Positions 1 through 64,000 of a stretch of DNA of 64,000 bases are shown piece by piece (the stretch's first letter is position 1; each line of letters opens with the position of its first letter). The notes under the pieces are model-generated. The model saw only the letters and a list, made by a program, of their open reading frames with translations. It ran no database searches and had not been told where the DNA came from. The translations under genes and the position numbers were made by a program. The stretch comes from Burkholderiales bacterium. Its GTDB lineage: Bacteria > Pseudomonadota > Gammaproteobacteria > Burkholderiales > SG8-39. The stretch covers positions 2,563-66,562 of the forward strand of contig DASQGW010000132.1 in NCBI GenBank assembly GCA_035632415.1. Direction: 5' to 3'.

Positions 1-823
1 AGTCCTGCAGCATCGACGGTTTGTGCGCCGCGCCGGAGCCGATCTGCCCGCTCGGACCGCCTTTTGGACGATGCGGCGCCTGGTCGACCGCGACGCCGAG
101 CCCGCATGCGATGGCTCGCGCCTCCCCGGCGGCGCGCTCGGCGAGCGGTTTCAGATCGGCGTCGTCCTGGACCTGGCGCACGGTGAGATGGGTCAGCGTG
201 CAGAGCGACGAAGTCCACAGGTTCTGCGCGAGCTTCGCCCAGATCGACTGCCGGATGTCGGCGAGCGGCGGCGAGGCGAGGTCGGCCGCTTCGAGCATGT
301 GGCGCAGCTCGGCGACGAGCGGCGTGTCTTTCGTATCCGGACGCCCGATGACGACCATGTTGTTGCCCGGCACATGGTTCTCGATCACGCCGGGCTCGAC
401 GATCTCGTTCGCCGAATAGGCGACGCCGCCGATCACCCGCTCCGGCGCCACCGCCTTCGCCAGCAAGCCGTCAGGATCGAGCCGCTTCAGCCGCGCGTCG
501 TACCACCAGGGGATGCCGTTCTGCACGAACACCACCGCCGTGCCGGCGCCAAGGAGCGGCGTGCACTGCTCGGCGAACGCGCCGAGCAGGTTCGCCTTGA
601 GCGTGACGAACACCGCATCCTGCTGTTCCAGTTCGCGGGCGCTCGCCGCTGCGCGCACCCGTCCGACGATGGTCTGGCTGCCGTGCAGCAGCTTGATGCC
701 CCGGCTGCGCATCGCCTCGAGGTGCGCGCCGCGCGCGAGCACCGAGACATCGTTGCCCGCCGCGGCGAGCTTGGCGGCGATGTGCCCGCCGACCGCGCCC
801 GCGCCGAAGACGCACAATTTCAT
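1..823 (-). CDS. 2-dehydropantoate 2-reductase family protein (ApbA/PanE-like), 3' end outside window
   Basis: I translated the minus strand from the ATG at comp. 821-823: MKLCVFGAGAVGGHIAAKLAAAGNDVSVLARG... This has a Rossmann GxGxxG N-terminus. The frame stays open to the window edge, so it is missing from the ORF track. The antisense ORF 23..868 is a shadow. Confidence 0.75.
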   Translation of the reverse strand, partial: MKLCVFGAGAVGGHIAAKLAAAGNDVSVLARGAHLEAMRSRGIKLLHGSQTIVGRVRAAASARELEQQDAVFVTLKANLLGAFAEQCTPLLGAGTAVVFVQNGIPWWYDARLKRLDPDGLLAKAVAPERVIGGVAYSANEIVEPGVIENHVPGNNMVVIGRPDTKDTPLVAELRHMLEAADLASPPLADIRQSIWAKLAQNLWTSSLCTLTHLTVRQVQDDADLKPLAERAAGEARAIACGLGVAVDQAPHRPKGGPSGQIGSGAAHKPSMLQD

Positions 824-842
824 GCCGATAGAATAACCCGCC

Positions 843-1694
843 ATGAAAATCTGCCGCTTCGACAATGACCACCTCGGCCTTGTCGGCGAGGACGGCATCC
901 GCGACGTCACCGCCGCGCTCGGCAAGCTGCCGGCCGTGGGCTATCCGTTCCCGAGGCACGATGCGCTCGTCGCGCACCTCGCCGAGCTCAAGCCGGAGCT
1001 CGAGCGCCTCGCGAAATCGGCCAAGCCCGTGCCGGTCGAAAGGGTGAAGCTCCTGAGCCCGGTCGCCAACCCGGGGAAGGTCATCGCCGCGCCGGTGAAC
1101 TACAAGAAGCATCTCGAGGAAGCGCTCGCCGACAAGGGCATCCACCACGGCAATCTCGTCCAGGAGATCCACAAGGCGGGCATGTTCCTCAAGGCGACGA
1201 GCGCCGTGGTCGGCGCAGGCGAAGGCGTGAAGCTCGTGCATACCGACCGTCGCAACGACCACGAAGTCGAGCTCGCGCTCGTCATCGGCCGCACCGCCAA
1301 GAACATCGCCGCCGCGCAGGCGATGGATTACATCGCCGGCTACTGCATCGGCCTCGACATGACCATTCGCGGCCCCGAGGAGCGCAGCCTGCGCAAGTCG
1401 CCGGACTCCTATTGCGTGCTCGGGCCGTGGCTCGTGACGCGAGAAGAAGTGCCCGATCCCGGGCAGCTTTCAGTAAAGATCGCCGTGAATGGATCGGTGA
1501 AGCAGGATGCCCACACGAGCGACCTCATCCTGAGCGTCGCAGAGCTCATCGAGTGGGGCAGCTCGTTCTATACGCTGCATCCCGGCGACGTGATCCTCAC
1601 CGGCACGCCGCAGGGCGTCGGGCCAGTGCGGCCGGGCGACGCAATGCTCGCCACGATCGAGCGCATCGGCTCGATGCGGGTGCAGGTGTCCTAA
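843..1694 (+). CDS. fumarylacetoacetate hydrolase (FAH) family protein
   Basis: 283-aa ORF with an FAH-fold C-terminal pattern (...HPGDVILTGTPQGVGPVRPGD...). It is followed by a hairpin terminator. Confidence 0.9.
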   Translation: MKICRFDNDHLGLVGEDGIRDVTAALGKLPAVGYPFPRHDALVAHLAELKPELERLAKSAKPVPVERVKLLSPVANPGKVIAAPVNYKKHLEEALADKGIHHGNLVQEIHKAGMFLKATSAVVGAGEGVKLVHTDRRNDHEVELALVIGRTAKNIAAAQAMDYIAGYCIGLDMTIRGPEERSLRKSPDSYCVLGPWLVTREEVPDPGQLSVKIAVNGSVKQDAHTSDLILSVAELIEWGSSFYTLHPGDVILTGTPQGVGPVRPGDAMLATIERIGSMRVQVS

Positions 1695-1700
1695 ATGGAG

Positions 1701-1731
1701 AGGCCACCGGGCAGCGCCGCGGTGGCCTTTT
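1701..1731 (+). terminator. putative intrinsic terminator between convergent genes
   Basis: The stem aggccaccg (1701-1709) pairs with cggtggcct (1720-1728). The loop is 10 nt and a tttt run follows. Confidence 0.5.
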
Positions 1732-1744
1732 GAGGCGGAAAAGA

Positions 1745-2110
1745 CTACTTCGTCGTGCTGCTGCTGGAGGACGGCGACGTGCTGCTCGCTCCGCTGGCGG
1801 CCGAGCCGCTCGGGGTCGAGCTGGAGCTCGAGGGGCTCGACGAGGAAGACGAGGACGAGCCGCCGCTTGCGTTGTCTTTCTTGTTCAGGTCGATCGAGGT
1901 CGACGAAGAGCTCGAGCCCGAAGGCGCCGTGCTCGGCGTGCTGGTCGTGCCGCCGGCGGATGACGACGACGAGCCCGAGGGCGACGTGGTCGCGCCCGAC
2001 GGCGAGGTGGCCGACGAACTCGAGGTGCGATCGGCGCCGCGGTCGCACGCCGTCATCAGCGTCGCGCCAAGCGCCAGGGAAACAGCGACTGCAATAGTGG
2101 ACATTCTCAT
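1745..2110 (-). CDS. poly-serine-rich lipoprotein (121 aa)
   Basis: Internal start MRMSTIAVAVSLALGATLMTAC with a lipobox (LMTAC) and a GGAGG 7 nt upstream. The rest is a Ser/Thr/Pro/Gly low-complexity tail ending SSSSSTTK. Confidence 0.65.
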   Translation of the reverse strand: MRMSTIAVAVSLALGATLMTACDRGADRTSSSSATSPSGATTSPSGSSSSSAGGTTSTPSTAPSGSSSSSTSIDLNKKDNASGGSSSSSSSSPSSSSSTPSGSAASGASSTSPSSSSSTTK

Positions 2111-2163
2111 GGGGCCTCCGTGGTTGGGGTAAGGAAAGCAGAGCAAATATCGGACCGGGATGA

Positions 2164-2478
2164 TCAGTTCTTCATCGTCGGCTTCGTGTCGCGCGATTGC
2201 GGGCCGGCCTGATCGCCGTCTTGCCGGAAGTCGCGATGCTGGTCGGCGTGCTTCGGATCGACCTGGCCCTGCACCGGGTTCGCGCCCTCGCGCCGCTCGG
2301 CGGCTGAAGGCGTTCCGGCGTTCGCGGGTGTCGTGGACGATCCTGCGGCCGCCTGCGGCAGGGCCGGGCCGCTGTCGGCCTTCGGCGACGGGGGAGTCGT
2401 GGTGTGGCGATCGCAGCCCGCAGCGAGCGCGAGCGCAAAGGCGAGCGCCATGGTCCGGAGTTTCATCGTAGTGTCCAT
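2164..2478 (-). CDS. small lipoprotein, hypothetical
   Basis: MDTTMKLRTMALAFALALAAGC has a signal peptide and lipobox. A GGAGGG Shine-Dalgarno (SD) sequence precedes the ATG at 2478. Confidence 0.6.
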   Translation of the reverse strand: MDTTMKLRTMALAFALALAAGCDRHTTTPPSPKADSGPALPQAAAGSSTTPANAGTPSAAERREGANPVQGQVDPKHADQHRDFRQDGDQAGPQSRDTKPTMKN

Positions 2479-2523
2479 TTCCCTCCGGTTGCAAACGGCG
2501 GGCCCGCCGGCGACGCGTGTACC

Positions 2524-3555
2524 ATGCGCGCCGTGAATCTCCTACCCACCACCGTCGTGGGCAGCTATCCGCAGCCGAACTGGCTGATCGATCGGGCGAA
2601 GCTCGGCTCGAAGGTGCCGCGCGTGCGCGAGCCCGGGATCTGGCGCGTCGAACCGGAATTCCTGGAGCAGGCGCAGGACGATGCGACGCTGCTCGCGATC
2701 CGCGACATGGAAGCGGCTGGCCTCGACACCATCACCGACGGCGAGATGCGGCGCGAGAGCTACTCCAACCGCTTCGCCACCGCGCTGGAAGGCGTCGATA
2801 TCGTCAATCCCGGCACGACGATCAACCGCACCGGAGCGCGCTCGGTCGTGCCGCGCATCACCGGCCCCATTCGACGCAAAGCGCCGATCGAGGTGCGCGA
2901 CGTCGAGTTCCTGCGCCGCAATACCGACCGCAGGATCAAGATCACCCTGCCCGGGCCGTTCACGATGGCGCAGCAGGCGCAGGACGATTACTACAAGGAC
3001 GAGGAAGCGCTCGCCCTGGCGTATGCCGCCGCGGTGAACGAGGAGCTGAAGGACCTCAAGCGCGCCGGCGCCGACGTCGTGCAGCTCGACGAGCCCTGGC
3101 TGCAGGCACGCTCCGACCGCGCGGCGCGCTATGGCGTGAGGGCAATCAACCGTGCGCTCCAGGGCATCGAGGGCACGACCGTCGTGCATCTTTGCTTCGG
3201 CTACGCTGCCGCGGTGAAGGACAAGCCCTCGGGGTATTCCTTCCTCGGCCAGCTCGCCGATACGACCGTCTCGCAGATCTCGATCGAAGCGGCGCAGCCG
3301 CGCCTCGACCTCGCGATCGCGCGCGAGCTCGCGCCGAAGCAGGTGATGGTCGGCGTGATCGACCTCGGTACCGAGGCGGTCGAGACGACCGAGCAGGTCG
3401 CCTCGCGCATCCGCTCGGCGCTCGAGCACGTTGCCGCCGAGCGGCTGGTGGTCGCGCCGGACTGCGGCATGAAATACCTGCCGCGCGACGTCGCCTTCGG
3501 CAAGCTGAAAGCGCTTGCCGCGGGCGCGGCGCGGGTTCGAAAAGAAATCAGCTAG
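2524..3555 (+). CDS. cobalamin-independent methionine synthase family protein (MetE catalytic-domain-like)
   Basis: Starts MRAVNLLPTTVVGSYPQPNWL. Contains the Zn-ligand-type motifs VVHLCFGY and VVAPDCGMKY that are typical of the MetE C-terminal domain family. Confidence 0.85.
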   Translation: MRAVNLLPTTVVGSYPQPNWLIDRAKLGSKVPRVREPGIWRVEPEFLEQAQDDATLLAIRDMEAAGLDTITDGEMRRESYSNRFATALEGVDIVNPGTTINRTGARSVVPRITGPIRRKAPIEVRDVEFLRRNTDRRIKITLPGPFTMAQQAQDDYYKDEEALALAYAAAVNEELKDLKRAGADVVQLDEPWLQARSDRAARYGVRAINRALQGIEGTTVVHLCFGYAAAVKDKPSGYSFLGQLADTTVSQISIEAAQPRLDLAIARELAPKQVMVGVIDLGTEAVETTEQVASRIRSALEHVAAERLVVAPDCGMKYLPRDVAFGKLKALAAGAARVRKEIS

Positions 3556-3740
3556 GCGGCGGCGGGTGTGCGCGCCTGCGCGCGCGGCTCATAGCCCGCT
3601 TCGCGCGCCGCGATCACGCACTCGAAGTAGAGCGCATAGCTCTCCTTCGACTCGACCGGGCGGCCGTCCGCTGGCGTGTGCCGCCACTTCCAACGGAAGC
3701 TCTTCTTGTGATTGACGTGGAATATTTCGCAGACTTTCAT
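3552..3740 (-). CDS. small hypothetical protein (62 aa)
   Basis: The ORF shows GC3 bias. No family was recognised. It overlaps the upstream gene stop by 4 nt in convergent orientation. Confidence 0.4.
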   Translation of the reverse strand: MKVCEIFHVNHKKSFRWKWRHTPADGRPVESKESYALYFECVIAAREAGYEPRAQARTPAAA

Positions 3741-3897
3741 CTGCCCTTTATACAGCGCGCGCGCGAGCGCGCGAGTGGCGCTCTCCTGAATCTATCGTAG
3801 AGTCTAGAACGACAGCGGGGCGAACTTCCGCACACGTCGCTCGCGCCCGACTCCGGCGGTGTACAGGTTTCCCCGACGGTCGTAGCATCGGCGCACC

Positions 3898-4974
3898 ATG
3901 AAGATCACCTCCATCGACACCGCCCTCCTCACCGTGCCGACGCCGAAGCCGATGGCGCTGCAGTACCCGCATCACAAGATCGTCGTCGCGCAGATCTCGA
4001 CCGACGAAGGGGTGCGAGGCCTGGGCTACAGCCTTTCGTTCAACGGCGGCGGCGCCGAAGCCGTCCATACCTACCTCGAGACGCGCCTGAAGCCGGCGCT
4101 TCTCGGCGAGGATCCGCTCTACGTCGAGCGGCTATGGGAAAAGATGTTCCGCGTCGACATGGGCGTGCGCAAGCACGGCACCGCCGCCTACGCCCTTTCC
4201 GCTCTCGACATCGGCCTCTGGGACATTGTCGGCAAGACCGCGAAGCTGCCGCTCTACAAGCTCTGGGGCGCGGCGAGCGACCGGGTCGCCGCTTACGGCA
4301 GCGGCGGCTGGTCGAAATACTCGATCGACGACCTGGTCAACGAGGCGCAGAAGTACGCGGCGCTCGGCTGCAAGTACTACAAGATGAAGATCCACCATCC
4401 GGATCCGGCGGTGAACGCGAGCCGCGTCGCCGCGGTGAAGAAAGCACTCGGGCCCGGGGTGCGCATGATGGTCGACGTGAACCAGAACCGGGACGTGCTG
4501 GGCAACGAGCGGCAGGCGCGCCTCCTCGAGGAATACGACCTCCTCTGGTACGAGGAGCCGGTGCTCGCCGACGATTTCGACGGCTATGCCGAGGTCGCCG
4601 CGAGGGTCAGGATCCCGATCGCCGCCGGCGAGAACCACTACACGCGCTGGGAGTTCAAGCAGCTGCTCGAGCGCAAGGCGCTGCACTTCGCGATGCCCGA
4701 CGTGTGCCGCGCCAACGGTTTCTCCGAGACGCTGCGCATCGGCAAGCTCTGCGCCGCTCATGGCGTCCCGCTCACGCCGCACCTCATCCACGAGATCTCG
4801 ATCCACGTCGTCGGCGCCCTCGCCAACGGCTTCCTCGTCGAATTCATGGACTGGGCGCCGCCCGATCTCTTCCAGGAGCTGCCCGAGTGCAAGGACGGCC
4901 TCTTCCGCATTCCGGATCGGCCGGGGCATGGCATTTCCCTGCACCCCAAGGCGGTGGAGAAATATCGCGCATGA
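3898..4974 (+). CDS. mandelate racemase/muconate lactonizing enzyme family protein (enolase superfamily)
   Basis: 358 aa. The N-terminal capping domain and the barrel carry the typical ...DIGLWDIVGK...LPLYKLWG... and MVDVNQ / YEEP / AAGEN metal-ligand strands. Confidence 0.9.
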   Translation: MKITSIDTALLTVPTPKPMALQYPHHKIVVAQISTDEGVRGLGYSLSFNGGGAEAVHTYLETRLKPALLGEDPLYVERLWEKMFRVDMGVRKHGTAAYALSALDIGLWDIVGKTAKLPLYKLWGAASDRVAAYGSGGWSKYSIDDLVNEAQKYAALGCKYYKMKIHHPDPAVNASRVAAVKKALGPGVRMMVDVNQNRDVLGNERQARLLEEYDLLWYEEPVLADDFDGYAEVAARVRIPIAAGENHYTRWEFKQLLERKALHFAMPDVCRANGFSETLRIGKLCAAHGVPLTPHLIHEISIHVVGALANGFLVEFMDWAPPDLFQELPECKDGLFRIPDRPGHGISLHPKAVEKYRA

Positions 4975-5348
4975 ACTTCACCAAGGTCGTGCTCTTCACC
5001 GATCGCGATGGCCGCGCGCGGTTCAGGGAAGAAGAGATCCCGCTCACCGAGGGCAACCCCCAGTCGATGCTCTCCAGGGTGCTCGCCTCCTCCGGCTACC
5101 AGCTGCGTTACAGCCCGGCGGGTTTCCGCAGCCAGTGGCACTGCACGCCGGCGCCGCAATGGGTCTTCATCCTCAAGGGGGAGATGGAGATCGGCGTACG
5201 CGACGGAGCCCGAGTCTTCAAGCCGGGCGAGCACTTCTACGCTTCCGATCTCCTGCCGCAAGGCGCGAGCTTCAACGCCGACCTGCACGGCCATTGGAGC
5301 GCACAACGGGGCAAGGACCCGCTGGTCACGTTGTTTCTAAAGACTTGA
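4971..5348 (+). CDS. cupin-like small protein
   Basis: Its ATG overlaps the stop of the upstream gene (ATGA), implying translational coupling. It is a 125-aa beta-rich sequence (WVFILKGEMEIGVRDG...GEHFYASD). Confidence 0.7.
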   Translation: MNFTKVVLFTDRDGRARFREEEIPLTEGNPQSMLSRVLASSGYQLRYSPAGFRSQWHCTPAPQWVFILKGEMEIGVRDGARVFKPGEHFYASDLLPQGASFNADLHGHWSAQRGKDPLVTLFLKT

Positions 5349-5349
5349 A

Positions 5350-5727
5350 TTACTGACTGCGCTCGAACGGGTCGGTGTGCTCGAACCGATCCCATCCCGC
5401 GCGTACCGCGTGGCGGTTCTTGGCCCACTCGAGCTGCGATTTGCCGCGGTTACGCTGATAGTCGCGCTGCAGCTCGCGCTCGCACTGCTCGTAGGTCAGG
5501 CCGGCGTAGCGGACGCGGCCTTCCCATCCGGTCCGGTAGGCGGGGTAATAGTCGTCGAAGGTATAGCCGCGCTCGTAGTACGGCTCGCGCAGGTAGTTCT
5601 CGCGCCAGAAGGCTTCCTCGACCGCCGGATCCACGCGCTCGGCCATGCTCGGCTTGCGCCGCCGATCTCCGCTCGCCGGCATGCGGGAGCGGTCCTCGGC
5701 AACGCGTCGTTCGGTGAAAAGTGCCAT
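5350..5727 (-). CDS. hypothetical protein (125 aa, Tyr/Arg/Glu-rich)
   Basis: The internal start MALFTERR is preceded by GGAG. The upstream part of the 261-aa track ORF overlaps the DUF445 gene region and looks non-coding. Confidence 0.6.
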   Translation of the reverse strand: MALFTERRVAEDRSRMPASGDRRRKPSMAERVDPAVEEAFWRENYLREPYYERGYTFDDYYPAYRTGWEGRVRYAGLTYEQCERELQRDYQRNRGKSQLEWAKNRHAVRAGWDRFEHTDPFERSQ

Positions 5728-5780
5728 TGCGCTCTCCTTGTTGCTGTTGGACCGGAGAGCGACGCAATTTGCGTGCCGGT

Positions 5781-7055
5781 CTAGCGGACGAGCTGTGTAA
5801 TCGCTGCGATGGCGAGGCCCGCGAGGCCGCCGACCAGCGTGCCGTTGATGCGGATGTACTGCAGGTCGGGGCCTATATGGCGCTCGAGCTCTGCGACGAG
5901 CTTCTCCTCCTGCCAGCTCATGATCTGGTCTTCGACGAAGCGCCCGATCTTGGAACGATGCTCCTCGATGAGCGCCGGCACGCTGCGCAGGATCTGCTCG
6001 TCGATCCAATGCTGCATCTCCCGATCGGCGCGCAGGCTCCGGCCGAGCGACTCGACCATCGCCGTGACGCGCTGGTGGAGCGACGCGGGGCTGCGGTCGT
6101 GCTCGGAGCCGAGCCAGCCGCGGAACTCGGTCCACAGGCTCGCGATGTAGCGCCCGAGCGCCGGGCTCTCGAGCGCCTCGTCGCGCAGCTTGTGCACGCG
6201 CTCGCGCAGCGCCTCATCGTTCTTCAGCCGCTGCACGAAGTCGGCGACGAAGGCGTCGAAGCGCCTGCGCAGCTCATGATCCTGGTCGTGCCGTACCTCG
6301 GAGATCTTCTTCACCGCCACTTCGACGATCTTGAGCGCCGCCTTGTCGTCGAGCTTGAGTCCCAGCCAGTCGGAGAGCCACTTCAAGAGCGGCGCGCTCT
6401 TCGCCACCTCGCCCGCGATGTAGGCCTGCGTCTCGCTCTTGGCCAGCACATCGTCCAGTGCGCGCAACGCCGCATCCAGCAGCTCGTGATGCCGCTTGTT
6501 CTCGGTCAGGATATCGAGGAGCTGCGCCGCCCCGCCGGCGAAGTCCGCCTCGCGCAGGCGCCGGGAAATGGCTTGCTGCAGGTAATGGTGCACGCGCTCA
6601 TCGTCCAGTGCGGCGAGGCCGTGCGCCGTGAAGCGCACGACGTAGTTCGCCACGGCTTCGGCGTTGTCGATGCGGATCAGCCAGCCGTAGAGCGTGCGCG
6701 CCGGACGGAAGTCGCGGATGCGCTGCACGACGGCTGCGCTCGTCAGGAAGTTGGACTGGATGAAGTGCGACAAGCCCGCGGCAATGCGCTCTTTGTTGCG
6801 CGGGATGATCGCGGTGTGGGGGATGAAGCGCAGCCCGAGCGGATGGTGAAAGAGCGCCGTCACCGCGAACCAGTCGGCGATCGCGCCGACCATCGAGGCC
6901 TCGGCGGTGACCGAGACCCAGAAGAGCCACGGATACCGGTGCTCGAACGCCTGCGCGCCTGCATAGAGCACGCCGGCGAGCACGAGCAAGCCGCTCGCGC
7001 GCCACTTCATGCGCGCAAGCCGTGCGTCGCGTTCCGCTTCTCCGTCTAGGCGCAT
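5781..7055 (-). CDS. DUF445 family membrane-associated protein
   Basis: 424 aa. Has N-terminal transmembrane segments and the motif ...ADWFAVTALFHHPLGL.IPHTAIIPRNK... that is characteristic of DUF445/YjiN-like proteins. Confidence 0.85.
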   Translation of the reverse strand: MRLDGEAERDARLARMKWRASGLLVLAGVLYAGAQAFEHRYPWLFWVSVTAEASMVGAIADWFAVTALFHHPLGLRFIPHTAIIPRNKERIAAGLSHFIQSNFLTSAAVVQRIRDFRPARTLYGWLIRIDNAEAVANYVVRFTAHGLAALDDERVHHYLQQAISRRLREADFAGGAAQLLDILTENKRHHELLDAALRALDDVLAKSETQAYIAGEVAKSAPLLKWLSDWLGLKLDDKAALKIVEVAVKKISEVRHDQDHELRRRFDAFVADFVQRLKNDEALRERVHKLRDEALESPALGRYIASLWTEFRGWLGSEHDRSPASLHQRVTAMVESLGRSLRADREMQHWIDEQILRSVPALIEEHRSKIGRFVEDQIMSWQEEKLVAELERHIGPDLQYIRINGTLVGGLAGLAIAAITQLVR

Positions 7056-7064
7056 TGCGCCTCC

Positions 7065-7649
7065 TTACGAAAGAACGTAGGCCAGTCTATACAGGCCGAC
7101 CGTCGCGCCGGCTACCGCGGAGGCTGCGACTGCGGCCTCGTTGTAGCCGGCGACGAGCGCCACGGCGCCGGGCGACGCGTCACCGCCCCGCAGCTTCTGC
7201 TCCGTGGTCTGCGGCGGCGGCTCTCCGATGCTGCGAAGAAGATGAGCCGCGACTATGCCCTTGCGCGAAGCGAGCGCCGCAAGATCCAGCGTCGTCGCGC
7301 TCCACGAACGCACCGTAAGCAACGTCTGTGCGAGCGCGCTGCCGGAGCTCGCTTCCACCCGGCACAAGCCGCGGACCATGTTGCGGTGATGCGGCATCAT
7401 CTTGCGCGACCAGGCGGTGGGATTGTTCAGGCGCTCGAGGTACGCGGCGCTGGTCAGCGTGCCCTCGTCTTCCAGCTCGTACAAGATGAAATAGCTGCGC
7501 TCGTCCGCCGAGACCCAGCGCGAGCCGCGCAGGAATCCGGGGATCGACAGCCGCTCCGGCATGTGCTCTTGCGCATGCCAATGGTCGAACTCTTCGCGGA
7601 CTTCGGCGGCGACCTCGCACCAGATCGCCACCGCCGCCTTACCGAGCAT
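7065..7649 (-). CDS. hypothetical protein
   Basis: Starts MLGKAAVAIWCEV and overlaps the end of the upstream gene by 11 nt. No family was recognised with confidence. Confidence 0.6.
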   Translation of the reverse strand: MLGKAAVAIWCEVAAEVREEFDHWHAQEHMPERLSIPGFLRGSRWVSADERSYFILYELEDEGTLTSAAYLERLNNPTAWSRKMMPHHRNMVRGLCRVEASSGSALAQTLLTVRSWSATTLDLAALASRKGIVAAHLLRSIGEPPPQTTEQKLRGGDASPGAVALVAGYNEAAVAASAVAGATVGLYRLAYVLS

Positions 7650-8427
7650 CGAGCATCGCTTTCGTCGCCCGCAATGCACGGCGCACACGCTCGGCCGCCG
7701 GCATCGGCTTGGCGCAGGGAATCTCGAGGCTGATCGGCAGGTCGGCCGGCAACGCGTCCAGCAGAGCGCGCAGATCGAGCGCGCCTTCGCCGGGAAAGAG
7801 CCGGTCGCCGCGCGCCTGGCGGATCATCTCCTGCATGCTGCTCGGCACTTCCGCCCGCGCGTCGCAGAGCTGCATATAGCGTAGCCGCGGCTTCGGCACG
7901 CGCGCGAGCTCGGCCGGCCGGTCGCCGCCACGGAAGAAGTGGATCGCATCGACGAGCAGCGCGGCGTTCGGCCGCGCGGCGCCTTCGATCACGCGCAGCG
8001 CCTTGCCGACGTTGGACACATCGACCCAGGGCATCGGCTCCAGGTTCGCCGCGACCCGGTACTTGGCAGCGAGCTCGCAGAGCTCGCCGAAGCTGTTGGT
8101 GAGTCGCGAGGCGTCCGGATCGGCGCCATGCACCAAAAGCTCGGTCGCGCCGAGGCGCTGGGAGATTTCGAGCATGGGCTCGAAATCCTCCACGCGGGTC
8201 TGCGCCTCGAGCCGGAAGACCTCGATGTCGTAGATGCGCACGCCCGTCTCTTTCGCCGCTCGCTCGATGGCAGGCAGGTCGAGCGGCGCGTGGGGGGACG
8301 CTTGTCCTGTCACCGGGATGAGCCGCAGCCCGACGGCGTCGTAGCCTGCCTTCGCGGCCGTGGCGATGAGCTCGGGCGGCGCGAGCTCGAGCGCGGTGAG
8401 ATGCGCGAGGCCGATCTGGCGACTCAT
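7639..8427 (-). CDS. sugar phosphate isomerase/epimerase (xylose-isomerase-like TIM barrel)
   Basis: Starts MSRQIGLAHLTALEL, overlapping the upstream stop as ATGA. Shows the TIM-barrel AP-endonuclease-2-like pattern. Confidence 0.8.
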   Translation of the reverse strand: MSRQIGLAHLTALELAPPELIATAAKAGYDAVGLRLIPVTGQASPHAPLDLPAIERAAKETGVRIYDIEVFRLEAQTRVEDFEPMLEISQRLGATELLVHGADPDASRLTNSFGELCELAAKYRVAANLEPMPWVDVSNVGKALRVIEGAARPNAALLVDAIHFFRGGDRPAELARVPKPRLRYMQLCDARAEVPSSMQEMIRQARGDRLFPGEGALDLRALLDALPADLPISLEIPCAKPMPAAERVRRALRATKAMLDAR

Positions 8428-9266
8428 GCGGACGCGAGCCGGCGGAAATGCGCGTCCATGCGCGTCGCGTCGGCGTCGAGACCGGTGAAGAGCTTGAAAG
8501 CGCCGAGCGCCTGCCCGACGTTCATGTGCCCGCCGTCCATGACGGCGCAGCCGGCGCGCCGCGCCGCCTTGAGGAGCGGCGTCTCGAGCGGAACATAGAC
8601 GACCTCCGATACCCACATCGACGGCCGCAGCAGCTCCTCGGGTACCGCCGAGCCGGGATGCTTCGCCATGCCCATGGGCGTCGCCTGAACGAGCCCGCTC
8701 GCGCCGCGCAGCGCGGTGTCGAGATCGGCACGGGCGCTCGCCTGCCGCGGGAAGTGACGTCGCAGCCGATCGGCAAGCGCCGCCGCCCGCGCGGCATCCT
8801 GATCGACGATCGAGAGCCGCTGCGCGCCAAGGCGCAGCAGCGCATCGGCACAGGCCGCTCCCGCGCCGCCGGCGCCGATCAGCGCCACATGCGACAAGTC
8901 GGCGCCGGGCAGTGCGCGCCGCAAACCCCAGGTCCAGCCCGAGCCGTCGGTGTTGTGACCGATGAGCTTGCGCCCATCGCGCACCACGGTGTTCACCGCG
9001 CCGATGGCCTGCGCCTCTTCCGCCAGCGCATCGAGGAGCGGCATGACGAGCTGCTTGCAGGGGTACGTGACGTTGAGGCCGGCGAAGCCCATCGTGCGGG
9101 CCGCCGAGATGAGCCCCGGAAGAGCATCCGTGCCGACCCCGGCAGCGTCGAGGTCGATGAGCTGGTAGTGCACGCGCAGGCCGTGATGCCTGCCCTCCTC
9201 CTCCTGCAGCGCCGGCGAGAGCGAGCGCTGGATGCCGGCGCCGATCAGGCCAAGGAGGGTCTTCAT
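8424..9266 (-). CDS. shikimate/quinate 5-dehydrogenase
   Basis: Contains MKTLLGLIGAGIQRSLSPALQ..., NVTYPCK, GHNTDG and the LIGAGGAGAA Rossmann motif, which are AroE/YdiB family signatures. Confidence 0.85.
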   Translation of the reverse strand: MKTLLGLIGAGIQRSLSPALQEEEGRHHGLRVHYQLIDLDAAGVGTDALPGLISAARTMGFAGLNVTYPCKQLVMPLLDALAEEAQAIGAVNTVVRDGRKLIGHNTDGSGWTWGLRRALPGADLSHVALIGAGGAGAACADALLRLGAQRLSIVDQDAARAAALADRLRRHFPRQASARADLDTALRGASGLVQATPMGMAKHPGSAVPEELLRPSMWVSEVVYVPLETPLLKAARRAGCAVMDGGHMNVGQALGAFKLFTGLDADATRMDAHFRRLASA

Positions 9267-9273
9267 CCCGGGG

Positions 9274-10572
9274 CTACGACGGCCGGTAGCCGAAGAGTTT
9301 CGGCAGGAAGAGCACGATCTCCGGAATGAATGTCATGAGGGCGAGCGCGCCGATCATCACCCATAGGAACGGTAGCACCTCGCGCACGAGATCCGCCAGG
9401 CTCACTTCCCCGATCTTTACCATGAGGAACAGGAGCAAGCCGTAGGGCGGCGTCACCAGGCCGATCATGATGTTGACCACGACCACCACGCCGAAATGCA
9501 CGAGGTCGATGCCGAGCGCAGCCGCGGTGGGAAGCAGGACCGGCACGACGACGAGCAATATCGTCGTGCCTTCCAGGAAGCAGCCGAGAACGAGGAGCAG
9601 GATGTTCGCGGCCAGCAGGAACGTGAACGGAGAGAGCTCGCGCGCCTTCAGCAGGGCGGCGACCGTCTTCGGGATGTTCTCCACCGTGACCACATAGTTG
9701 AAGACCAGCGCGCCCGCGATCAGCATGCCGATCGAGATGGTGATGCGCGCGCTGCCGACGAGCGAACGGTACACGTCGCCCCAGCGCACGCTGCGATAGA
9801 GGGCGGCGGACACGAGGAGCGAGTACGCCGCCGCGGCCGCCGCGGCCTCCGTGGGCGTGGTCACGCCCGAATACAGGAGCCCGAAGAGGATCACCGGCAT
9901 CAGCAGCGCCGGGAATGCCTCTACGGTCACGCGCGGCAGCTCGCGCAGCGGCACGGCCGCCTCGACCGGAAAGTTGCGTTTCTTCGCGGTGGCGGCGATC
10001 AGCCCCATCTGCACGCCGCCGATCAGGAGGCCCGGGATGACCCCGCCGAGAAAGAGATACGCGATCGAGGTATCGGAGATCAGCGCGTACAGCACCATGG
10101 GGATCGACGGCGGGATGATCGGCCCGATGACGGAGGACACCGCGGTCAGCCCCGCGGCGAAGGCGGGCGGGTAGCGGCCATCCCGCGTCATGAGCGATTG
10201 CATCACCCTGCCCGAGCTTGCGGCGTCGGCGAGCGCCGAGCCCGACATGCCGGCGAAGATGATGCTCTGCACGACGTTGACGTGGGCAAGGCCGCCGCGC
10301 CAGCGGCCGACGAGCGCGTTACAGAAGCGCAGCAGCCGGTCCATGATGCTGCCCGAGTTCATGAATTCCGCGGCCAGGATGAACAGCGGAATCGCGAGCA
10401 GCAGGTAGCTGGAATACATGCCGTTCAGGAGCTGCTCGGCGGCGATGCCGGGATCGATGCCCTTCGCGTAGAGGTACAGGATCGAGCCGGCGATCATCGA
10501 GTGCCCGATCGGCAGGCCGAGCAGGCTCAAGCCCACGATCGCGATGAGCGCGAGGGCGAAGGCGCCCGTCAC
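9274..10572 (-). CDS. TRAP transporter large permease (DctM family)
   Basis: 432-aa polytopic membrane protein with the typical DctM sequence. Its start overlaps the DctQ stop by 4 nt. Confidence 0.9.
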   Translation of the reverse strand: MTGAFALALIAIVGLSLLGLPIGHSMIAGSILYLYAKGIDPGIAAEQLLNGMYSSYLLLAIPLFILAAEFMNSGSIMDRLLRFCNALVGRWRGGLAHVNVVQSIIFAGMSGSALADAASSGRVMQSLMTRDGRYPPAFAAGLTAVSSVIGPIIPPSIPMVLYALISDTSIAYLFLGGVIPGLLIGGVQMGLIAATAKKRNFPVEAAVPLRELPRVTVEAFPALLMPVILFGLLYSGVTTPTEAAAAAAAYSLLVSAALYRSVRWGDVYRSLVGSARITISIGMLIAGALVFNYVVTVENIPKTVAALLKARELSPFTFLLAANILLLVLGCFLEGTTILLVVVPVLLPTAAALGIDLVHFGVVVVVNIMIGLVTPPYGLLLFLMVKIGEVSLADLVREVLPFLWVMIGALALMTFIPEIVLFLPKLFGYRPS

Positions 10573-11066
10573 AGGCCCGAGGACACTTTCGTGAACTCCG
10601 CCGCCTCAGGATCCTTCCCGCGCAGGAGCTTCGACAGGAGCCACACGTACCGCACGATGATCGCGACGAGGAACACGACGTAGATCGAGTACATCCAGTC
10701 CATGCGAATCTTCAGGTACGAGGCCCGCTCGACCTTCATGAAGCTCACGTAGTCGAACGACGGCTTGAGCGACGCGCCGTAGAGGACGATGAGGGCGAGC
10801 GCCGAGGCGATGGCCATGGCGATGCGCCGGCGCGGGCGGACGGAGCTGTAGATGAGGTCGAAGCGGATCTCTTCCTTCTCGCGCAGCACGAACGCGGAGC
10901 CGAACAGCACGAGCCACAGCCAGCTCGCCACGGTGAGCTCGGCGGCCCAGCCCACCGGGAAGTTGAACACGTAGCGGAAGACGACCTGCACGATGAAGGC
11001 GACGAACATCGTCGCGAGGAGCCCCGCGGCGATGTTCTCCGCCCTGCGCTGCAGCCAGCCGAACAT
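10569..11066 (-). CDS. TRAP transporter small permease (DctQ family)
   Basis: 165 aa with 4 transmembrane segments. Sits between the DctP and DctM genes with no gaps. Confidence 0.85.
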   Translation of the reverse strand: MFGWLQRRAENIAAGLLATMFVAFIVQVVFRYVFNFPVGWAAELTVASWLWLVLFGSAFVLREKEEIRFDLIYSSVRPRRRIAMAIASALALIVLYGASLKPSFDYVSFMKVERASYLKIRMDWMYSIYVVFLVAIIVRYVWLLSKLLRGKDPEAAEFTKVSSGL

Positions 11067-12050
11067 CTATTTCAAGGCGTTGATCTTTTCCAGCAGCCCC
11101 TTCGGCCACTCCTTCGCCTCGTCGGAGGCGAGATAGACCTTCTGCGCGTAGGCCCTGAACGCGCCCTGGTCGGGCGTGTAGACCTGCAGCCCCTGCTTGC
11201 GAAAGCTCTCGGCGAGCTCGGCCTCGCGCTTCCGGTGCTCGGTCGCGCTCCAGGCGATCGCCTTGTCGGCCGCCGCCTGGAAGGCCTTCTGCTTCGCCGC
11301 GCCCATGGCGTTCCAGGTCTTCAGGTTCACCGTCAGGAGGTCGTAGCCCACGAGATGCGACGTGAGCACGATCTGCGACATCACCTCGTAGAACTTCATG
11401 TTCTGCACGTTGGGCAGCGGATTGTCCTGGCCGTCGATCGCACCGGTCTGCAGGCCCGTGTAGACCTCGGCGTACGCCATCGGCGTGGGATTCGCGCCGA
11501 GCGAGCGGCCGAGCAGCTGCCAGGCGTCGCCGGGCGGCATGCGCAGCTTGATGCCGGCGAGGTCCGCGGGCGTGCTGATCTTCTTCGCCGGCTTGAGACC
11601 CACCTGCCGGGTGCCGAAGAAGGTCGGGCCGAGGATCCTGACCTTCAACTGATCCTGCGCCTCCTTCTTGAATTGCGCGCCGAGCTCGCCGCTCCAGAAC
11701 GCATTGAGGTGCGCCGCGTCGCGGAAGAGGTACGCCGAGGTGAGGATCGACCAGGCCGGGATCTGCTTCGAATAGTCCTGCGGCGCGATGTTGCCCAGCT
11801 CGAGGTTGTCGCGCTGCAGGGCAACGAGCTCGGTGCCCTGCTTGAAGAGCGTGCCGTTGTAGAACGGCTCGACGGTGAAGTCGCCCGCCACGTCCTGCGC
11901 AAACATCCGGACCATGTCGGCGCGGATGTCCTTGTCCGAGAACACAGCGGCAAAACGCAAGGTCGGCTTCGCCTGCCCCAACGCCGGCAGCGCTCCGGCC
12001 GCAACCAGAGCCGCGCCTGCCTTCAGCGCGGTACGACGGTCGATGCTCAT
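11067..12050 (-). CDS. TRAP transporter substrate-binding protein (DctP family), Tat/Sec signal
   Basis: Internal start MSIDRRTALKAGAALVAAGALPALGQA with a GGAGGAG SD. The rest is DctP-like. The 912-aa track ORF is an artefactual upstream extension. Confidence 0.9.
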   Translation of the reverse strand: MSIDRRTALKAGAALVAAGALPALGQAKPTLRFAAVFSDKDIRADMVRMFAQDVAGDFTVEPFYNGTLFKQGTELVALQRDNLELGNIAPQDYSKQIPAWSILTSAYLFRDAAHLNAFWSGELGAQFKKEAQDQLKVRILGPTFFGTRQVGLKPAKKISTPADLAGIKLRMPPGDAWQLLGRSLGANPTPMAYAEVYTGLQTGAIDGQDNPLPNVQNMKFYEVMSQIVLTSHLVGYDLLTVNLKTWNAMGAAKQKAFQAAADKAIAWSATEHRKREAELAESFRKQGLQVYTPDQGAFRAYAQKVYLASDEAKEWPKGLLEKINALK

Positions 12051-12718
12051 CGCTTCTCCTCCTTGGTTAGGTAACTCAAGATGATGTCGGCCACGATCTC
12101 GCGGCGCCGCGCCACCTCGCCCTGGCGGCCCATGTCGCGCTGGAAGATCGCGCCGAACGTGTAGCGGTTGGTGACGTTGAACATGCCGAGCGCGGCGATC
12201 GCCTTGTGGATCTCGACCGGGTCGACGTCGCGGCGAAAGAGGCGCTGCCGCTCGCCGCGCGCCAGCACCTCGCCCAGGCGCTCGATGATCGGGCGGTTGA
12301 GCGTGCGCATGGCCTTCGACTTGCGCAAATGCCGGCCGCGCGCCTGGTTCTCGGCCACCACGATGCGCACGAAGCCTTCGTGCTCGAGGTAATAGTGGTA
12401 CGTGAATTCGACGATGCGGCGGATCGCCGCCGCCGGATCGAGGTGCTCGAGGTCGAGCCGGGCTTCGGCCTCGCGGATCTCGCCGTAGACCTGCTCGAGC
12501 ACCGCGAGGTAGAGCTTCTCCTTCGAGCCGAAGTAGTAGTTGATGAGCGCTCGCGTGGTGTGGGTGCGCGCGGCGATCGCATCCATGCTGGCGCCCTTGA
12601 AGCCGCGCGCCGCGAACTCCTCCATCGCGGCGGCCACGATGCGGGCGCGGTTCACCTCGGGCGCCTTCGGCTTGCGCATCGCCGCGCTGCGGTCGGCGAC
12701 CCTTGGAATTAACGACAT
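12047..12718 (-). CDS. TetR family transcriptional regulator
   Basis: Has the N-terminal helix-turn-helix ...IVAAAMEEFAARGFKGASMDAIAARTHTTRALINYYFGSKEKLY. Its stop overlaps the DctP start. Confidence 0.85.
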   Translation of the reverse strand: MSLIPRVADRSAAMRKPKAPEVNRARIVAAAMEEFAARGFKGASMDAIAARTHTTRALINYYFGSKEKLYLAVLEQVYGEIREAEARLDLEHLDPAAAIRRIVEFTYHYYLEHEGFVRIVVAENQARGRHLRKSKAMRTLNRPIIERLGEVLARGERQRLFRRDVDPVEIHKAIAALGMFNVTNRYTFGAIFQRDMGRQGEVARRREIVADIILSYLTKEEKR

Positions 12719-12767
12719 TGCAAGTTAAATTTAACAGCCTCGCAAATTTGGAGCAACGCCCGGCGCC

Positions 12768-13622
12768 ATGACCGCCCAGGAAAGCCTGCCCGAGCCGTCC
12801 AATCCCCTTGGCATCGACGGCCTCGAATTCGTCGAGTACGCCACCTCGCAGCCGCAGCAGTTCGGCGCGCTCCTGCAGAAGATGGGCTTCGCCGCCGTGG
12901 CGCGCCACCGCTCGCGCGAGGTGATGCTCTACCGCCAGGGCGCGATGAACCTGATCGTCAACGCGCACGAGGCGGCGAGCGGCACGCCCCTCCTCTCGGC
13001 GTTCGCGCTGCGCGTGCGCGATGCGGCCTTCGCGCACAAGCACTCCCTCGACCTCGGCGCCTGGGACATGCCGACGCGCGCCTCGGCCATGGAGCTCAAC
13101 ATCCCGGGCATCCACGGCGTCGCCGAGACGCTCGTCTACTTCGTCGACCGCTACCGGGACTTCTCGATCTACGACGTCGACTTCGTGCCGCTCGCCGGCA
13201 CGCAGCCGAAGCCTCCGGCCATCGCGGGCCTGCATTGGTTCGGCATCGTGCAGTCGATCCTCGGCGATCGCACGGCCGACTGGCTCGACTTCTACGAGCA
13301 CCTCTTCGGTTTCACCGTGCTGCCGAGCGGGCAGTACTTCGGCGTGCTCCCCAAGGGCACGCTGGTCGAGAGCCCGTGCCACAAGTTCTACCTGCAGCTG
13401 ATCGAGCCGCCGCCCGGCGCGGAGGACATCCGCTGGGACGAGAGCCTGGTGCGGGTGGGCCTCGGCGCCACCGATGTGCCGGCGGCGGTCCAGGCGCTCA
13501 AGGCGCGCGGCGTGGTGTTCGTCGATCGCGGCGCGGTGCAGCCGAGCGAGAAAGGCGCGCTGACGCAGCCTTATCTCGGCGGCGTGACCTTCGAGCTCGT
13601 CCACAGCGCGAGGGGAACCTGA
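12768..13622 (+). CDS. VOC-fold, 4-hydroxyphenylpyruvate-dioxygenase-like protein (QuiC C-terminal-domain-like)
   Basis: 284 aa. Begins ...GIDGLEFVEYAT... and has two VOC modules. It is divergent from the TetR/TRAP operon and lies 1 nt upstream of a dehydratase-like TIM-barrel gene. Confidence 0.75.
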   Translation: MTAQESLPEPSNPLGIDGLEFVEYATSQPQQFGALLQKMGFAAVARHRSREVMLYRQGAMNLIVNAHEAASGTPLLSAFALRVRDAAFAHKHSLDLGAWDMPTRASAMELNIPGIHGVAETLVYFVDRYRDFSIYDVDFVPLAGTQPKPPAIAGLHWFGIVQSILGDRTADWLDFYEHLFGFTVLPSGQYFGVLPKGTLVESPCHKFYLQLIEPPPGAEDIRWDESLVRVGLGATDVPAAVQALKARGVVFVDRGAVQPSEKGALTQPYLGGVTFELVHSARGT

Positions 13623-13623
13623 G

Positions 13624-14487
13624 ATGAACCTCGACGACTTCGGCATGGACACCATCACGCTCGCCGGGCCGCTCGAGGCCAAATTGCGCGCGACGCGCGA
13701 GGCGGGCTTCACGCAGATCATGCTGAACGCCACCGACATCGTCGGCCACCCCGGCGGCGAGGCGGCGGCCGTCGCCGCGGTGAAGGCGAGCGGCCTGCGC
13801 GTCACGGGGTTCCAGGTGCTGCGCGACTTCGAAGGACTCTCAGGACACCTGCACGCCTACAAGGTCGATGTCGCCAAGGCGATGCTCGAGATGTGCCGCG
13901 AGCTCGGCTCGCGCGTGCTCCTCATCTGCTCCTCGGCGAGCGCGCATGCGACGGGCGAGCTCGAGGCGCTCGTCAAGGACCTGCGGAAGCTCGCGATGCT
14001 CGCCGCGCCGCTCGATATCCGCATCGCGTACGAAGCGCTCTCGTGGGGCCGGCACGTCAACCTGTACACGCAGGCGTGGGAGCTGGTGCAGGCGGCCGAC
14101 CGCTCGAACCTCGGCATCGCGCTCGACTCGTACCATATCCTCGCGCATGCGAGCGGGCTGGAGCCCCTCGAGGAGATCGAGGCCCGCAAGGTGTTCCTGG
14201 TGCAGCTCTCCGACTTCCTGTGGCAGGAGGTGCGCTCGCCGCAGGACCGCATCGAGACGGCGCGACATTCGCGTGTCTTCCCCGGCGAGGGCGTGCACAG
14301 CGAGAACGTCATCGAGCTCGTGCGCAGCCTCGATGCGATGGGCTACCGGGGCGACTACAGCTTCGAGGTATTCAACGACGACTACAAGCAGCTGCCGCTT
14401 CCGATCGTCGCGCAGCGCGCCCGCGCCTCGGTGAAGTGGATCACCGGCCGCGTGGCGCGCCGCAGCCTGCCGCGCAGGCAGGCTTAG
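13624..14487 (+). CDS. sugar phosphate isomerase/epimerase TIM barrel, 3-dehydroshikimate-dehydratase-like
   Basis: 287 aa. Contains MNLDDFGMDTITLAG...GF..IML and ...RIAYEALSWG...D.YH...EVFND, a pattern resembling QsuB/QuiC N-terminal domains. Confidence 0.75.
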   Translation: MNLDDFGMDTITLAGPLEAKLRATREAGFTQIMLNATDIVGHPGGEAAAVAAVKASGLRVTGFQVLRDFEGLSGHLHAYKVDVAKAMLEMCRELGSRVLLICSSASAHATGELEALVKDLRKLAMLAAPLDIRIAYEALSWGRHVNLYTQAWELVQAADRSNLGIALDSYHILAHASGLEPLEEIEARKVFLVQLSDFLWQEVRSPQDRIETARHSRVFPGEGVHSENVIELVRSLDAMGYRGDYSFEVFNDDYKQLPLPIVAQRARASVKWITGRVARRSLPRRQA

Positions 14488-14492
14488 CTCGG

Positions 14493-14843
14493 TTACTTGC
14501 GCGACGTCGAGCCGCTGCTCGCCGGCTTGTCCTTGTGCATCGTGTCCTCGACCTTGTTCTTCGCGGCGCTCGCGTCCTGCTTGGTCATCGCCTCGAGGTA
14601 CTCCATGCGCGAGAGCTTGCCGTCGCCGTTCTTGTCGGCCTGCTTGAACTTCTTGAAGAGCTCGGGGTTCTTCGCCGCCTCGGTGCGCGAGAGGTAGCCG
14701 TCGTTGTTCTTGTCGAGCGCGTTGAAGCCGGGGTCATGCTTCGCCTTGTCCTTGCCGATGTGCTGCTCGGCGGCGTAGCTGGCGCCGACCGCGAGCGCAA
14801 GCGCCGCTGCGACGAGAAAGAAAAGTGATTGCGTGAGCCTCAT
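14493..14843 (-). CDS. secreted EF-hand domain protein
   Basis: Has a signal peptide (LALAVGASYAA) and two canonical EF loops, DKNNDGYLSRTE and DKNGDGKLSRME. The tail is Ser-rich and ends GSTSRK. Confidence 0.8.
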   Translation of the reverse strand: MRLTQSLFFLVAAALALAVGASYAAEQHIGKDKAKHDPGFNALDKNNDGYLSRTEAAKNPELFKKFKQADKNGDGKLSRMEYLEAMTKQDASAAKNKVEDTMHKDKPASSGSTSRK

Positions 14844-14936
14844 GGGAAGTCCTTAACGAGTGGTCATCGAGGTCACGACTATGCGAGCGCCGCCGCGCCG
14901 CGACAATGCGCCGGAAGGCACATCCCGACTGAAGAT

Positions 14937-15689
14937 TCAGTAAGGCGAGGGCTGGCCGAGGTCGAGGCCGTGCTTCTTCAGCAGCGCCTGGTGCTCGGGC
15001 GCGGCGAGGAACTGCAGGAAAGCGCGCGCCACGTCGGGCTCGCGCGACGCGGCCGCCACCCCGCCGGAGAAAATCGTCACTTTCTGGATCTCGGCCGGCA
15101 ACGGTCCGACGTACTGGATCCCCGGATAGTTGACGAGCTCGCTCACCTGCTGGAAACCGAGATCGCCTTCGCCTTTGGCGAGCACCCCGCCGACTGCCAC
15201 GCCGGGCGGCGTGACCTTGAGCTTCGGTTTCAACTCCGCCATGACGCCGAGCTTGCCGAACAGCGCGTTGAGATAGACGCCGCTCGGGCCACTCGAGATC
15301 ACGACCGACTTCGCCGCCGCGAGCGCCTTCTTCACCGCGTCGGCGGTGCTGATGTCGGGCTTCGGCGCGCCCGCCTTAACCGCCACGCCGACCAGCGAGC
15401 GCGCGACATCGGAGCGGCTGCCGGCCATCACCTTGCTCGTGTCGATCAGCTCCTCGAGCGAGTCGGAAGCGAGGATCACCGCGTCGAACACTTCGCCCGC
15501 CTTCATGCGCTTCATCACGTCGGCGGTGCCCGCCCAGGTGGTCGTGATCTTGTGCTGGTTCGCTTTCTCGAACTGCGGCGCGAGCTCGACGTACGCCTCC
15601 TTGATGCCGGGTGTTGCGAGCACCGTGATGTCCGCCGCGTGCGCCGTTGCGCCGATTGCCAAGCCTGCCGCCACGAATAGGTTCCTCAT
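14937..15689 (-). CDS. periplasmic substrate-binding protein, ModA/PBP2-like (orphan)
   Basis: Starts MRNLFVAAGLAIGATAHA, a signal peptide. The body is molybdate-binding-protein-like (...VISSGPSGVY...GFQQVSE...). No adjacent permease or ATPase gene. Confidence 0.75.
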   Translation of the reverse strand: MRNLFVAAGLAIGATAHAADITVLATPGIKEAYVELAPQFEKANQHKITTTWAGTADVMKRMKAGEVFDAVILASDSLEELIDTSKVMAGSRSDVARSLVGVAVKAGAPKPDISTADAVKKALAAAKSVVISSGPSGVYLNALFGKLGVMAELKPKLKVTPPGVAVGGVLAKGEGDLGFQQVSELVNYPGIQYVGPLPAEIQKVTIFSGGVAAASREPDVARAFLQFLAAPEHQALLKKHGLDLGQPSPY

Positions 15690-15763
15690 CAGTCCGCCAA
15701 TCGAGATGTGGCGCCGAGGATGCCGCGATTGCACGCGGCGGGCAAGCGCAGAAATGAAAAAGG

Positions 15764-15955
15764 CTAGACCGGCGGCGTGCCGGGTCCGCCGCCCCGCCCG
15801 CCGCGGTAGCCCATGACGAGCGACACGATGAACGCGATCAGGAAGAGGAAAAACAGCACTTTCGCGATGCCCGCGGCCGTCCCGGCGAGGCCGGCGAACC
15901 CGAAGATGGCCGCGAGGATCGCAATCACGAAGAATCCGATCGCCCAGCTGAGCAT
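15764..15955 (-). CDS. DUF1328 (UPF0391/YtjA-like) small membrane protein
   Basis: [47 protein letters not shown] is the hallmark sequence of this family. Confidence 0.8.
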
Positions 15956-16007
15956 AAAGCCTCCAAAACGGTTTGAAGGGACAACCGTTCCGTGCAATCG
16001 CCGTGCC

Positions 16008-16334
16008 TTAGGGAAGAGTCGCCTCAACCTGCGGTGCCGAGGGCTCGGCCTCTACCGGAGGCATTTCGTCGGCGTCGACGACGGGCTCATCGTCGCCTTC
16101 CTCTTCTCCGGAAGCGATCGCAGGCTTCGCGTACGGCGCGAGCAAGCCGAGGATACGCAGGTCGTCCCGGGTCACGGGCTGCAACGGGCCCAGCCAATTG
16201 AGGAACTGGAGGAGGTGCGCAATCCGCTCCGGGTGCGCGCACGGAGCAGAAGGATCGAACGTGCTGCCGGTCTGCATGCGCGGCGCGCGGTCGGGGATCA
16301 GCGAGAGAGTGCGGACGATGGTCGCAGCGTTCAT
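16008..16334 (-). CDS. hypothetical acidic protein
   Basis: 108-aa ORF with coding-like GC3 bias. No family was recognised. Confidence 0.45.
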
Positions 16335-16487
16335 TCTTTTCCTCCTGCAAACGAGCGTAGCCAGCCTGCCGCCGCCTGCCTAGCGCAAATTCCCGCGATC
16401 GGTTGGAAGAGAAACGCTACGCGGTGTCACCCGCAAACGTCAGGCGGCGCCTGACGAGGCCGAAATATTGCCTGGTTGCGTTGCAGG

Positions 16488-16781
16488 ATGATGGCAATAC
16501 GCATCGGGTTGGCTGCACTGCTCGCTAGTAGCGCCGCTTTCGCGCAAACCCCCGGCATGGGCGAGACGCGCCCCACGCCGCCGAGCCTCGACGAAAGCCG
16601 CGGCCCGGTAGGCGACGGAACGGGAAAGCAACCCGCACCCGAGGTCGCGCCCGGGAAGCAACAGGCGGCAGCGGACCGCGAGTTGAGCGCCCAGTGCCTG
16701 CGCGACGAGCGCGCCGCCGCGGCAGGCGGCTCGCGTCGCGCCGAGCCGGCAACTTCGACACCGCCGCAAAACCCGCGATAG
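16488..16781 (+). CDS. small secreted protein with Cys motif (paralog of 21839..22156)
   Basis: Signal peptide MMAIRIGLAALLASSAAFAQ. Shares the C-terminal motif ...ELSAQCLRDERAAAAGGS with the 21839 gene. Confidence 0.5.
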   Translation: MMAIRIGLAALLASSAAFAQTPGMGETRPTPPSLDESRGPVGDGTGKQPAPEVAPGKQQAAADRELSAQCLRDERAAAAGGSRRAEPATSTPPQNPR

Positions 16782-16795
16782 GTACACTTGGCGAT

Positions 16796-17422
16796 GTGGC
16801 GGTCCTGCGCATCGCGAAGATGGGCAATCCGGTGCTCCTGTCCAAAGCGGAGCCGGTCGCCGATCCCACTTCGCCGGAGACCCGCAGGCTCGCCGCCGAC
16901 ATGCAGGAGACCCTGGAGGACATCGGCGCGAGCGGACTCGCCGCGCCGCAGGTCTTCGTCCCGAAGCGCGTGGTGGTCTACCGCATCATCGCGGCGCGCA
17001 TTCCCGCGGGCTCGGGCCTCGAGCCGCGACCCTGGACGGTGATGGTCAATCCGGTCATCACGCCGAAGGCGCAAAGGACGACGGAGGTCTGGGAGCGGTG
17101 CCTCTCGGTGCCCGGGCTGCACGGCAAGGTGCCGCGGTATCTCGAGATCAACATCCGCTACCAGACCCTCGAGGGAGAAACGGTGAGCCATGACGCGTTC
17201 AGCTCCTGGGCCGCGCTCCTGCAGCACGAATGCGATCACCTGGACGGAGTGCTCTACCCGCAGCGCATGACAGACCTCTCCTTGCTCGCGTACAACGAAG
17301 AGCCCGGGCCGCTCGCACGCGAAGTCCACGCAAACCCCTCACTTGCCAAACGCGGAATCGACCCGCTCTTCATCGATCTCGTCGAGCGCTGGCCGGGACG
17401 CCAGCGCTGGTTCCCGGCCTGA
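16796..17422 (+). CDS. def: peptide deformylase
   Basis: GTG start gives (M)AVLRIAKMGNPVLL. Carries the three Def motifs: GLAAPQV, RCLSVPG (EGCLS-like) and QHECDHLDG (HExxH). The C-terminal tail is longer than usual. Confidence 0.85.
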   Translation: MAVLRIAKMGNPVLLSKAEPVADPTSPETRRLAADMQETLEDIGASGLAAPQVFVPKRVVVYRIIAARIPAGSGLEPRPWTVMVNPVITPKAQRTTEVWERCLSVPGLHGKVPRYLEINIRYQTLEGETVSHDAFSSWAALLQHECDHLDGVLYPQRMTDLSLLAYNEEPGPLAREVHANPSLAKRGIDPLFIDLVERWPGRQRWFPA

Positions 17423-17434
17423 AGCGGAGTCACC

Positions 17435-18496
17435 ATGTTCATCACCGGATTGGGCACGGCAGTGCCGGACAAGCGTTACTCGCAGCGCCAGTGCCTCGAG
17501 GCGCTGCGCGCGGCGCCCCAATTTGCCCGCCTGGCCGCGCCGTCGCGCGTGCTGCTCGAGCGTGTCCTCGGCAGCGGCGAAGGCGTGCAGACGCGCCACC
17601 TCGCCCTCGACGCGCTGGGTGAAGCGTTCGAGCTCGACCCGGATGCCCTGCACCGGCGCTACTTCGCGCATGCGCCCGCGCTCGCGACCCGCGCGGCGCG
17701 GGCAGCGCTCGACGATGCCGGCGCCGCGGCCGACGAAATCGACGCCTTGCTGATCAGCACCTGCACCGGTTACCTGTGCCCCGGGCTGACGAGCTACGTC
17801 GCCGAGCGCCTCGGACTGCGCAGCGACGCGCTGCTGCTCGACCTCGTCGGCCAGGGCTGCGGCGCTGCGCTGCCGAACCTGCGCACGGGCGAGGCACTCC
17901 TCGCCGCGCAGCGCTGCGGCCGCGTGCTCTCGGTCTGCGTCGAAGTCTGCAGCGCCGCGCTCTACATCGACGACGATCCCGGCGTGCTGGTCAGCGCCTG
18001 CCTCTTCGGCGACGGTGCCGCGGCGGCAGTCACCGCGCTTCAGCCGAAGAAAGACGCGCGCACCGTCCGCTGGATCGGCGCCGCCACGATCGCCGACCCG
18101 GCCTCGCGCGAAACGTTGCGCATGGAGAGCCGCGGCGGCCTGCTGCGCAACATCCTTTCGCGCTCGGTGCCGCAGACCGCCGCAGAGCATGCTTCATCCC
18201 TGCTCGGTAGGGAATTGGAGCAACGCGGCCTTGCGATGAGCGACATCCGCGCCTGGATCTGGCACGCGGGCGGGAAGACGGTGCTCGAGCGCCTGCGCGC
18301 GCTGACCGGCCTGGACGAGCACGCCACGCGGCGCAGCGCCGAGATCCTCGGCCGCTTCGGCAACCTCTCGAGCCCCTTCGTCTTCTTCGTGCTCGCGCAG
18401 GCCCTGCGCGAGCGCGCGCCCGGTGGCTGGTGGTGGATGTCGTCCTTCGGGGCTGGCTTCAGCTGTCACGGCGCGCTGCTCGAAGTGTCGGCTTGA
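17435..18496 (+). CDS. type III polyketide synthase (chalcone/stilbene synthase family)
   Basis: 353 aa. Has a candidate Cys-His-Asn triad in contexts LVGQGCGAAL, IWHAGGKTVL and FGNLSSPFV. Lies 12 nt downstream of def. Confidence 0.85.
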   Translation: MFITGLGTAVPDKRYSQRQCLEALRAAPQFARLAAPSRVLLERVLGSGEGVQTRHLALDALGEAFELDPDALHRRYFAHAPALATRAARAALDDAGAAADEIDALLISTCTGYLCPGLTSYVAERLGLRSDALLLDLVGQGCGAALPNLRTGEALLAAQRCGRVLSVCVEVCSAALYIDDDPGVLVSACLFGDGAAAAVTALQPKKDARTVRWIGAATIADPASRETLRMESRGGLLRNILSRSVPQTAAEHASSLLGRELEQRGLAMSDIRAWIWHAGGKTVLERLRALTGLDEHATRRSAEILGRFGNLSSPFVFFVLAQALRERAPGGWWWMSSFGAGFSCHGALLEVSA

Positions 18497-19165
18497 ATGC
18501 ACGCGCGCGTCCTCGAGCCGGAGTGGCTCGACGAGCTGCCGCCGCAAGATCCCCGTGCCATTCGCTCGCGTGCCGACTTGCGGCGCGTCAACGGGTTCAT
18601 GGGCAATGCGCGCCTCATTGCCGGCCCTCTGAGGCTACATCTCAAGGAGGGCGCTCGCATCGCCGACCTCGGCTCGGGCGACGGCCACCTGATGTTGCGC
18701 ATCGCCGAGCGGCTGCGCCGTCCGGGCATCGAGCTGAGCCTGGTCGACCGAGCTCCAGTCGTGAGCGAGGCGACGCTCGCGCGATTCAAGCAGCTCGGGT
18801 GGCGCGTGCGCGTGGTGTCGCGGGACGCCCTCGCCTTCCTTCGCGAGACCGAGACCGACGTCATAGTGGCCAATCTCTTTCTGCATCACCTTCCGGCGTC
18901 GGCGCTCCGCGAGCTGTTTGCAGCCGTTGCGCGGAGCGCACGCATGCTCGTCGCTTGCGAGCCGCGGCGTTCGCGCCTGGCGCTCGCGGGCTGCCACTTG
19001 CTCTGGTTGATCGGCTGCAATGACGTGACGCGCCACGATTCCCTAGTCAGCGTGCGCGCGGGATTCGGCGATGGCGAGCTGTCGGCGCTGTGGCCATCGG
19101 GCTGGACGCTCGAGGAGCGAAACGCGCCGCCCTTCAGCCATTTGTTTGTCGCCCGTGCGCGCTGA
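18497..19165 (+). CDS. class I SAM-dependent methyltransferase
   Basis: Starts at the base immediately after the PKS stop. Has SAM motif I, IADLGSGDGHL. Confidence 0.8.
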   Translation: MHARVLEPEWLDELPPQDPRAIRSRADLRRVNGFMGNARLIAGPLRLHLKEGARIADLGSGDGHLMLRIAERLRRPGIELSLVDRAPVVSEATLARFKQLGWRVRVVSRDALAFLRETETDVIVANLFLHHLPASALRELFAAVARSARMLVACEPRRSRLALAGCHLLWLIGCNDVTRHDSLVSVRAGFGDGELSALWPSGWTLEERNAPPFSHLFVARAR

Positions 19166-20183
19166 CGTGCTCATATTGGGTGGTGGGCCCGCTGGCGCAA
19201 CGGCGGCGATTCTCCTCGCCCGTGCCGGTCGAGAAACATACGTGGTGGAGAAAAGCGAGTTCCCACGACGCAAGGTGTGCGGCGAATTCGTCGCGGCGAG
19301 CGCCATCTCGCTCCTCGGCGAGCTCGGGCTCAAGGAGCGCTTCGACGCCCTGGCCGGCCCGGAAGTGCGCCGCATCGCCGTATGGAGCGGCAGGCGGGTG
19401 CTCGAGGCACCGATGCCGGGCCATCGGTACCCGCGCGCGCTCGAGCGCGACAAGCTCGATACGCTGCTCCTCGACGAGGCTGTCCGGAGCGGAGCACACC
19501 TCGTGCGCGATGGAGCCGGCATCCACGCCAGCACCGTCATCCGTGCCCACGGCTCATGGCAGCGCAACGTGCAACCGAAGCCCTCCGACCTCTTCGGCTT
19601 CCAGGCGCATTTCTCCGGCGGCGCGCTGCCGCCCGGTACGATCGCCCTGATTCCATTCCCCGGCGGCTATGGCGGGCTCGTCGAGCGCGCGCATGGGCGC
19701 TCGACGTTTGCCTGTTGCATACGTCGCGACCGGCTGCAAGCGCTTCGCGAAGGCGGGGTGTCGGCCGGTGAATCGGTCCTGCGCCATGCGATGCACGCCT
19801 GCCCCACTCTCGGCGAGGCCCTCGCCACCGCGACGCTGGACGAGCCCTGGCTCGGCGCCGGCCCCCTCCATCCCGGCATGCGAACGCTCCGCGTGGACGG
19901 CGTCTACTCGATCGGCAATGCAGCGGGCGAAGCGCATCCCGTGGTCGGCGAAGGCATCGCGATGGCGATGCAGTCGGCGGCGCTCCTCGCGCAGTGCCTC
20001 CTGCAGGGCGGAGACTATGCACGCCTATGGCGCCGCCGCTTCGCGCTGCGCCTGCGGGTGTCCGCGGGCCTCGCGCATCTCGCGATGCTGCCCGGGGCGG
20101 CTGCGCTCGCTCCGCTCCTCGGCGGGATGCCGCGCCTCATCACCGCGGCGGCGTTGCTCAGCGGGAAGCGAGCAGCTTCCTGA
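19155..20183 (+). CDS. FAD-dependent oxidoreductase (geranylgeranyl-reductase/flavin monooxygenase-like)
   Basis: GTG start overlaps the methyltransferase end by 11 nt. Contains VLILGGGPAGATAAILLARAG (GxGxxG) and GNAAGEAHPVVGEGIAMA. Confidence 0.8.
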   Translation: MRADVLILGGGPAGATAAILLARAGRETYVVEKSEFPRRKVCGEFVAASAISLLGELGLKERFDALAGPEVRRIAVWSGRRVLEAPMPGHRYPRALERDKLDTLLLDEAVRSGAHLVRDGAGIHASTVIRAHGSWQRNVQPKPSDLFGFQAHFSGGALPPGTIALIPFPGGYGGLVERAHGRSTFACCIRRDRLQALREGGVSAGESVLRHAMHACPTLGEALATATLDEPWLGAGPLHPGMRTLRVDGVYSIGNAAGEAHPVVGEGIAMAMQSAALLAQCLLQGGDYARLWRRRFALRLRVSAGLAHLAMLPGAAALAPLLGGMPRLITAAALLSGKRAAS

Positions 20184-20955
20184 TCTCCTCGGCCCGCGCG
20201 GGCGTCATGCCGCCCGCGGCGAGCGCAAGCGGCACCGTCTTCAGCGCAAGCGTGCGGTAGATCTCGCCGAAGCGCACATCGAGCGCATCGAGCGCGGCGA
20301 GGTGGCGCCGCACCGTGTCGATATCGCCGCGGGCGATCGATCCCGCCATCGCCTTCGACGGCCCGGAATGCGCCACCGCGTCGGTAGCGCCGCGCAGGAG
20401 GCCGAGCAGCGCGGTGAGCGCGTCCTCGGGCGCGATGCCGATCCGCTTGTAGATCTCCACGCCCTCGGCGAGCAGCGCACACACGAACGCTGCGGCGAAA
20501 TGCGCGCCGCCGTGGTACGCCGCGCGCGCCCCAGGCGGGATGACGAGCAGCCGGGCGCCGAGCGCATCCACCATGCTCTTCAACCGGGAAAGCAAAGGTT
20601 CATCCGCTTCGACTGCGATGGCGGCCCCGGCGATCGAGCGCGCCGCGATTTCAGGGTCCGCGAACATGACGAGCGGATGGAAGCCGCCCACCGGGCCGCT
20701 GGCAGCCTCGAGCACCGTGAGCTCGGCCGCGCCGCTGCAATGCACGACGCCCTGCTTCTTCCACGTGAGCGACCGGCAGGCGGCGGCGATCGCGTCGTCC
20801 GGCACGGTGAGAAACACGATGTCGGAGGCGTCCACGACCTTCTGCGCATCGCCGCGCGAGCGGCTCGCGACGCCGGTGATCGTGTAGCCGGCGCGCGAAA
20901 GGGCGAGGGAAAGGCCCTTGCCGACGCGCCCGGCGCCGACAAAGCCGAGCCTCAT
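20158..20955 (-). CDS. Rossmann-fold / DUF2520 domain protein
   Basis: Starts MRLGFVGAGRVGKGLSLALSRAG. The C-terminal region is DUF2520-like. Its start overlaps the stop of the SDR gene. Confidence 0.75.
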   Translation of the reverse strand: MRLGFVGAGRVGKGLSLALSRAGYTITGVASRSRGDAQKVVDASDIVFLTVPDDAIAAACRSLTWKKQGVVHCSGAAELTVLEAASGPVGGFHPLVMFADPEIAARSIAGAAIAVEADEPLLSRLKSMVDALGARLLVIPPGARAAYHGGAHFAAAFVCALLAEGVEIYKRIGIAPEDALTALLGLLRGATDAVAHSGPSKAMAGSIARGDIDTVRRHLAALDALDVRFGEIYRTLALKTVPLALAAGGMTPARAEEIRKLLASR

Positions 20956-21770
20956 GAATCGAGGAACAGATCGCGCCGAGGCGACGCGCCGGGCACGGCG
21001 TCGTAGCGACCAAAATCGGTCACGCCTTCGCCTCGCAGCACCGCCTCGTCGATGAGGAAATTCCCGGTGAAATCGATTCCCTTCGCGAGAACCGCATGCG
21101 CGGCGTCGGCCATGATCTCGGGCTTGCGGCACTGCTTGAAGGCCTCCCGGCCGGCGATGTGCGAGATGGCGGCGGTGGCGATCCAGGTCTGCGGCCATAG
21201 CGCGTTCACCGCCACCTTGCCTTTCAGCTCCGCGGCGAGGCCGAGCACGGTCAGGCTCATGTTGTACTTGGCGATGGTGTACGCGGTGTGCGGGGCGAAC
21301 CAGCGCGCATTGAGGTTGAGCGGCGGCGAGAGCGTGAGGATGTGCGGCGTCTTCGCCTTCAGGAGGTGCGGCAGGCACGCGCGGCTCGCAAGCCAGGTGC
21401 CGCGGTAGTTGATCTGGTTCATCAGGTCGAACATCTTCACCGGCGTCTCGGCGGTCGGCGTCAGGCTGATCGCCGAAGCGTTGTTCACGCAGACGTCGAT
21501 GCCGCCGAATGCCTTGACCGTCGCGGCCACGGCGCTTTCGATCTGCTCCGGGAAGCGGATATCGCACTGGATCGGAAGCGCTTCGCCGCCGGCGCGGCGC
21601 AGCTCTTCGGCCGCGCTGTGGATCGTGCCCTCGAGCTTGGGATGCGGCTCGGCCGTCTTGGCGGCGATGGCAATGCGCGCGCCGTCGCGTGCCGCACGCA
21701 GCGCAATGGCGAGGCCGATGCCGCGGCTGCCGCCGGTGATGAACAGCACCTTGCCTTTGAGCGTCGCCAT
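20952..21770 (-). CDS. SDR family oxidoreductase
   Basis: MATLKGKVLFITGGSRGIGLAIA carries the TGxxxGIG motif. Also has NNAS and the YxxxK motif (YTIAK). Confidence 0.9.
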   Translation of the reverse strand: MATLKGKVLFITGGSRGIGLAIALRAARDGARIAIAAKTAEPHPKLEGTIHSAAEELRRAGGEALPIQCDIRFPEQIESAVAATVKAFGGIDVCVNNASAISLTPTAETPVKMFDLMNQINYRGTWLASRACLPHLLKAKTPHILTLSPPLNLNARWFAPHTAYTIAKYNMSLTVLGLAAELKGKVAVNALWPQTWIATAAISHIAGREAFKQCRKPEIMADAAHAVLAKGIDFTGNFLIDEAVLRGEGVTDFGRYDAVPGASPRRDLFLDS

Positions 21771-21838
21771 GGCGAGCCATGATAGCCGCGGCGCCGTCTG
21801 GAACGCACATTGCTTGCAACTGGGCGATGGAGGTGCCC

Positions 21839-22156
21839 ATGCGCCTATTGATACTGATTCTTACGTTATGCCCTTCCCTGGTCCTCGCGCAGGCCGGCGA
21901 TCCCGCGCGCGGCAATACGCCGCCGGGCACGAGCCAGGACGGGAGCGGCCCGCTGGACGGTGCGGTCAAGGGCGGCTCGATCGTGCCCGGCGAAAGCGCG
22001 GGCGTGCCGAACAAGGACTCGCAGACCCCGGCCGCGGAACGGCTCAAGCGCTGCGACGAGTTGAGCGGCACGCTGCGCCAAGACTGCCTCGCCCGGGAAC
22101 GCAGCGCGGCCGGCGGCTCGAGCGCGCCGCGCCCGATCCAGAAAGAGAAGAAATAA
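21839..22156 (+). CDS. small secreted protein with Cys motif (paralog of 16488..16781)
   Basis: Signal peptide MRLLILILTLCPSLVLAQA. The C-terminal RCDELSGTLRQDCLARERSAAGGS is similar to the 16488 gene. Confidence 0.55.
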   Translation: MRLLILILTLCPSLVLAQAGDPARGNTPPGTSQDGSGPLDGAVKGGSIVPGESAGVPNKDSQTPAAERLKRCDELSGTLRQDCLARERSAAGGSSAPRPIQKEKK

Positions 22157-22162
22157 TTACTG

Positions 22163-22239
22163 AAAAAGGGGTCAGAGCAATTTTCCTGTAACTACTAACG
22201 TCCGTAGGTGTTACTGGAAAATTGCTCTGACCCCTTTTT
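22163..22239. repeat. AT-rich perfect inverted repeat (24-bp arms, 29-nt spacer)
   Basis: Left arm aaaaaggggtcagagcaattttcc (22163-22186) is the exact reverse complement of ggaaaattgctctgaccccttttt (22216-22239). It lies between convergent genes and overlaps the last codons of the LivM-like gene. Confidence 0.9.
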
Positions 22240-23133
22240 TGGTTTGAAGAGACCCAGCGCGGCGCCGAGGATGCCCTTCGGCATGTAGATGATGAAGAGG
22301 ACGAGCATCACGCCGTAGATCGTGGTGTCCAGCGCCGGGTAGCGGTTGCCGAATGCGAGGCGCAGGCCCTCCGCGAGGAGCAGGGTGAACGCGGCGCCCA
22401 CCGTCGGGCCGAGCATCACGAACATGCCGCCCGCGATGACGCCGAACACCATTTGCAGGCTGATCGCGAGGCCCGAGACGGTGTCCGGGTTCACGTAGAG
22501 CTGGTATTGCGCGTAGAGGATCCCGCCGACGCAGGTCATGAGCGCCGAGATGAGCGTGATGCGGAGCTTCGCGCGCGTCACGTGGATGCCGATCGAGGCC
22601 GCCGCTTCCTCCTCCTCGGCAATCGCCTGCAGCGCGAGGCGCCCCATGCTGCGATCGACCTGGCGCCACACCCACAGCCCGCCCAGCCAGAAGACGGCGA
22701 CGATGACGAGCCAGATCTCCTTCCCGGAGAACTGCAGCGCGCCGAAGGCCATGGTGTTGCCCTGGTGCAGCGCGGTCACCGGCGTCGCGCCGAGCGAGCC
22801 GCCCGTGGTGTCGCGCCACGCGGTGATGATGAGCCGCGCCACTTCCGAAAGCGCGAGCGTGACGAGCGCGAAGTAGTGGCCGACGATGCGGAACCGGAAG
22901 CAGGGATAACCGATCACCACCGCGACCACGGCGCTCAGCGCGAGGGCGGCGAGCGCGCCGAGCCAGGGCGAGACTCCGTAGTAGTTCCACAGCATCACCA
23001 CGGTGTACGCGCCGATGCCCATGAAGGCGCCATGCCCGAAGCTCACGAGCCCCAGCCGGCCCATGAGCGACCAACTGGTGTAGATGTATCCCCATAGGAG
23101 CACCAGGATGGCCAAGTGGAGCGGGTAGTTCAT
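22195..23133 (-). CDS. branched-chain amino acid ABC transporter permease (LivM-like)
   Basis: Starts MNYPLHLAILVLLWGYIY. It is polytopic and LivM-like. The last 15 codons (PKKGSEQFSSNTYGR) are encoded by the inverted repeat. Confidence 0.85.
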   Translation of the reverse strand: MNYPLHLAILVLLWGYIYTSWSLMGRLGLVSFGHGAFMGIGAYTVVMLWNYYGVSPWLGALAALALSAVVAVVIGYPCFRFRIVGHYFALVTLALSEVARLIITAWRDTTGGSLGATPVTALHQGNTMAFGALQFSGKEIWLVIVAVFWLGGLWVWRQVDRSMGRLALQAIAEEEEAAASIGIHVTRAKLRITLISALMTCVGGILYAQYQLYVNPDTVSGLAISLQMVFGVIAGGMFVMLGPTVGAAFTLLLAEGLRLAFGNRYPALDTTIYGVMLVLFIIYMPKGILGAALGLFKPKKGSEQFSSNTYGR

Positions 23134-23996
23134 TTGCCTAGGATCCCGCGCGGCCGCCAGAACATCACCGCGATGAAGAAGATGAACGCGATGACATAGC
23201 CCCATTCGACGGCAAAGAAGAACCCGCCGACGGCGATGAACTGCGCAAAGATGAATGCGGCGATGAAGCCGCCGACCATGTTGCCGAGGCCGCCCAGTAC
23301 GCAGATGAGGAACGTGATCGGCCCGAAGGAAAGCCCGATCGCGGGATGCACGTCGTACTGGAGCACGAGCAGGCATGCCGCGAGGCCGGCGAGCGCGCCG
23401 CCCAGCGCGGACGTGATGGCGAAGATCTTCGCCGGATCCACGCCCATCAGCGGCATGATCGAGCGATCCTGGCTGATCGCGCGGATTGCGGTGCCGAGGT
23501 AGGTGCGTGTAAGAAGGAGATATAGCCCGATCACGCCGCCGAGCGCGGCACCGAATGCGACGAGGCGCGAGCCGGAGAAGGACATCTCGCCGAGATGCAC
23601 CGAGGGCAACGCGACGCCCAGGTTCCTGAACTCGATGCCGAAGGCGAGCGTCGCCGCCGCCTGCAGGAAGAAGAGCACGCCGCCGGTGACGAGGAGCTGG
23701 TTGATCGGCTCCGCCGTGAGCACCGGCCGGATCACGAACTGATGGAGGAGGTACCCCAGGAACGCAACGATCCCGATCGCCGCCAGCATCGCGAGGAGCA
23801 GCGGCCAGTGGAACTGCACGTACAGGTAGTACACCGCATACATGCCGCACATGATGAGCTCGGCGTAGCAGATCCAGACGACGTCGATCACGCCGAACAC
23901 GAGGTTGAGGCCGAGCGAAAGCAGCGCGAGCAGACCGCCGAGCAGTAGGCCGTTCAGCACCGCCTCGAGCAGGTAGATGTCGAAGATGTCGCTCAC
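23130..23996 (-). CDS. branched-chain amino acid ABC transporter permease (LivH-like)
   Basis: GTG start gives (M)SDIFDIYLLEAVLNGLLLG and overlaps the LivF stop as GTGA. Confidence 0.85.
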   Translation of the reverse strand: MSDIFDIYLLEAVLNGLLLGGLLALLSLGLNLVFGVIDVVWICYAELIMCGMYAVYYLYVQFHWPLLLAMLAAIGIVAFLGYLLHQFVIRPVLTAEPINQLLVTGGVLFFLQAAATLAFGIEFRNLGVALPSVHLGEMSFSGSRLVAFGAALGGVIGLYLLLTRTYLGTAIRAISQDRSIMPLMGVDPAKIFAITSALGGALAGLAACLLVLQYDVHPAIGLSFGPITFLICVLGGLGNMVGGFIAAFIFAQFIAVGGFFFAVEWGYVIAFIFFIAVMFWRPRGILGK

Positions 23997-24691
23997 AGGC
24001 CTAGATATGCCTTCTGTATTTCCGGCGCCGCAAGCAGCTCGGCGGCCGTTCCCGATTGAACGATGCGGCCGGCTTCGAGCAGGTAGGCGCGGCTCACGAC
24101 TTTCAGCACCTGCCGGATGTTCTGCTCGACGATCAGCACGGTGTAGCCCTGCGCGCAGATGCGCCGGACGAGCTCGAAGATCGATTGCACCACCACGGGC
24201 GCGAGTCCTGCCGACGGCTCGTCCAACAGGAGCAGTTTGGGGCCGGACATGAGCGCCCGCCCGATCGCGCACATCTGCTGCTCGCCGCCCGACATCGCGC
24301 CCGCGGGCAGGTTGCGGCGCTCCTTCAGGCGCGGGAATAGCCCGTAGACCATTTCCAGCCTCTGGGCATACTGCGTGCGCGACGTAAAGGCGCCCATGCG
24401 CAGGTTTTCCTCGGCGGTGAGACGGGGGAAGAGGCGCCGGTTCTCGGGCACCTGCGCGATCCCGCGCGCGACCACGGCATGGGCCGGTACGTCGCTCAAT
24501 GTCTTGCCGTCGAACACCACATCGCCGTGCGTCGGCGCGATCAGCTTGGAGATGAGGCGCAGGAGCGTCGTCTTGCCTGCGCCGTTCGGCCCGATCACGG
24601 CGACCGATTCTCCGGCGTTCACCTCGAGCGAGACGTCGAAGAGCGCCTGGAAGCCGCCGTAGCCGGCGGAAACATTAGCGACCCGCAGCAT
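23993..24691 (-). CDS. ABC transporter ATP-binding protein (LivF-like)
   Basis: Walker A GPNGAGKTT, signature MSGGEQQ and Walker B LLLLDEPS. Confidence 0.9.
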   Translation of the reverse strand: MLRVANVSAGYGGFQALFDVSLEVNAGESVAVIGPNGAGKTTLLRLISKLIAPTHGDVVFDGKTLSDVPAHAVVARGIAQVPENRRLFPRLTAEENLRMGAFTSRTQYAQRLEMVYGLFPRLKERRNLPAGAMSGGEQQMCAIGRALMSGPKLLLLDEPSAGLAPVVVQSIFELVRRICAQGYTVLIVEQNIRQVLKVVSRAYLLEAGRIVQSGTAAELLAAPEIQKAYLGL

Positions 24692-25418
24692 AGGCCTGCA
24701 CTTCCGGCGCGTCGGTGCCGAGGTAGACCTCGATCACCTTCGGGTCTCGGGCGACTTCGGAAGGCTTTCCGCGGGCGATGACTTCGCCGTGGTCGAGCAC
24801 CACGCAGCGGTCGACCACGCGCATCAGCACGCCCATGATGTGCTCGACCCAGACGATGGTGATGCCGCGCTTCGCGCGGATGCCCGACAGCATCTCCGCC
24901 GCCTGGTCCATCTCCGAGTGGTCCAGGCCGCCGAGCGACTCGTCGGCGAGGAGCAGCTTCGGCTGCGTCGCGAGCGCCCGCGCGAGCTCGAGCTTCTTCA
25001 GTCCCGCCGCGCCGAGGCGCTCGACGCTCTCGCCGCGCAGCCCGACGAGGTCAAGGCACTCGCGCGCATGGGCATACGCCTGCTCGCGGGACAGGGCCTG
25101 GTTGCTGCCATAGAACGCGGCGAGCGCGACATTCTCGAGCACCGAGAGCTTGCGGAAGGGCTTGGGGATCTGGTGCGTGCGCCCGATGCCGGCGTGCGCG
25201 ACGCGATACGCCGGCAGCCCGCCGATCTCCTCGCCGAGAAAGCGCACCGAACCCGCCGTGGGCGCAAGCGCGCCCGCGATCAGGTTGAAAGTGGTGCTCT
25301 TGCCCGAGCCGTTCGGGCCGATGAGGCCGAGGATCTCGCCCTCGGCCACCTCGAAGGAAACATTCTTGACGGCGAGGAAGCCGTCGAAGCTCTTGGTCAG
25401 CCCCTCGACACTAAGCAC
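24675..25418 (-). CDS. ABC transporter ATP-binding protein (LivG-like)
   Basis: Walker A GPNGSGKST plus a LLLADESLGGL-type Walker B region. Confidence 0.9.
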   Translation of the reverse strand: MLSVEGLTKSFDGFLAVKNVSFEVAEGEILGLIGPNGSGKSTTFNLIAGALAPTAGSVRFLGEEIGGLPAYRVAHAGIGRTHQIPKPFRKLSVLENVALAAFYGSNQALSREQAYAHARECLDLVGLRGESVERLGAAGLKKLELARALATQPKLLLADESLGGLDHSEMDQAAEMLSGIRAKRGITIVWVEHIMGVLMRVVDRCVVLDHGEVIARGKPSEVARDPKVIEVYLGTDAPEVQAYAAGR

Positions 25419-25421
25419 CTA

Positions 25422-26693
25422 TCAGGGTGCGAACGTATGGCCCTTCGGGAACGGCAGCACCGGGTCGGTGGTCTGCACGGCCTTCGGCCAGGCGATGCGC
25501 GCGCGGCCGTTGACGTACTGCATCACGACCACGAACGAGCGCTCGTTCTGTCCGGCCATCGGGCCGTCCTTGAAGAACTTCACGCCGTAGCCCTGGATCG
25601 TGCCGCCCACCGGGATGTCGACGTCGAGCGCGGCCTTCCGCAGCGCCTCCGGATCGATGCCGCCGTACTTCTTGATCGCGACCGGCAGGACATCGTGCAG
25701 GAAGATGTAGGTGTTGTTGAAGCCCATCGCCGCGTGCGGCGGCATTTCGCCAGGGCCTTTCACCCGCTCGTAGCGCGTCTGCAGCTCTTTGATGAGTTCC
25801 GCCACGCCGGGCTTCAGCGTCTTCGGGTCGAGGAGCTGCGCGGCGGCCGGATCGGCCGAATGGAAGTAGTTCACGTCGTCGCCGAAGGTCTGCCGCAGCT
25901 TGTCGATCTGGCTGTGGCCGGCGCCGTGGCCGATCAGCGCCTTGAACTTGAGGCCCTGCTCCTTCGCCTGCCGCAGGAAGAGCGTGATGTCCGGGTTGTA
26001 GCCGGTGTGCAGGATCACGTCGGGCCGCGCGCGCTTCAGCTTCGTGACGAGGCTGGAGAGGTCGGGCGAGGAGGCCGCATAGCCCTCCTTCATCACGACG
26101 TTCATGCCCATCTTCTTGCACTCGATCTCGTTCGCCGCAGCGACGCCGGCGCCGTACGGGCCGTCCTCGTGGATGATGGCGATGCGCATGTTCTTCGGAT
26201 CGATGCCGAACTTGGGCTTCGAGTAGTAGTGCACGTACTCGCAGGTGGCGTGACCGTACTGGTCGCTGTGCACCGTCGGGCGGAAGACGTACTGGAAGTG
26301 CTTGTCCTTCAGGACGGAGGAGGCGACGCAGACGTTCAGCCAGAGGAATTTCTTCCGCGCGTCGGCCTGCTGGGCCATCGGCACGCATTGCGCGCTCGAA
26401 TACACGCCCATCACGAGATCGACCTTCTCCTGGTCGTAGAGCCGCGTCATCTCGTTGATGGCGACATCGACCTTGGATTGGGCGTCGGCGTAGATGGGGT
26501 TGATCTTGTAGCCCATCACGCCGCCCTTCTCGTTGACGTAGTCGACCGCGGCCTTGGTGCCCACCTGCGCGGGCTCCGAGCCGCCGCCGGCAAAGGGGCC
26601 GGTGACGTCGTAGATGAAGCCGATCTTGATTTCCTTCTGCTGCGCCTGGGCGGCGAAGGCAGCCAGGCAAAGGGCTAAAGCGGTGATACGCAT
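25422..26693 (-). CDS. ABC transporter substrate-binding protein (LivK/Leu-Ile-Val-binding family)
   Basis: Signal peptide MRITALALCLAAFAAQAQ followed by a type I periplasmic binding fold sequence. Confidence 0.9.
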   Translation of the reverse strand: MRITALALCLAAFAAQAQQKEIKIGFIYDVTGPFAGGGSEPAQVGTKAAVDYVNEKGGVMGYKINPIYADAQSKVDVAINEMTRLYDQEKVDLVMGVYSSAQCVPMAQQADARKKFLWLNVCVASSVLKDKHFQYVFRPTVHSDQYGHATCEYVHYYSKPKFGIDPKNMRIAIIHEDGPYGAGVAAANEIECKKMGMNVVMKEGYAASSPDLSSLVTKLKRARPDVILHTGYNPDITLFLRQAKEQGLKFKALIGHGAGHSQIDKLRQTFGDDVNYFHSADPAAAQLLDPKTLKPGVAELIKELQTRYERVKGPGEMPPHAAMGFNNTYIFLHDVLPVAIKKYGGIDPEALRKAALDVDIPVGGTIQGYGVKFFKDGPMAGQNERSFVVVMQYVNGRARIAWPKAVQTTDPVLPFPKGHTFAP

Positions 26694-26731
26694 AAGGACT
26701 CCCCTCCTCTCGGCAGAAGTCTAGCGAGGAT

Positions 26732-28186
26732 TCAGGCGAGGGTGTAGGCGGTTTTTACGGTCGTGTAGAACTCCGCCGCATAGCGCCCCTGCTCGCGCGG
26801 GCCGTAGCTCGAGCCTTTGCGGCCGCCGAAAGGCACGTGGTAGTCGACGCCCGCGGTGGGGAGGTTCACCATCACCATGCCCGCTTGCGCGTGGCGCTTG
26901 TAATGGGTCGCGTGCTTGAGCGATGTCGTGCAGATCCCGGATGAAAGGCCCATCTCGGTGTCGTTCGCCCAGGCGAGTGCTTCCTCGTAGTCCTTGGCCC
27001 GCAAGACGCTTACGACGGGACCAAAAATCTCTTCCCGGTTGATGCGCATGCCGGGCGCCGTGTCGGTGAAGAGCGCGGGCGTCATGAAGTAGCCGGGCTG
27101 GCCGTCCGTATTCCGCTCCACACGGTTCCCTCCATAGGCGAGGCGGCCGCCTTCTTTTTGACCAATGGAAAGATAGTCCAGGTTCTGGGCAAGCTGGCGC
27201 TCGTCGACCACCGGGCCGATGTCGGTGCCTTTCTTGCGCGCGTCGTCGACCTTCAGGGTCTTGAGTTTTTCGATCACCGCGGCGACGAAGCGGTCATGGA
27301 TCCCCTGCGTGGCGATGACTTTCGACGAGGCGGTGCAACGCTGGCCGGTAGAGAAGAACCCGCCCTGCACCGCGCAGTTCACCGCGGTGGGAAGATCGGC
27401 GTCGTCCAGTACCACCAACGGGTTCTTGCCGCCCATCTCCAGCTGGAATTTCTTCATGCCGGTCACGGCCGCCTGGGCCACCTTCCGACCGATCGCCTGC
27501 GAGCCGGTGAAGCTGATCGCCGCGATGCGCGCATCGCCGAGCACCGTATCGCCGATCTCGGAGCTCTTGCCCATCACCAGGTTGAAGACGCCGGCCGGAA
27601 GCCCGGCGCGGCTGATGATCTCGGTCAGCGCCCAGGCGCTGCCGGGCACGAGCTCGGCGGGCTTGAACACGACCGCATTGCCGTAGCAGAGCGCGGGCGC
27701 AATCTTCCACGCCGGGATCGCGATGGGGAAGTTCCAGGGCGTGACGATCGACACGACGCCGAGCGGCTCGCGCGTGATCTCCACGCCGACGCCCGGGCGC
27801 ACCGACTGGACGATCTCGCCCGGGATGCGCAGCGCTTCGCCGGCGAAGAACTTGAAGATGTACCCGGCGCGCACGACCTCGCCGACCGCTTCCGGCAGCG
27901 TCTTGCCCTCCTCGCGCGCGAGGAGGTCTCCCAGTTCTGCCTTGCGGGCGAGGATCTCGGTGCCGATCGTATCCAGCGCATCGAAGCGCTGCTGCGGCGT
28001 GCTGAGCGACCAGGCTGGAAAGGCCGCGTGAGCCGCGCCGATCGCATCCTTTGCCTGCCTTTCCGTAGCGCGGGCGTACTTGCCGATGACATCGCGCGTA
28101 TCCGAAGGGTTGGTGTTGGCGTATTCGCCCGAGCCCTCCGCCCAGGCGCCGTTGATGAAATTGCCGAAGGTCTTGGGTCTGTCCAT
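26732..28186 (-). CDS. aldehyde dehydrogenase family protein
   Basis: Contains FTGSQAIGRKV, ELGGKNP and the catalytic-Cys context FFSTGQRCTASS. Starts MDRPKTFGNFINGAW. Confidence 0.9.
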   Translation of the reverse strand: MDRPKTFGNFINGAWAEGSGEYANTNPSDTRDVIGKYARATERQAKDAIGAAHAAFPAWSLSTPQQRFDALDTIGTEILARKAELGDLLAREEGKTLPEAVGEVVRAGYIFKFFAGEALRIPGEIVQSVRPGVGVEITREPLGVVSIVTPWNFPIAIPAWKIAPALCYGNAVVFKPAELVPGSAWALTEIISRAGLPAGVFNLVMGKSSEIGDTVLGDARIAAISFTGSQAIGRKVAQAAVTGMKKFQLEMGGKNPLVVLDDADLPTAVNCAVQGGFFSTGQRCTASSKVIATQGIHDRFVAAVIEKLKTLKVDDARKKGTDIGPVVDERQLAQNLDYLSIGQKEGGRLAYGGNRVERNTDGQPGYFMTPALFTDTAPGMRINREEIFGPVVSVLRAKDYEEALAWANDTEMGLSSGICTTSLKHATHYKRHAQAGMVMVNLPTAGVDYHVPFGGRKGSSYGPREQGRYAAEFYTTVKTAYTLA

Positions 28187-28254
28187 GGCTCTCCTCGCGC
28201 ACGGCATGATAGCCGCGCAGGAACCGGCCTTGCTTGCGCGCTGTCAACGCTGAT

Positions 28255-28578
28255 ATGCGAGCGATTGCTTCCCTTTTCTTCCTCGTTGCCGCGACCGCCT
28301 TCGCGCAGGACGAGCCCGTGGTGAGCCCGATCCCGGCCAAGGACATGAAGCCCGGCTATGGCGTAGTGGCTAGCGTGACCGATGTGCAGGTGCTGACGCC
28401 GGAGCGCTCGGCTGCCGCCGGTGGATCGGCGCGGGGCGAGAGGACCTTCCAGCCCATGTACCGGATCGGCATACGCATGCCCGACGGAGCCATGCAGTAC
28501 CGTGACCTCGACAAGCCGGAGTTCAAAGTCGGCGACAATGTGCTCCTGACCAACGCCGGCGACATCCTTCCCGATTAG
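28255..28578 (+). CDS. small secreted protein, 'IRMxDG-QY' family (paralog 1 of 3)
   Basis: Signal peptide MRAIASLFFLVAATAFAQ. C-terminal motif YRIGIRMPDGAMQYRDLD...VGDNVLLTN is shared with 29830..30234 and 42947..43384. Confidence 0.6.
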   Translation: MRAIASLFFLVAATAFAQDEPVVSPIPAKDMKPGYGVVASVTDVQVLTPERSAAAGGSARGERTFQPMYRIGIRMPDGAMQYRDLDKPEFKVGDNVLLTNAGDILPD

Positions 28579-28618
28579 CTTCGTCTACGTCTCCAACGCC
28601 GAGGACGGCACCCTCGGC

Positions 28619-29602
28619 ATGTATCGTCTGCTCGCCGACGGCGCGCTCGACCACCTCGCGTACCTGACGGTCGAGAAGACGGTGATGCCCATGACCGTGA
28701 GCCCGGACAAGCGCTGGCTCATCGTCGCGACGCGCGCAAAGCCCTGCAAGGCGTTCACTTTCCAGATCGCGAACGCCGAGCTACGGTGGCTCGGCAACGG
28801 TCCGCTCGCCGAAAGCTGCCCGTACATCACTTTCGACCGCAGCGGACGCTGGCTCCTCTCGGCGTCCTATCACGCGGGACTCGTCAGCGTGAATCCCGTC
28901 GGCGCCGACGGTGTGGTCGGCGAGCCGATGCAGGTAGTGCCGACTGCGCGCAACGCGCACGCGATCCAGACCGACCGCACGAACCACTACGTCTTCGTGC
29001 CGCACCTCGGCACGGACCAGGTGTTCCAATTCCGCTTCGACGCGAAGAGCGGAAGGCTCGAGCCGAATTCGCCGCCGTGGGTGCAGCTCAAGGCGGGATC
29101 CGGACCGCGCCATCTGGTCGTCAGCAAGGACAACCGGTTCGTGTACGTGCTGTGCGAGCTCACGGCGACGGTCTCAGCACTTGCGCACAAGGATGGCATG
29201 CTGACGGAAGTGAGCAGCGTGTCGGCGCTGCCGCCCGAGAGCAGGCTTAGGCCGGGCACGGCGCGGCTGCCGGATGCGCCACCGCGCGATCGCAGCAGCG
29301 ACATCTGGGCGTCGGACGTGCACCTGACGCCCGACGAGCGCTTCCTGTACGCCGCCGAGCGCACGCTGAGCATGATCCATTGCTTGCGTGTGGAGGGCGG
29401 CAAGCTCGCTCACGTCGGCAGCACGCCGACGGAGAAGCAGCCGCGCGGCTTCGCCATCGATCCGGGCGGGCGCTACATGGTCGTCTCGGGCGAGCAGTCG
29501 AGCACCCTCTCTTCGTATGCGATCGAGGGCGGCGGCAGCCTGCGCCTGGTCGGCCGCTACGCGGGAGGCAAAGGCGCGAACTGGGTGGAGATCGTGGCCT
29601 AG
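28619..29602 (+). CDS. 6-phosphogluconolactonase-like 7-bladed beta-propeller lactonase
   Basis: Similar to E. coli Pgl/YbhE throughout (e.g. ...SPDKRWL..., PRHLV, ...HLTPDERFLYAAERT..., PRGFAIDPGG). Homology continues upstream to SFVYVSNAEDGTLG, where the only start-like codon is ATT at 28574. The ATG at 28619 is the first canonical start. Confidence 0.8.
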   Translation: MYRLLADGALDHLAYLTVEKTVMPMTVSPDKRWLIVATRAKPCKAFTFQIANAELRWLGNGPLAESCPYITFDRSGRWLLSASYHAGLVSVNPVGADGVVGEPMQVVPTARNAHAIQTDRTNHYVFVPHLGTDQVFQFRFDAKSGRLEPNSPPWVQLKAGSGPRHLVVSKDNRFVYVLCELTATVSALAHKDGMLTEVSSVSALPPESRLRPGTARLPDAPPRDRSSDIWASDVHLTPDERFLYAAERTLSMIHCLRVEGGKLAHVGSTPTEKQPRGFAIDPGGRYMVVSGEQSSTLSSYAIEGGGSLRLVGRYAGGKGANWVEIVA

Positions 29603-29763
29603 CGGAAACCTTCGGTCGCGCGCGAAACGCTCGCGTGCACGATCAACGCGGTCGCACCGAGGAAGGCCAGCAAGCCGAGCGGCCCGCGCCGGAACGCCGA
29701 CAAGAGCAGCAGGCCGGTCCCGGCGAGAGCCTCGATTTGGGTGGGTCTCATGCCGCGCGACAT
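29599..29763 (-). CDS. possible 54-aa membrane protein
   Basis: My own translation gives MSRGMRPTQIEALAGTGLLLLSAFRRGPLGLLAFLGATALIVHASVSRATEGFR. It has two hydrophobic segments and is below the ORF-track size cutoff. Speculative. Confidence 0.3.
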   Translation of the reverse strand: MSRGMRPTQIEALAGTGLLLLSAFRRGPLGLLAFLGATALIVHASVSRATEGFR

Positions 29764-29829
29764 GCAATCGGCGTGCGCGGAGCAAATCTTGCTGGGCCTC
29801 TCCTGCTTTCACCTCTTTGGAGAACGCCG

Positions 29830-30234
29830 ATGAAACGACTCGCCCTTCCGCTTTCTTTCGCCGCGCTCGCCCTCGCCGCCTGCGCCGAGCCCGCCGTTCA
29901 GCCGGCCATGGCGCCGAGCGCCCCGATCGCGCCGCGGCAGCTCTCCTATGCGCCGGGCTACGGGCGCGTCGAGTCCGTGCTCTTGCAGGAGACGCAGTCT
30001 TCGGTGAGCGGCGGCACGGCGACCGGCGCTTCAGGCCATCCCGCGGGCACTTCCGCCACCGACCGTCCCGAGCCGCCGGTCGGCGTGCCTTCGAGCTCGG
30101 CGGGCCGCGGCGTGCGCCTCGGCATCCGCATGGACGACGGCACGATGCAATACATCGAGACCGATTCCGACCAGTATCCGAAGGGCACGCGGGTGCTGCT
30201 CACCTCGGATCACGTCATCCAGAAGGTGCAGTGA
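29830..30234 (+). CDS. small lipoprotein, 'IRMxDG-QY' family (paralog 2 of 3)
   Basis: MKRLALPLSFAALALAAC has a lipobox. C-terminal motif VRLGIRMDDGTMQYIETD...GTRVLLTS. Confidence 0.65.
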   Translation: MKRLALPLSFAALALAACAEPAVQPAMAPSAPIAPRQLSYAPGYGRVESVLLQETQSSVSGGTATGASGHPAGTSATDRPEPPVGVPSSSAGRGVRLGIRMDDGTMQYIETDSDQYPKGTRVLLTSDHVIQKVQ

Positions 30235-30238
30235 GCCT

Positions 30239-31222
30239 CTACTTGCCGAGCATGTAGAGCTGCCACAAATCCTTGTGGCTCATGTGGAGCATCGGCCGGA
30301 TCGCAGCCAATCCGGTCCGGCCGACGCTTTTCTCCAGATACTTCAGCTCCGCGAATTTCTCTCGCGTGGCGTCATCGACCGGCACGTCGAAGCCGCTCTC
30401 GCGCATCATCAGCACGCCCTTCGCGCGCAGCGCGAGCTCGGTGTATAGGCGAAGGTAAGCGAGGAGATCGGCCACCACCAGGCCCTGGAAGCGGTCCTTC
30501 AGCTGAGAGAGATATTTGCCCACCGGCGAATCCGAAAGGCGGCCGGAATTGATGAGCTCGAGCATCTCGGCGTCGGCATCGAAGCCGCGTCCGAGCCAGT
30601 CGCCCACCGCCGCCTCGCTGCGAGTGAACACGGCGTTCAGCAAGAGCGGCATGACGATGGCCACGCCGGCAGTGGAGAGAAAAGGCGAGAAGAGGAAATG
30701 GTTGAAGGCCGAGTGCAGCACCACGGCCGTCACGAAGCCCGGCAGGTAGGCATAGGGCCGCTCGAGCAGTGCGACGGAGGCGATCGCAAAGATCGCGGTC
30801 GCGCCGCCATGCATGATCGCGGTGCCGAAGCCGCGCACGAACCACGCCGCGAGCCCGGCTTGCGGCGCGATCGCGAGGTAATCGAGGTTCTCGACCAGCG
30901 CGAAGCCCGCGCCGACCGCGAAGCCGAAGATCGCGGCGTCGACGAGGAAGCCGATGCGGTGCGTGCGGATGAGCGCGAAGATCACTGTCGCTTTCAGCGC
31001 TTCCTCGATCACCGGGGAGACATAGCGCGTGTAGAAGGCGAAATCGAAATGCGCGAGCAGCGCGCCGTTCACGAAGTACGCGATCCCGGCGATCACCATG
31101 CCCGCGGCTACGGCGGCGACCACTGCCCGCAGGCGCACCAGCTTGTAGCTATCGAGGAGGACAAGCGCGCCCAGGAAGCAAAGCACCGGAGCGAGGCCGA
31201 GCAACGGGCGCACGAAATTCAT
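30239..31222 (-). CDS. PrsW family intramembrane metalloprotease
   Basis: Starts MNFVRPLLGLAPVL and is polytopic. Has the PrsW motifs EExxK (VIEEALKAT) and HxxxN (LHSAFNH), plus a soluble C-terminal extension of about 100 aa. Its start codon overlaps the stop of the upstream gene by 1 nt. Confidence 0.8.
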   Translation of the reverse strand: MNFVRPLLGLAPVLCFLGALVLLDSYKLVRLRAVVAAVAAGMVIAGIAYFVNGALLAHFDFAFYTRYVSPVIEEALKATVIFALIRTHRIGFLVDAAIFGFAVGAGFALVENLDYLAIAPQAGLAAWFVRGFGTAIMHGGATAIFAIASVALLERPYAYLPGFVTAVVLHSAFNHFLFSPFLSTAGVAIVMPLLLNAVFTRSEAAVGDWLGRGFDADAEMLELINSGRLSDSPVGKYLSQLKDRFQGLVVADLLAYLRLYTELALRAKGVLMMRESGFDVPVDDATREKFAELKYLEKSVGRTGLAAIRPMLHMSHKDLWQLYMLGK

Positions 31223-34191
31223 TACATGATCTTGAGCGAGACCATCCATTCGTCGCCGCTGCGCGTGGCGCCCTTGTAGCCGACGGCATAGCCCACCGAG
31301 AGCGTCATCTCGTACCAGTGCAGGACGCTGAAGCGCAGGTCCGCCTGCGCGCCGACGTTGTTGTAGCGAGTGCGGTAGGAGCTGTCGCTCGGATCGGTCC
31401 ACAGCGCCGTGGCGAAGAGCGCCGGACGCAGCCACGCCAGGTAGAACGCGGGCGTGCCGACCGACTCGAACACGACCGGCGGCAGGTTGGCCTCGAGCAT
31501 GCTGCGGGCGAAGGTGCGCCCACTCAGCTCGTTCAAGTCGAAGCCGGGCATGGAGTAGTAGTCGCGGTAGCGCTTCTCGTTGTGCGCGTCGACCCAGTTG
31601 TTGCCGAAGCCGCCGAAGAAGAAGTTCGCGTAGGGATCCGAGCGCTCGCCGTGCGCGACACCCGCGGCGTTGCGCAGCCAGATCGACGAGTGGCCGAGCG
31701 GCAGCGGCACGCCGAAGTCGAGCCCGCCGCGCAGCTGCGGGCTGAACGTGTCGTTCGCGTAGTTGCTGTAGAAGACCCCGTTCGCGACGATTCCCTTCTC
31801 GTCGTCGACCGCGCCGCGCGACTTGCGCGTATCGGTGTAATAGAGCCCGGCCTCGGCGGTGACGAGCCGCTCCGCGGTCGCCGCGACGTTCTGCGCCGCC
31901 GGCAGCGCGTCGAGGTTGTGGTAATAGGCGAGGTCGGACTTGAAGTCGAGCCGCCGCGGCTCGTCGAAGATGAGCGCCTTGTCGTAGCCGCCGTCGGTCT
32001 GGAAGCCGCGCCGGCTGCGGATCGTCGGGCCGAAGAGGTCGTAGAAGTCCGAGCGGTTGTACGCCGCCCCGGCGTGCCAGTTCAGGTACTGGTAGCGCGC
32101 ATCGACGTGCGTGCGCTCGTTCGACGGCAGGTCCTGCGATGGCGTGAACGCGGCCGTGATGCCGAGCGTGCCGAGGTCGAGCGGGTCGTCGATGAAGACG
32201 TGGTAGCCGATGCCGATCTTGCGCTTGTAGCCTTGCAGCACCGGGTACGCGCTCTCCACGCCCAGGCGCTTGAGCGGCAGGTAGGCGCCCTTGTCGATGA
32301 CGAGCTTCTGGTCGTCCACGGTCGAAGGCGCCGGCACCTGCCAGGTCTTCACCACCGGGTGCTTCTCCGCGAGCTCCGCTCCAAGGAAAGTGATCGCGCT
32401 CACGTCCTTGAGCGGCTTCGGCTCGATCATCGCCGGCACGAAGCCGTCGGCGGTGTAGTGAAGGACGATGAGCTTGCCGTCGTCGAGCGGCACGGGACGG
32501 AAATAGCCCGCCTCGGCGTTCGACACCGCCTCGACGTCGCCGCTCGCCACGTCGTAGCGGAAGATGTTCGAGACGCCGGTGTAATAGCTCGAGCCGTAGA
32601 GGGAGCGGCCGTCCTTCGAGAAGACGAAGCTCTCGGGCACCGAGGTGCCGAACTTGAATTCGCTCACCGGCTTGAATTCACCCTTCAGCACGCGCTCGAG
32701 CTCCCAGACCTTCAGGAACTGCTCGCCGCTCACTTCCGCCACGGACGCGGAGACGAGCCGGCCGTCGGGCGAGATGTCGAGGTCGTACGGGACGACGCCA
32801 TAGGGGAACGTGTAGATCTGATTCCACTCGGTGTAGGGGTACGGGATGCGCACCAGCGTCGCGAGCGCGCTCTCGTGGCGTATGCCGAGGAGCGAGCGGT
32901 CGACCGGGTTGAACACCAGCTCGCCGATGCGCGAATCGGGCAGCAGGTCCTTGACCTCGCCGGTGTCGACGTTGACCGCCATCACGTCGCGCAGCGCATG
33001 GTTGTCGTTCGAGTAGAAGAGCGTGCGGCTCGCCGGGTCCCAGGCGAGGCCGGTCACCTTGTAGAGCAGCGTGTCCTTCAGGTCGACGATACGGCGTACC
33101 TGGCCGGTCTTCGTATCGAGCGCGCCGATGTGCGCCACCACGCCCTGGTAGTCGAACGCGCCGTACAGGATGCCCTTGTCGTAGTACAGGCGCGAGCTCG
33201 AGCCGACCGCCGTCGGCACGAGCTGCCGGTACGGCGTGATCGGCTGCGTGCGCACCTGGGCGAGGTTCTTCGCCTGGAAGTCGCGCTCGAACGCGATCCA
33301 GTCGGCCCAGGCGCGCTCGAGCGGGATGCCGAACACATGCTCGAACTGGTCGGCGTAGTGGCGCTTGCTGTCCTCGTCGCGGCGCAGCCACTGGATCACC
33401 TTCTCGGGCGAATAGGCGTAGGCGAGCCAGGTGAAGAAGCGCGTGCCGTAGAGATAGGCGTTCGATCCCACCTGGAAGTCGATGCGCGTGCCGCGCGAAT
33501 CGAGGCCCAGGGGATCGTAGAAGTGCGCGTGGTCGCGCACCATGGCGCGGAACACCATCTCGTAGAAGCCGCTCTGCACCCGGCCGAGGCCGCCCGCCAT
33601 CCACGTTTCCATGAACACGGCGCTGCCTTCCGCGTACCAGCGAGGCACGGTAAAGCGCGGCACGGTGAGATAGCTGTAGAGCAGCGTCTCGGGATGAGGC
33701 TGCGTCGGGAACACCTTGCCGCCGAAGAAGCGGCGCCACTTGCGGTCGGTCTCGCTCGCGATGTCGGTCGTCGCCACGTGCGTGAGCTCGTGGTTCATGA
33801 TCGAGTACAGGCGCTCGGAGGCCGAGAAGGTCTCGAAGGCATACGAGACGGGCGCCATGTCGAAGCGCAGCGTGTTCCGCGGCAGCGGCGAGGCGCTCGC
33901 GTTGCCGTAGTCCGAGAAGTCCTTCAGGAACACGGTGACCTTCTCGTAAGGCTCCCAGCCGAGGACGCGCCGCTGGAAGGCGAGCGCGTTGGTGAAGGTA
34001 CGCACCGCGTGCGGCGCGAGATAGGAGAGCTGCGGGTCGAAGTAAACCAGCCGCAGGTCCTTCGTCTCGACGAACGAAAGGCCGAGCGGGTTCACTTCGG
34101 CACCGTGCGCCGCGCTTCCGAGCGCGAGCGCCAGCCCGATGATGAGCGAGCGAATGCTTCCCCTCCCCCAGAACGAAACCGCCGACCCCAA
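31222..34191 (-). CDS. large exported protein: HExxH metallopeptidase-like head + PD40/TolB-like beta-propeller repeats + Tyr/Gly-rich C-terminal half
   Basis: Contains IMNHELTHV followed by WYAEGSAVFMETW (Peptidase_MA-like HExxH...E). PD40-like repeats are present (DISPDGRLVSAS, FSKDGRSLYGSS, WDPASRTLFYSN). The 5' end is uncertain. TTG at 34191 is the only canonical option. An in-frame ATT at 34155 sits 6 nt after GGGGAGGGG and would give a textbook signal peptide (M)RSLIIGLALALGSAAHG/AE. The 1249-aa track ORF is an artefactual extension through the repeat array. Confidence 0.8.
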   Translation of the reverse strand: MGSAVSFWGRGSIRSLIIGLALALGSAAHGAEVNPLGLSFVETKDLRLVYFDPQLSYLAPHAVRTFTNALAFQRRVLGWEPYEKVTVFLKDFSDYGNASASPLPRNTLRFDMAPVSYAFETFSASERLYSIMNHELTHVATTDIASETDRKWRRFFGGKVFPTQPHPETLLYSYLTVPRFTVPRWYAEGSAVFMETWMAGGLGRVQSGFYEMVFRAMVRDHAHFYDPLGLDSRGTRIDFQVGSNAYLYGTRFFTWLAYAYSPEKVIQWLRRDEDSKRHYADQFEHVFGIPLERAWADWIAFERDFQAKNLAQVRTQPITPYRQLVPTAVGSSSRLYYDKGILYGAFDYQGVVAHIGALDTKTGQVRRIVDLKDTLLYKVTGLAWDPASRTLFYSNDNHALRDVMAVNVDTGEVKDLLPDSRIGELVFNPVDRSLLGIRHESALATLVRIPYPYTEWNQIYTFPYGVVPYDLDISPDGRLVSASVAEVSGEQFLKVWELERVLKGEFKPVSEFKFGTSVPESFVFSKDGRSLYGSSYYTGVSNIFRYDVASGDVEAVSNAEAGYFRPVPLDDGKLIVLHYTADGFVPAMIEPKPLKDVSAITFLGAELAEKHPVVKTWQVPAPSTVDDQKLVIDKGAYLPLKRLGVESAYPVLQGYKRKIGIGYHVFIDDPLDLGTLGITAAFTPSQDLPSNERTHVDARYQYLNWHAGAAYNRSDFYDLFGPTIRSRRGFQTDGGYDKALIFDEPRRLDFKSDLAYYHNLDALPAAQNVAATAERLVTAEAGLYYTDTRKSRGAVDDEKGIVANGVFYSNYANDTFSPQLRGGLDFGVPLPLGHSSIWLRNAAGVAHGERSDPYANFFFGGFGNNWVDAHNEKRYRDYYSMPGFDLNELSGRTFARSMLEANLPPVVFESVGTPAFYLAWLRPALFATALWTDPSDSSYRTRYNNVGAQADLRFSVLHWYEMTLSVGYAVGYKGATRSGDEWMVSLKIM

Positions 34192-34220
34192 AACGAAACC
34201 GCCGACCTTTAGGCCGGCGG
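34186..34220 (-). terminator. terminator/attenuator-like hairpin between anti-sigma gene and large exported-protein gene
   Basis: The minus strand reads ccgccggcc-taaa-ggtcggcgg followed by tttcgttttg. This is a 9-bp stem with one mismatch and a T-rich tail. Confidence 0.45.
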
Positions 34221-34246
34221 TCCTTGTTACGACTTGTCGGCGGCGC

Positions 34247-35527
34247 TTATTTTGACTGCGAGGCCATCGATGCGGAAGCCGCGGCGGCAAACGCCTGGGG
34301 ATTGGCCGACATCGCCTGCATCGCCTGGGGGTTCGCCGCCATCGCCTGGAACGCCTGCGGATTCGCGGCGAGCGCCTGGAAGGCCTGCGGGTGAGCGGCC
34401 ATCGCCTGGAAGGCCTGCGGGCTCGCGGCGAGCGCCTGCATCGCTTGCGGATTCGCCGCCATCGCCTGGAAGGCTTGCGGGTGAGCGGCCATCGCCTGGA
34501 ACGCCTGCGGGCTCGCAGCGAGCGCCTGCATCGCCTGCGGATTCGCCGCCATCGCCTGGAAAGCCTGCGGATTCGCCGCCATCGCCTGGAAGGCTTGCGG
34601 GTTGGCCGCCAGGGCCTGCATTGCCTGCGGGTTGGCCGCGAGCGCCTGGAAGGCCTGCGGATTCGCCGCCATCGCCTGGAAGGCCGACGGATTCGCCGCG
34701 GCAGCCTGGAAGGCCTTCGGGCTGTTCGCGAAGGCCGCGAAGGCCTGCGGATTGGCCGCCATCGCCTGGAAGGCCTGCGGGCTCGAAGCCATGGCCTGGA
34801 ACGCTTGCGGGTTCGCCGCCATCGCCTGGAAGGCCTGTGGGTTCGAGGCCATCGCCTGGAAGGCTTGCGGATTCGCCGCCATCGCCTGGAAGGCTTGCGG
34901 GTTCGCTGCCATCGCCTGGAAGGCCTGTGCGTTCGCCGCGAGCGCCTGCATCGCTTGCGGATTTGCGGCAACGGCCTGGAACTGCGGATCCTTTATGGCC
35001 TTGACGACCACATCGCTCTGCAGCGCCTGCGCGACCGACTGGTCGGCGAGCTTCACGTCCTTGGTCTGGATCGGCTCGGCCGACCGATAGCGCTGGGCTG
35101 GCGTGATGGTGCCCGCAAGCTGGTCGCTTGGCGGCACGTCGAACACGAAGTAACTCACGCCTGCTGCAATCACGGCCACGCTGACGGCGGCCCACACCAA
35201 GCGCTTACGGGCAAAGGGTGCTTGCTGGCCCATTTGAATCTCCCCCAGAAAAATTGTTGGCAACGATATCCCACTTACGCGCAACCACGAGAAAAGTTTG
35301 TGTGCACCGCGGTATGGAGGTGTGTACTTTTTCACGATTCCCTCGGCCAGGTCCGCCGGCGGATTGACCGCCGGTACCCGCGCCAGGGTCTCGAAAAGCC
35401 CTCGCAGCGCGTCGAATTCGGCCTGCGCCGCCGGGTTGGCGGCAAGGTATTGCCGGAGCTCGCGCTCCTCGGCGGGACTTGCCGCGCCGTCGAGCACCGC
35501 GTGCATCAATTCGGTATGTCGGTTCAT
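34247..35527 (-). CDS. anti-sigma factor with decapeptide-repeat extracytoplasmic domain
   Basis: ATG overlaps the ECF sigma stop as ATGA. The N-terminus MNRHTELMHAVLDGAASPAEERELRQYLAANPAAQAEFDAL is anti-sigma-domain-like. One transmembrane segment (RLVWAAVSVAVIAAGVSYFVF) is followed by about 24 copies of ANPQAFQAMA. An internal ATG (MGQQAPF, preceded by GGGGGAG) could be an alternative start. Confidence 0.8.
   Translation of the reverse strand: MNRHTELMHAVLDGAASPAEERELRQYLAANPAAQAEFDALRGLFETLARVPAVNPPADLAEGIVKKYTPPYRGAHKLFSWLRVSGISLPTIFLGEIQMGQQAPFARKRLVWAAVSVAVIAAGVSYFVFDVPPSDQLAGTITPAQRYRSAEPIQTKDVKLADQSVAQALQSDVVVKAIKDPQFQAVAANPQAMQALAANAQAFQAMAANPQAFQAMAANPQAFQAMASNPQAFQAMAANPQAFQAMASSPQAFQAMAANPQAFAAFANSPKAFQAAAANPSAFQAMAANPQAFQALAANPQAMQALAANPQAFQAMAANPQAFQAMAANPQAMQALAASPQAFQAMAAHPQAFQAMAANPQAMQALAASPQAFQAMAAHPQAFQALAANPQAFQAMAANPQAMQAMSANPQAFAAAASASMASQSK
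34276..34990 (-). repeat. 30-bp tandem repeat array (~24 units) inside the anti-sigma CDS
   Basis: The plus-strand unit is approximately gccatcgcctggaaggcctgcgggttcgcc, repeated head-to-tail without spacers. A 90-bp higher-order period is visible (gtgagcggcc at 34391 and 34481). Confidence 0.95.
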
Positions 35528-36072
35528 GCCGTCGCCATGTGCTTGAGGAGCGTGCGCAGCCGGCCGCGGGCCTCGAAAAGCCGCGACTTCACCGTCTCGA
35601 CCTTGAGCTCGAGGATGTCGGCGATCTCCTCGTAGCTGCACTCCGAGAAGTGTCGCAAGGTGAGCACTGCCCTGTCGGTGAACTTCATCTGCATCAAAGC
35701 CTTCTGCACCTCTTTCGAAACCTGCGCGGCACCGAGCCGCGACTCGGGGTCGGCGTCTTCCGCCGGCGTCCCGTCCCCGCCGTCCTCGAGCGGTTCCTCG
35801 CGGCCGGCGCGGCGCAGCAAATTCAGCGACTCGTTCAGGGCGATGCGGTACACCCAGCTGAAGAACTTGTACCGCGCGTCGTACCCGCCCAGCCGCTCCG
35901 CGACGCGCAGGAAAACCACCTGCGTGATGTCGCGCGCATCTTCCTCGCGGCCGAGCACCCGGAAGGCCGCGTTGTACAGGGGCCTCTGGTACTTCAGTAC
36001 GAGCTGCCTGAACGCGGCGTTGTCGCCGCGGCGCAGGCGCTCGACCAGCGCATCATCGGGCTCCCTGTCCAC
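35524..36072 (-). CDS. ECF (group 4) RNA polymerase sigma factor
   Basis: 182 aa. Region 2 (...RQLVLKYQRPLYNAAFRVLGREEDARDITQVVFLRV...) and region 4 (...CSYEEIADILELKVETVKSRLFEAR) are recognisable. Confidence 0.9.
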   Translation of the reverse strand: MDREPDDALVERLRRGDNAAFRQLVLKYQRPLYNAAFRVLGREEDARDITQVVFLRVAERLGGYDARYKFFSWVYRIALNESLNLLRRAGREEPLEDGGDGTPAEDADPESRLGAAQVSKEVQKALMQMKFTDRAVLTLRHFSECSYEEIADILELKVETVKSRLFEARGRLRTLLKHMATA

Positions 36073-36107
36073 TCAATTACACGCCGGCGGCGGGAAAGTT
36101 GGCGTTC

Positions 36108-36404
36108 TTATTTGGCCGCCTCGATCTCGAAGATCTGGTCGAAGCCCGAATACTGCAGGATGTCGCGCAAGTGCCGGCTGACGCCGGCGAGGCGAAGCTT
36201 GCCGCCCGCGGCCATGAGCCGCTTCTGCGTCTTGAGCAGCACGCCGAGCCCCGCGCTCGAGATGTACTCGAGCTGGCCGCAGTCGAGCGTGACCGTGCCC
36301 GAGACCTTGTCGAGGAAGGACTGCGCGTTCGCGCACTGCGCGGCGTCGAGCCGCCCGGCGATGACCACCGTGCCGGCGGCAGGACCGTTCTCAATCGTCA
36401 GCAT
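36108..36404 (-). CDS. STAS-domain anti-sigma factor antagonist (RsbV/SpoIIAA-like)
   Basis: 98 aa. The LEYISSAGLGVLL motif contains the conserved phosphorylatable Ser position. Overlaps the upstream gene by 14 nt. Confidence 0.85.
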   Translation of the reverse strand: MLTIENGPAAGTVVIAGRLDAAQCANAQSFLDKVSGTVTLDCGQLEYISSAGLGVLLKTQKRLMAAGGKLRLAGVSRHLRDILQYSGFDQIFEIEAAK

Positions 36405-38061
36405 CGATTTTTTCCGTCTTCCTGAAGGTTATGCGACTCGTGCGCTCGTCGGCGGAATAGCGGTACTGGATGGAATCCACCATCTTGCGGATGAGGTGGA
36501 TGCCGAGCCCGCCCGGCTTCCTCTGCTCGAGCGGCAGGTTGATGTCCGCCTCCGGCGCCTGCGTCACGTCGAAGGGCTCGGCATCCGCGTCGATGAGGGT
36601 CACCTCGACGCCGCCCGCGACACTCACGATGTCGATGCGAACCGGCGAGTCGCTCTTTTTCCCGTACTTCACTACGTTCGTGAAGAGCTCCTCGAGGACG
36701 AAGTCGGCGGTGCGCGCGAGCTCCGCGTTCATGTTCTCCCGGGTGAACGCGAAGATCGCTTCCAGCTCGTCGAACGAGCGCTTGAAGCTGCGCATCACGA
36801 CCGGGCCGGCGCGCTTCACCAGCACCACCGTCATGTCGTCGTCCTGCGCTTCGCCGGCAAACGCCGAGATCGCGGCGAAGAGCTCGGCCACGATATCGGC
36901 CGGAGCCTGCCGCTGGTTGCGCGCGATGACGGCCTTCACGCGCTCCTCGCCATACTCCTCGCCCTCGCTGTTCCTCTGCTCGAAGATGCCGTCGGAGACG
37001 AGCGCGAGCATGTCGCCTTCCGCGAGCGTCACCGAGAGCGAAGGCCGCAGGCGCGCGATCGGCATGGCGGCGAGCGGGAAGCTGGTCGGCTTGAAGTCGC
37101 CGAAGCTCCTTTCGGCCGCGCGGTAGACGAGGATCGGTCCTTGTCCGCCGCTGTGGAAGCGCAGCGCGTGCGTCTTCGGATCGAGCAGACCGATGAAGGC
37201 GGTGATGAAGCGGTCCGAGGGCAGCCGCTCGGCGAGCTGGTTGTTCACCTGCCGATAGGCCGTGTCGAGGTCGGCGCCCATGCGGAACGCCATGCGCAGC
37301 ATCGCCTGCATCTGCGTCACCGAGAGCGCCGGGCCGATGCCATGGCCCGTGGCGTCGCCGAGGACGATGAGCAGGCCTTGCTCGATGAGCGCCAGGTCGT
37401 AGGTGTCGCCGCCCGTGAGGTCCGCGGGCTTGAAGGTGCCGTAGACCTCGTAGCCCGGCAGGTACGGCATGGTGGAGGGCAGCGTGCTCATCTGCACGAT
37501 GCGCGCGGTCTCGAGCTGCTGGCGCAGCTTCTCGCCTTCGATCAGCTCCTGCATCATCAGCGTTCGCTGCAGGGCCACCGCGCACTGCGCCGCGAGCACG
37601 CGGCCCAGGTTTTCATCGGCCAGGTCAAACACGCCGTCGGCCTTGTTCAGCAACTGCATGACGCCGACCAGCACGCCCTTGTGGTCGATGAGCGGCAGCG
37701 TGAGGAGGCAGCGCGTGCGGTAGCCGGTCTTCTTGTCCGTGCTCGCATCGAAGCGCGCATCGGCGTAGCAGTCGGGCACGTTGATGATCTGCCGCGTGCG
37801 CGCGCAACTGCCGACGATGCCGGTGCCCGCCGCAATGCGCACCTCCTTGATCTCGTTCGCCACGCGCAGCACGAGCTCTTCGCTGTTCCGGTCGTAGAGC
37901 CAGACCGAGCCGCGGTCGGCATTCAGCACCCGCATGCCGGCATCGACCACTTCCGAGAGCATGGTCTCGAGGTCGAAAGGTGCCGCAAGCTTGCTCGCGA
38001 GCGCGAGGATCGGCTGCAGGTCCCGGGCCGAAAGGTGCTGCTCGCGCGAAGGAGCGTTCAT
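36391..38061 (-). CDS. GAF sensor - PP2C (SpoIIE/RsbU-type) phosphatase - RsbW-like HATPase fusion protein
   Basis: Starts MNAPSREQHL. Three domains are recognisable:
- GAF-like (...DRGSVWLYD...TGIVGSCA...).
- PP2C motifs (GGDTYDL, LGDATGHG, SDGIFE, DDDMTVV).
- C-terminal RsbW-like kinase region (...LEELFTNVVKYG...GGLGIHLIRKMVDS). Confidence 0.85.
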   Translation of the reverse strand: MNAPSREQHLSARDLQPILALASKLAAPFDLETMLSEVVDAGMRVLNADRGSVWLYDRNSEELVLRVANEIKEVRIAAGTGIVGSCARTRQIINVPDCYADARFDASTDKKTGYRTRCLLTLPLIDHKGVLVGVMQLLNKADGVFDLADENLGRVLAAQCAVALQRTLMMQELIEGEKLRQQLETARIVQMSTLPSTMPYLPGYEVYGTFKPADLTGGDTYDLALIEQGLLIVLGDATGHGIGPALSVTQMQAMLRMAFRMGADLDTAYRQVNNQLAERLPSDRFITAFIGLLDPKTHALRFHSGGQGPILVYRAAERSFGDFKPTSFPLAAMPIARLRPSLSVTLAEGDMLALVSDGIFEQRNSEGEEYGEERVKAVIARNQRQAPADIVAELFAAISAFAGEAQDDDMTVVLVKRAGPVVMRSFKRSFDELEAIFAFTRENMNAELARTADFVLEELFTNVVKYGKKSDSPVRIDIVSVAGGVEVTLIDADAEPFDVTQAPEADINLPLEQRKPGGLGIHLIRKMVDSIQYRYSADERTSRITFRKTEKIDADD

Positions 38062-38123
38062 TGGCCGCCGAATGTAGCCATCCGGCAGCCATTTGTCAGG
38101 CCTTGGGTGTACGCTAGGCCCCG

Positions 38124-38561
38124 ATGCTTCGCATCCTCCTTCTCCTCCTTGCGGCGGTACCGCTGGCACAGGCGGAGACCTACAAATGGGTGGACGAGCG
38201 GGGTGTCGTGAACTACTCCAATGCGCCGCCGCCGGATTCGGCGAAAGGCGCGATTCCGGCGCAGACCGTGCCCGACCGGATCTCCAGCTATCAGACCGAT
38301 CCGGCCACCAATCCGTCGATCGAGGTCTATCGCCGGCTCGACGCGAACCAGCAGGACTGGCTCCAGCGCCAATACTTGATGGCGATGCAAGCCGCTGCGG
38401 CGCCGCAACCTGCGACGAATTCTTACGATTACGGGCCCTATTACTACCCCGCCTACGGCGTCGTACCCGCGCGGCGCGGCTTCCACCGCGGCGGCGCGGC
38501 GTTCACACCGATCAGGTCCGGTCCGCATCCGAATCCGCGCGCATCTCTGCGCCGCTTCTAA
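38124..38561 (+). CDS. DUF4124 domain secreted protein
   Basis: Signal peptide MLRILLLLLAAVPLAQA followed by the hallmark ETYKWVDERGVVNYSNAPP. Confidence 0.8.
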   Translation: MLRILLLLLAAVPLAQAETYKWVDERGVVNYSNAPPPDSAKGAIPAQTVPDRISSYQTDPATNPSIEVYRRLDANQQDWLQRQYLMAMQAAAAPQPATNSYDYGPYYYPAYGVVPARRGFHRGGAAFTPIRSGPHPNPRASLRRF

Positions 38562-38576
38562 TCAGCGAGGTCCACG

Positions 38577-38984
38577 ATGGCACATACCGGCGGCTGCCTT
38601 TGCGGCGCCATCCGCTACACCATTACCGCGCCGATCACCGAGCTGCGCGCGTGCCACTGCGTGCACTGCCAGCGCGCCTCGGGCTCGCACGGCACCGTGG
38701 CGGCGTTCGTTCCCCGCTCGGGCTTCCATCTCGACAAGGGCGAGCCCAAGCGCTTCACGACGAAGGCCGACAGCGGGCGGACGCTCATGCGCTATTTCTG
38801 CGCCGACTGCGGCTCGCCGATCTACAGCCACCGCGAGACGACGCCCGACGTGCTCGGCGTGCGCGCCGGGACGCTGGACGATTCCTCGGGTTTGACAATC
38901 ACCACGCACATCTGGACCAGCATGGCGCGCCCCTGGTCGCCTATCGATCCCGCCGCCAAGCGCATCGAAGGGCAGCCCGCATGA
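38577..38984 (+). CDS. GFA (glutathione-dependent formaldehyde-activating/CENP-V) family protein
   Basis: Shows the GGCLCGAIRY...CHCVHCQR...FCADCGSP cysteine pattern. Confidence 0.85.
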   Translation: MAHTGGCLCGAIRYTITAPITELRACHCVHCQRASGSHGTVAAFVPRSGFHLDKGEPKRFTTKADSGRTLMRYFCADCGSPIYSHRETTPDVLGVRAGTLDDSSGLTITTHIWTSMARPWSPIDPAAKRIEGQPA

Positions 38985-39568
38985 GCACCGAGCAGATGGT
39001 GGATCCGCACGATGTCGTGATGACCGGGGAGAACTCGTTCATCCGGCTTTCCAACGACGGCGGCAAGACCATGACCGATCGCGTGAGCCACTGGCGCGTG
39101 CTGTGGTCGCCTTCGGGGCAAGGGCACGCCCTCTTCATCGAGTCGCCGCTCGTGGAAGGCGGCCGGGCAGTCTATGCCGACAACTTCGGCGTCGTGCGAT
39201 ACCTCCAGCGCCACATCGAGAAGTTGCTGCATCCGCCGTTCGCCGACGAGTCGGCCCCGATCATCGATGCTGCGTTCGAGCGCACCGGGAATTCGCTCTC
39301 GACGGTGGAGGAGCGCATCACGACCGATGATGAAGCGATCGTCCTTTCGTGGTGGGACCTGATGAAGCCCTTCATCCTCACCATGCCGCCCGGCGCGATG
39401 AACCGCCCGCTCGGCGTCTTCAGCACCTTCATCCCGGCGCGCAGCGCGCAGCTCTCGGTGAACGGCGAGGCCTCGCGCGGCCAGGTCTTCGCGCAGGAGC
39501 GCTTCGGCAAACCCTCGTCGAGCTGCTGCCTCGCGTGGTCCGAGAGCTGGACGCGACCCGTTCGTTAA
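38981..39568 (+). CDS. hypothetical protein (195 aa)
   Basis: ATG overlaps the upstream stop as ATGA. It is the 3' third of the composite 491-aa track ORF. No family was recognised. Confidence 0.6.
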   Translation: MSTEQMVDPHDVVMTGENSFIRLSNDGGKTMTDRVSHWRVLWSPSGQGHALFIESPLVEGGRAVYADNFGVVRYLQRHIEKLLHPPFADESAPIIDAAFERTGNSLSTVEERITTDDEAIVLSWWDLMKPFILTMPPGAMNRPLGVFSTFIPARSAQLSVNGEASRGQVFAQERFGKPSSSCCLAWSESWTRPVR

Positions 39569-39761
39569 ATGAGGGCTAGGCACGCGGCGTGCTGAGCGTG
39601 TTGCGGACACCAACGTCCGCAACTGGAGACGCTCATGAATCGAGATCAGGCCAAGGGCCACAGGCGAAGGGCAAGAACATGGCTCGCCGGGGCTCGCACT
39701 AGAGCCTTGGCCCGCGGGCGCGTCCGTGCAAGGATGCGCACTACTTCACCGAGGAGGCACC

Positions 39762-40052
39762 ATGGGCAAGGGCTACGTCGTCGTCACCTACCGCAAGATC
39801 ACCAACCAGGAGAAATGGCAGGCGTACGCCAAGCTCGCTGCGCCCGCGATCCAGAAGGCCGGCGGCCGCTTCATCGTGCGCGGCATGCCGTCCGCGATCC
39901 ACGAGAAGGGCATGAAGGAGCGCGTGGTGATCGTCGAGTTCGACAACGTGCACAAGGCGATGGCCGCGCACGACAGCCCCGACTACAAGAAAGCCCTCGA
40001 AGTGCTGGGCGACGGCGCCGAGCGCGACTTCAGGATCGTCGAGGGCGTCTAA
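39762..40052 (+). CDS. DUF1330 domain protein
   Basis: Starts MGKGYVVVTYRKITNQEKWQAYAKLAAPAIQKAGGRFIVRG with a GGAGG SD. Typical DUF1330 sequence. Confidence 0.8.
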   Translation: MGKGYVVVTYRKITNQEKWQAYAKLAAPAIQKAGGRFIVRGMPSAIHEKGMKERVVIVEFDNVHKAMAAHDSPDYKKALEVLGDGAERDFRIVEGV

Positions 40053-40076
40053 TTCCGGACAACGTCCGGGATTATT
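40050..40076 (+). repeat. 27-bp palindromic repeat, copy a (solo)
   Basis: Sequence taattccggacaacgtccgggattatt. It is a near-perfect palindrome, TAATTCCGGAC-aac-GTCCGGGATTA. The TAA stops of both convergent flanking genes lie within its two ends. Confidence 0.85.
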
Positions 40077-41046
40077 TCTTCAGCGCGTCGGGATTCACCA
40101 TGTTGATCGGCCTGCCGGCGGCGAAGGCGTTGATCTGGTCGAAGATGTCGGAGAACTGCACCTCGAACTCGTCGCGCGTGACGTAGCCGAGGTGCGGGGT
40201 GCAGACCACGTGGTCCATCGCGAGCAGCGGATGCTTGCCGCCGAGCACCGGCTCTTCCTCGTAGACGTCGACCGCCGCCTTGCCCGGCCGTCCCGCCTTT
40301 AGCGCGGCGACGAGCGCGCCCGGCTCGACGAGCGGCGCGCGGCTGGTGTTGACGAAGATCGCCGTCGGCTTCATGCGCGCCAGATCGGCCGCAGTCACTA
40401 TCCCCCGGGTTGCGTCCACGAGGCGCATATGCAGTGTGAGCACGTCCGCGCGGGCGAAAAAATCTTCCTTGCTCGCGGCGACTTCGTAGCCCTCCTCCTT
40501 CGCCTTCTGCCGCGACTGCTCGCGCGCCCAGACCAGGATCTTCATGCCCATCGCCGCGCCGATCTTCGCCACCTCGGCGGCGATGCGCCCGTAGCCGAAG
40601 ATGCCGAGGTATTTGCCGCGGAGCGTGGATCCCACGCCGACCTGCCATTTGCCGGCTTTCAGCGCGGCGACGTTCTGCGGGACCTCGCGCGCAGCCGAGA
40701 GGATGAGCGCCCAGGTCATCTCGGAGGTGGAATAGGACGGCGTGCCCGCGTGCATGTTCGAGCACACGAGGATCCCGAGGCGCGTGCAGGCCTCGATGTC
40801 GATATGCGGGTAGACGCTGCGCTGGCTGATGAGCTCGAGCTTCGGCAGCCGCTCGAGGAGCGGCGCGCGGATCTTGGTGCGCTCGCGGATGAGCACGAGC
40901 GCCTCCGTGCCCTTCAGGCGCTCGGCGAGCGCGTCGGTGTCCTGCAGGTGGTCATTCCAGATCCTTACTTCGTGCCCGGCGAGCTTGGCGAAGACGCCCA
41001 GCGTGCGGATCGTGTCGTGGTAGTCGTCGAGGATGGCGACCTTCAT
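40072..41046 (-). CDS. D-isomer-specific 2-hydroxyacid dehydrogenase family protein
   Basis: 324 aa. NAD-binding motif [13 protein letters not shown] and catalytic-region contexts ...NTSRAPLV... and ...CTPHLGYVT. Confidence 0.9.
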
Positions 41047-41078
41047 CGCCGCCGCATCTTACTAGAGGTTACTAGAGG

Positions 41079-42311
41079 CTACGCGAACGCCGGCTCGAGC
41101 CTGCGCTTCTGCGTCGGCGGGCGCTCGTCCATCAGCCATTGCAGCGTGAACGCCGCGGCGCCGATCACGAGCAGCGCACCCCACGCGAAGTTGTAGTTGC
41201 CGAAGCGGTCGAACACGATGCCGCCCATCCACGCGCCGAAGAACGAGCCGACCTGGTGCGAGAGGAAGGCGAGGCCGAAGAGCATGTTGAAGTGCGCAAA
41301 CCCGAACACCCGGCCGATGATGCCGGTGACGAGCGGCGTCACGCCGAGCCACAGGAAGCCCATCGCGGCGGCGAAGACGAGCGTCGTCGCCGCGCTCACC
41401 GGCACGAGCAGGAACGTCGCGATGAAGATCGTGCGGAAGAGGTAGATGAGCGCGAGCAGGTGCTTCTGGCTGTAGCGCGCGCCAAGCAGGCCGAAAACGT
41501 AGGTGCCGACCGTGTTGAAGAGGCCGATCAGCGCAAGCGAGCTCGCCGCCACGCCCGGCGCGACGCCGCAGATCTGCAGATACGCCGGCAGGTGCGTGGT
41601 GAGGAAGACGAGCTGGAAGCCGCAGGCGAAGAAGGCGAGCGTCATGAAAACGAAGCCGCGGTGCCCCATCGCTTCGCGCAGTGCGTCGCCCAGCTTCTGG
41701 TTCGACTTTGCGGCGGGCCCGCCGGCCGATGGCAGCTCCCGGATGGGGAGGGAGAGGAGCGCCACCGAGCCGGCGATCACCGCAAAGCTCATCATCGCCG
41801 CGCGCCAGCCGAAGCCGTCGATCATGAACTGGCCGAACGGCGCGAGGAAGAAGGTGCCGAGCGATCCCGCCGCCGCGACGAGGCCCACGGTCTGGCTGCG
41901 TTTCTCCGGCGGCGTGGCGCGCGAGATCGTGCCGAGCAGCACGCCGAAGCCGGTGCCCGCGGTGCCGATGCCGGCGAGGAAGCCCGCGACGTGCAGCGCG
42001 CCGGGAAACGACGCGGCGAACATCATGAGCGCCAATCCCGAGGCGTAGATGAGCGCGGTGCCGATGAGCACCGGCCGCGCGCCATGGCGATCGGCGATCG
42101 CGCCGACGAGCGGTTGCGACACGCCCCACACGATGTTCTGCAGCGCGATCGCGAAGCCGAACGTGGCCGCGGAGATGCCGAGGTCCACCGTCATCGGCCG
42201 CATGAATAGCCCGAGGCTCTGGCGCAGCCCCATGCAAAGGGAGATGATGGCCCCGGAGAGGAGCAGCAATACGAGCATCGAGCGTCGGCGGGCGGTCATC
42301 GGCAGGTACAC
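41079..42311 (-). CDS. MFS transporter
   Basis: About 12 transmembrane segments with MFS motif A-like sequence GAIADRHGARPVL. The start could be the ATG at 42299 (MTARRRS). Confidence 0.85.
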   Translation of the reverse strand: MYLPMTARRRSMLVLLLLSGAIISLCMGLRQSLGLFMRPMTVDLGISAATFGFAIALQNIVWGVSQPLVGAIADRHGARPVLIGTALIYASGLALMMFAASFPGALHVAGFLAGIGTAGTGFGVLLGTISRATPPEKRSQTVGLVAAAGSLGTFFLAPFGQFMIDGFGWRAAMMSFAVIAGSVALLSLPIRELPSAGGPAAKSNQKLGDALREAMGHRGFVFMTLAFFACGFQLVFLTTHLPAYLQICGVAPGVAASSLALIGLFNTVGTYVFGLLGARYSQKHLLALIYLFRTIFIATFLLVPVSAATTLVFAAAMGFLWLGVTPLVTGIIGRVFGFAHFNMLFGLAFLSHQVGSFFGAWMGGIVFDRFGNYNFAWGALLVIGAAAFTLQWLMDERPPTQKRRLEPAFA

Positions 42312-42374
42312 CGGTCTGTGTACCTATATTCGCCGACGTCCTAGAATGCGTCAAGCAAAATAGTAAACCGACCT

Positions 42375-42932
42375 GTGCATAAGTCCACGACCCACTCCGA
42401 GCGCATCCTGGCCGCGGCCGACAAGCTCTTCTACGAGCAGGGGATTCGCTCGGTCGGCGTCGACACCATCGCCGCCCGGGCCGGCGTGTCGAAGCGCACG
42501 CTCTACAACTATTTCCCGACGAAGGACGATCTCATCGCGGCGTACCTCACCGCGCGCTTCAAGCACGTCGAGGCGTCCGACGCGCCGGCGCGCGAGCAGA
42601 TCCTCGGCTACTTCGATCGCCTTGAAAAAATGATGAGCGACAGCGGCTTCCGCGGCTGCCCTTACGTGAACGCCGTGGCCGAGATCAGCGACCGCAAGCA
42701 CGCGGCGATCGGCATCGCCGTGCGCTTCAAGGAAGAACGCGTGCGCTGGTACAAGACCCTGCTCGAGCGCATGGCGGTCGCCGATCCGCAAGGGCTCGCG
42801 ATGCAGCTGCAGATCCTCGTCGAAGGGGCGATCGCCTCCGCGCTCGTGCGTGACGATCCGTCCTTCGGCCGCTCGGCGCGCGCAGCGGCCGAAGTTCTCC
42901 TGGACGCAGCCTCTAGGAAGACGAGGAAATAG
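42375..42932 (+). CDS. TetR family transcriptional regulator
   Basis: Helix-turn-helix ...ILAAADKLFYEQGIRSVGVDTIAARAGVSKRTLYNYFPTKDDL. Divergent from the MFS gene. Confidence 0.85.
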   Translation: MHKSTTHSERILAAADKLFYEQGIRSVGVDTIAARAGVSKRTLYNYFPTKDDLIAAYLTARFKHVEASDAPAREQILGYFDRLEKMMSDSGFRGCPYVNAVAEISDRKHAAIGIAVRFKEERVRWYKTLLERMAVADPQGLAMQLQILVEGAIASALVRDDPSFGRSARAAAEVLLDAASRKTRK

Positions 42933-42946
42933 GAAGCTCCTCGAGG

Positions 42947-43384
42947 CTAGAGCGCCGGGTATTTCATCGTCCCGTCGTTGGTGATCGAGACGCGCTCGCC
43001 GATCGAGATGTCCGCCGCAGCGGTGTCGAGGTACTGAAGCGAGCCGTCATCCATCCGGATCGTCACGCGCTTGGTCGCGCCCGGCACGCTGGAGCCCGCG
43101 GCGGCCGAGGCCGGCAGGTTGATGATCTGCTCGATCTTGCCCGTGCCGGCGCGCAACGGCTGCGGCGCGGGCGTGGCGACGACGACAGGGGCGCTTCCGG
43201 ATGGCGGCACGACCACCGTGGGCGCGGCAGCCGTAGTCGTGGCCGGTGCGGTCACTACCGCTGCGGTGGGCGGTGAAGGCTGCACGACGACCGGAGCCGG
43301 CGCCGGCGCGACACGGCTTTCCGCAGCGCAACCCGCGAGGATGGCAATCGTAAGGGCGGACAGGGGAACAGACAATTTGCTCAT
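42947..43384 (-). CDS. small lipoprotein, 'IRMxDG-QY' family (paralog 3 of 3)
   Basis: MSKLSVPLSALTIAILAGC has a lipobox. A Pro/Ala/Val-rich linker is followed by KRVTIRMDDGSLQYLDT...GERVSITN. Confidence 0.65.
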   Translation of the reverse strand: MSKLSVPLSALTIAILAGCAAESRVAPAPAPVVVQPSPPTAAVVTAPATTTAAAPTVVVPPSGSAPVVVATPAPQPLRAGTGKIEQIINLPASAAAGSSVPGATKRVTIRMDDGSLQYLDTAAADISIGERVSITNDGTMKYPAL

Positions 43385-43450
43385 GGGGAATCTCCTTTTG
43401 GCGGAGGAGCAAAGAGCAAACTTCGTTCCCAAGGCGTAGGATGCGCGCGC

Positions 43451-43930
43451 GTGAACCGGGCCTTTGCCGCCTCAGCCCTCATCTTTCTCGCCGCGTGCGC
43501 GAGCGAGCCGACATCGCGGCCCTATTCCGCGTCGTCGCGCAGCGAAGTGAGCGCGTCCGTGGCCGATCGTGCCGCGGCGCAGGCGACGACCATGCGCGGC
43601 CGGCCGTATCACTTCGGCGGCGACTCGATTTCAGCCGGGTTCGATTGCAGCGGGCTCGTCAAGTACAGCTACCGCCAGGTCGGCGTCGACCTGCCTCATA
43701 GCACCGAGCAGCTGCGCCGGCTCTCGCGTCCGGTGAGGGTCTCCGGCCTGAGGCGCGGCGACCTCCTCTTCTTCGACCTCGAAGGCAAGAAGAGCTCGCA
43801 CGTCGGCATCTACCTCGGTAACGGCCGCTTCATCCACGCCCCTTCCACAGGGAAGAGCGTGCGCAGCGACCGCCTCGACTCTCCGTACTGGAAGAAGCAT
43901 CTCTCTGAAGCGCGCCGGGTCACAGCTTAA
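43451..43930 (+). CDS. C40 (NlpC/P60) family peptidase lipoprotein
   Basis: GTG start and lipobox FLAAC. The catalytic Cys context is GFDCSGLVKYSY, followed by ...HVGIYLGNGRFIHAP. Confidence 0.85.
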   Translation: MNRAFAASALIFLAACASEPTSRPYSASSRSEVSASVADRAAAQATTMRGRPYHFGGDSISAGFDCSGLVKYSYRQVGVDLPHSTEQLRRLSRPVRVSGLRRGDLLFFDLEGKKSSHVGIYLGNGRFIHAPSTGKSVRSDRLDSPYWKKHLSEARRVTA

Positions 43931-43942
43931 TTGGGGAGCGTC

Positions 43943-44641
43943 ATGGCAAAGCGTCACGCAGTCGTCTCGGAGAAAGCCTGGCTCGCCGCGCGCAAGAAGT
44001 TGCTGGCGAAGGAGAAGGCGCTCACGCGCAACCGCGACAAGCTCGCCGCTGCGAGGCGAGCGCTGCCGTGGCAGGCGGTGACGAAGGACTATGTCTTCGA
44101 AGGCCCCGATGGGCGCAAGACCCTGGCCGAGCTCTTCGAAGGACGCAGCCAGCTCATCGTCTATCACTTCATGTTCGGACCGGGCTGGGGCGCGGGCTGC
44201 CCGCACTGCTCGCACTGGGCCGACAGCTTCGACGGCGCGATCGTGCATCTCAAGGCGCGCGACGTGGCGATGGTCGCGATCTCCCGCGCGCCCTACCCCG
44301 AGCTCGCCGCATACCACCGGCGCATGGGCTGGCGCTTCAAGTGGTATTCAGCCGCCGGCAACGATTTCAACTTCGACTTCCACGTGTCGTTCACGCCGGA
44401 GGAACTGAAGCGGAAGAAGGCGTTCTACAACTTCGTCGAGCAGGATCCCGGCGTCTCGGAGCGCGAAGGGGTGAGCGTTTTCTTCAAGGATGCGAAAGGC
44501 AAGGTGTTCCGCACGTACTCAACATACGCGCGCGGCATCGACGCGTTCAGCGTCGACTACCAGTATCTCGATCTCACGCCCAAGGGCCGCGACGAGGGCG
44601 GCCGCGGGCCCTTCTGGGTGCGCCGCCACGACGAGTATTGA
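43943..44641 (+). CDS. DUF899 thioredoxin-like family protein
   Basis: MAKRHAVVSEKAWLAARKKLLAKEKALTRNRDKLAAARRALPW...YHFMFGP...CPHCS is characteristic of DUF899. Confidence 0.8.
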   Translation: MAKRHAVVSEKAWLAARKKLLAKEKALTRNRDKLAAARRALPWQAVTKDYVFEGPDGRKTLAELFEGRSQLIVYHFMFGPGWGAGCPHCSHWADSFDGAIVHLKARDVAMVAISRAPYPELAAYHRRMGWRFKWYSAAGNDFNFDFHVSFTPEELKRKKAFYNFVEQDPGVSEREGVSVFFKDAKGKVFRTYSTYARGIDAFSVDYQYLDLTPKGRDEGGRGPFWVRRHDEY

Positions 44642-44665
44642 AGTTGCGTTAGGCTAGCGGCCCGC

Positions 44666-46312
44666 ATGAACAAGATCACCGGCCGCGCCGCCTTCCTGCA
44701 GCTCCTCGCCGACGAGAAGGTCAGCCACCTCTTCGGCAATCCCGGCACCACGGAGCTCGCCATCATGGAAGCGGTGCCGCAATTCCCGCAGCTCAAGTTC
44801 GTGCTGGGACTCCAGGAGGCGAGCGTTGTCGCCATGGCCGACGGCTACTGCCGCGCGAGCGGCAGGCTCGCCGCGGCGAACGTGCACGTCATGCCCGGCC
44901 TCGGCAACGCGATGGGCGCGCTCTACAACGCCAAGTTCTCGGGCTCGCCGATCATCCTCACCGCCGGCCAGCAGGAGCAAGGGCATGGGTTGCTCGAGCC
45001 GATGCTTTACGAACCCCTGGTGCCCGTCGCACAGCCGCTCGTGAAATGGGCCGTCGAAGTCACGCGCGCGGCGGACCTGCCGCGCATCATCCACCGCGCC
45101 GCCAAGCTCGCGCTCACGCCGCCGACCGGCCCGGTGTTCCTCAGCCTGCCCGGCGATGTCCTCGACGAGACGCTCGAGTTGGACATGGGGAAGCCGGTGC
45201 GCATCGACGCCGCCGTGCGGCCCACCGATGCGACGCTCAACCAGATCGCCGCCCTGCTCGCGGCTGCGAAGCGCCCTGCGATCCTCGCCGGGCAGGAGCT
45301 CGCCTCGCGCGATGCGTTCGCCGAAGCGGCGCAGCTTGCCGAAGCGCTGGGCGCCGCCGTGTTCGGGTCCTCGATCCCCTACTCGGCCCAGTTCCCGAGC
45401 GAGCACCCGGCGTTCATGGGCACGTTCACGCGCCTGCAGAAGCAGGTGCGCTCGACTCTCGAGCAGTACGACCTGCTCCTTGTCCTTGGAGCCGATCTCC
45501 TGCGCATGTCGGTATACAGCCCGGTCGAGCCGCTGCCGCCGGAGCTCGCAGTGATCCACGTCTGCGAGCGCGCGCACGAGCTCGGCAAGAACTACCGCAC
45601 CGATCTCGCCGTGCACGCGGACGTGAAGGAAACCTTGCGCGCCCTATTGCCGCTCGTGAAGGCTCATCCGCAGGCAAGGCAGCGCCTCGCCGAGCTGAAA
45701 CCGAACAACTGGAGCGCGCAGCGCGACAAGGCGCGCATCGACGCGATGCTCGCCGCCGAGACGAAGCCGATCGATCCGCAATATCTGATGCTGCGCCTCA
45801 CCGAATCGCTGCCGCGCGACGCGGTGCTGGTGGACGAAGGGCTCGTCAGCACGTATTCGCTGCCGAAATTCATGGTCCACCGCGGCCCGCGTGACTACTA
45901 CGGCCTCGCGAGCGGCGGGCTCGGCTTCGCCGTGCCGGGCGCGGTGGGCATCAGCATGGCGCTTCCCGGCCGGCCGATCGCCGTCATCGTCGGCGACGGC
46001 AGCGCGATGTACAGCGTCCAGGGATTGTGGACCGCGGCGCACGAGCGGCTGCCGATCACCTATGTGATCGCCAACAACCGCGGCTATCGCATCATCAAGG
46101 AGCGCCTCGTCTCGTTCCGCAAGACCGACAAGTTCACGGGCATGGACATCCGCAATCCCGACCTCGACTTCATGGCGCTCGCGCAGTCCTTCGGCCTCGC
46201 CGCGCGGCGCGTCACCGATCCGCAGGACATCGCTCCCGCCCTGCGCGAGGCGATGGCGAGCGGCAAGCCGAATCTCATCGACATCCGCGTCGCCGACGGC
46301 TTCGGCGCTTAA
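44666..46312 (+). CDS. thiamine-diphosphate-dependent enzyme (acetolactate synthase/benzoylformate decarboxylase-like)
   Basis: 548 aa. N-terminal ...HLFGNPGTTEL... and the ThDP-binding motif GDGSAMYSVQGLWTAAHERLPITYVIANN. Confidence 0.9.
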   Translation: MNKITGRAAFLQLLADEKVSHLFGNPGTTELAIMEAVPQFPQLKFVLGLQEASVVAMADGYCRASGRLAAANVHVMPGLGNAMGALYNAKFSGSPIILTAGQQEQGHGLLEPMLYEPLVPVAQPLVKWAVEVTRAADLPRIIHRAAKLALTPPTGPVFLSLPGDVLDETLELDMGKPVRIDAAVRPTDATLNQIAALLAAAKRPAILAGQELASRDAFAEAAQLAEALGAAVFGSSIPYSAQFPSEHPAFMGTFTRLQKQVRSTLEQYDLLLVLGADLLRMSVYSPVEPLPPELAVIHVCERAHELGKNYRTDLAVHADVKETLRALLPLVKAHPQARQRLAELKPNNWSAQRDKARIDAMLAAETKPIDPQYLMLRLTESLPRDAVLVDEGLVSTYSLPKFMVHRGPRDYYGLASGGLGFAVPGAVGISMALPGRPIAVIVGDGSAMYSVQGLWTAAHERLPITYVIANNRGYRIIKERLVSFRKTDKFTGMDIRNPDLDFMALAQSFGLAARRVTDPQDIAPALREAMASGKPNLIDIRVADGFGA

Positions 46313-46324
46313 ATAGGGAAGCTA

Positions 46325-47101
46325 ATGGACGAACTGCTCTACGAATTGCGCGACGGCGTCGGCTACGTCACCTTCAACCGGCCGCAGGCGCGCAACGCGC
46401 TGACGTTCGGCATGTACGAGCGCCTGGCCGAGATCTGCAACAACGCAAACAGCGACAAATCGGTGAAGGCGCTGCTCATCACCGGCGGCGGCGACAAGGC
46501 CTTTGCCGCCGGCACGGATATCTCGCAGTTCAGGACGTTCGATAAAGAGCAGGACGCGCTCGACTACGAGGCGCGCATCGACCGGGTGATGAACGCGATC
46601 GAGAAGTGCCGCGTGCCGACCATTGCCGCGATCCACGGCGCCTGCACCGGCGGCGGCGCGTCGATCGCCGCCTGCTGCGACCTGCGCATCGCCTCGCGCG
46701 CCATGAAGTACGGCTTCCCGGTCGCGCGCACGCTGGGCAACTGCCTCTCCATGTCGAGCTACAACCGCCTGGTCTATCTCGTCGGGCCCTCGCTCGTGAA
46801 GGACATCGTCTTCCAGGCGCGCCTGATCGAAGCCGACGAGGCGCTCGCCAAGGGCCTCGTCACCGAGCTGCTCGACGACCAGGCGGCGCTCCTGAAGCGT
46901 GCCGAAGAGCTTGCGCGCACCGTCGCCACCATGGCGCCGCTCACGCTGCAGGCGACGAAGGAGGCGGTCCTCCGCCTGCGGCCGAAGATCGAGCACGGCG
47001 AAGGCAACGACATCGTGCTCATGTGCTACATGAGCCAGGACTTCCGCGAAGGAATGGAGGCGTTCCTCAACAAGCGGAAGCCCGTTTGGAAAGGCCGCTA
47101 G
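46325..47101 (+). CDS. enoyl-CoA hydratase/isomerase family protein
   Basis: Crotonase fold, with ...ITGGGDKAFAAGTDI... and ...PTIAAIHGACTGGG. Confidence 0.9.
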   Translation: MDELLYELRDGVGYVTFNRPQARNALTFGMYERLAEICNNANSDKSVKALLITGGGDKAFAAGTDISQFRTFDKEQDALDYEARIDRVMNAIEKCRVPTIAAIHGACTGGGASIAACCDLRIASRAMKYGFPVARTLGNCLSMSSYNRLVYLVGPSLVKDIVFQARLIEADEALAKGLVTELLDDQAALLKRAEELARTVATMAPLTLQATKEAVLRLRPKIEHGEGNDIVLMCYMSQDFREGMEAFLNKRKPVWKGR

Positions 47102-48363
47102 GCCGCATTCTGTTAGCGACCTTCGGGTCGCTCGGCGATCTGCATCCCTACATCGCCGTCGCGCGCGCCCTCGCCGCTCGCGGCGCGCAGCCGCTGATCG
47201 CGACGGTGCCCGATTACCGGGAGCACGTGGAGCGCGAAGGCATCGCGTTCGCGCCGGTGCGGCCCGGCATGGCGGAGTTCGGCGACTACCAGGCGCTGCT
47301 CGCCAAGCTCTTCGACGCAAGACGCGGCAACGCATTCCTGATCCGCGAGATGGTGATGCCCTATTTGCGCACCACCCACGAAGACCTGTCGAAAGCCGCC
47401 GAGGGCGCGAAGCTCCTCGTCTCGCATCCGCTCACGCTCGCGATCCCGATCATCGCCGAGCAAAGGCGCCTCCCCTGGGTGTCGACCGTGCTTTCGCCGG
47501 CGAGCTTCATGTCGAGCTTCGATCCGCCGATCATCGCCGGCGCCGAATGGCTGCATGCGGTCGGCAAGCTCGGCCGCACGGCGTACCGCCTCGCGTTCAG
47601 CCTGCCGCGCCTGATGCTGCGGCGCTGGGAAGAGCCGCTGCACGCCTTCCGCCGCGAGCTCGGCGTGACGCCGCTCCCCGGCCCGGCGATGCTCGAAGGC
47701 CAGTTCTCTCCGCATCTGAACCTGGCGCTGTTCGACCCGCCGCTCGCGCCGCCGCAGCCCGACTGGCCGCAGAACACGGTCGTTACCGGCGCGCCGCTGC
47801 ATGACGGTGGTCTTGATCCTCGAGTGCAAGAACAATTGGACATCTTCCTCGCCGCCGGCGAGCCACCGCTCGTCTTCGCGCTCGGCTCCTCCGCCGTCTG
47901 GGTGGCGGGCGATTTCTGGAACATGGCCGCAGAAGCGACGCGCACGCTCAAGCGCCGGGCGATCCTCATCACCGGAGGCGATACGCCCACGCGCCTCGCC
48001 GAGCTTCCGCCGGGCATCGGCGTATTCGGCTACCTTCCCTACTCGATGATCTTTCCGCGCGCAGCCGCCGTGATCCACCAGGCCGGCATCGGCACGCTCT
48101 CGCAGGCGCTGCGCAGCGGCCGCCCCCAGCTCATCGTGCCCTTCGCCTTCGACCAACCCGACAACGCCCGGCGCGCCGCACGCCTCGGCCTTGCGCGCGT
48201 GCTGCCGCGGGCGAGGCTCTCTGCCGGCACTCTCAAAGCGGAACTGGCTGCCCTGCTCGCGGATTCCCGCTATGCCCAGCGCGCCGAAGCGGTCGGAAGA
48301 GAATTGAAATCGATCGACGGCGCGGCGCGCGCCGCCGACGCGCTTCTCTCGATCATTAAATAG
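47086..48363 (+). CDS. glycosyltransferase (GT1/MGT-type, UDP-glycosyltransferase-like)
   Basis: Contains ILLATFGSLGDLHPYIAVARAL and C-terminal ...VIHQAGIGTLSQALRSGRPQLIVPFAFDQPDNA. The start is proposed at TTG 47086 and overlaps the upstream gene by 16 nt. Start uncertain. Confidence 0.8.
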   Translation: MERPLGRILLATFGSLGDLHPYIAVARALAARGAQPLIATVPDYREHVEREGIAFAPVRPGMAEFGDYQALLAKLFDARRGNAFLIREMVMPYLRTTHEDLSKAAEGAKLLVSHPLTLAIPIIAEQRRLPWVSTVLSPASFMSSFDPPIIAGAEWLHAVGKLGRTAYRLAFSLPRLMLRRWEEPLHAFRRELGVTPLPGPAMLEGQFSPHLNLALFDPPLAPPQPDWPQNTVVTGAPLHDGGLDPRVQEQLDIFLAAGEPPLVFALGSSAVWVAGDFWNMAAEATRTLKRRAILITGGDTPTRLAELPPGIGVFGYLPYSMIFPRAAAVIHQAGIGTLSQALRSGRPQLIVPFAFDQPDNARRAARLGLARVLPRARLSAGTLKAELAALLADSRYAQRAEAVGRELKSIDGAARAADALLSIIK

Positions 48364-48372
48364 GGAGAGACC

Positions 48373-48849
48373 CTATTTCTGGTCGGCGCAGACGGCGAGC
48401 GACTTGCGGTCCGGCGCCCAGGGCAGGCGCCGCTCCCAGTCCGGCACCTGCGCGTCGGCGGTGAGATAGCCGCGCACGGCGTGCACGCCGTGGATCAGGT
48501 CGCGCGGCGTGGCATTGAGCGCGATCAGGTCTTTCGCGCAGACATATACGGTGGCGCCGCTCGCGCGGGCCTTCTGGAGGATGTCGGCGGTGGCGGCAGT
48601 CGCCGTCGAGGCGATGAGGCGGCGCGCCTCGTTGTCGGCCACCAGCAGCTTCCATCCCGGCGGATCCTGCGGCGTGCGCTGCGCGGCCTCGTCGGCGACC
48701 GCCTGCTCGATGGTGAAGGCGTTGTCGGCGATGTACAGGTACGGACCCATCGGCGCAGCACCGCCGGGGCGCGCGATCGGGGTTTTGGCGGTCTGCGCCG
48801 CCAGGGTGCCCGCCGCAAGTGTCAGAAGGATGAAAGCCAGCGCCCGCAT
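48373..48849 (-). CDS. hypothetical exported protein
   Basis: Signal peptide MRALAFILLTLAAGTLAAQ. No family was recognised with confidence. Confidence 0.55.
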   Translation of the reverse strand: MRALAFILLTLAAGTLAAQTAKTPIARPGGAAPMGPYLYIADNAFTIEQAVADEAAQRTPQDPPGWKLLVADNEARRLIASTATAATADILQKARASGATVYVCAKDLIALNATPRDLIHGVHAVRGYLTADAQVPDWERRLPWAPDRKSLAVCADQK

Positions 48850-48951
48850 GTGCCCATTAGACAACGCGCGAGCCGATTAGTGGCCGACCGGGAATAAACG
48901 GCCGCCTGGCCGGGTCTTGCACGGTGGATCCACCTCCCACAGGAGATTGAT

Positions 48952-49845
48952 ATGCAACCGGTCGACCGCAGGCAGTTCCTCAAGATCGCAGGCCTTGGCG
49001 GCGTGGTGTTCGCCTCCGGCCTGGGCTGTGCCAGCACCAAGTCCGACATGGCGTACGGAGCCGGCCAGGACGAGTTCTTCTTCGTGCAGCTCTCCGACAC
49101 GCACTGGGGATTCAAGGGCGCGCCCAACCCCGATGCCGAGGGCACGCTGCCGAAGGCGATCGCCGCGGTGAACGCGCTCGATCCGCAGCCCGACTTCATC
49201 GTCTTCACCGGCGACCTCACCCACACCACCGACGACCCGGCCGAGCGCCGCCGGCGCATGGCCCGGTTCAAGGAGCTCATTGGCGGACTGAAGACCCAGC
49301 GCATCCGCCTCATGCCCGGCGAGCACGACGCGTCGCTCGACAATGGCGCGGCGTTCAAGGAGTTCTTCGGCGAGACGCACTACAGCTTCGACCACAAGGG
49401 CGTGCACTTCATCGCGCTCGACAATGTCTCCGATCCCCATGGCGCGATCGGCGACGAGCAGCTCGCCTGGCTGAAGAGCGACCTCGCCACGCAGAAGCCC
49501 GATGGGCGCATCGTGGTGCTCACGCACCGGCCGCTCTTCCCGCTGTATCCCCAGTGGGACTGGGCGACGAAGGACGGCGCGCAGGCGATCGCCGCGCTGA
49601 TGCCGTACCAGCACGTGACTGTGTTCTACGGGCACATCCACCAGGAGAACCACTTCAAGACTGCGCACATCGAGCACCACTCGGCCAAGTCACTCATCTT
49701 TCCGCTGCCCGCGCCCGGCTCGACGCCGAAGCGCGTGCCGCTCGCCTGGGATCCGGCGCATCCGTACCGCGGGCTCGGTTTCCGGGAAGTGGAAGCCGAG
49801 AGCAATGAATACAAGCTCACCGAGCTCCCGGTCGCCAAGGCATGA
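48952..49845 (+). CDS. metallophosphoesterase with twin-arginine signal
   Basis: MQPVDRRQFLKIAGLGG is Tat-like. Calcineurin-like motifs are LSDTHWG, FTGDLTH, LTHRP and GHIH. Confidence 0.85.
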   Translation: MQPVDRRQFLKIAGLGGVVFASGLGCASTKSDMAYGAGQDEFFFVQLSDTHWGFKGAPNPDAEGTLPKAIAAVNALDPQPDFIVFTGDLTHTTDDPAERRRRMARFKELIGGLKTQRIRLMPGEHDASLDNGAAFKEFFGETHYSFDHKGVHFIALDNVSDPHGAIGDEQLAWLKSDLATQKPDGRIVVLTHRPLFPLYPQWDWATKDGAQAIAALMPYQHVTVFYGHIHQENHFKTAHIEHHSAKSLIFPLPAPGSTPKRVPLAWDPAHPYRGLGFREVEAESNEYKLTELPVAKA

Positions 49846-50177
49846 ACCGCCGGCTTTTCCTGCTCCTGCCGCTCGCGGGGGCGGCCTGGGCGCAGCCTGA
49901 GCCGCGCGTGATCGCCATCCGGGCGAAGAAGTTCGAGTACATGCCCGCCGAGATCGAGCTCAAGGCGGGCGAGCCGGTGGTGCTCGAGCTCACGACCGAG
50001 GATGTGCACATGGGCTTCGATGCGCCGGAGCTGGGTCTCCACGCCGACATCATTCCCGGAAGAGTGGTGCGCGTGCCTTTCACGCCCGGGAAGCCCGGCA
50101 GCTTCGAGTTCGCCTGCGATGTCTTCTGCGGCTCGGGCCACGAGGACATGACAGGCGTGATAAAAGTTGCGGCGTGA
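49842..50177 (+). CDS. cupredoxin-domain protein (secreted)
   Basis: Has a signal peptide. Candidate copper-ligand context ...CDVFCGSGHEDM and an upstream H (DVHMGF). ATGA overlap with the upstream gene. Confidence 0.8.
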   Translation: MNRRLFLLLPLAGAAWAQPEPRVIAIRAKKFEYMPAEIELKAGEPVVLELTTEDVHMGFDAPELGLHADIIPGRVVRVPFTPGKPGSFEFACDVFCGSGHEDMTGVIKVAA

Positions 50178-50686
50178 GCCGAGGGCGCTTCGAGGAAGTG
50201 GTGCTGCCGTATGCCGATGCGGCCTATAACCTCGCGCGCTGGCTCACCCGCAACGATCACGACGCCGAGGACGTGATGCAGGAAGCGATGCTCCGCGCCT
50301 ACAAGTTCTATCCCGGGCTGCGCGGCGAAGCGCGGCCGTGGCTCCTCGCGATCGTGCGCAACGCCTGCTGGACCTGGCTCGAGAAGAACCGCCCCGGCGA
50401 GCTCGCCATCGCCGAGGAGCCCGAAGCCGACACGCCAGGCCCGGACGTGCTCCTCGCGCGCGAGCTCGACCGGCGCGCGCTGAACGAAGCCATCGCCACG
50501 CTGCCGGTGCCGTTCCGCGAGACGCTCATCCTGCGCGAGCTGGAAGATCTTTCGTACAAGCAGATCGCGCAGATCGCCGAGGTGCCGATCGGCACCGTCA
50601 TGTCGCGCCTCGCGCGCGCGCGGCGCATGCTCGCCGAGAAGCTGAGCCCCACCACCGCCGCGCCGCGGCTACGGCTCCATAAATGA
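50174..50686 (+). CDS. ECF RNA polymerase sigma factor
   Basis: GTG start overlaps the upstream stop as GTGA. Region 2 is ...DAEDVMQEAMLRAYKF and region 4 is LSYKQIAQIAEVPIGTVMSRLARAR. Confidence 0.9.
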   Translation: MSRGRFEEVVLPYADAAYNLARWLTRNDHDAEDVMQEAMLRAYKFYPGLRGEARPWLLAIVRNACWTWLEKNRPGELAIAEEPEADTPGPDVLLARELDRRALNEAIATLPVPFRETLILRELEDLSYKQIAQIAEVPIGTVMSRLARARRMLAEKLSPTTAAPRLRLHK

Positions 50687-51381
50687 AGCCCGACGACAAG
50701 ACACTGAACGCGTATCTCGACGGCGAGCTCGACGCCCCGGCGAGCCTCGAGCTCGAGCGCGAGCTGGCGCAGAACCCGGCGCTGCGCGCCTCCTACGAGC
50801 GGATGCGCCAGCTCTCGGCAGCCGTGCGCGAGAAGGCCGAGTACTACCCCTCGCCCACGCACCACAAGCTCGCGCCCGCCGAGCGCAAGCGCTGGATCTG
50901 GCTCGCGCCGGCCTTTGCCTTCGTCCTCATCGTCGGCTTCGGCCTGGGCGTGTTCCTCGCCCAGCCGACCGAGGAGGAGCTCCTCGGCAACGAGATGATC
51001 GCGAGCCACGTGCGCGCCACGCTCTCCGGCCGGCTGATCGACGTCGCCTCCTCCGACCAGCACACGGTGAAGCCGTGGCTCTCCGCGCGCCTGCCCTTCT
51101 CGCCGATGGTCGCCGACCTCTCGCAGGAGGGCTACACGCTCGCCGGCGCGCGCCTGGACTACATCGGCGCGCAGGCGGTCGCCACGCTCGTCTACCACCG
51201 CCGCCAGCACGTGATCGACGTATTCGTCTGGCCGACCCCGAGCGAGGCGCCCAAGTCGGCCTACGCGCGCGACGGCTTCAACGTCGAGCACTTCGCGCGG
51301 AACGGCATGCGCTACTGGATCGTCTCCGACCTCAATCGCAACGAGCTCGACGACTTCACCCAGCTCCTCGCATCGAGGTAA
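50683..51381 (+). CDS. anti-sigma factor (single-pass membrane)
   Basis: ATGA overlap with the sigma gene. The N-terminus LNAYLDGELDAPASLELERELAQNPALR is followed by one transmembrane segment (WIWLAPAFAFVLIVGFGLGVFLA) and a periplasmic domain. Confidence 0.8.
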   Translation: MKPDDKTLNAYLDGELDAPASLELERELAQNPALRASYERMRQLSAAVREKAEYYPSPTHHKLAPAERKRWIWLAPAFAFVLIVGFGLGVFLAQPTEEELLGNEMIASHVRATLSGRLIDVASSDQHTVKPWLSARLPFSPMVADLSQEGYTLAGARLDYIGAQAVATLVYHRRQHVIDVFVWPTPSEAPKSAYARDGFNVEHFARNGMRYWIVSDLNRNELDDFTQLLASR

Positions 51382-52474
51382 AGATGCCCTCCGGCAGCAG
51401 CGCGCTGACGGTCACGTTCGGAACATCGACGACGTTGCTCACGCGCAGGTCCACCGCGACGCTGCAGATGACGTAGGCCTGCTCCTTCGTCCAGCCGCGC
51501 TCCTGGAGGAGCTCGATCATGTTGATGACCGCGTTCTTCGCGGCGAGCGAGAGGTCGCAGCTTTCGTTCTTCCCCTCGGGCGTGATCGGCATCCCCATCG
51601 TGGCGATGAAGTTCCGCGGCGCGGCGATTTCCGGCGGCTGGAAGAAGCCCGGATGCGAGAAGCGCGGCCAGACGATGCGCTTGGCAGCGGCCTCGCCCTT
51701 GTGGATCCTGAAGCGCACGACGCACGTCGCGCCCATCTCGATCGCCGTGCCGCAGCACTCGGAGTCGCCTTGTGCGAAGTGCGCGTCGCCCGCCGAGTAA
51801 AGACCGCCGTCGACCGCGACCGGGATGAAGAGGCGCGATCCTTTGGTGAGCTGCTTGATGTCGGCGTTGCCGCAGTTCTCGCGCGGCGGGATCGTACGCA
51901 GGCCTTCCGAGCCCACGCTGGGTGGAAAGGCGTTTTCGGGATCCGGCGGCCAGACGCGCCCGCCGCGCGCCTTCAGCTCCGCCTCGCGCGAGGCCCACTT
52001 CTTCAGCTGCTCGTGCGATGGGGCGAGCCCGGCCGTGCCCATGAACGCACCGTTCGGGATGCGCACGCCGGGAAGCTGCGGGCTGGTCGCGTACTGCGGC
52101 GTGATGTCCCAGTGCGCGACGAAGTGGTAGTCGAAGAGCTCGGGCAGGAACGCGCCGTTCGGCGCGAAGCGCGTCCAGCCGTACTTCTCGGGCACGATGT
52201 CGAGGTACTCGATCTCCAGCAGGTCGCCCGGCTTCGCGCCCTTCACGTAGACCGGGCCGGTCAGCGGGTGGGCCACGTTCCTTTGCAGCTTTTCCAGGTC
52301 GCTCGCGACCGTGTGGGGGCCGATCTGCAGGTCGTTCGCGTCGCGGGTCTCTAGGGCGACATCCTCGCCGGGCGCCACTTCGACGATGGCCGGGATATCG
52401 GGATGCCAGCGGTTGTGCCCGGTGTGCGGCTCCTCGCGCAGGCGCTTCTTTCGGTCGATGCGGACGGTCTTCAT
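51356..52474 (-). CDS. acetamidase/formamidase family protein
   Basis: Starts MKTVRIDRKKRLREEPHTGHNRWHPDIP. Contains ...NCGNADIKQL... and ...GDAHFAQGDSECCGTAIE, which are FmdA/AmdA family hallmarks. Confidence 0.9.
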   Translation of the reverse strand: MKTVRIDRKKRLREEPHTGHNRWHPDIPAIVEVAPGEDVALETRDANDLQIGPHTVASDLEKLQRNVAHPLTGPVYVKGAKPGDLLEIEYLDIVPEKYGWTRFAPNGAFLPELFDYHFVAHWDITPQYATSPQLPGVRIPNGAFMGTAGLAPSHEQLKKWASREAELKARGGRVWPPDPENAFPPSVGSEGLRTIPPRENCGNADIKQLTKGSRLFIPVAVDGGLYSAGDAHFAQGDSECCGTAIEMGATCVVRFRIHKGEAAAKRIVWPRFSHPGFFQPPEIAAPRNFIATMGMPITPEGKNESCDLSLAAKNAVINMIELLQERGWTKEQAYVICSVAVDLRVSNVVDVPNVTVSALLPEGIFTSMRGAG

Positions 52475-52488
52475 CCCACCATTTTGCT

Positions 52489-52515
52489 GAATTCCGGACA
52501 ACGTCCTTAATTATT
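52489..52515 (+). repeat. 27-bp palindromic repeat, copy b (forward)
   Basis: Sequence gaattccggacaacgtccttaattatt. Confidence 0.9.
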
Positions 52516-52524
52516 CTGGCGAGC

Positions 52525-52548
52525 TATATTTGCAGCGGGGAGGAAATG
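52525..52548 (+). promoter_or_regulatory. conserved TATAyT-GCAGCGG-GGAGG-ATG module following repeat copy b
   Basis: tatatttgcagcggggaggaaatg resembles atatactcgcagcggagggaatg at 54451-54473, which lies upstream of the substrate-binding-protein (SBP) gene. Interpreting it as -10 plus SD plus start is inference. Confidence 0.35.
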
Positions 52549-52612
52549 CCGGTGTCTGCCGGTCGAGGATCGCGCGCCCGATCGCGCGGACGAGCGATAT
52601 CCGGCCTGATCG

Positions 52613-52639
52613 AATAATTAAGGACGTTGTCCGGAATTC
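52613..52639 (-). repeat. 27-bp palindromic repeat, copy c (reverse)
   Basis: aataattaaggacgttgtccggaattc is the exact reverse complement of copy b. Confidence 0.9.
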
Positions 52640-52640
52640 C

Positions 52641-53534
52641 ATGATCCAGCGCTGGTTCGGGTTCCTGCGCCTCACCTACGCGGAGATGATCGCGCCGCTC
52701 GTCGTCGCGCTCGCCGCAGCGGGTGCGCTCGCCGTCATGCTGATCACTTGGGGACCGACGTGGGTGCCCCCGGAGTGGGCGCTGCTCACGCCGGCCATCG
52801 CCGTCATCGGGGCGAACTTCTGGGGCTGGACGGCGAGCTTCCGGCGCCTGCGCGCGCTCGAGGACGTGCCGCGCTCGCACATCGGCACTTGCGCGCAGGG
52901 CTACGCACGGCTGGAAGGACGCGCCGCTGTCTTCCCCGGCAAGCCGCTCCTCGCGCCGGTGTCCCAGCAAGCGTGCTGCTGGTATCGATACGAGCTGGTG
53001 ACTTTCGACGCCGAAGGCCACGCGCACACCGAGGCGAAGGAAGAGACCGAATGGTCCTTCGCCATGCGCGACGAGACGGCGGAGTGCATCGTCGATCCGG
53101 CCGGCGCGCAGATCTTCCCGGTGCGCGTGCAGAGCTACCGCGACAAGAGCCAGCACTGGACCGAGCACGCGATCTTCCCGGGCGACCCGATCTGCGTCGT
53201 CGGCCAGTTCACCACCGCGATCTCGGGCGTGAGCGAAGCGGAGATCGAGTTCCGCGTCGGCCAGCTCCTCGCCGAGTGGAAGCGCCACCGCCAGTACACC
53301 GAAGCCGAATGGGACGGCGTGCGTGCGCAGGCGCGGCGCGAGGTCGAGGCGGCGATGGTGCGCGAGCCGCCGCAGAACCGGATCGAGAAGCCGTCGGACG
53401 ACCGGCCCTTCATCATCACCGCCGAGGCGCGCGACGACCTCGAGCGCGACCTCCTCATCTGGGCGTGGATCCACGCCTCGTGCTTCGTCGGCGGCGTCGC
53501 GATGCTGGCCTGGCTGTATTTCCGCTTCCTTTGA
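52641..53534 (+). CDS. membrane protein, GIDE-like (tentative)
   Basis: Starts MIQRWFGFLRLTYAEM. Two N-terminal transmembrane segments and one C-terminal segment flank a central soluble domain (...GYARLEGRA...CCWYRYEL...). The family assignment comes from remembered architecture only. Confidence 0.7.
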   Translation: MIQRWFGFLRLTYAEMIAPLVVALAAAGALAVMLITWGPTWVPPEWALLTPAIAVIGANFWGWTASFRRLRALEDVPRSHIGTCAQGYARLEGRAAVFPGKPLLAPVSQQACCWYRYELVTFDAEGHAHTEAKEETEWSFAMRDETAECIVDPAGAQIFPVRVQSYRDKSQHWTEHAIFPGDPICVVGQFTTAISGVSEAEIEFRVGQLLAEWKRHRQYTEAEWDGVRAQARREVEAAMVREPPQNRIEKPSDDRPFIITAEARDDLERDLLIWAWIHASCFVGGVAMLAWLYFRFL

Positions 53535-53546
53535 GAGAGTCCTCCC

Positions 53547-53576
53547 GTCGTCCCCGCGCAGGCGGGGACCCCGTTT
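53547..53576 (+). repeat. left 30-bp inverted repeat (self-hairpin) flanking GIY-YIG remnant
   Basis: gtcgtccccgcgcaggcggggaccccgttt contains an internal hairpin, tccccgc-gcag-gcgggga. Confidence 0.85.
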
Positions 53577-53582
53577 AGAAAA

Positions 53583-53785
53583 TTAGAAAGCCTGTGCGGA
53601 GAGGTCTTTCCATTCGGGATTCATCTCCTCGATGAGCCGGATCTTCCATGCGCGGTTCCACTTCTTGAGTCGCTTCTCTCTCCGCTGCGATGCGCCTCGA
53701 TGCGAGCGGCCAGATTGCCTGTTACGCCTATGTACAGCGTTCCATAGGGTTCGCTGGCATTTGGGGAGCAACGCACTCGTGTCGA
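53583..53785 (-). pseudogene. GIY-YIG nuclease family gene remnant (internal deletion + frameshift)
   Basis: Two frames each hold part of the family sequence:
- One frame gives ...ASEPYGTLYIGVTGNLAARIEAHRSGE, the GIY-YIG N-terminal motif.
- A different frame gives REKRLKKWNRAWKIRLIEEMNPEWKDL, the family C-terminus.
- The roughly 35 aa normally found between them are missing. Confidence 0.6.
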
Positions 53786-53809
53786 CGGGCGTTGACCCTA
53801 AAAAAAGAC

Positions 53810-53839
53810 AAACGGGGTCCCCGCCTTCGCGGGGACGAC
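53810..53839 (-). repeat. right 30-bp inverted repeat flanking GIY-YIG remnant
   Basis: aaacggggtccccgccttcgcggggacgac is the reverse complement of the left repeat with one mismatch. Confidence 0.85.
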
Positions 53840-53852
53840 CATCGAAGCGTCC

Positions 53853-54389
53853 CTAGTCGAAACGCAGGAGCTCGCGCTCGCCGAAGCCGAAGGCGCGAGC
53901 GACGATCAGCTCCGGGAACTGCTCGACGCGCGTATTGTTGATGTTGACGCTGTCGTTGTAGAACTCGCGCCGGTCGGCGATGGCGTTCTCGAGCTCGGTG
54001 ATGCGCCGCTGGAGCTGGAGGAAGTTCTCGTTCGCCTTGAGCTCGGGATAGGCTTCGGCCAGGACGAAGATCCGCGCCACGCCGGCGCGCAGCGCGGCCT
54101 CCGCCGGGCCGAGCGCGGCCATGTCCTGCGCCTCGCGCGCCTGCGCCACGCGCGTGCGCGCTTCGGCCACCCGCACCAGCGTGTCGCGCTCGAAGTCGCG
54201 GTAGGCCTTGCACACTTCGACGAGGCGCGGGATCTCGTCGTGCCGCTGCTTGAGGAGCACGTCGATGTTGGCCCACGCCCGCGCCACGTTGTTCTTCACC
54301 GTGACAAGTCCGTTGTAGACCATGATGGCCTGGACGATGGCCACCACCGCCACCGCAGCGAGCACCACCAGCAGGACCTGTCCGACCAT
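53853..54389 (-). CDS. LemA family protein
   Basis: Starts MVGQVLLVVLAAVAVVAIVQAIMVYNGLV, a transmembrane segment. Then ...NIDVLLKQRHDEIPRLVE...FYNDSVNINNTRVEQFP... follows, which is the LemA signature. Confidence 0.85.
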   Translation of the reverse strand: MVGQVLLVVLAAVAVVAIVQAIMVYNGLVTVKNNVARAWANIDVLLKQRHDEIPRLVEVCKAYRDFERDTLVRVAEARTRVAQAREAQDMAALGPAEAALRAGVARIFVLAEAYPELKANENFLQLQRRITELENAIADRREFYNDSVNINNTRVEQFPELIVARAFGFGERELLRFD

Positions 54390-54406
54390 GCGGGGCGAAG
54401 CGTACC

Positions 54407-54433
54407 GAATTCCGGACGACGTCCTTAATTTTT
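54407..54433 (+). repeat. 27-bp palindromic repeat, copy d (forward)
   Basis: gaattccggacgacgtccttaattttt has 2 mismatches to copy b. Confidence 0.9.
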
Positions 54434-54450
54434 CGATTCCTGAGGCGGGC

Positions 54451-54473
54451 ATATACTCGCAGCGGAGGGAATG
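54451..54473 (+). promoter_or_regulatory. conserved TATAyT-GCAGCGG-GGAGG-ATG module upstream of SBP gene
   Basis: atatactcgcagcggagggaatg ends in the ATG of the 54471 CDS and is similar to 52525-52548. Confidence 0.35.
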
Positions 54474-55472
54474 AATGGGCGGCATCCAATAAGAATTACG
54501 TACTTGGTACGAAACTTCCTGTTGCTGGTCCTCCTCGCCCCGCTCGCTGCGGTGGCACAGCAGCCCAAGATCTACCGCATCGCGGTCCTCGAGCGCGATG
54601 CTTCCGGACAGACCGGGCCGAACTTCGCCGCCCTGAGGCAAGGGTTCCGGGAGCTCGGCTACGTCGAGGGCCGGAACATCGCCATCGGCTACCGCGCGAG
54701 CGATGGCGACGACGCCCGCTACCCGGCGCTCTGCGCGGACGCCGTGAAGCTCGAGGCGGATCTCATCGTCGTGCGCGGCGCGGCCGGAGCCGCGGCGTGC
54801 CGCAAGGCGACGAGCTCGATCCCCATCATCTTCACCGGCGTGGCCGACCCGGTGGCGCGCGGGCTGGTGGCGGACGTCGGGCGCCCCGGCGGCAACGTCA
54901 CCGGGATCATGTTCCCCTCGGGGCCGATCGTGACGGCAGCGCGCCTCGAGCTCCTGAGACAGGTGTTCCCGAAGATCACGCGCATCGCGGCGATGATGAA
55001 CCTGGGCGGGCCCGAGCTCGGACGCGCCCGCCAGCAGCTCGAAAGCGCGGGCCGCGACTTCGGCATCAGCGTGGAGGTCTTCGACGTGCGCTCTCTGGTC
55101 GACTTGCGGACTGCGTTCGCGCAGGCCGCGAACGAGCGGCTCGAGGCCGTCTATGTGGTGGGCGATGCCCTGATGGAAGCGAACCGCAAGCTCGTCGGCG
55201 ATCTCGGCCTCAGGCACGGCCTGCCCACGATGACCGCGGAATCGAGTTTCGTGGAAGCGGGGAGCCTTCTTTCCTACGGGACCGACACCTCAGCGCAGTA
55301 CAAGCGCGTGCCGGCCATCGCCGACCGGATCTTCAGGGGCGGCAAGCCGGCCGAGATCCCGGTGGAGCGACCCACGCTCTTCAGCGTGGCGGTGAACCTG
55401 AAGACCGCCAAGGCGCTCGGCGCGAGGGTGCCGAGGTACGTGCTCTCGCGCGCCGACCGTGTAATCCAATAA
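54471..55472 (+). CDS. ABC transporter substrate-binding protein (COG2984/ABC_sub_bind-like), orphan
   Basis: Has a signal peptide. Contains ...KIYRIAVLE...LRQGFRELGYVEGRNI.., ...PIIFTGVADPV..GLV....PGGNVTG and C-terminal ...NLKTAKALG. There are no adjacent permease or ATPase genes. The TAA stop lies inside repeat copy e. Confidence 0.85.
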   Translation: MNGRHPIRITYLVRNFLLLVLLAPLAAVAQQPKIYRIAVLERDASGQTGPNFAALRQGFRELGYVEGRNIAIGYRASDGDDARYPALCADAVKLEADLIVVRGAAGAAACRKATSSIPIIFTGVADPVARGLVADVGRPGGNVTGIMFPSGPIVTAARLELLRQVFPKITRIAAMMNLGGPELGRARQQLESAGRDFGISVEVFDVRSLVDLRTAFAQAANERLEAVYVVGDALMEANRKLVGDLGLRHGLPTMTAESSFVEAGSLLSYGTDTSAQYKRVPAIADRIFRGGKPAEIPVERPTLFSVAVNLKTAKALGARVPRYVLSRADRVIQ

Positions 55473-55494
55473 TTAAGGACGTTGTCCGGAATTC
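55468..55494 (-). repeat. 27-bp palindromic repeat, copy e (reverse)
   Basis: aataattaaggacgttgtccggaattc is identical to copy c. Confidence 0.9.
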
Positions 55495-55495
55495 A

Positions 55496-55702
55496 CTAGC
55501 GCCGGCCGGCGGCGACGCGCCGCACGTCCTCGTCGGTGATGAGGTCCACCAGGCGGAGGAAGATGTTGCGCGGCAGCTCGTGCTGGCTTTCCCAGGCCGA
55601 GAAGTCGTGCTCGCTCGCGCCGAGGAAGGTGCGCACCTTTTCCTCGCCGCCGAGGATCTCGGTGGCGCGCTTCAGCGCGCGAGTATGGATGTCATGAAGC
55701 AC
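55496..55702 (-). CDS. small hypothetical protein (68 aa)
   Basis: The ORF sits between repeat copies e and f. No family was recognised, and a vague resemblance to antitoxin-type helical domains is not supported. Confidence 0.45.
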   Translation of the reverse strand: MLHDIHTRALKRATEILGGEEKVRTFLGASEHDFSAWESQHELPRNIFLRLVDLITDEDVRRVAAGRR

Positions 55703-55835
55703 GAGCCCTCCCCAGAGCTGTGTTCAACAGTTCGATGCGTGGAATTGAAACGAGCGCACGAAGAATGCATCGCGCCGCGCGCGGCGTCAATGACTCGCAA
55801 TGAAAAAATATTTTTCGTTGCTCCGGCGCTACTTC

Positions 55836-55862
55836 AGATTCCGGACAACGTCCTTGATTCTT
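55836..55862 (+). repeat. 27-bp palindromic repeat, copy f (forward, degenerate)
   Basis: Sequence agattccggacaacgtccttgattctt. Confidence 0.8.
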
Positions 55863-55912
55863 GAGCGGCATCAAATTGCGCCGGAGGCAGCACTTGCTTA
55901 CTCCGCGCCGCC

Positions 55913-56308
55913 ATGGACGATCGTTCGTTGTGGCAGCTCCTCGCGGCGAATGCGGCAGCGCTTGCTATCGCCTGGGCGCTGGACCTCTCGATCGGCAGCG
56001 TCGTGATCGGCGCCATGCAGGTCATCCGCATCGCAAGGCTCCGCCGGTTCGTGCCCGACCTCGGTGCTCCACCTGGTCTATCTCATCTTCATCCTGGTCG
56101 CCACGGGAGGGAACGTCGGCGATCCTTTCGCGCTCCTTGCATGCGGCGCCGCCTTTCTCCTGCATCACGCGCTTAAGCTGCGGCCATGATCCTGACGGGC
56201 GCGATTTTCTGGGGTGACGCGGGTCCTGGGGGATGCTGCTCTTCGGCGCGCTCAAGACCCTCGCCGACGCGCTGATGCAATTCCGTACCAAGTACGGAAC
56301 TCGATAAT
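55913..56308 (+). pseudogene. frameshifted small multi-TM membrane protein gene
   Basis: Hydrophobic segments continue across at least three frames: ...LAIAWALDLSIGSVVIGAM..., then VLHLVYLIFILVATGGNVGDPFALLACGAAFLL..., then MLLFGALKTLADAL... No single frame is open across the region. Confidence 0.4.
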
Positions 56309-56329
56309 TAAGGACGTCGTCCGGAATTC
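56303..56329 (-). repeat. 27-bp palindromic repeat, copy g (reverse)
   Basis: Sequence gataattaaggacgtcgtccggaattc. Confidence 0.85.
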
Positions 56330-56434
56330 GCGACATCCTGCGAAATGACGTGCGGGTGAACGTCTACAACTTCTGACATGGACCCGTATTCGCAGGTACG
56401 CTACGCTGCCAGCGTCAATCTAGGGGAGACGGCG

Positions 56435-57046
56435 ATGAAAAAGATATTGGTTCTGTTGGCGGCGCTCGCGGCCTCGAGCGCCGCGCATGCAATCGGCATC
56501 GGCGCGAAGGTCGGCACCACCGGCATCGGCGGCGACATCGCGATGAGCGTATTTCCGCTCGTCGATGCGCGCGTGGGCTGGGCGGGCGGCAGCATCAGCC
56601 GCACCTACAGCACCTCCGGCGCGAGCTACGACGGGAAGATCAAGCTCAATAACCTGAATGCGCTCCTCGACTTCCACCCGCTCGGGCCATCGTTTCGCCT
56701 CACCGGCGGCGTGATCTTCAACGACAACAAGTACGACGCCACCGGCACGCCGAGCGGCATCCCGGGCAGCTTCAATGCCAGCGTGAAGGGCAACAGCGCC
56801 GCGCCTTACCTCGGCGTGGGCTGGGGCCGCGTCGCCGGCATGGGCGTCAACTTCTATGCCGATCTCGGCGCGATGTTCATGGGCAGCCCCAAGGCGACGA
56901 TCAACGCCAACTGCTCCGGACTCTCCGGGGCCCAGTGCACGGCGCTCCAGAACCAGGCCGCGACCGAGCAGTCGGCGCTGCAGGACAAGCTGAACAGCTT
57001 CAAGATCTATCCAGTCCTCAGCATCGGCCTGACGATCGGCTTCTAG
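56435..57046 (+). CDS. outer-membrane beta-barrel protein
   Basis: Starts MKKILVLLAALAASSAAHA, a signal peptide, with a GGGGAG SD. Shows an alternating beta-strand pattern and a C-terminal ...LSIGLTIGF ending in Phe. Confidence 0.75.
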   Translation: MKKILVLLAALAASSAAHAIGIGAKVGTTGIGGDIAMSVFPLVDARVGWAGGSISRTYSTSGASYDGKIKLNNLNALLDFHPLGPSFRLTGGVIFNDNKYDATGTPSGIPGSFNASVKGNSAAPYLGVGWGRVAGMGVNFYADLGAMFMGSPKATINANCSGLSGAQCTALQNQAATEQSALQDKLNSFKIYPVLSIGLTIGF

Positions 57047-57048
57047 AT

Positions 57049-57825
57049 ATGTGGGCAGTCCTCCGGGCGGGCGCGCTCGCCCTCTGCTTTCCCGCGCTCG
57101 TCTTCGCGCAGGCCGCATCTCAACCCACTTCTGCACACAAGTTCGAGCCGGCGGTCGGCCAGCCCGGCAAAGACGTCGTCTGGGTGCCGACGCCGCAGGT
57201 GGTGGTCGACAACATGCTCGATACGGCGAAGGTCACGCCGGCCGATTTCGTGATGGATCTCGGCTCGGGCGACGGCCGCACGGTGATCACCGCCGCGAAG
57301 CGCGGCGCCCGCGCCCTCGGCATCGAATACAACCCCAACATGGTCGCGCTCTCGCGCGAGAACGCCAAGGCCGCCGGCGTCACCTCGCGCGCCGAGTTCC
57401 AGCAGGCCGATCTCTTCAAGACCGACCTCTCCAGGGCGACCGTGATCACGATGTTCCTGCTGCCGGAGATCAACAAGAAGCTGCGGCCCGCGATCCTGAA
57501 GCTGAAGCCCGGCACGCGCGTCGTGTCGAACACGTTCACCATGGGCGACTGGCAGCCCGACGAGACGCATACGGTGGCGGGCTGCGAAAGCTCGTGGTGC
57601 ACCGTGCTCTTCTGGGTCGTGCCGGCGCAAGTGGCGGGCAGCTACAAGACGAAGGCGGGCGACCTGATCCTCAAGCAGGAATTCCAGATGCTGCACGGCA
57701 CGCTCACCGCCGACGACCGCACCGTGCCGGTGGCCGGCAAGGTGCTCGGCGAGGACATCACGCTCAAGTCGGGGAGCCAAACCTACCGGGGCCGCAAGAA
57801 CGGCAACACGCTCGAGCTGCTCTGA
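57049..57825 (+). CDS. class I SAM-dependent methyltransferase with N-terminal signal/anchor sequence
   Basis: MWAVLRAGALALCFPALVFAQAAS looks like a signal peptide. SAM motif I is VMDLGSGDGRTVI. Begins 3 nt after the outer-membrane-protein stop. Confidence 0.75.
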   Translation: MWAVLRAGALALCFPALVFAQAASQPTSAHKFEPAVGQPGKDVVWVPTPQVVVDNMLDTAKVTPADFVMDLGSGDGRTVITAAKRGARALGIEYNPNMVALSRENAKAAGVTSRAEFQQADLFKTDLSRATVITMFLLPEINKKLRPAILKLKPGTRVVSNTFTMGDWQPDETHTVAGCESSWCTVLFWVVPAQVAGSYKTKAGDLILKQEFQMLHGTLTADDRTVPVAGKVLGEDITLKSGSQTYRGRKNGNTLELL

Positions 57826-57929
57826 TTCGAGGTAGCGGGCGCCGCGATAGGCAGTCCCTCGGCCGACGCCATCGGCACAGCGGTTGCAAGCAGGTGGGGC
57901 GCAAGTCCACCACCACGGAGGTTTCACCC

Positions 57930-58295
57930 ATGCCGAAGACCCTTAGTATCAGTGCAGCCGCTGTCCTTTTTGCGCTGTCGTCCCTCGCCGTCGCCAACGG
58001 CTCGTCGTCCAAGTCGCCGTCCGCCTCGGGCAGCTCGAGCTCGAGCGGCTCGATGAGCAGCACCCCGTCGTCCTCGTCGTCCTCGCCCTCGGCCGCCTCG
58101 GGTGGCACGTCGAGCGACACGCCGAGCAGCAGCTCGACGCCGAGCTTCTCGTCCGTCGACACGAACCACGACGGCAAGATCACGCGCGCGGAGTGGGACG
58201 CTCACTTCGGGAAATCGAGCTCCGGCTCGACCGGCGCCTCGGGCAGCACGTCGTCGCCGAGCACGAGCTCGAGCAGCAGCTCCAGGACGAAGTAA
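57930..58295 (+). CDS. poly-serine-rich secreted protein with one EF-hand loop (121 aa)
   Basis: Signal peptide MPKTLSISAAAVLFALSSLAVA, long Ser tracts and the loop DTNHDGKITRAEW. It ends SSSSSRTK and has the same length as the 1745..2110 protein. Confidence 0.65.
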   Translation: MPKTLSISAAAVLFALSSLAVANGSSSKSPSASGSSSSSGSMSSTPSSSSSSPSAASGGTSSDTPSSSSTPSFSSVDTNHDGKITRAEWDAHFGKSSSGSTGASGSTSSPSTSSSSSSRTK

Positions 58296-58324
58296 CCGGG
58301 CAGCGCTTCAACAGCCTCGCGCCG

Positions 58325-59152
58325 TCACCGATGCAGGTGGCTCCACGGCGCGAGGCGCCGCTCGACCCATTTCAGCGCCGAGGTGAGCGAGACGCCGAGC
58401 ACCATCAGCACGATCACGGGCACGAAGGTCTTGTCCATCTCGAAGTTGTTGGCGTAGCGCGTGATCATGAAGCCGAGGCCGGTGATCGTCGTGTAGAACT
58501 CGGCGATCACCATGCCGACGAGGCCCCGCCCGATCGCGAGCCGGATGCCGGCGGTGACGTAGGGCAGCGCGAAGGGCAGCAGCACGTCCTGCCACATGCG
58601 CCACTCGGTGGAGCGGAAGGAATGCGCCACCTCGAGCATGTTCTTGTCGCACTCGCGCACGCCCTGGTAGGTGCTGATCAGGATCGGGAACACGGCGAAG
58701 AGGAACACCACGATGATCTTCGCCTTGAGGTAGATGCCGAACCACAGCACGAGCAGCGGCACCAGCGCGACGAGCGGCGTGGCATAGAACGCGTTGAGCG
58801 GCAGGTCGAGCGCCCAGTCGAGCCAGCGCACGCGCGCCATCAGCACCGCGAGCGGGATGCCGGCGACGATCGAGGCGAGGAGGCCGTAGAGCAGCACCTC
58901 CAGGCTCTGCCCGAGGAACATCGGCAGCTCGCCCGACACGGTGAGGTTGTAGAACGCCACCGCGATCTTGCTCGGGTAGCTGAAGAAGATCGGATCGATG
59001 TGCGGCCCGACGAGCTGCCAGACGACGAGGAGCAGCGCCGTGAAGCCGTAGCGGAAAAGCGCCGGCCGCTGCCAGAAGGGCAGCGCCGGCTTCTTCGCGG
59101 CCGCAGGCGCCTTGGCTAGAACACCGGCGTCTTGCAGGCGGGCCCCTTCCAC
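58325..59152 (-). CDS. ABC transporter permease (NitT/TauT family)
   Basis: Polytopic, with an EAA-like region (...EVAHSFRSTEWRMWQDVLLPFALPY...). The start is proposed at GTG 59152, overlapping the SBP gene. Start uncertain. Confidence 0.8.
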   Translation of the reverse strand: MEGARLQDAGVLAKAPAAAKKPALPFWQRPALFRYGFTALLLVVWQLVGPHIDPIFFSYPSKIAVAFYNLTVSGELPMFLGQSLEVLLYGLLASIVAGIPLAVLMARVRWLDWALDLPLNAFYATPLVALVPLLVLWFGIYLKAKIIVVFLFAVFPILISTYQGVRECDKNMLEVAHSFRSTEWRMWQDVLLPFALPYVTAGIRLAIGRGLVGMVIAEFYTTITGLGFMITRYANNFEMDKTFVPVIVLMVLGVSLTSALKWVERRLAPWSHLHR

Positions 59153-60129
59153 TCGCCGAGCTTCTTGATCGCCTTCTCGGCGAAGGTCTTGTCGATCGTC
59201 TGGTCGTAGGTCGGCGTCTTGCCCTGCTCGATGTTGCCGACCTTGGTCATGAGCTCGGCGGTGAAGTTGACCCGCTCCGGGTCGAGGCCCGTGTTTGCGT
59301 CCCACAGGCAGTTCTTCACCATGAAGTCGTAGGTGTCGGAGATGATTCTCTCCGGGTAGCCGGTGTGCTTGACCATGATCGGCATCACCTTCGCCTTGTC
59401 CTGGTACATGATGCGCGTCGCCTCGATCGTCGCCTCGACGAAGGCCTGCAGCGCGGCGGCCTTCGACTTGATGGTCTCGTCCTTCACCGCGTAGTAGGTG
59501 TACATCTGCTTCGGCTGCAGCTCCCACATGCGCGCGATGGCGTGCAGGCTCGGCACCTTCTCCTTCGCGAGCATCTCCTGCTCGACGTGCAGGATCGCGG
59601 TATCGACCTGGTTCGCGACCAGCGCCGGCACGTCCTCGCTCGCGATCGTCACGAAGCTCACGTCCTTGGGATCGATCTTCGCGGCTCGCAGCACGCTCTT
59701 GCTCAGGATGTCGGCGAAGCCGCCCGGCTGCTGGATGCCGATCCTCTTGCCCTTGAGGTCCGCCATCGTCTTGATGTCGCCGCGCACCACCATCGAGGCC
59801 TCGAACTTGTAGAGCGTGCCGAGGATGCCCTTCACCTTGGAGCCCTTCGAGATCGCCACCGAGGTGACCGTGCCCGGCACCTGCCCGACGTCGACGTTGC
59901 CGGCAAGCATGGCGCGGAACACCTTGACGCCGTCCTCGAGCGCGACCGTCTTCACCGTCACCCCGTGCTTCTTGAAGAGCCCGAGGTCCTGCGCCACGAG
60001 CACCGGCATGTGCACGACGTTGGGCGGCGTGGTCGGCATGCCGACCACGAGATCCTGCGCCTGACTCGCGAACGGCGCGGCGAGCGCGCCAGCCGCGAGC
60101 GCGGCTATTGCCAAGCGAAAACTACGCAT
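59116..60129 (-). CDS. ABC transporter substrate-binding protein (NMT1/THI5-like, NitT/TauT family)
   Basis: Starts MRSFRLAIAALAAGALAAPFASQA, a signal peptide, with a GGAGGAGGAG SD. Confidence 0.85.
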   Translation of the reverse strand: MRSFRLAIAALAAGALAAPFASQAQDLVVGMPTTPPNVVHMPVLVAQDLGLFKKHGVTVKTVALEDGVKVFRAMLAGNVDVGQVPGTVTSVAISKGSKVKGILGTLYKFEASMVVRGDIKTMADLKGKRIGIQQPGGFADILSKSVLRAAKIDPKDVSFVTIASEDVPALVANQVDTAILHVEQEMLAKEKVPSLHAIARMWELQPKQMYTYYAVKDETIKSKAAALQAFVEATIEATRIMYQDKAKVMPIMVKHTGYPERIISDTYDFMVKNCLWDANTGLDPERVNFTAELMTKVGNIEQGKTPTYDQTIDKTFAEKAIKKLGEWKGPACKTPVF

Positions 60130-60206
60130 TGCTCCTCCTCCTCTGGTCTGTTTTCTTCTCTTCCGCGGCGACTCTGCTACCGCGACTCTTAACACAGGCT
60201 TACGGC

Positions 60207-60977
60207 TCACACGATGAATTCAGCCTCGCGCGCCTCCTTCATGAGCGTGCTCCAGACATGCTCGCGCAGCTCGACGAAGCGAGGGTGCACCAGGGTCTCG
60301 CGCCCGCGCGTGCGCGGCAGGTCGACCCGGACCGTCTCGTGCACCCCGCTCGGCCGTCCCTTCAGCACCACCACCCGGTCGCCCATGAGCACCGCCTCGT
60401 CGATCGAGTGCGTGACGAACACCATGGTGGTGGGCTTCAGCTCCCAGATGCGCAGGAGCTCGAACTGGAGGATCTCGCGCGTCTGCGCGTCGACCGCGCC
60501 GAACGGCTCGTCCATGAGGAGCACGCGCGGCTCGACGGCGAGCGCGCGGGCGAGGCCGCAGCGCTGCTGCATGCCGCCGGAGATCTGGTAGGGATAGTAG
60601 GTCTCGAAGCCCTTGAGCCCGACGAGCTGCACGTAGCGCGGCGCCTTCTCCTCGATCTCGGCCCGCGAGGCGCCCGTGACCTTGAGCCCGTAGGCCACGT
60701 TTTCCGCGACGGTCTTCCACGGGAAGAGCCCGAAGTGCTGGAACACCATCGCCACGCCCTCGCGCGGCCCGGTGACCACCTGGTTCTCGATGCGGATCTC
60801 GCCCGCGTCGAGCGGGATCAGGCCGTCGATGCAGCGCAGCAGCGTCGTCTTGCCGCAGCCGGAAGGGCCGATGATCGCCACCACCTCCCGCTCGCCCACC
60901 TCGAGGTTCACGCCTCGAAACACCTCGAGCGCGCCGAAGTGCTTCCCTGCCCCGTTGATCGCGATCCGCGCCTGCAT
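60207..60977 (-). CDS. ABC transporter ATP-binding protein (NitT/TauT family)
   Basis: Walker A GPSGCGKTT, signature ISGGMQQR and Walker B LLMDEPFGAVD. Confidence 0.9.
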   Translation of the reverse strand: MQARIAINGAGKHFGALEVFRGVNLEVGEREVVAIIGPSGCGKTTLLRCIDGLIPLDAGEIRIENQVVTGPREGVAMVFQHFGLFPWKTVAENVAYGLKVTGASRAEIEEKAPRYVQLVGLKGFETYYPYQISGGMQQRCGLARALAVEPRVLLMDEPFGAVDAQTREILQFELLRIWELKPTTMVFVTHSIDEAVLMGDRVVVLKGRPSGVHETVRVDLPRTRGRETLVHPRFVELREHVWSTLMKEAREAEFIV

Positions 60978-60996
60978 CGGCCGAATCCTATCTCAC

Positions 60997-61302
60997 CTAT
61001 TCCGGGGAGGGCGGCAGCGGAAACGCCGCGTAGACGGCATGGCACGCCTCGTCGTACGAGCGCTCGCCGATCGCCGCATAGGCGAGGAACCCCGCGCTCA
61101 AGGCAGCGCCCGCCACGAGCATCCGGCGCCGGCGCGGACGCAGAAAAGCATGCGCGCTCGAAGCGAGGCCGATCACCGCGATCATCACGCCCAGCCAGAT
61201 CGAGTAGATGTAGTTCTCCGCGCCGACGAGCGTGGACGAGAGCATGAAGCCGCACACCGCCGGCATCTGCGCCCAGGCGAGCACGCCGAAGACGAGCGAC
61301 AC
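60997..61302 (-). CDS. small membrane protein (start uncertain)
   Basis: Three hydrophobic segments. The minimal model starts at a GTG. The hydrophobic N-terminus extends upstream to an in-frame ATT at 61347, which lies 6 nt after AAGGGAAG and 2 nt after the upstream stop. Confidence 0.4.
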   Translation of the reverse strand: MSLVFGVLAWAQMPAVCGFMLSSTLVGAENYIYSIWLGVMIAVIGLASSAHAFLRPRRRRMLVAGAALSAGFLAYAAIGERSYDEACHAVYAAFPLPPSPE

Positions 61303-61349
61303 GGCGGCGACGAATAGATTGCCCGGCTCTTTACGGTCGGTCTGAATGA

Positions 61350-61679
61350 TTATCTTCCCTTGTGCGCTTCCTCGAACGACTCCAGCGTCCGCTTCAGATC
61401 GTCGAGCAAGGGAAGCCACCGGGCCGATTCCGCGTCCTTCGCGATCGACCGCAGGAGTTCGCCCAGGCTTCCGCGCTCGCGCAAGGCGTGCTTGCCGTCG
61501 AGGTAATCGAGGATCTGCTGCTCGAACTCGTCGATGCGCAGGCTGCCCGCGCCTAGCCCGCAAGAGCAGTTGCCGCCCATGAGGACGTGGCCCTGCGCGA
61601 GGCTCGTCCATTTGCCGAGGAGCTGCGCGGCTTCGATCCTCGCGTTTCTCGCCTTCGCGCGTTTGCTAAGCTTTGCCAC
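61350..61679 (-). CDS. hypothetical protein (109 aa)
   Basis: ORF with coding-like composition, divergent from the hydantoinase genes. No family was recognised. Confidence 0.55.
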   Translation of the reverse strand: MAKLSKRAKARNARIEAAQLLGKWTSLAQGHVLMGGNCSCGLGAGSLRIDEFEQQILDYLDGKHALRERGSLGELLRSIAKDAESARWLPLLDDLKRTLESFEEAHKGR

Positions 61680-61700
61680 CCTCCAACCAGAATAAACATC

Positions 61701-63779
61701 TTGGCTCCTTCACGAAAGGCTCATACCCGCCTCGCGGTCGACATCGGCGGCACGTTCACCGACGTCGCCGCGTTCGACGAACAATCCGGGCGCCTGCTCC
61801 TCGGCAAGGCGCTTTCCACCCCGGCCCGGCTGGTCGACGGCATCACCCACGGCGTGGAAAAGGCCGCCGTGCGCTACGCCGATGCGTCGATCTTCATGCA
61901 CGGCTCGACCATCGCGATCAATACGCTCCTCGAGCGCAAGGGCGCGAGGACCGCGCTCGTCACGACGGAAGGCTTCCGCGACGTGTACGAGATCGGCCGC
62001 ATCAACCGGCCCGACTCCTACAACCTGTACTTCCACAAGCACGTGCCGCTCGTGCCGCGCTCGCTCGCGTTCGAAGTGCGCGAGCGCATGACCGCCGAAG
62101 GCGACGTGCACATCGCGCTCGACGAGGCGAGCGTGCTCGAGGTCTGCCGGCAGCTCAAGCGGCAGAAAGTCGACGCCGTCGCCATCATGCTCCTGCACTG
62201 CTACGTGAACCCGGACCACGAGGCGCGCGTGAAGGCGATCGTGCAGCGCGAGCTGCCGCACGCCTTCGTCACCGCTTCGCACGAGCTTTCGCAGGAATAC
62301 CGCGAGTTCGAGCGCTGCTCGACGGTGGCCGCCAACGCCTACATCGGACCGGTGGTGAGCGAGTACGTGCGCGGCATCGACGAGCACCTCAAAGGCTCGG
62401 GATTCGGCGGCTCGTTCCTGCTCGTGCAATCGACCGGCGGCCTTTACGAATCGCACCAGGCGCAGCGCCAGTGCGTGCGCATGCTGGAATCGGGTCCCGC
62501 GGCCGGCGTCATCGGCGCGCAGGCGCTCTGCCGCGAGATCGGCCTCGACGATGCCGTCGCCTTCGACATGGGCGGCACCACGGCGAAGGCCGGCGTGATC
62601 TATCGCGGCGAGGCGCTCACCACGGGAGTGGCGCTGGTGGGCGGCTACGCGCAAGCGCTGCCGGTGCAGATCCCGATGATGGACATCTTCGAGGTCGGCA
62701 CCGGCGGCGGCAGCATCGCCTCCGTCACGGACAGCGGCGCCTTGCGCGTCGGGCCGCAGAGCGCAGGTGCCGAGCCCGGACCGGCCTGCTATGGGCGCGG
62801 CGGCGAGGCTCCGACGGTCACCGACGCGAACCTGGTGCTCGGCCGGCTCGGCGCGACGCGCTTCCTCGGCGGCGAGATGACGCTGGACGAGGCTGCCGCA
62901 CGGCGGGCTATAGAAGACAGGGTGGCAAAACCACTCGGCGTGGACGTCACTCGGGCGGCGGACGGGATCCTGCGCATCGCCACCACGGCGATGTCCTACG
63001 CCGTGAAGGCCGTCTCCACCGAGCGCGGCCTCGACGCCGCCGCCTTCGCGCTCATCGCCTACGGCGGCGCCGGACCGCTGCATGCTTCCGCGATCGCACG
63101 CGAGATCGGCATGCAGCGAGTGATCGTGCCGCGCGTGCCCGGGCACTTCTGCGCCTTCGGCATGCTGTTCTCGGATCTCCGCTACGACCTGGTGCGCACC
63201 TGGTTCACGCGCCTTGCGGATGTTTCCTTCGACGCGATTCACGCCATTTACGAGGAATTGATAGGGGAAGGGCGAAAAGCGCTGGCCGCATCGGGCATCC
63301 GGCCGCAGCGCGTGACGATCTCGCGCGCCGCCGACATGCGCTACGTCGGGCAGGAGCATCCAGTGACGGTGCAGCTGCCGCCGGACGTCTTCCACCGGCG
63401 CGATCCCGAGGCGCTCAAGCGCCAGTTCGACGAGGAGCACCTGCGCCGCTACGGCACCAACGCACCCAGCGAGCGCGCCGAGATCGTGAGCCTGCGCGCC
63501 GCGGTGAGCGGCGTGCTGAAGAAGCCGCCGATGGAGCGCATCGCGCGCGGCGGGAAGGAGCCGCTCGCCTCGGCGCGCCGCGGCACCCGCCGGGCTTTTT
63601 TTGGAAAGCACATGGCTACGCCGACCTTCGCTCGCGAGGCGCTGCGCGCGGGGAACACCATCGCCGGGCCGGCGCTCATCGAGGAGCACGCCTCCACCAC
63701 GGTCCTCCTGCCCGGCGACCGGATGAAGGTGGACGCGTTCGGCAACCTGGAAATCGAAGTGGGCAGGAGGCGCGCATGA
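61701..63779 (+). CDS. hydantoinase/oxoprolinase family protein (HyuA-like)
   Basis: The proposed TTG start gives (M)APSRKAHTRLAVDIGGTFTDV, the family N-terminus. The rest of the 692 aa is HyuA-like. Confidence 0.85.
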   Translation: MAPSRKAHTRLAVDIGGTFTDVAAFDEQSGRLLLGKALSTPARLVDGITHGVEKAAVRYADASIFMHGSTIAINTLLERKGARTALVTTEGFRDVYEIGRINRPDSYNLYFHKHVPLVPRSLAFEVRERMTAEGDVHIALDEASVLEVCRQLKRQKVDAVAIMLLHCYVNPDHEARVKAIVQRELPHAFVTASHELSQEYREFERCSTVAANAYIGPVVSEYVRGIDEHLKGSGFGGSFLLVQSTGGLYESHQAQRQCVRMLESGPAAGVIGAQALCREIGLDDAVAFDMGGTTAKAGVIYRGEALTTGVALVGGYAQALPVQIPMMDIFEVGTGGGSIASVTDSGALRVGPQSAGAEPGPACYGRGGEAPTVTDANLVLGRLGATRFLGGEMTLDEAAARRAIEDRVAKPLGVDVTRAADGILRIATTAMSYAVKAVSTERGLDAAAFALIAYGGAGPLHASAIAREIGMQRVIVPRVPGHFCAFGMLFSDLRYDLVRTWFTRLADVSFDAIHAIYEELIGEGRKALAASGIRPQRVTISRAADMRYVGQEHPVTVQLPPDVFHRRDPEALKRQFDEEHLRRYGTNAPSERAEIVSLRAAVSGVLKKPPMERIARGGKEPLASARRGTRRAFFGKHMATPTFAREALRAGNTIAGPALIEEHASTTVLLPGDRMKVDAFGNLEIEVGRRRA

Positions 63780-64000
63780 AGCGACGCAAGGTCGACGCGG
63801 TCCTCACCGAGATCGTGCGGAACGGCGTCATCGCGGTGACCGAGGAGATGAAGACCAACCTCATGCGCACCGCCTACAACATGATCATCTACGAGGCGCT
63901 CGACTTCACCGTCGGCCTCTACACGCCCGAAGGCGAGACGGTGTCGATCGGCCTCGGCCTGCCGAGCTTCATCCGCGGCATGGCGGAGACGGTGAAGGCA
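63776..64000 (+). CDS. hydantoinase B/oxoprolinase family protein (HyuB-like), 3' end outside window
   Basis: ATGA overlap with the HyuA-like gene. MKRRKVDAVLTEIVRNGVIAVTEEMKTNLMRTAYNMIIYEALDFTVGLY is the typical HyuB N-terminus. Confidence 0.8.
   Translation, partial: MKRRKVDAVLTEIVRNGVIAVTEEMKTNLMRTAYNMIIYEALDFTVGLYTPEGETVSIGLGLPSFIRGMAETVKA

Follow-up and report, generated by a model that had tools for sequence, protein, structure and literature searches.

The window analysed here is a 64,000-nucleotide stretch of the genome of a soil bacterium (G000; 4.08 Mb, 66.5% GC), part of which carries a cluster of short palindromic repeats between successive genes. At one edge of the cluster lies an acetamidase/formamidase gene (51356..52474, minus strand), 75-83% identical in relatives; the outer (CC) side of the first copy, copy a (GAATTCCGGACAACGTCCTTAATTATT, 52489..52515, plus strand), is 14 nt from its start codon, and this copy is the point at which acetamidase synteny with relatives breaks. 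Copy b (52613..52639, minus strand) is the exact reverse complement of copy a, and the ATG of a GIDE-like membrane protein gene follows 2 nt after its outer side. That gene (plus strand), a GIY-YIG remnant sitting between GTCCCCGC...GCGGGGAC palindromes, and a LemA gene (minus strand) make up a block at 52641..54389, and comparison with relatives shows that the convergent GIDE/LemA pair is kept in genomes without these repeats. Copy c (54407..54433, plus strand, GAC loop) has its outer side 17 nt away from the start codon of LemA; altogether, three genes of the window start 2-17 nt from a copy. Beyond copy c, a substrate-binding protein (SBP) gene of the ABC_sub_bind type (54471..55472, plus strand) takes its stop codon (TAA, 55470-55472) from copy d (55468..55494, minus strand), which is identical to copy b; the stop of a convergent 68-aa gene (55496..55702, minus strand) lies 2 nt beyond the outer end of the same copy. 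The degenerate copy e (GATT...TTGATT; 55836..55862, plus strand) and copy f (56303..56329, minus strand, GAC loop) follow.

Searching the window with the pattern AATTNNGGACNNNGTCCNNAATT at up to two mismatches returned these six copies (52490, 52616, 54408, 55471, 55837 and 56306), located as the initial annotation had placed them, together with one at 40051, seven matches where shuffled sequences predict 0.01. The 97 bp enclosed by the first pair and the GAATTC at five outer ends were likewise confirmed; an exact reverse-complement pair and an identical pair do exist, although the letters given to those copies appear to have been shifted by one. The seventh copy (AATTCCGGACAACGTCCGGGATT, 40051..40073, plus strand), slightly degenerate, forms the entire spacer of two convergent genes and is overlapped by the stop codons of both. 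All seven belong to the A-type (GGAC-AAC-GTCC), which is distinguished from a B-type (GTAC-CAA-GTAC) by a compensatory stem change. Two B-type copies in the same 4 kb had been missed. One (AGTTTCGTACCAAGTACGTAATT, 54494..54516, minus strand) forms an 86-bp-offset doublet with copy c, gives a terminator-like match in a loose terminator scan, and falls within the SBP reading frame if translation starts at ATG 54471; were an alternative TTG (54522) the start, the copy would lie 5 nt upstream of it. The other (AATTCCGTACCAAGTACGGAACT, 56279..56301, plus strand) and copy f make up a tight inverted doublet with a 4-nt spacer. The arrangement thus comprises the doublets 52490/52616, 54408/54494 and 56279/56306 (tight) and singles at 55471 and 55837. 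With two B-type copies present, there is no longer a dedicated bracketing pair for each of the two genes, SBP and broken membrane protein, and the three cassette-enclosing pairs described earlier are largely incidental.

Counting the motif genome-wide, a check proposed by the initial annotation, mapped about 115 copies in the 4.08 Mb (107 sites at no more than two mismatches, 115 at no more than three substitutions), of which 113 are intergenic; a reversed control pattern gave 0 sites in the same search, against 107. The A-type is the commonest, with approximately 84 copies, and an identical 23-bp core, non-symmetric positions included, is present in 38. Each repeat consists of 10-nt arms around a 3-nt centre, with a stem of 4-5 bp, and as ssDNA a single hairpin has little stability (-2.8 to -3.9 kcal/mol). 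At stem pair 8-16, 78 copies have G-C and 30 have T-A; one-sided hybrids number only 2, and mismatches 4 in all, while pairs 7-17 and 10-14 are invariant. Five chains contain copies offset by exactly 19 bp. Copy orientation shows no bias relative to GC skew (p = 0.66), and 19 of 24 same-genus genomes lack the family.

A search for a transposase, also proposed at the outset, identified a RAYT-type Y1 (HUH) gene outside the window, at 9596-10321 of contig C49. Its product (~240 aa) carries HVH and YRYIERNPV motifs, its TAA stop lies inside a repeat copy, and the gene is flanked by inverted B-type copies at 9572 (+) and 10362 (-), TT sides inward, essentially the kind of finding that the initial annotation had named as one that would refute its own proposal. 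The best NCBIfam match is "REP-associated tyrosine transposase" (E = 1.6e-17; 63.7 bits, under the 80-bit equivalog cut-off), the Pfam Y1_Tnp score is 48.7 bits, and the nearest PDB structure by profile is 4ER8, E. coli TnpA_REP, the alignment taking in both catalytic motifs; searching the PDB with the single sequence gave no match. Four species retain an intact and conserved reading frame, and in the three other than G000 the orthologs occupy the same locus, each beside its own genome's loop variant and two of them flanked on both sides. The G017 ortholog (62% identical) has the same LLTE* tail and is flanked by GTAC-CCG-GTAC copies, the whole REP-RAYT-REP unit being inverted relative to G000. 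The SMAG_U1277 and SMAG_U2767 orthologs share a GST/Cys-rich/ParB-like locus; the former has repeats on both sides, the latter one adjacent copy and a second past the ParB-like gene. A partial gene in G003 (contig C240) reads into a repeat doublet. G000 contains three Y1_Tnp genes, RAYT paralogs that each have a repeat family of their own, and two paralogs in G006 have flanking repeats with the same AATT arms and different cores. A-type copies flank no transposase gene in G000 or G006, and we assume that their mobiliser acts in trans or is missing from the 94.7%-complete assembly. Given a transposase gene flanked by inverted copies, syntenic orthologs beside their own variants, and TnpA_REP as nearest structure, we assign the system to the REP/RAYT class ("REPtron"), the first of the three options raised initially: the repeats are very probably REP-type elements that owe both their spread and their maintenance to a Y1 transposase of the RAYT/TIRYT class, dedicated to them and encoded by a single-copy gene on C49. 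Repeats of this kind are already known from bacteria; what is new is the AATT-armed form, which often supplies the stop codons of its neighbours.

The initial annotation also considered the copies as terminal inverted repeats of non-autonomous mobile cassettes, each inward-facing pair moving as a unit with its contents (the 97 bp, the SBP gene, the membrane-protein gene). Short-range pairs are indeed more often (+,-) than (-,+) (12 versus 2), the transposase gene itself sits in exactly such a geometry and its unit has been inverted between G017 and G000; against this, the majority of copies are single, the two missed copies change the pairing in the window, and the inverted pairs of G000 have unrelated spacers of 4-315 bp, unique each time, with neither an internal sequence in common nor a repeated passenger among them. 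Conservation ends sharply at ~27 bp, information content falling to background outside positions -1 to +25, and no target duplication was found. One trace of the proposal stands, since in relative G003 the acetamidase gene directly adjoins the 68-aa gene and the ~3 kb between copies a and d are missing; even so, acetamidase neighbours differ in every relative, so this difference may be ordinary rearrangement at a variable spot. We consider mobile cassettes quite unlikely, and read those of the window as the look of a local copy cluster in every intergenic gap, not as evidence of dedicated mobile units. Site-specific recombination could also delimit modules, as XerC/XerD pdif sites do around genes on Acinetobacter plasmids, and inverted ~27-bp sites do alternate around single genes in the window. 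The 10-nt arms and 3-nt centre do not fit the 11-6-11 layout of dif-like sites, however, the 115 copies are chromosomal, and the repeats go with a Y1 HUH transposase, not a tyrosine recombinase; we give this explanation next to no credence, as site geometry already effectively refutes it.

The distribution of the REP copies is dominated by gene ends. Convergent junctions hold 46% of repeat sites, compared with 13.5% of all gaps (chi-square p = 3e-21); of 105 classified sites, 48 lie between convergent ends and 13 (12%) between divergent starts. These figures bear on the remaining option, that the palindromes are operators of a dimeric transcription factor or sites of a nucleoid-associated protein, kept by selection and not by transposition. 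A 23-bp near-palindromic core with AT-rich arms and the three gene starts near copies in the window would suit such a role, but the scarcity of copies between divergent starts argues against it, as do the 38 cores identical even at non-symmetric positions, the 19 same-genus genomes without the family, orthologous junctions that are filled or empty depending on species, and the flanking of the transposase gene by copies in several species. We regard operators as very improbable.

Stop codons are a recurrent feature of the repeats themselves. A stop lies inside the copy or within 15 nt of it for 81 of 113 copies, and 85 genes take their stop codon from within a copy. In ~75% of copies it is the outer (CC) side that points to a gene end, and of the copies between tandem genes 30 run in the direction of the genes and 14 against it (p = 0.023). 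REP ends have been reported to supply stop codons, and REPs to influence mRNA stability and termination (PMC3733652). In GTAG REPs, repeat termini similarly overlap coding regions and provide the stop (PMC3733652), although there it is TAG, whereas the present repeats provide TAA or TGA from their AATT arms; unlike GTAG REPs they offer stops on both sides, such that one copy can end both convergent genes. Such biases, together with the B-type copy that passes the terminator scan and the different hairpin families found at the same convergent junctions in different species, could mean that the host keeps the copies as gene-end signals (weak bidirectional terminators, mRNA 3'-end stabilisers or convergent-gene insulators), that they are now immobile and that the transposase is a relic. 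We think this unlikely in that form, as stems of only 4-5 bp and weak energies speak against it, the 38 near-identical copies imply recent spread, and the transposase frame is intact in four species; a gene-end role complements the REP/RAYT explanation and does not exclude it.

Comparison of orthologous junctions is consistent with mobility of the REP copies. At C170, G000 and G006 carry the repeat and five other species lack it, and C128 and C51 likewise vary between species in being filled or empty. One case is clean: at C153, G003 has the unfilled sequence TGAATT|CGG, and in the filled version 35 nt follow this AATT immediately, without target duplication. On the other side, the empty sites at C170 and C128 hold no intact AATT, and the inserted stretches, at 35-37 nt, exceed the conserved unit by ~10-13 nt on its inner side. 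In a near-identical strain from a different sample, every copy is unchanged. We propose that the transposase recognises a single-stranded hairpin and, by analogy with IS200/IS605, cuts and joins beside the AATT arm, so that the unit would enter immediately 3' of an AATT and leave the target unduplicated; insertion of this kind would explain the 19-bp-offset chains, whose members share one AATT. In a genome of this GC content, insertion-tolerant (T)AATT words would largely be those at TAA/TGA stop codons, and copies would then build up at gene ends, most of all where genes converge. The TAA words of the repeat would replace or restate stop codons, sometimes rewriting a few C-terminal residues, and a co-oriented hairpin with its T-rich tail may serve as a weak terminator.

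The described systems nearest to this one share some of its features and lack others. Like the E. coli REP/BIME elements and their TnpA_REP "REPtron" (Nunvar 2010; Ton-Hoang 2012; Messing 2012, PDB 4ER8), it combines about 100 or more short imperfect extragenic palindromes with a single-copy Y1 HUH transposase gene between inverted copies, and the C49 protein aligns with 4ER8 at the HxH and Y-x-x-NPV motifs. In contrast to the described REP super-families, the present repeat has AATT at both ends and no GTAG or CGTC end tag; relative to E. coli, its stem is only 4-5 bp plus AT arms, its copies are mostly single and not in BIME arrays, and its transposase is longer than TnpA_REP (165 aa) and under the equivalog cut-off. 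Pseudomonas REPIN-RAYT systems (Bertels & Rainey 2011; Bertels et al. 2017, PMC5581495) share a single-copy, vertically inherited transposase at a syntenic locus, genome-specific sequence variants, several RAYT paralogs with a repeat family each, and tight inverted doublets, which in G003 fold as one long hairpin (-12.6 kcal/mol). In G000, by contrast, unrelated spacers and mostly single copies mean that the doublet is not evidently the replicating unit. IS200/IS605 elements (IS608, ISDra2), as a model of mechanism only, offer a Y1 HUH enzyme, hairpins near the ends, and insertion directly 3' of a short specific word with no target duplication, as at C153; the repeats differ in being ~27 nt long, carrying no transposase and showing no detectable GC-skew orientation bias, and the shared chemistry is presumed by analogy. 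TIRtrons, described alongside REPtrons (Di Nocera et al. 2013, PMC3733652), comprise RAYT-like genes (TIRYTs) flanked by moderately abundant, GTAG-less repeats, for example Stenotrophomonas maltophilia ORF 1152 with its self-complementary TIR repeats. The AATT-armed repeats (family 1) lack the published GGGGWSAS motif and are 23-27-nt hairpins, not long TIRs, whereas G000 repeat family 3 (GGGGTCAG...) and the flanks of G006:C34 both match it.

The AATT-armed palindromic repeat of the window, here called family 1, is a discrete word of ~27 bp, since its information content is high over positions -1 to +25 (T-AATTCCGGACAACGTCCTTAATT-ATT) and at background level on either side. A pattern scan of the window recovered the six copies reported by the initial annotation (a to f, at 52489 (+), 52613 (-), 54407 (+), 55468 (-), 55836 (+) and 56303 (-)) together with a seventh at 40051, giving seven matches against 0.01 expected from shuffled sequence. 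The reported consensus, the 97-bp spacer of the first pair, the GAATTC outer ends and the identities between copies all hold, whereas the lettering of those copies was off by one. Counted across the genome, as had been suggested from the window, the motif proved to be a dispersed family: the 4.08-Mb source genome, G000 (228 contigs, 66.5% GC; the window is C132:2563-66562), contains 107 sites at ≤2 mismatches, against 0 for a reversed control pattern, and 115 at ≤3 substitutions.

Two sub-types differ in their cores: type A, AATTCC-GGAC-AAC-GTCC-TTAATT, with ~84 copies, and type B, AATTCC-GTAC-CAA-GTAC-GTAATT, with ~31. Watson-Crick pairing is retained at pairs 1-4 and 7-10 in 104-115 of the 115 copies. 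At stem pair 8-16, 78 copies have G-C, 30 have T-A and only two are one-sided hybrids; the neighbouring pairs are the same in every copy. The predicted single-stranded DNA hairpins are weak (-2.8 kcal/mol for A and -3.9 kcal/mol for B). Family 1 is thus a short imperfect palindrome able to form a hairpin, within the 20-40 nt typical of REPs (short hairpin repeats). The described REP super-families carry a GTAG or CGTC end tag; family 1 has AATT arms at both ends instead, and CGTC occurs in it only within the A-type stem and loop. The missing tag is a difference from those super-families, and it is no criterion for association with a RAYT, the Y1 (HUH) tyrosine transposase of a REP.

The six copies had originally been read as three inward-facing pairs, each enclosing a cassette. 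This arrangement is largely a by-product of an incomplete list, because a genome-wide scan places two overlooked B-type copies in the same 4 kb, at 54494-54516 (-) and 56279-56301 (+). With all copies counted, the segment consists of the inverted doublets 52490/52616, 54408/54494 and 56279/56306 and two single copies. Downstream of copy e, up to the doublet at 56279/56306, the membrane-protein reading frame (55913-56300) is broken, with ORFs at 55913-56176, 56064-56189 and 56214-56348 in different frames, in agreement with the frameshifted gene of the initial annotation, and a second sample (locus L030) has the same sequence. An exact-protein look-up identified a contig from another sample, which differs by only 2 SNPs in 2.7 kb and is in essence this strain. 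No repeat polymorphism was seen between the source genome and this near-identical strain, every copy being unchanged, and a second such look-up for further samples returned zero matches.

Across the source genome, inverted neighbours within 400 bp are mostly in (+,-) order, with their inner (TT) sides facing inward (n = 12, against n = 2 in (-,+) order; p = 0.013). For a REPIN, in which an inverted REP doublet replicates as a unit, a short spacer shared by the copies would be expected; the spacers of these 12 pairs are unrelated (4-315 bp), and the same-genus genome G003 has many doublets at 24-25-bp offsets. The sequences enclosed by inverted pairs are likewise unrelated, often being small real genes such as those for an HNH protein and a ribbon-helix-helix protein. 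Five copy pairs are chained at exactly 19 bp with one AATT in common. Inward-facing pairs had raised the possibility that the copies are terminal inverted repeats of mobile cassettes; this explanation, whether framed as a MITE, a TIR-bounded cassette or an IS end, is not supported, in that no duplication is seen at the flanks, interiors are unique, and conservation stops at ~27 bp, where information content reaches background. A reading as Xer/dif-like (pdif) module sites, which also have two arms around a centre, was set aside on layout: dif sites consist of two 11-bp arms, bound by XerC and XerD, around a 6-bp centre, and family 1 has 10-nt arms and a 3-nt centre.

Decisive evidence for the nature of the family comes from a transposase gene. 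The source genome has three genes matching Pfam Y1_Tnp, and the search for a RAYT/IS200-like transposase that the initial annotation had suggested led to one of them, on contig C49 (9596-10321, minus strand), which lies between inverted B-type copies at 9572 (+) and 10362 (-) with their TT sides inward. The gene encodes 242 aa with an HVH (HUH) motif and YRYIERNPVRAG, and its TAA stop codon (...LLTE*) falls inside a copy. The best NCBIfam match of the protein is NF047646, 'REP-associated tyrosine transposase' (E = 1.6e-17), at 63.7 bits against the 80-bit cut-off for an equivalog, which it does not reach; against Pfam Y1_Tnp it scores 48.7 bits (cut-off 23). A PDB search with the single sequence gave zero matches, and a four-homolog profile placed E. 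coli TnpA_REP (4ER8) first (E = 0.003), with IS200/IS605 transposases behind it. The four aligned homologs share HVH and Y(R)YIE(R)NPVRA without variation, and the two motifs align to HMH and YIYINPV of 4ER8, so that the HUH motif and the catalytic tyrosine are present. The protein is a distant and longer relative, possibly of the TIRYT type.

The same arrangement occurs in other species. In the same-genus genome G017, an ortholog on contig C10 (62% identity) has copies of that genome's own repeat variant at 3479 (+) and 4274 (-), ends in LLTE* inside the repeat as in G000, and shares the Cys-rich neighbour gene. In SMAG_U1277 and SMAG_U2767, MAGs of two further species, the ortholog is flanked by copies at 2891 (+) and 3682 (-) in the former and has one adjacent copy in the latter. 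The Y1 gene therefore lies between inverted copies of its own repeat in G000, G017 and SMAG_U1277, and the GST-like/Cys-rich and ParB-like neighbours are shared by these three genomes and SMAG_U2767. A partial ortholog at a contig end of G003 (C240) runs into a repeat doublet and takes its stop codon from the TAA loop. The transposase is single-copy, with one family-1 gene in the source genome, vertically inherited and syntenic, and in this it matches published RAYTs, which also have paralog-specific repeats (PMC5581495). The REP-transposase-REP unit is inverted between G000 (C49:9572-10384) and G017 (L017:1433-2250), beside the same Cys-rich gene; as judged from the two sequences, the opposite orientation implies inversion between the flanking inverted copies.

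Since transposase paralogs at 53-56% identity also occur in same-genus genomes that lack family 1, co-occurrence of transposase and repeat scored by identity is indecisive, and it is the flanking arrangement that decides their link. In the same-genus genome G006, the two paralogs have repeats with arms as in family 1 and different cores: one is flanked by AATTC-GGGGCCAGGGTC-GTAATTATTC, a perfect inverted repeat of 27 nt, and the other by tandem AATTC-GGGGTCAGGGCC-GCAATT units. The GGAC/GTCC stem was seen only in G000 and G006, and in neither was a transposase gene found between A-type copies, the G006 paralogs carrying other cores. The remaining two Y1 genes of the source genome each have their own inverted and dispersed flanking repeats. 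At C124:12206-13045 the repeat is GGGGACGGAGCCCTAAC (~20-28 copies), and at C171:5824-6590 it is GGGGTCAGAGCAATTTTCCTGTAAC (~86-90 copies, mostly in tight (+,-) doublets ~45 bp apart), which fits the GGGGWSAS motif of the TIRtrons of Di Nocera et al. G000 thus hosts three REP/RAYT-type systems. REPtrons and TIRtrons (repeat plus transposase systems), several repeat-specific transposases per genome, and stop codons contributed by the ends of REPs have all been published (PMC3733652; also PMC3337134 and PMC3116915).

Gene context was assessed with a codon-bias caller built for the source genome (4,216 genes, 93% coding), by which 113 of the 115 copies are intergenic; family 1 accordingly has the extragenic location and the high copy number (107-115) of REPs. 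At least one flanking stop codon lies within the 23-bp core of 66 copies, 81 copies contain a stop codon or lie ≤15 nt from one, and 85 genes, ~2% of those in the genome, terminate within a copy. Stops on the outer (CC) side fall at offsets -2, where TAA is formed with the AATT arm (n = 34), -1 (TGA; n = 10) and -21 (n = 15); on the inner side the offsets are -2 (n = 21), -6 (n = 3) and -1 (n = 2). The 15 genes with offset -21 (e.g. C49:7766-7939) enter a copy through its outer side in one specific reading frame and so end in a repeat-encoded C-terminal tail, ...NSGQRP* (AAT TCC GGA CAA CGT CCT TAA). Gene-end and start calls close to family-1 repeats consequently need caution in annotation.

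Of the gaps that bear repeats, 46% are convergent junctions and 12% are divergent, against a share of 13.5% for convergent junctions among all gaps (chi-square p = 3e-21). This distribution is the one known for REPs and is the opposite of that of an operator regulon. Operator sites of a dimeric regulator, another early explanation for these palindromes, are not supported, given the low share between divergent starts against that between convergent ends, and also because 38 copies share an identical 23-bp core, asymmetric positions included. In tandem gene pairs, copies are co-oriented with the genes in 30 cases and opposed in 14 (p = 0.023). A loose terminator scan accepted one B-type copy, read from CC to TT, and this result and the orientation bias are consistent with a possible weak terminator role. 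Copy orientation relative to local GC skew gave no signal of replication-strand bias in this fragmented assembly (p = 0.66). The inner flanks of copies a and c were also considered as promoter or sigma-54 sites, a reading that was dropped since their spacing is unsuitable on visual inspection and a scan found no promoter-like site; a search of window positions 51000-58000 against Rfam families gave zero matches at E up to 1.

Comparison of 12 convergent-gene junctions of the source genome with same-genus genomes yielded filled and empty orthologous sites, which suggest that the repeat is mobile. The junction on C170 is filled by an A-type copy in G000 and G006, and ~36 bp are missing from it in G017, G007, G015, G023 and G003; where the copy is absent, the 3′ ends of the two genes overlap, and where it is present each gene is ended by a repeat-supplied TAA, with altered C-terminal tails. 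The cleanest case is on C153, where G003 reads ...CTC TGAATT followed directly by CGGAGCC and G000 reads ...CTC TGAATT, then CCGGACGACGTCCTTAATTATTCTGTAAGGCTGTA, then CGCGGCT. Here an AATT overlapping the TGA stop pre-existed, the 35-nt insert starts right behind it with zero duplication, and the inner end of the insert (ATTCTGTAAGG) matches the sequence beside the transposase-proximal copy. At window copy d, G003 has tGAATTCgaCTAGCG in place of ...GTCCGGAATTCaCTAGCG in G000. The inserts at C153, C170 and C128 measure 35-37 nt, which exceeds the conserved unit by ~10-13 nt, and the surplus is on the inner side in every case. It is not conserved between copies, save for partial matches to transposase-proximal flanks; in the genome as a whole, inner-side matches to transposase-flanking sequence run for 8-12 nt in ~10-12 copies per master, against 0-1 for an outer-side control.

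With moderate confidence, we suggest from these alignments that insertion takes place 3′ of AATT without duplication, as in IS200/IS605 elements; the confidence is no higher because the empty sites at C170 and C128 have no intact AATT and the inserts are longer than the unit. Outside the repeats, TAATT occurs in the source genome 34 times on stop codons, 84 times at other intergenic positions and 123 times in coding sequence, an availability that would fit targeting combined with the purging of coding insertions, without proving it. The junctions on C51, C37 and C163 are re-used hot spots: by species they carry family-1 copies at shifted offsets or in flipped orientation, and in some species other AT-armed palindromes or GGGGTCAG doublets. 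Among the AT-armed palindromes that G017 has at junctions occupied by family 1 in G000 are an inverted doublet of AAATAGGGACAGACCCTATTT and AAATGGTGAC-T-GTCACCATTT (L048, on G017 contig C25, and L054, on G017 contig C43). AT arms around a GC core recur across the repeat families of this lineage.

Of 25 genomes of the genus, 5 contain family 1, and none of the 16 genomes sampled from the order's other families does. When all species representatives were scanned, roughly a dozen MAGs of uncultured Burkholderiales/Betaproteobacteria were the only genomes with multiple copies, single matches elsewhere being probably due to chance. The loop variant is specific to the genome: GTAC-CCG-GTAC in G017, GTAC-TAA-GTAC in G003 and GTAC-GAA-GTAC in G014.

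Taken as a whole, family 1 has the structure of a REP/RAYT system, in agreement with the REP/BIME-like option of the initial annotation. It differs from described systems in that the transposase is longer and divergent, the copies in G000 are mostly single, and the dominant sub-type flanks no transposase gene. Tentatively, and as a possibility that we hold to be rather unlikely, the AATT arms might take the role that GTAG has elsewhere, as a cleavage and target tag shared by several RAYT paralogs, with the GC core hairpin conferring specificity on each paralog. Insertion would be aimed directly 3′ of (T)AATT, and because in a GC-rich genome (T)AATT would lie mostly at TAA or TGA stop codons, the element would act as a self-installing 'gene-end module' that parts overlapping convergent genes and gives each a new stop codon, and rival hairpin families would re-use the same hot spots. 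If this is true, targeted transposition of a REP could be demonstrated in this natural system; to our knowledge, no RAYT has so far had its REP transposition reconstituted. REP/RAYT systems are widespread and well studied only in a few gammaproteobacteria, and the way in which REPs move is still unproven. What this family adds, from an uncultured soil Burkholderiales lineage, is a hairpin type with AATT arms and no tag, several related transposase paralogs with repeats that are alike in their arms and unlike in their cores, and one clean filled/empty site pointing to insertion beside a 4-nt word without duplication.

Within the window, the acetamidase gene is conserved in relatives, and its neighbours differ in every genome. 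In G003 (contig C84, locus L005) it lies ~95 bp from a 68-aa gene, across a gap that carries a GGGGACGGAGCCC (family-2-like) motif, and in G000 the two are separated by ~3 kb (window 52516-55467) bounded by inverted copies a and d and containing a GIDE-like gene, a GIY-YIG remnant, LemA and the gene for an ABC_sub_bind substrate-binding protein (SBP). This difference may reflect rearrangement at repeats and not cassette transposition; GIDE and LemA form a conserved convergent pair that is also found in genomes without family-1 repeats. Candidate starts for the SBP gene are ATG 54471, the public gene call (333 aa), and TTG 54522, from which the protein would have no repeat-encoded region. Were ATG 54471 used, the B-type copy would be translated as ...HPIRITYLVRNF..., plausibly the positively charged start of a signal peptide.

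Two further features were observed. Palindromes of the GTCCCCGCGCAGGCGGGGAC type at window 53545-53600 and 53798-53845 flank the GIY-YIG remnant (53583-53771, minus strand); such stretches (~35-135 bp) match dozens of places across many same-genus genomes (80-100% identity) and seem to be a further repeat family, which may be linked to small GIY-YIG genes. Some family-1 copies in G000 (e.g. C197:53, C24:10522, C106:3335 and C178:7346) carry short tandem duplications at one edge, such as CCTAATTCCGGG/CCTAATTCCGG, GACAATTCCG/CGACAATTCCGG and CTTAATTATT/CTTAATTATTC, sometimes with a few flanking bases included, and these may be footprints of slippage or abortive processing.
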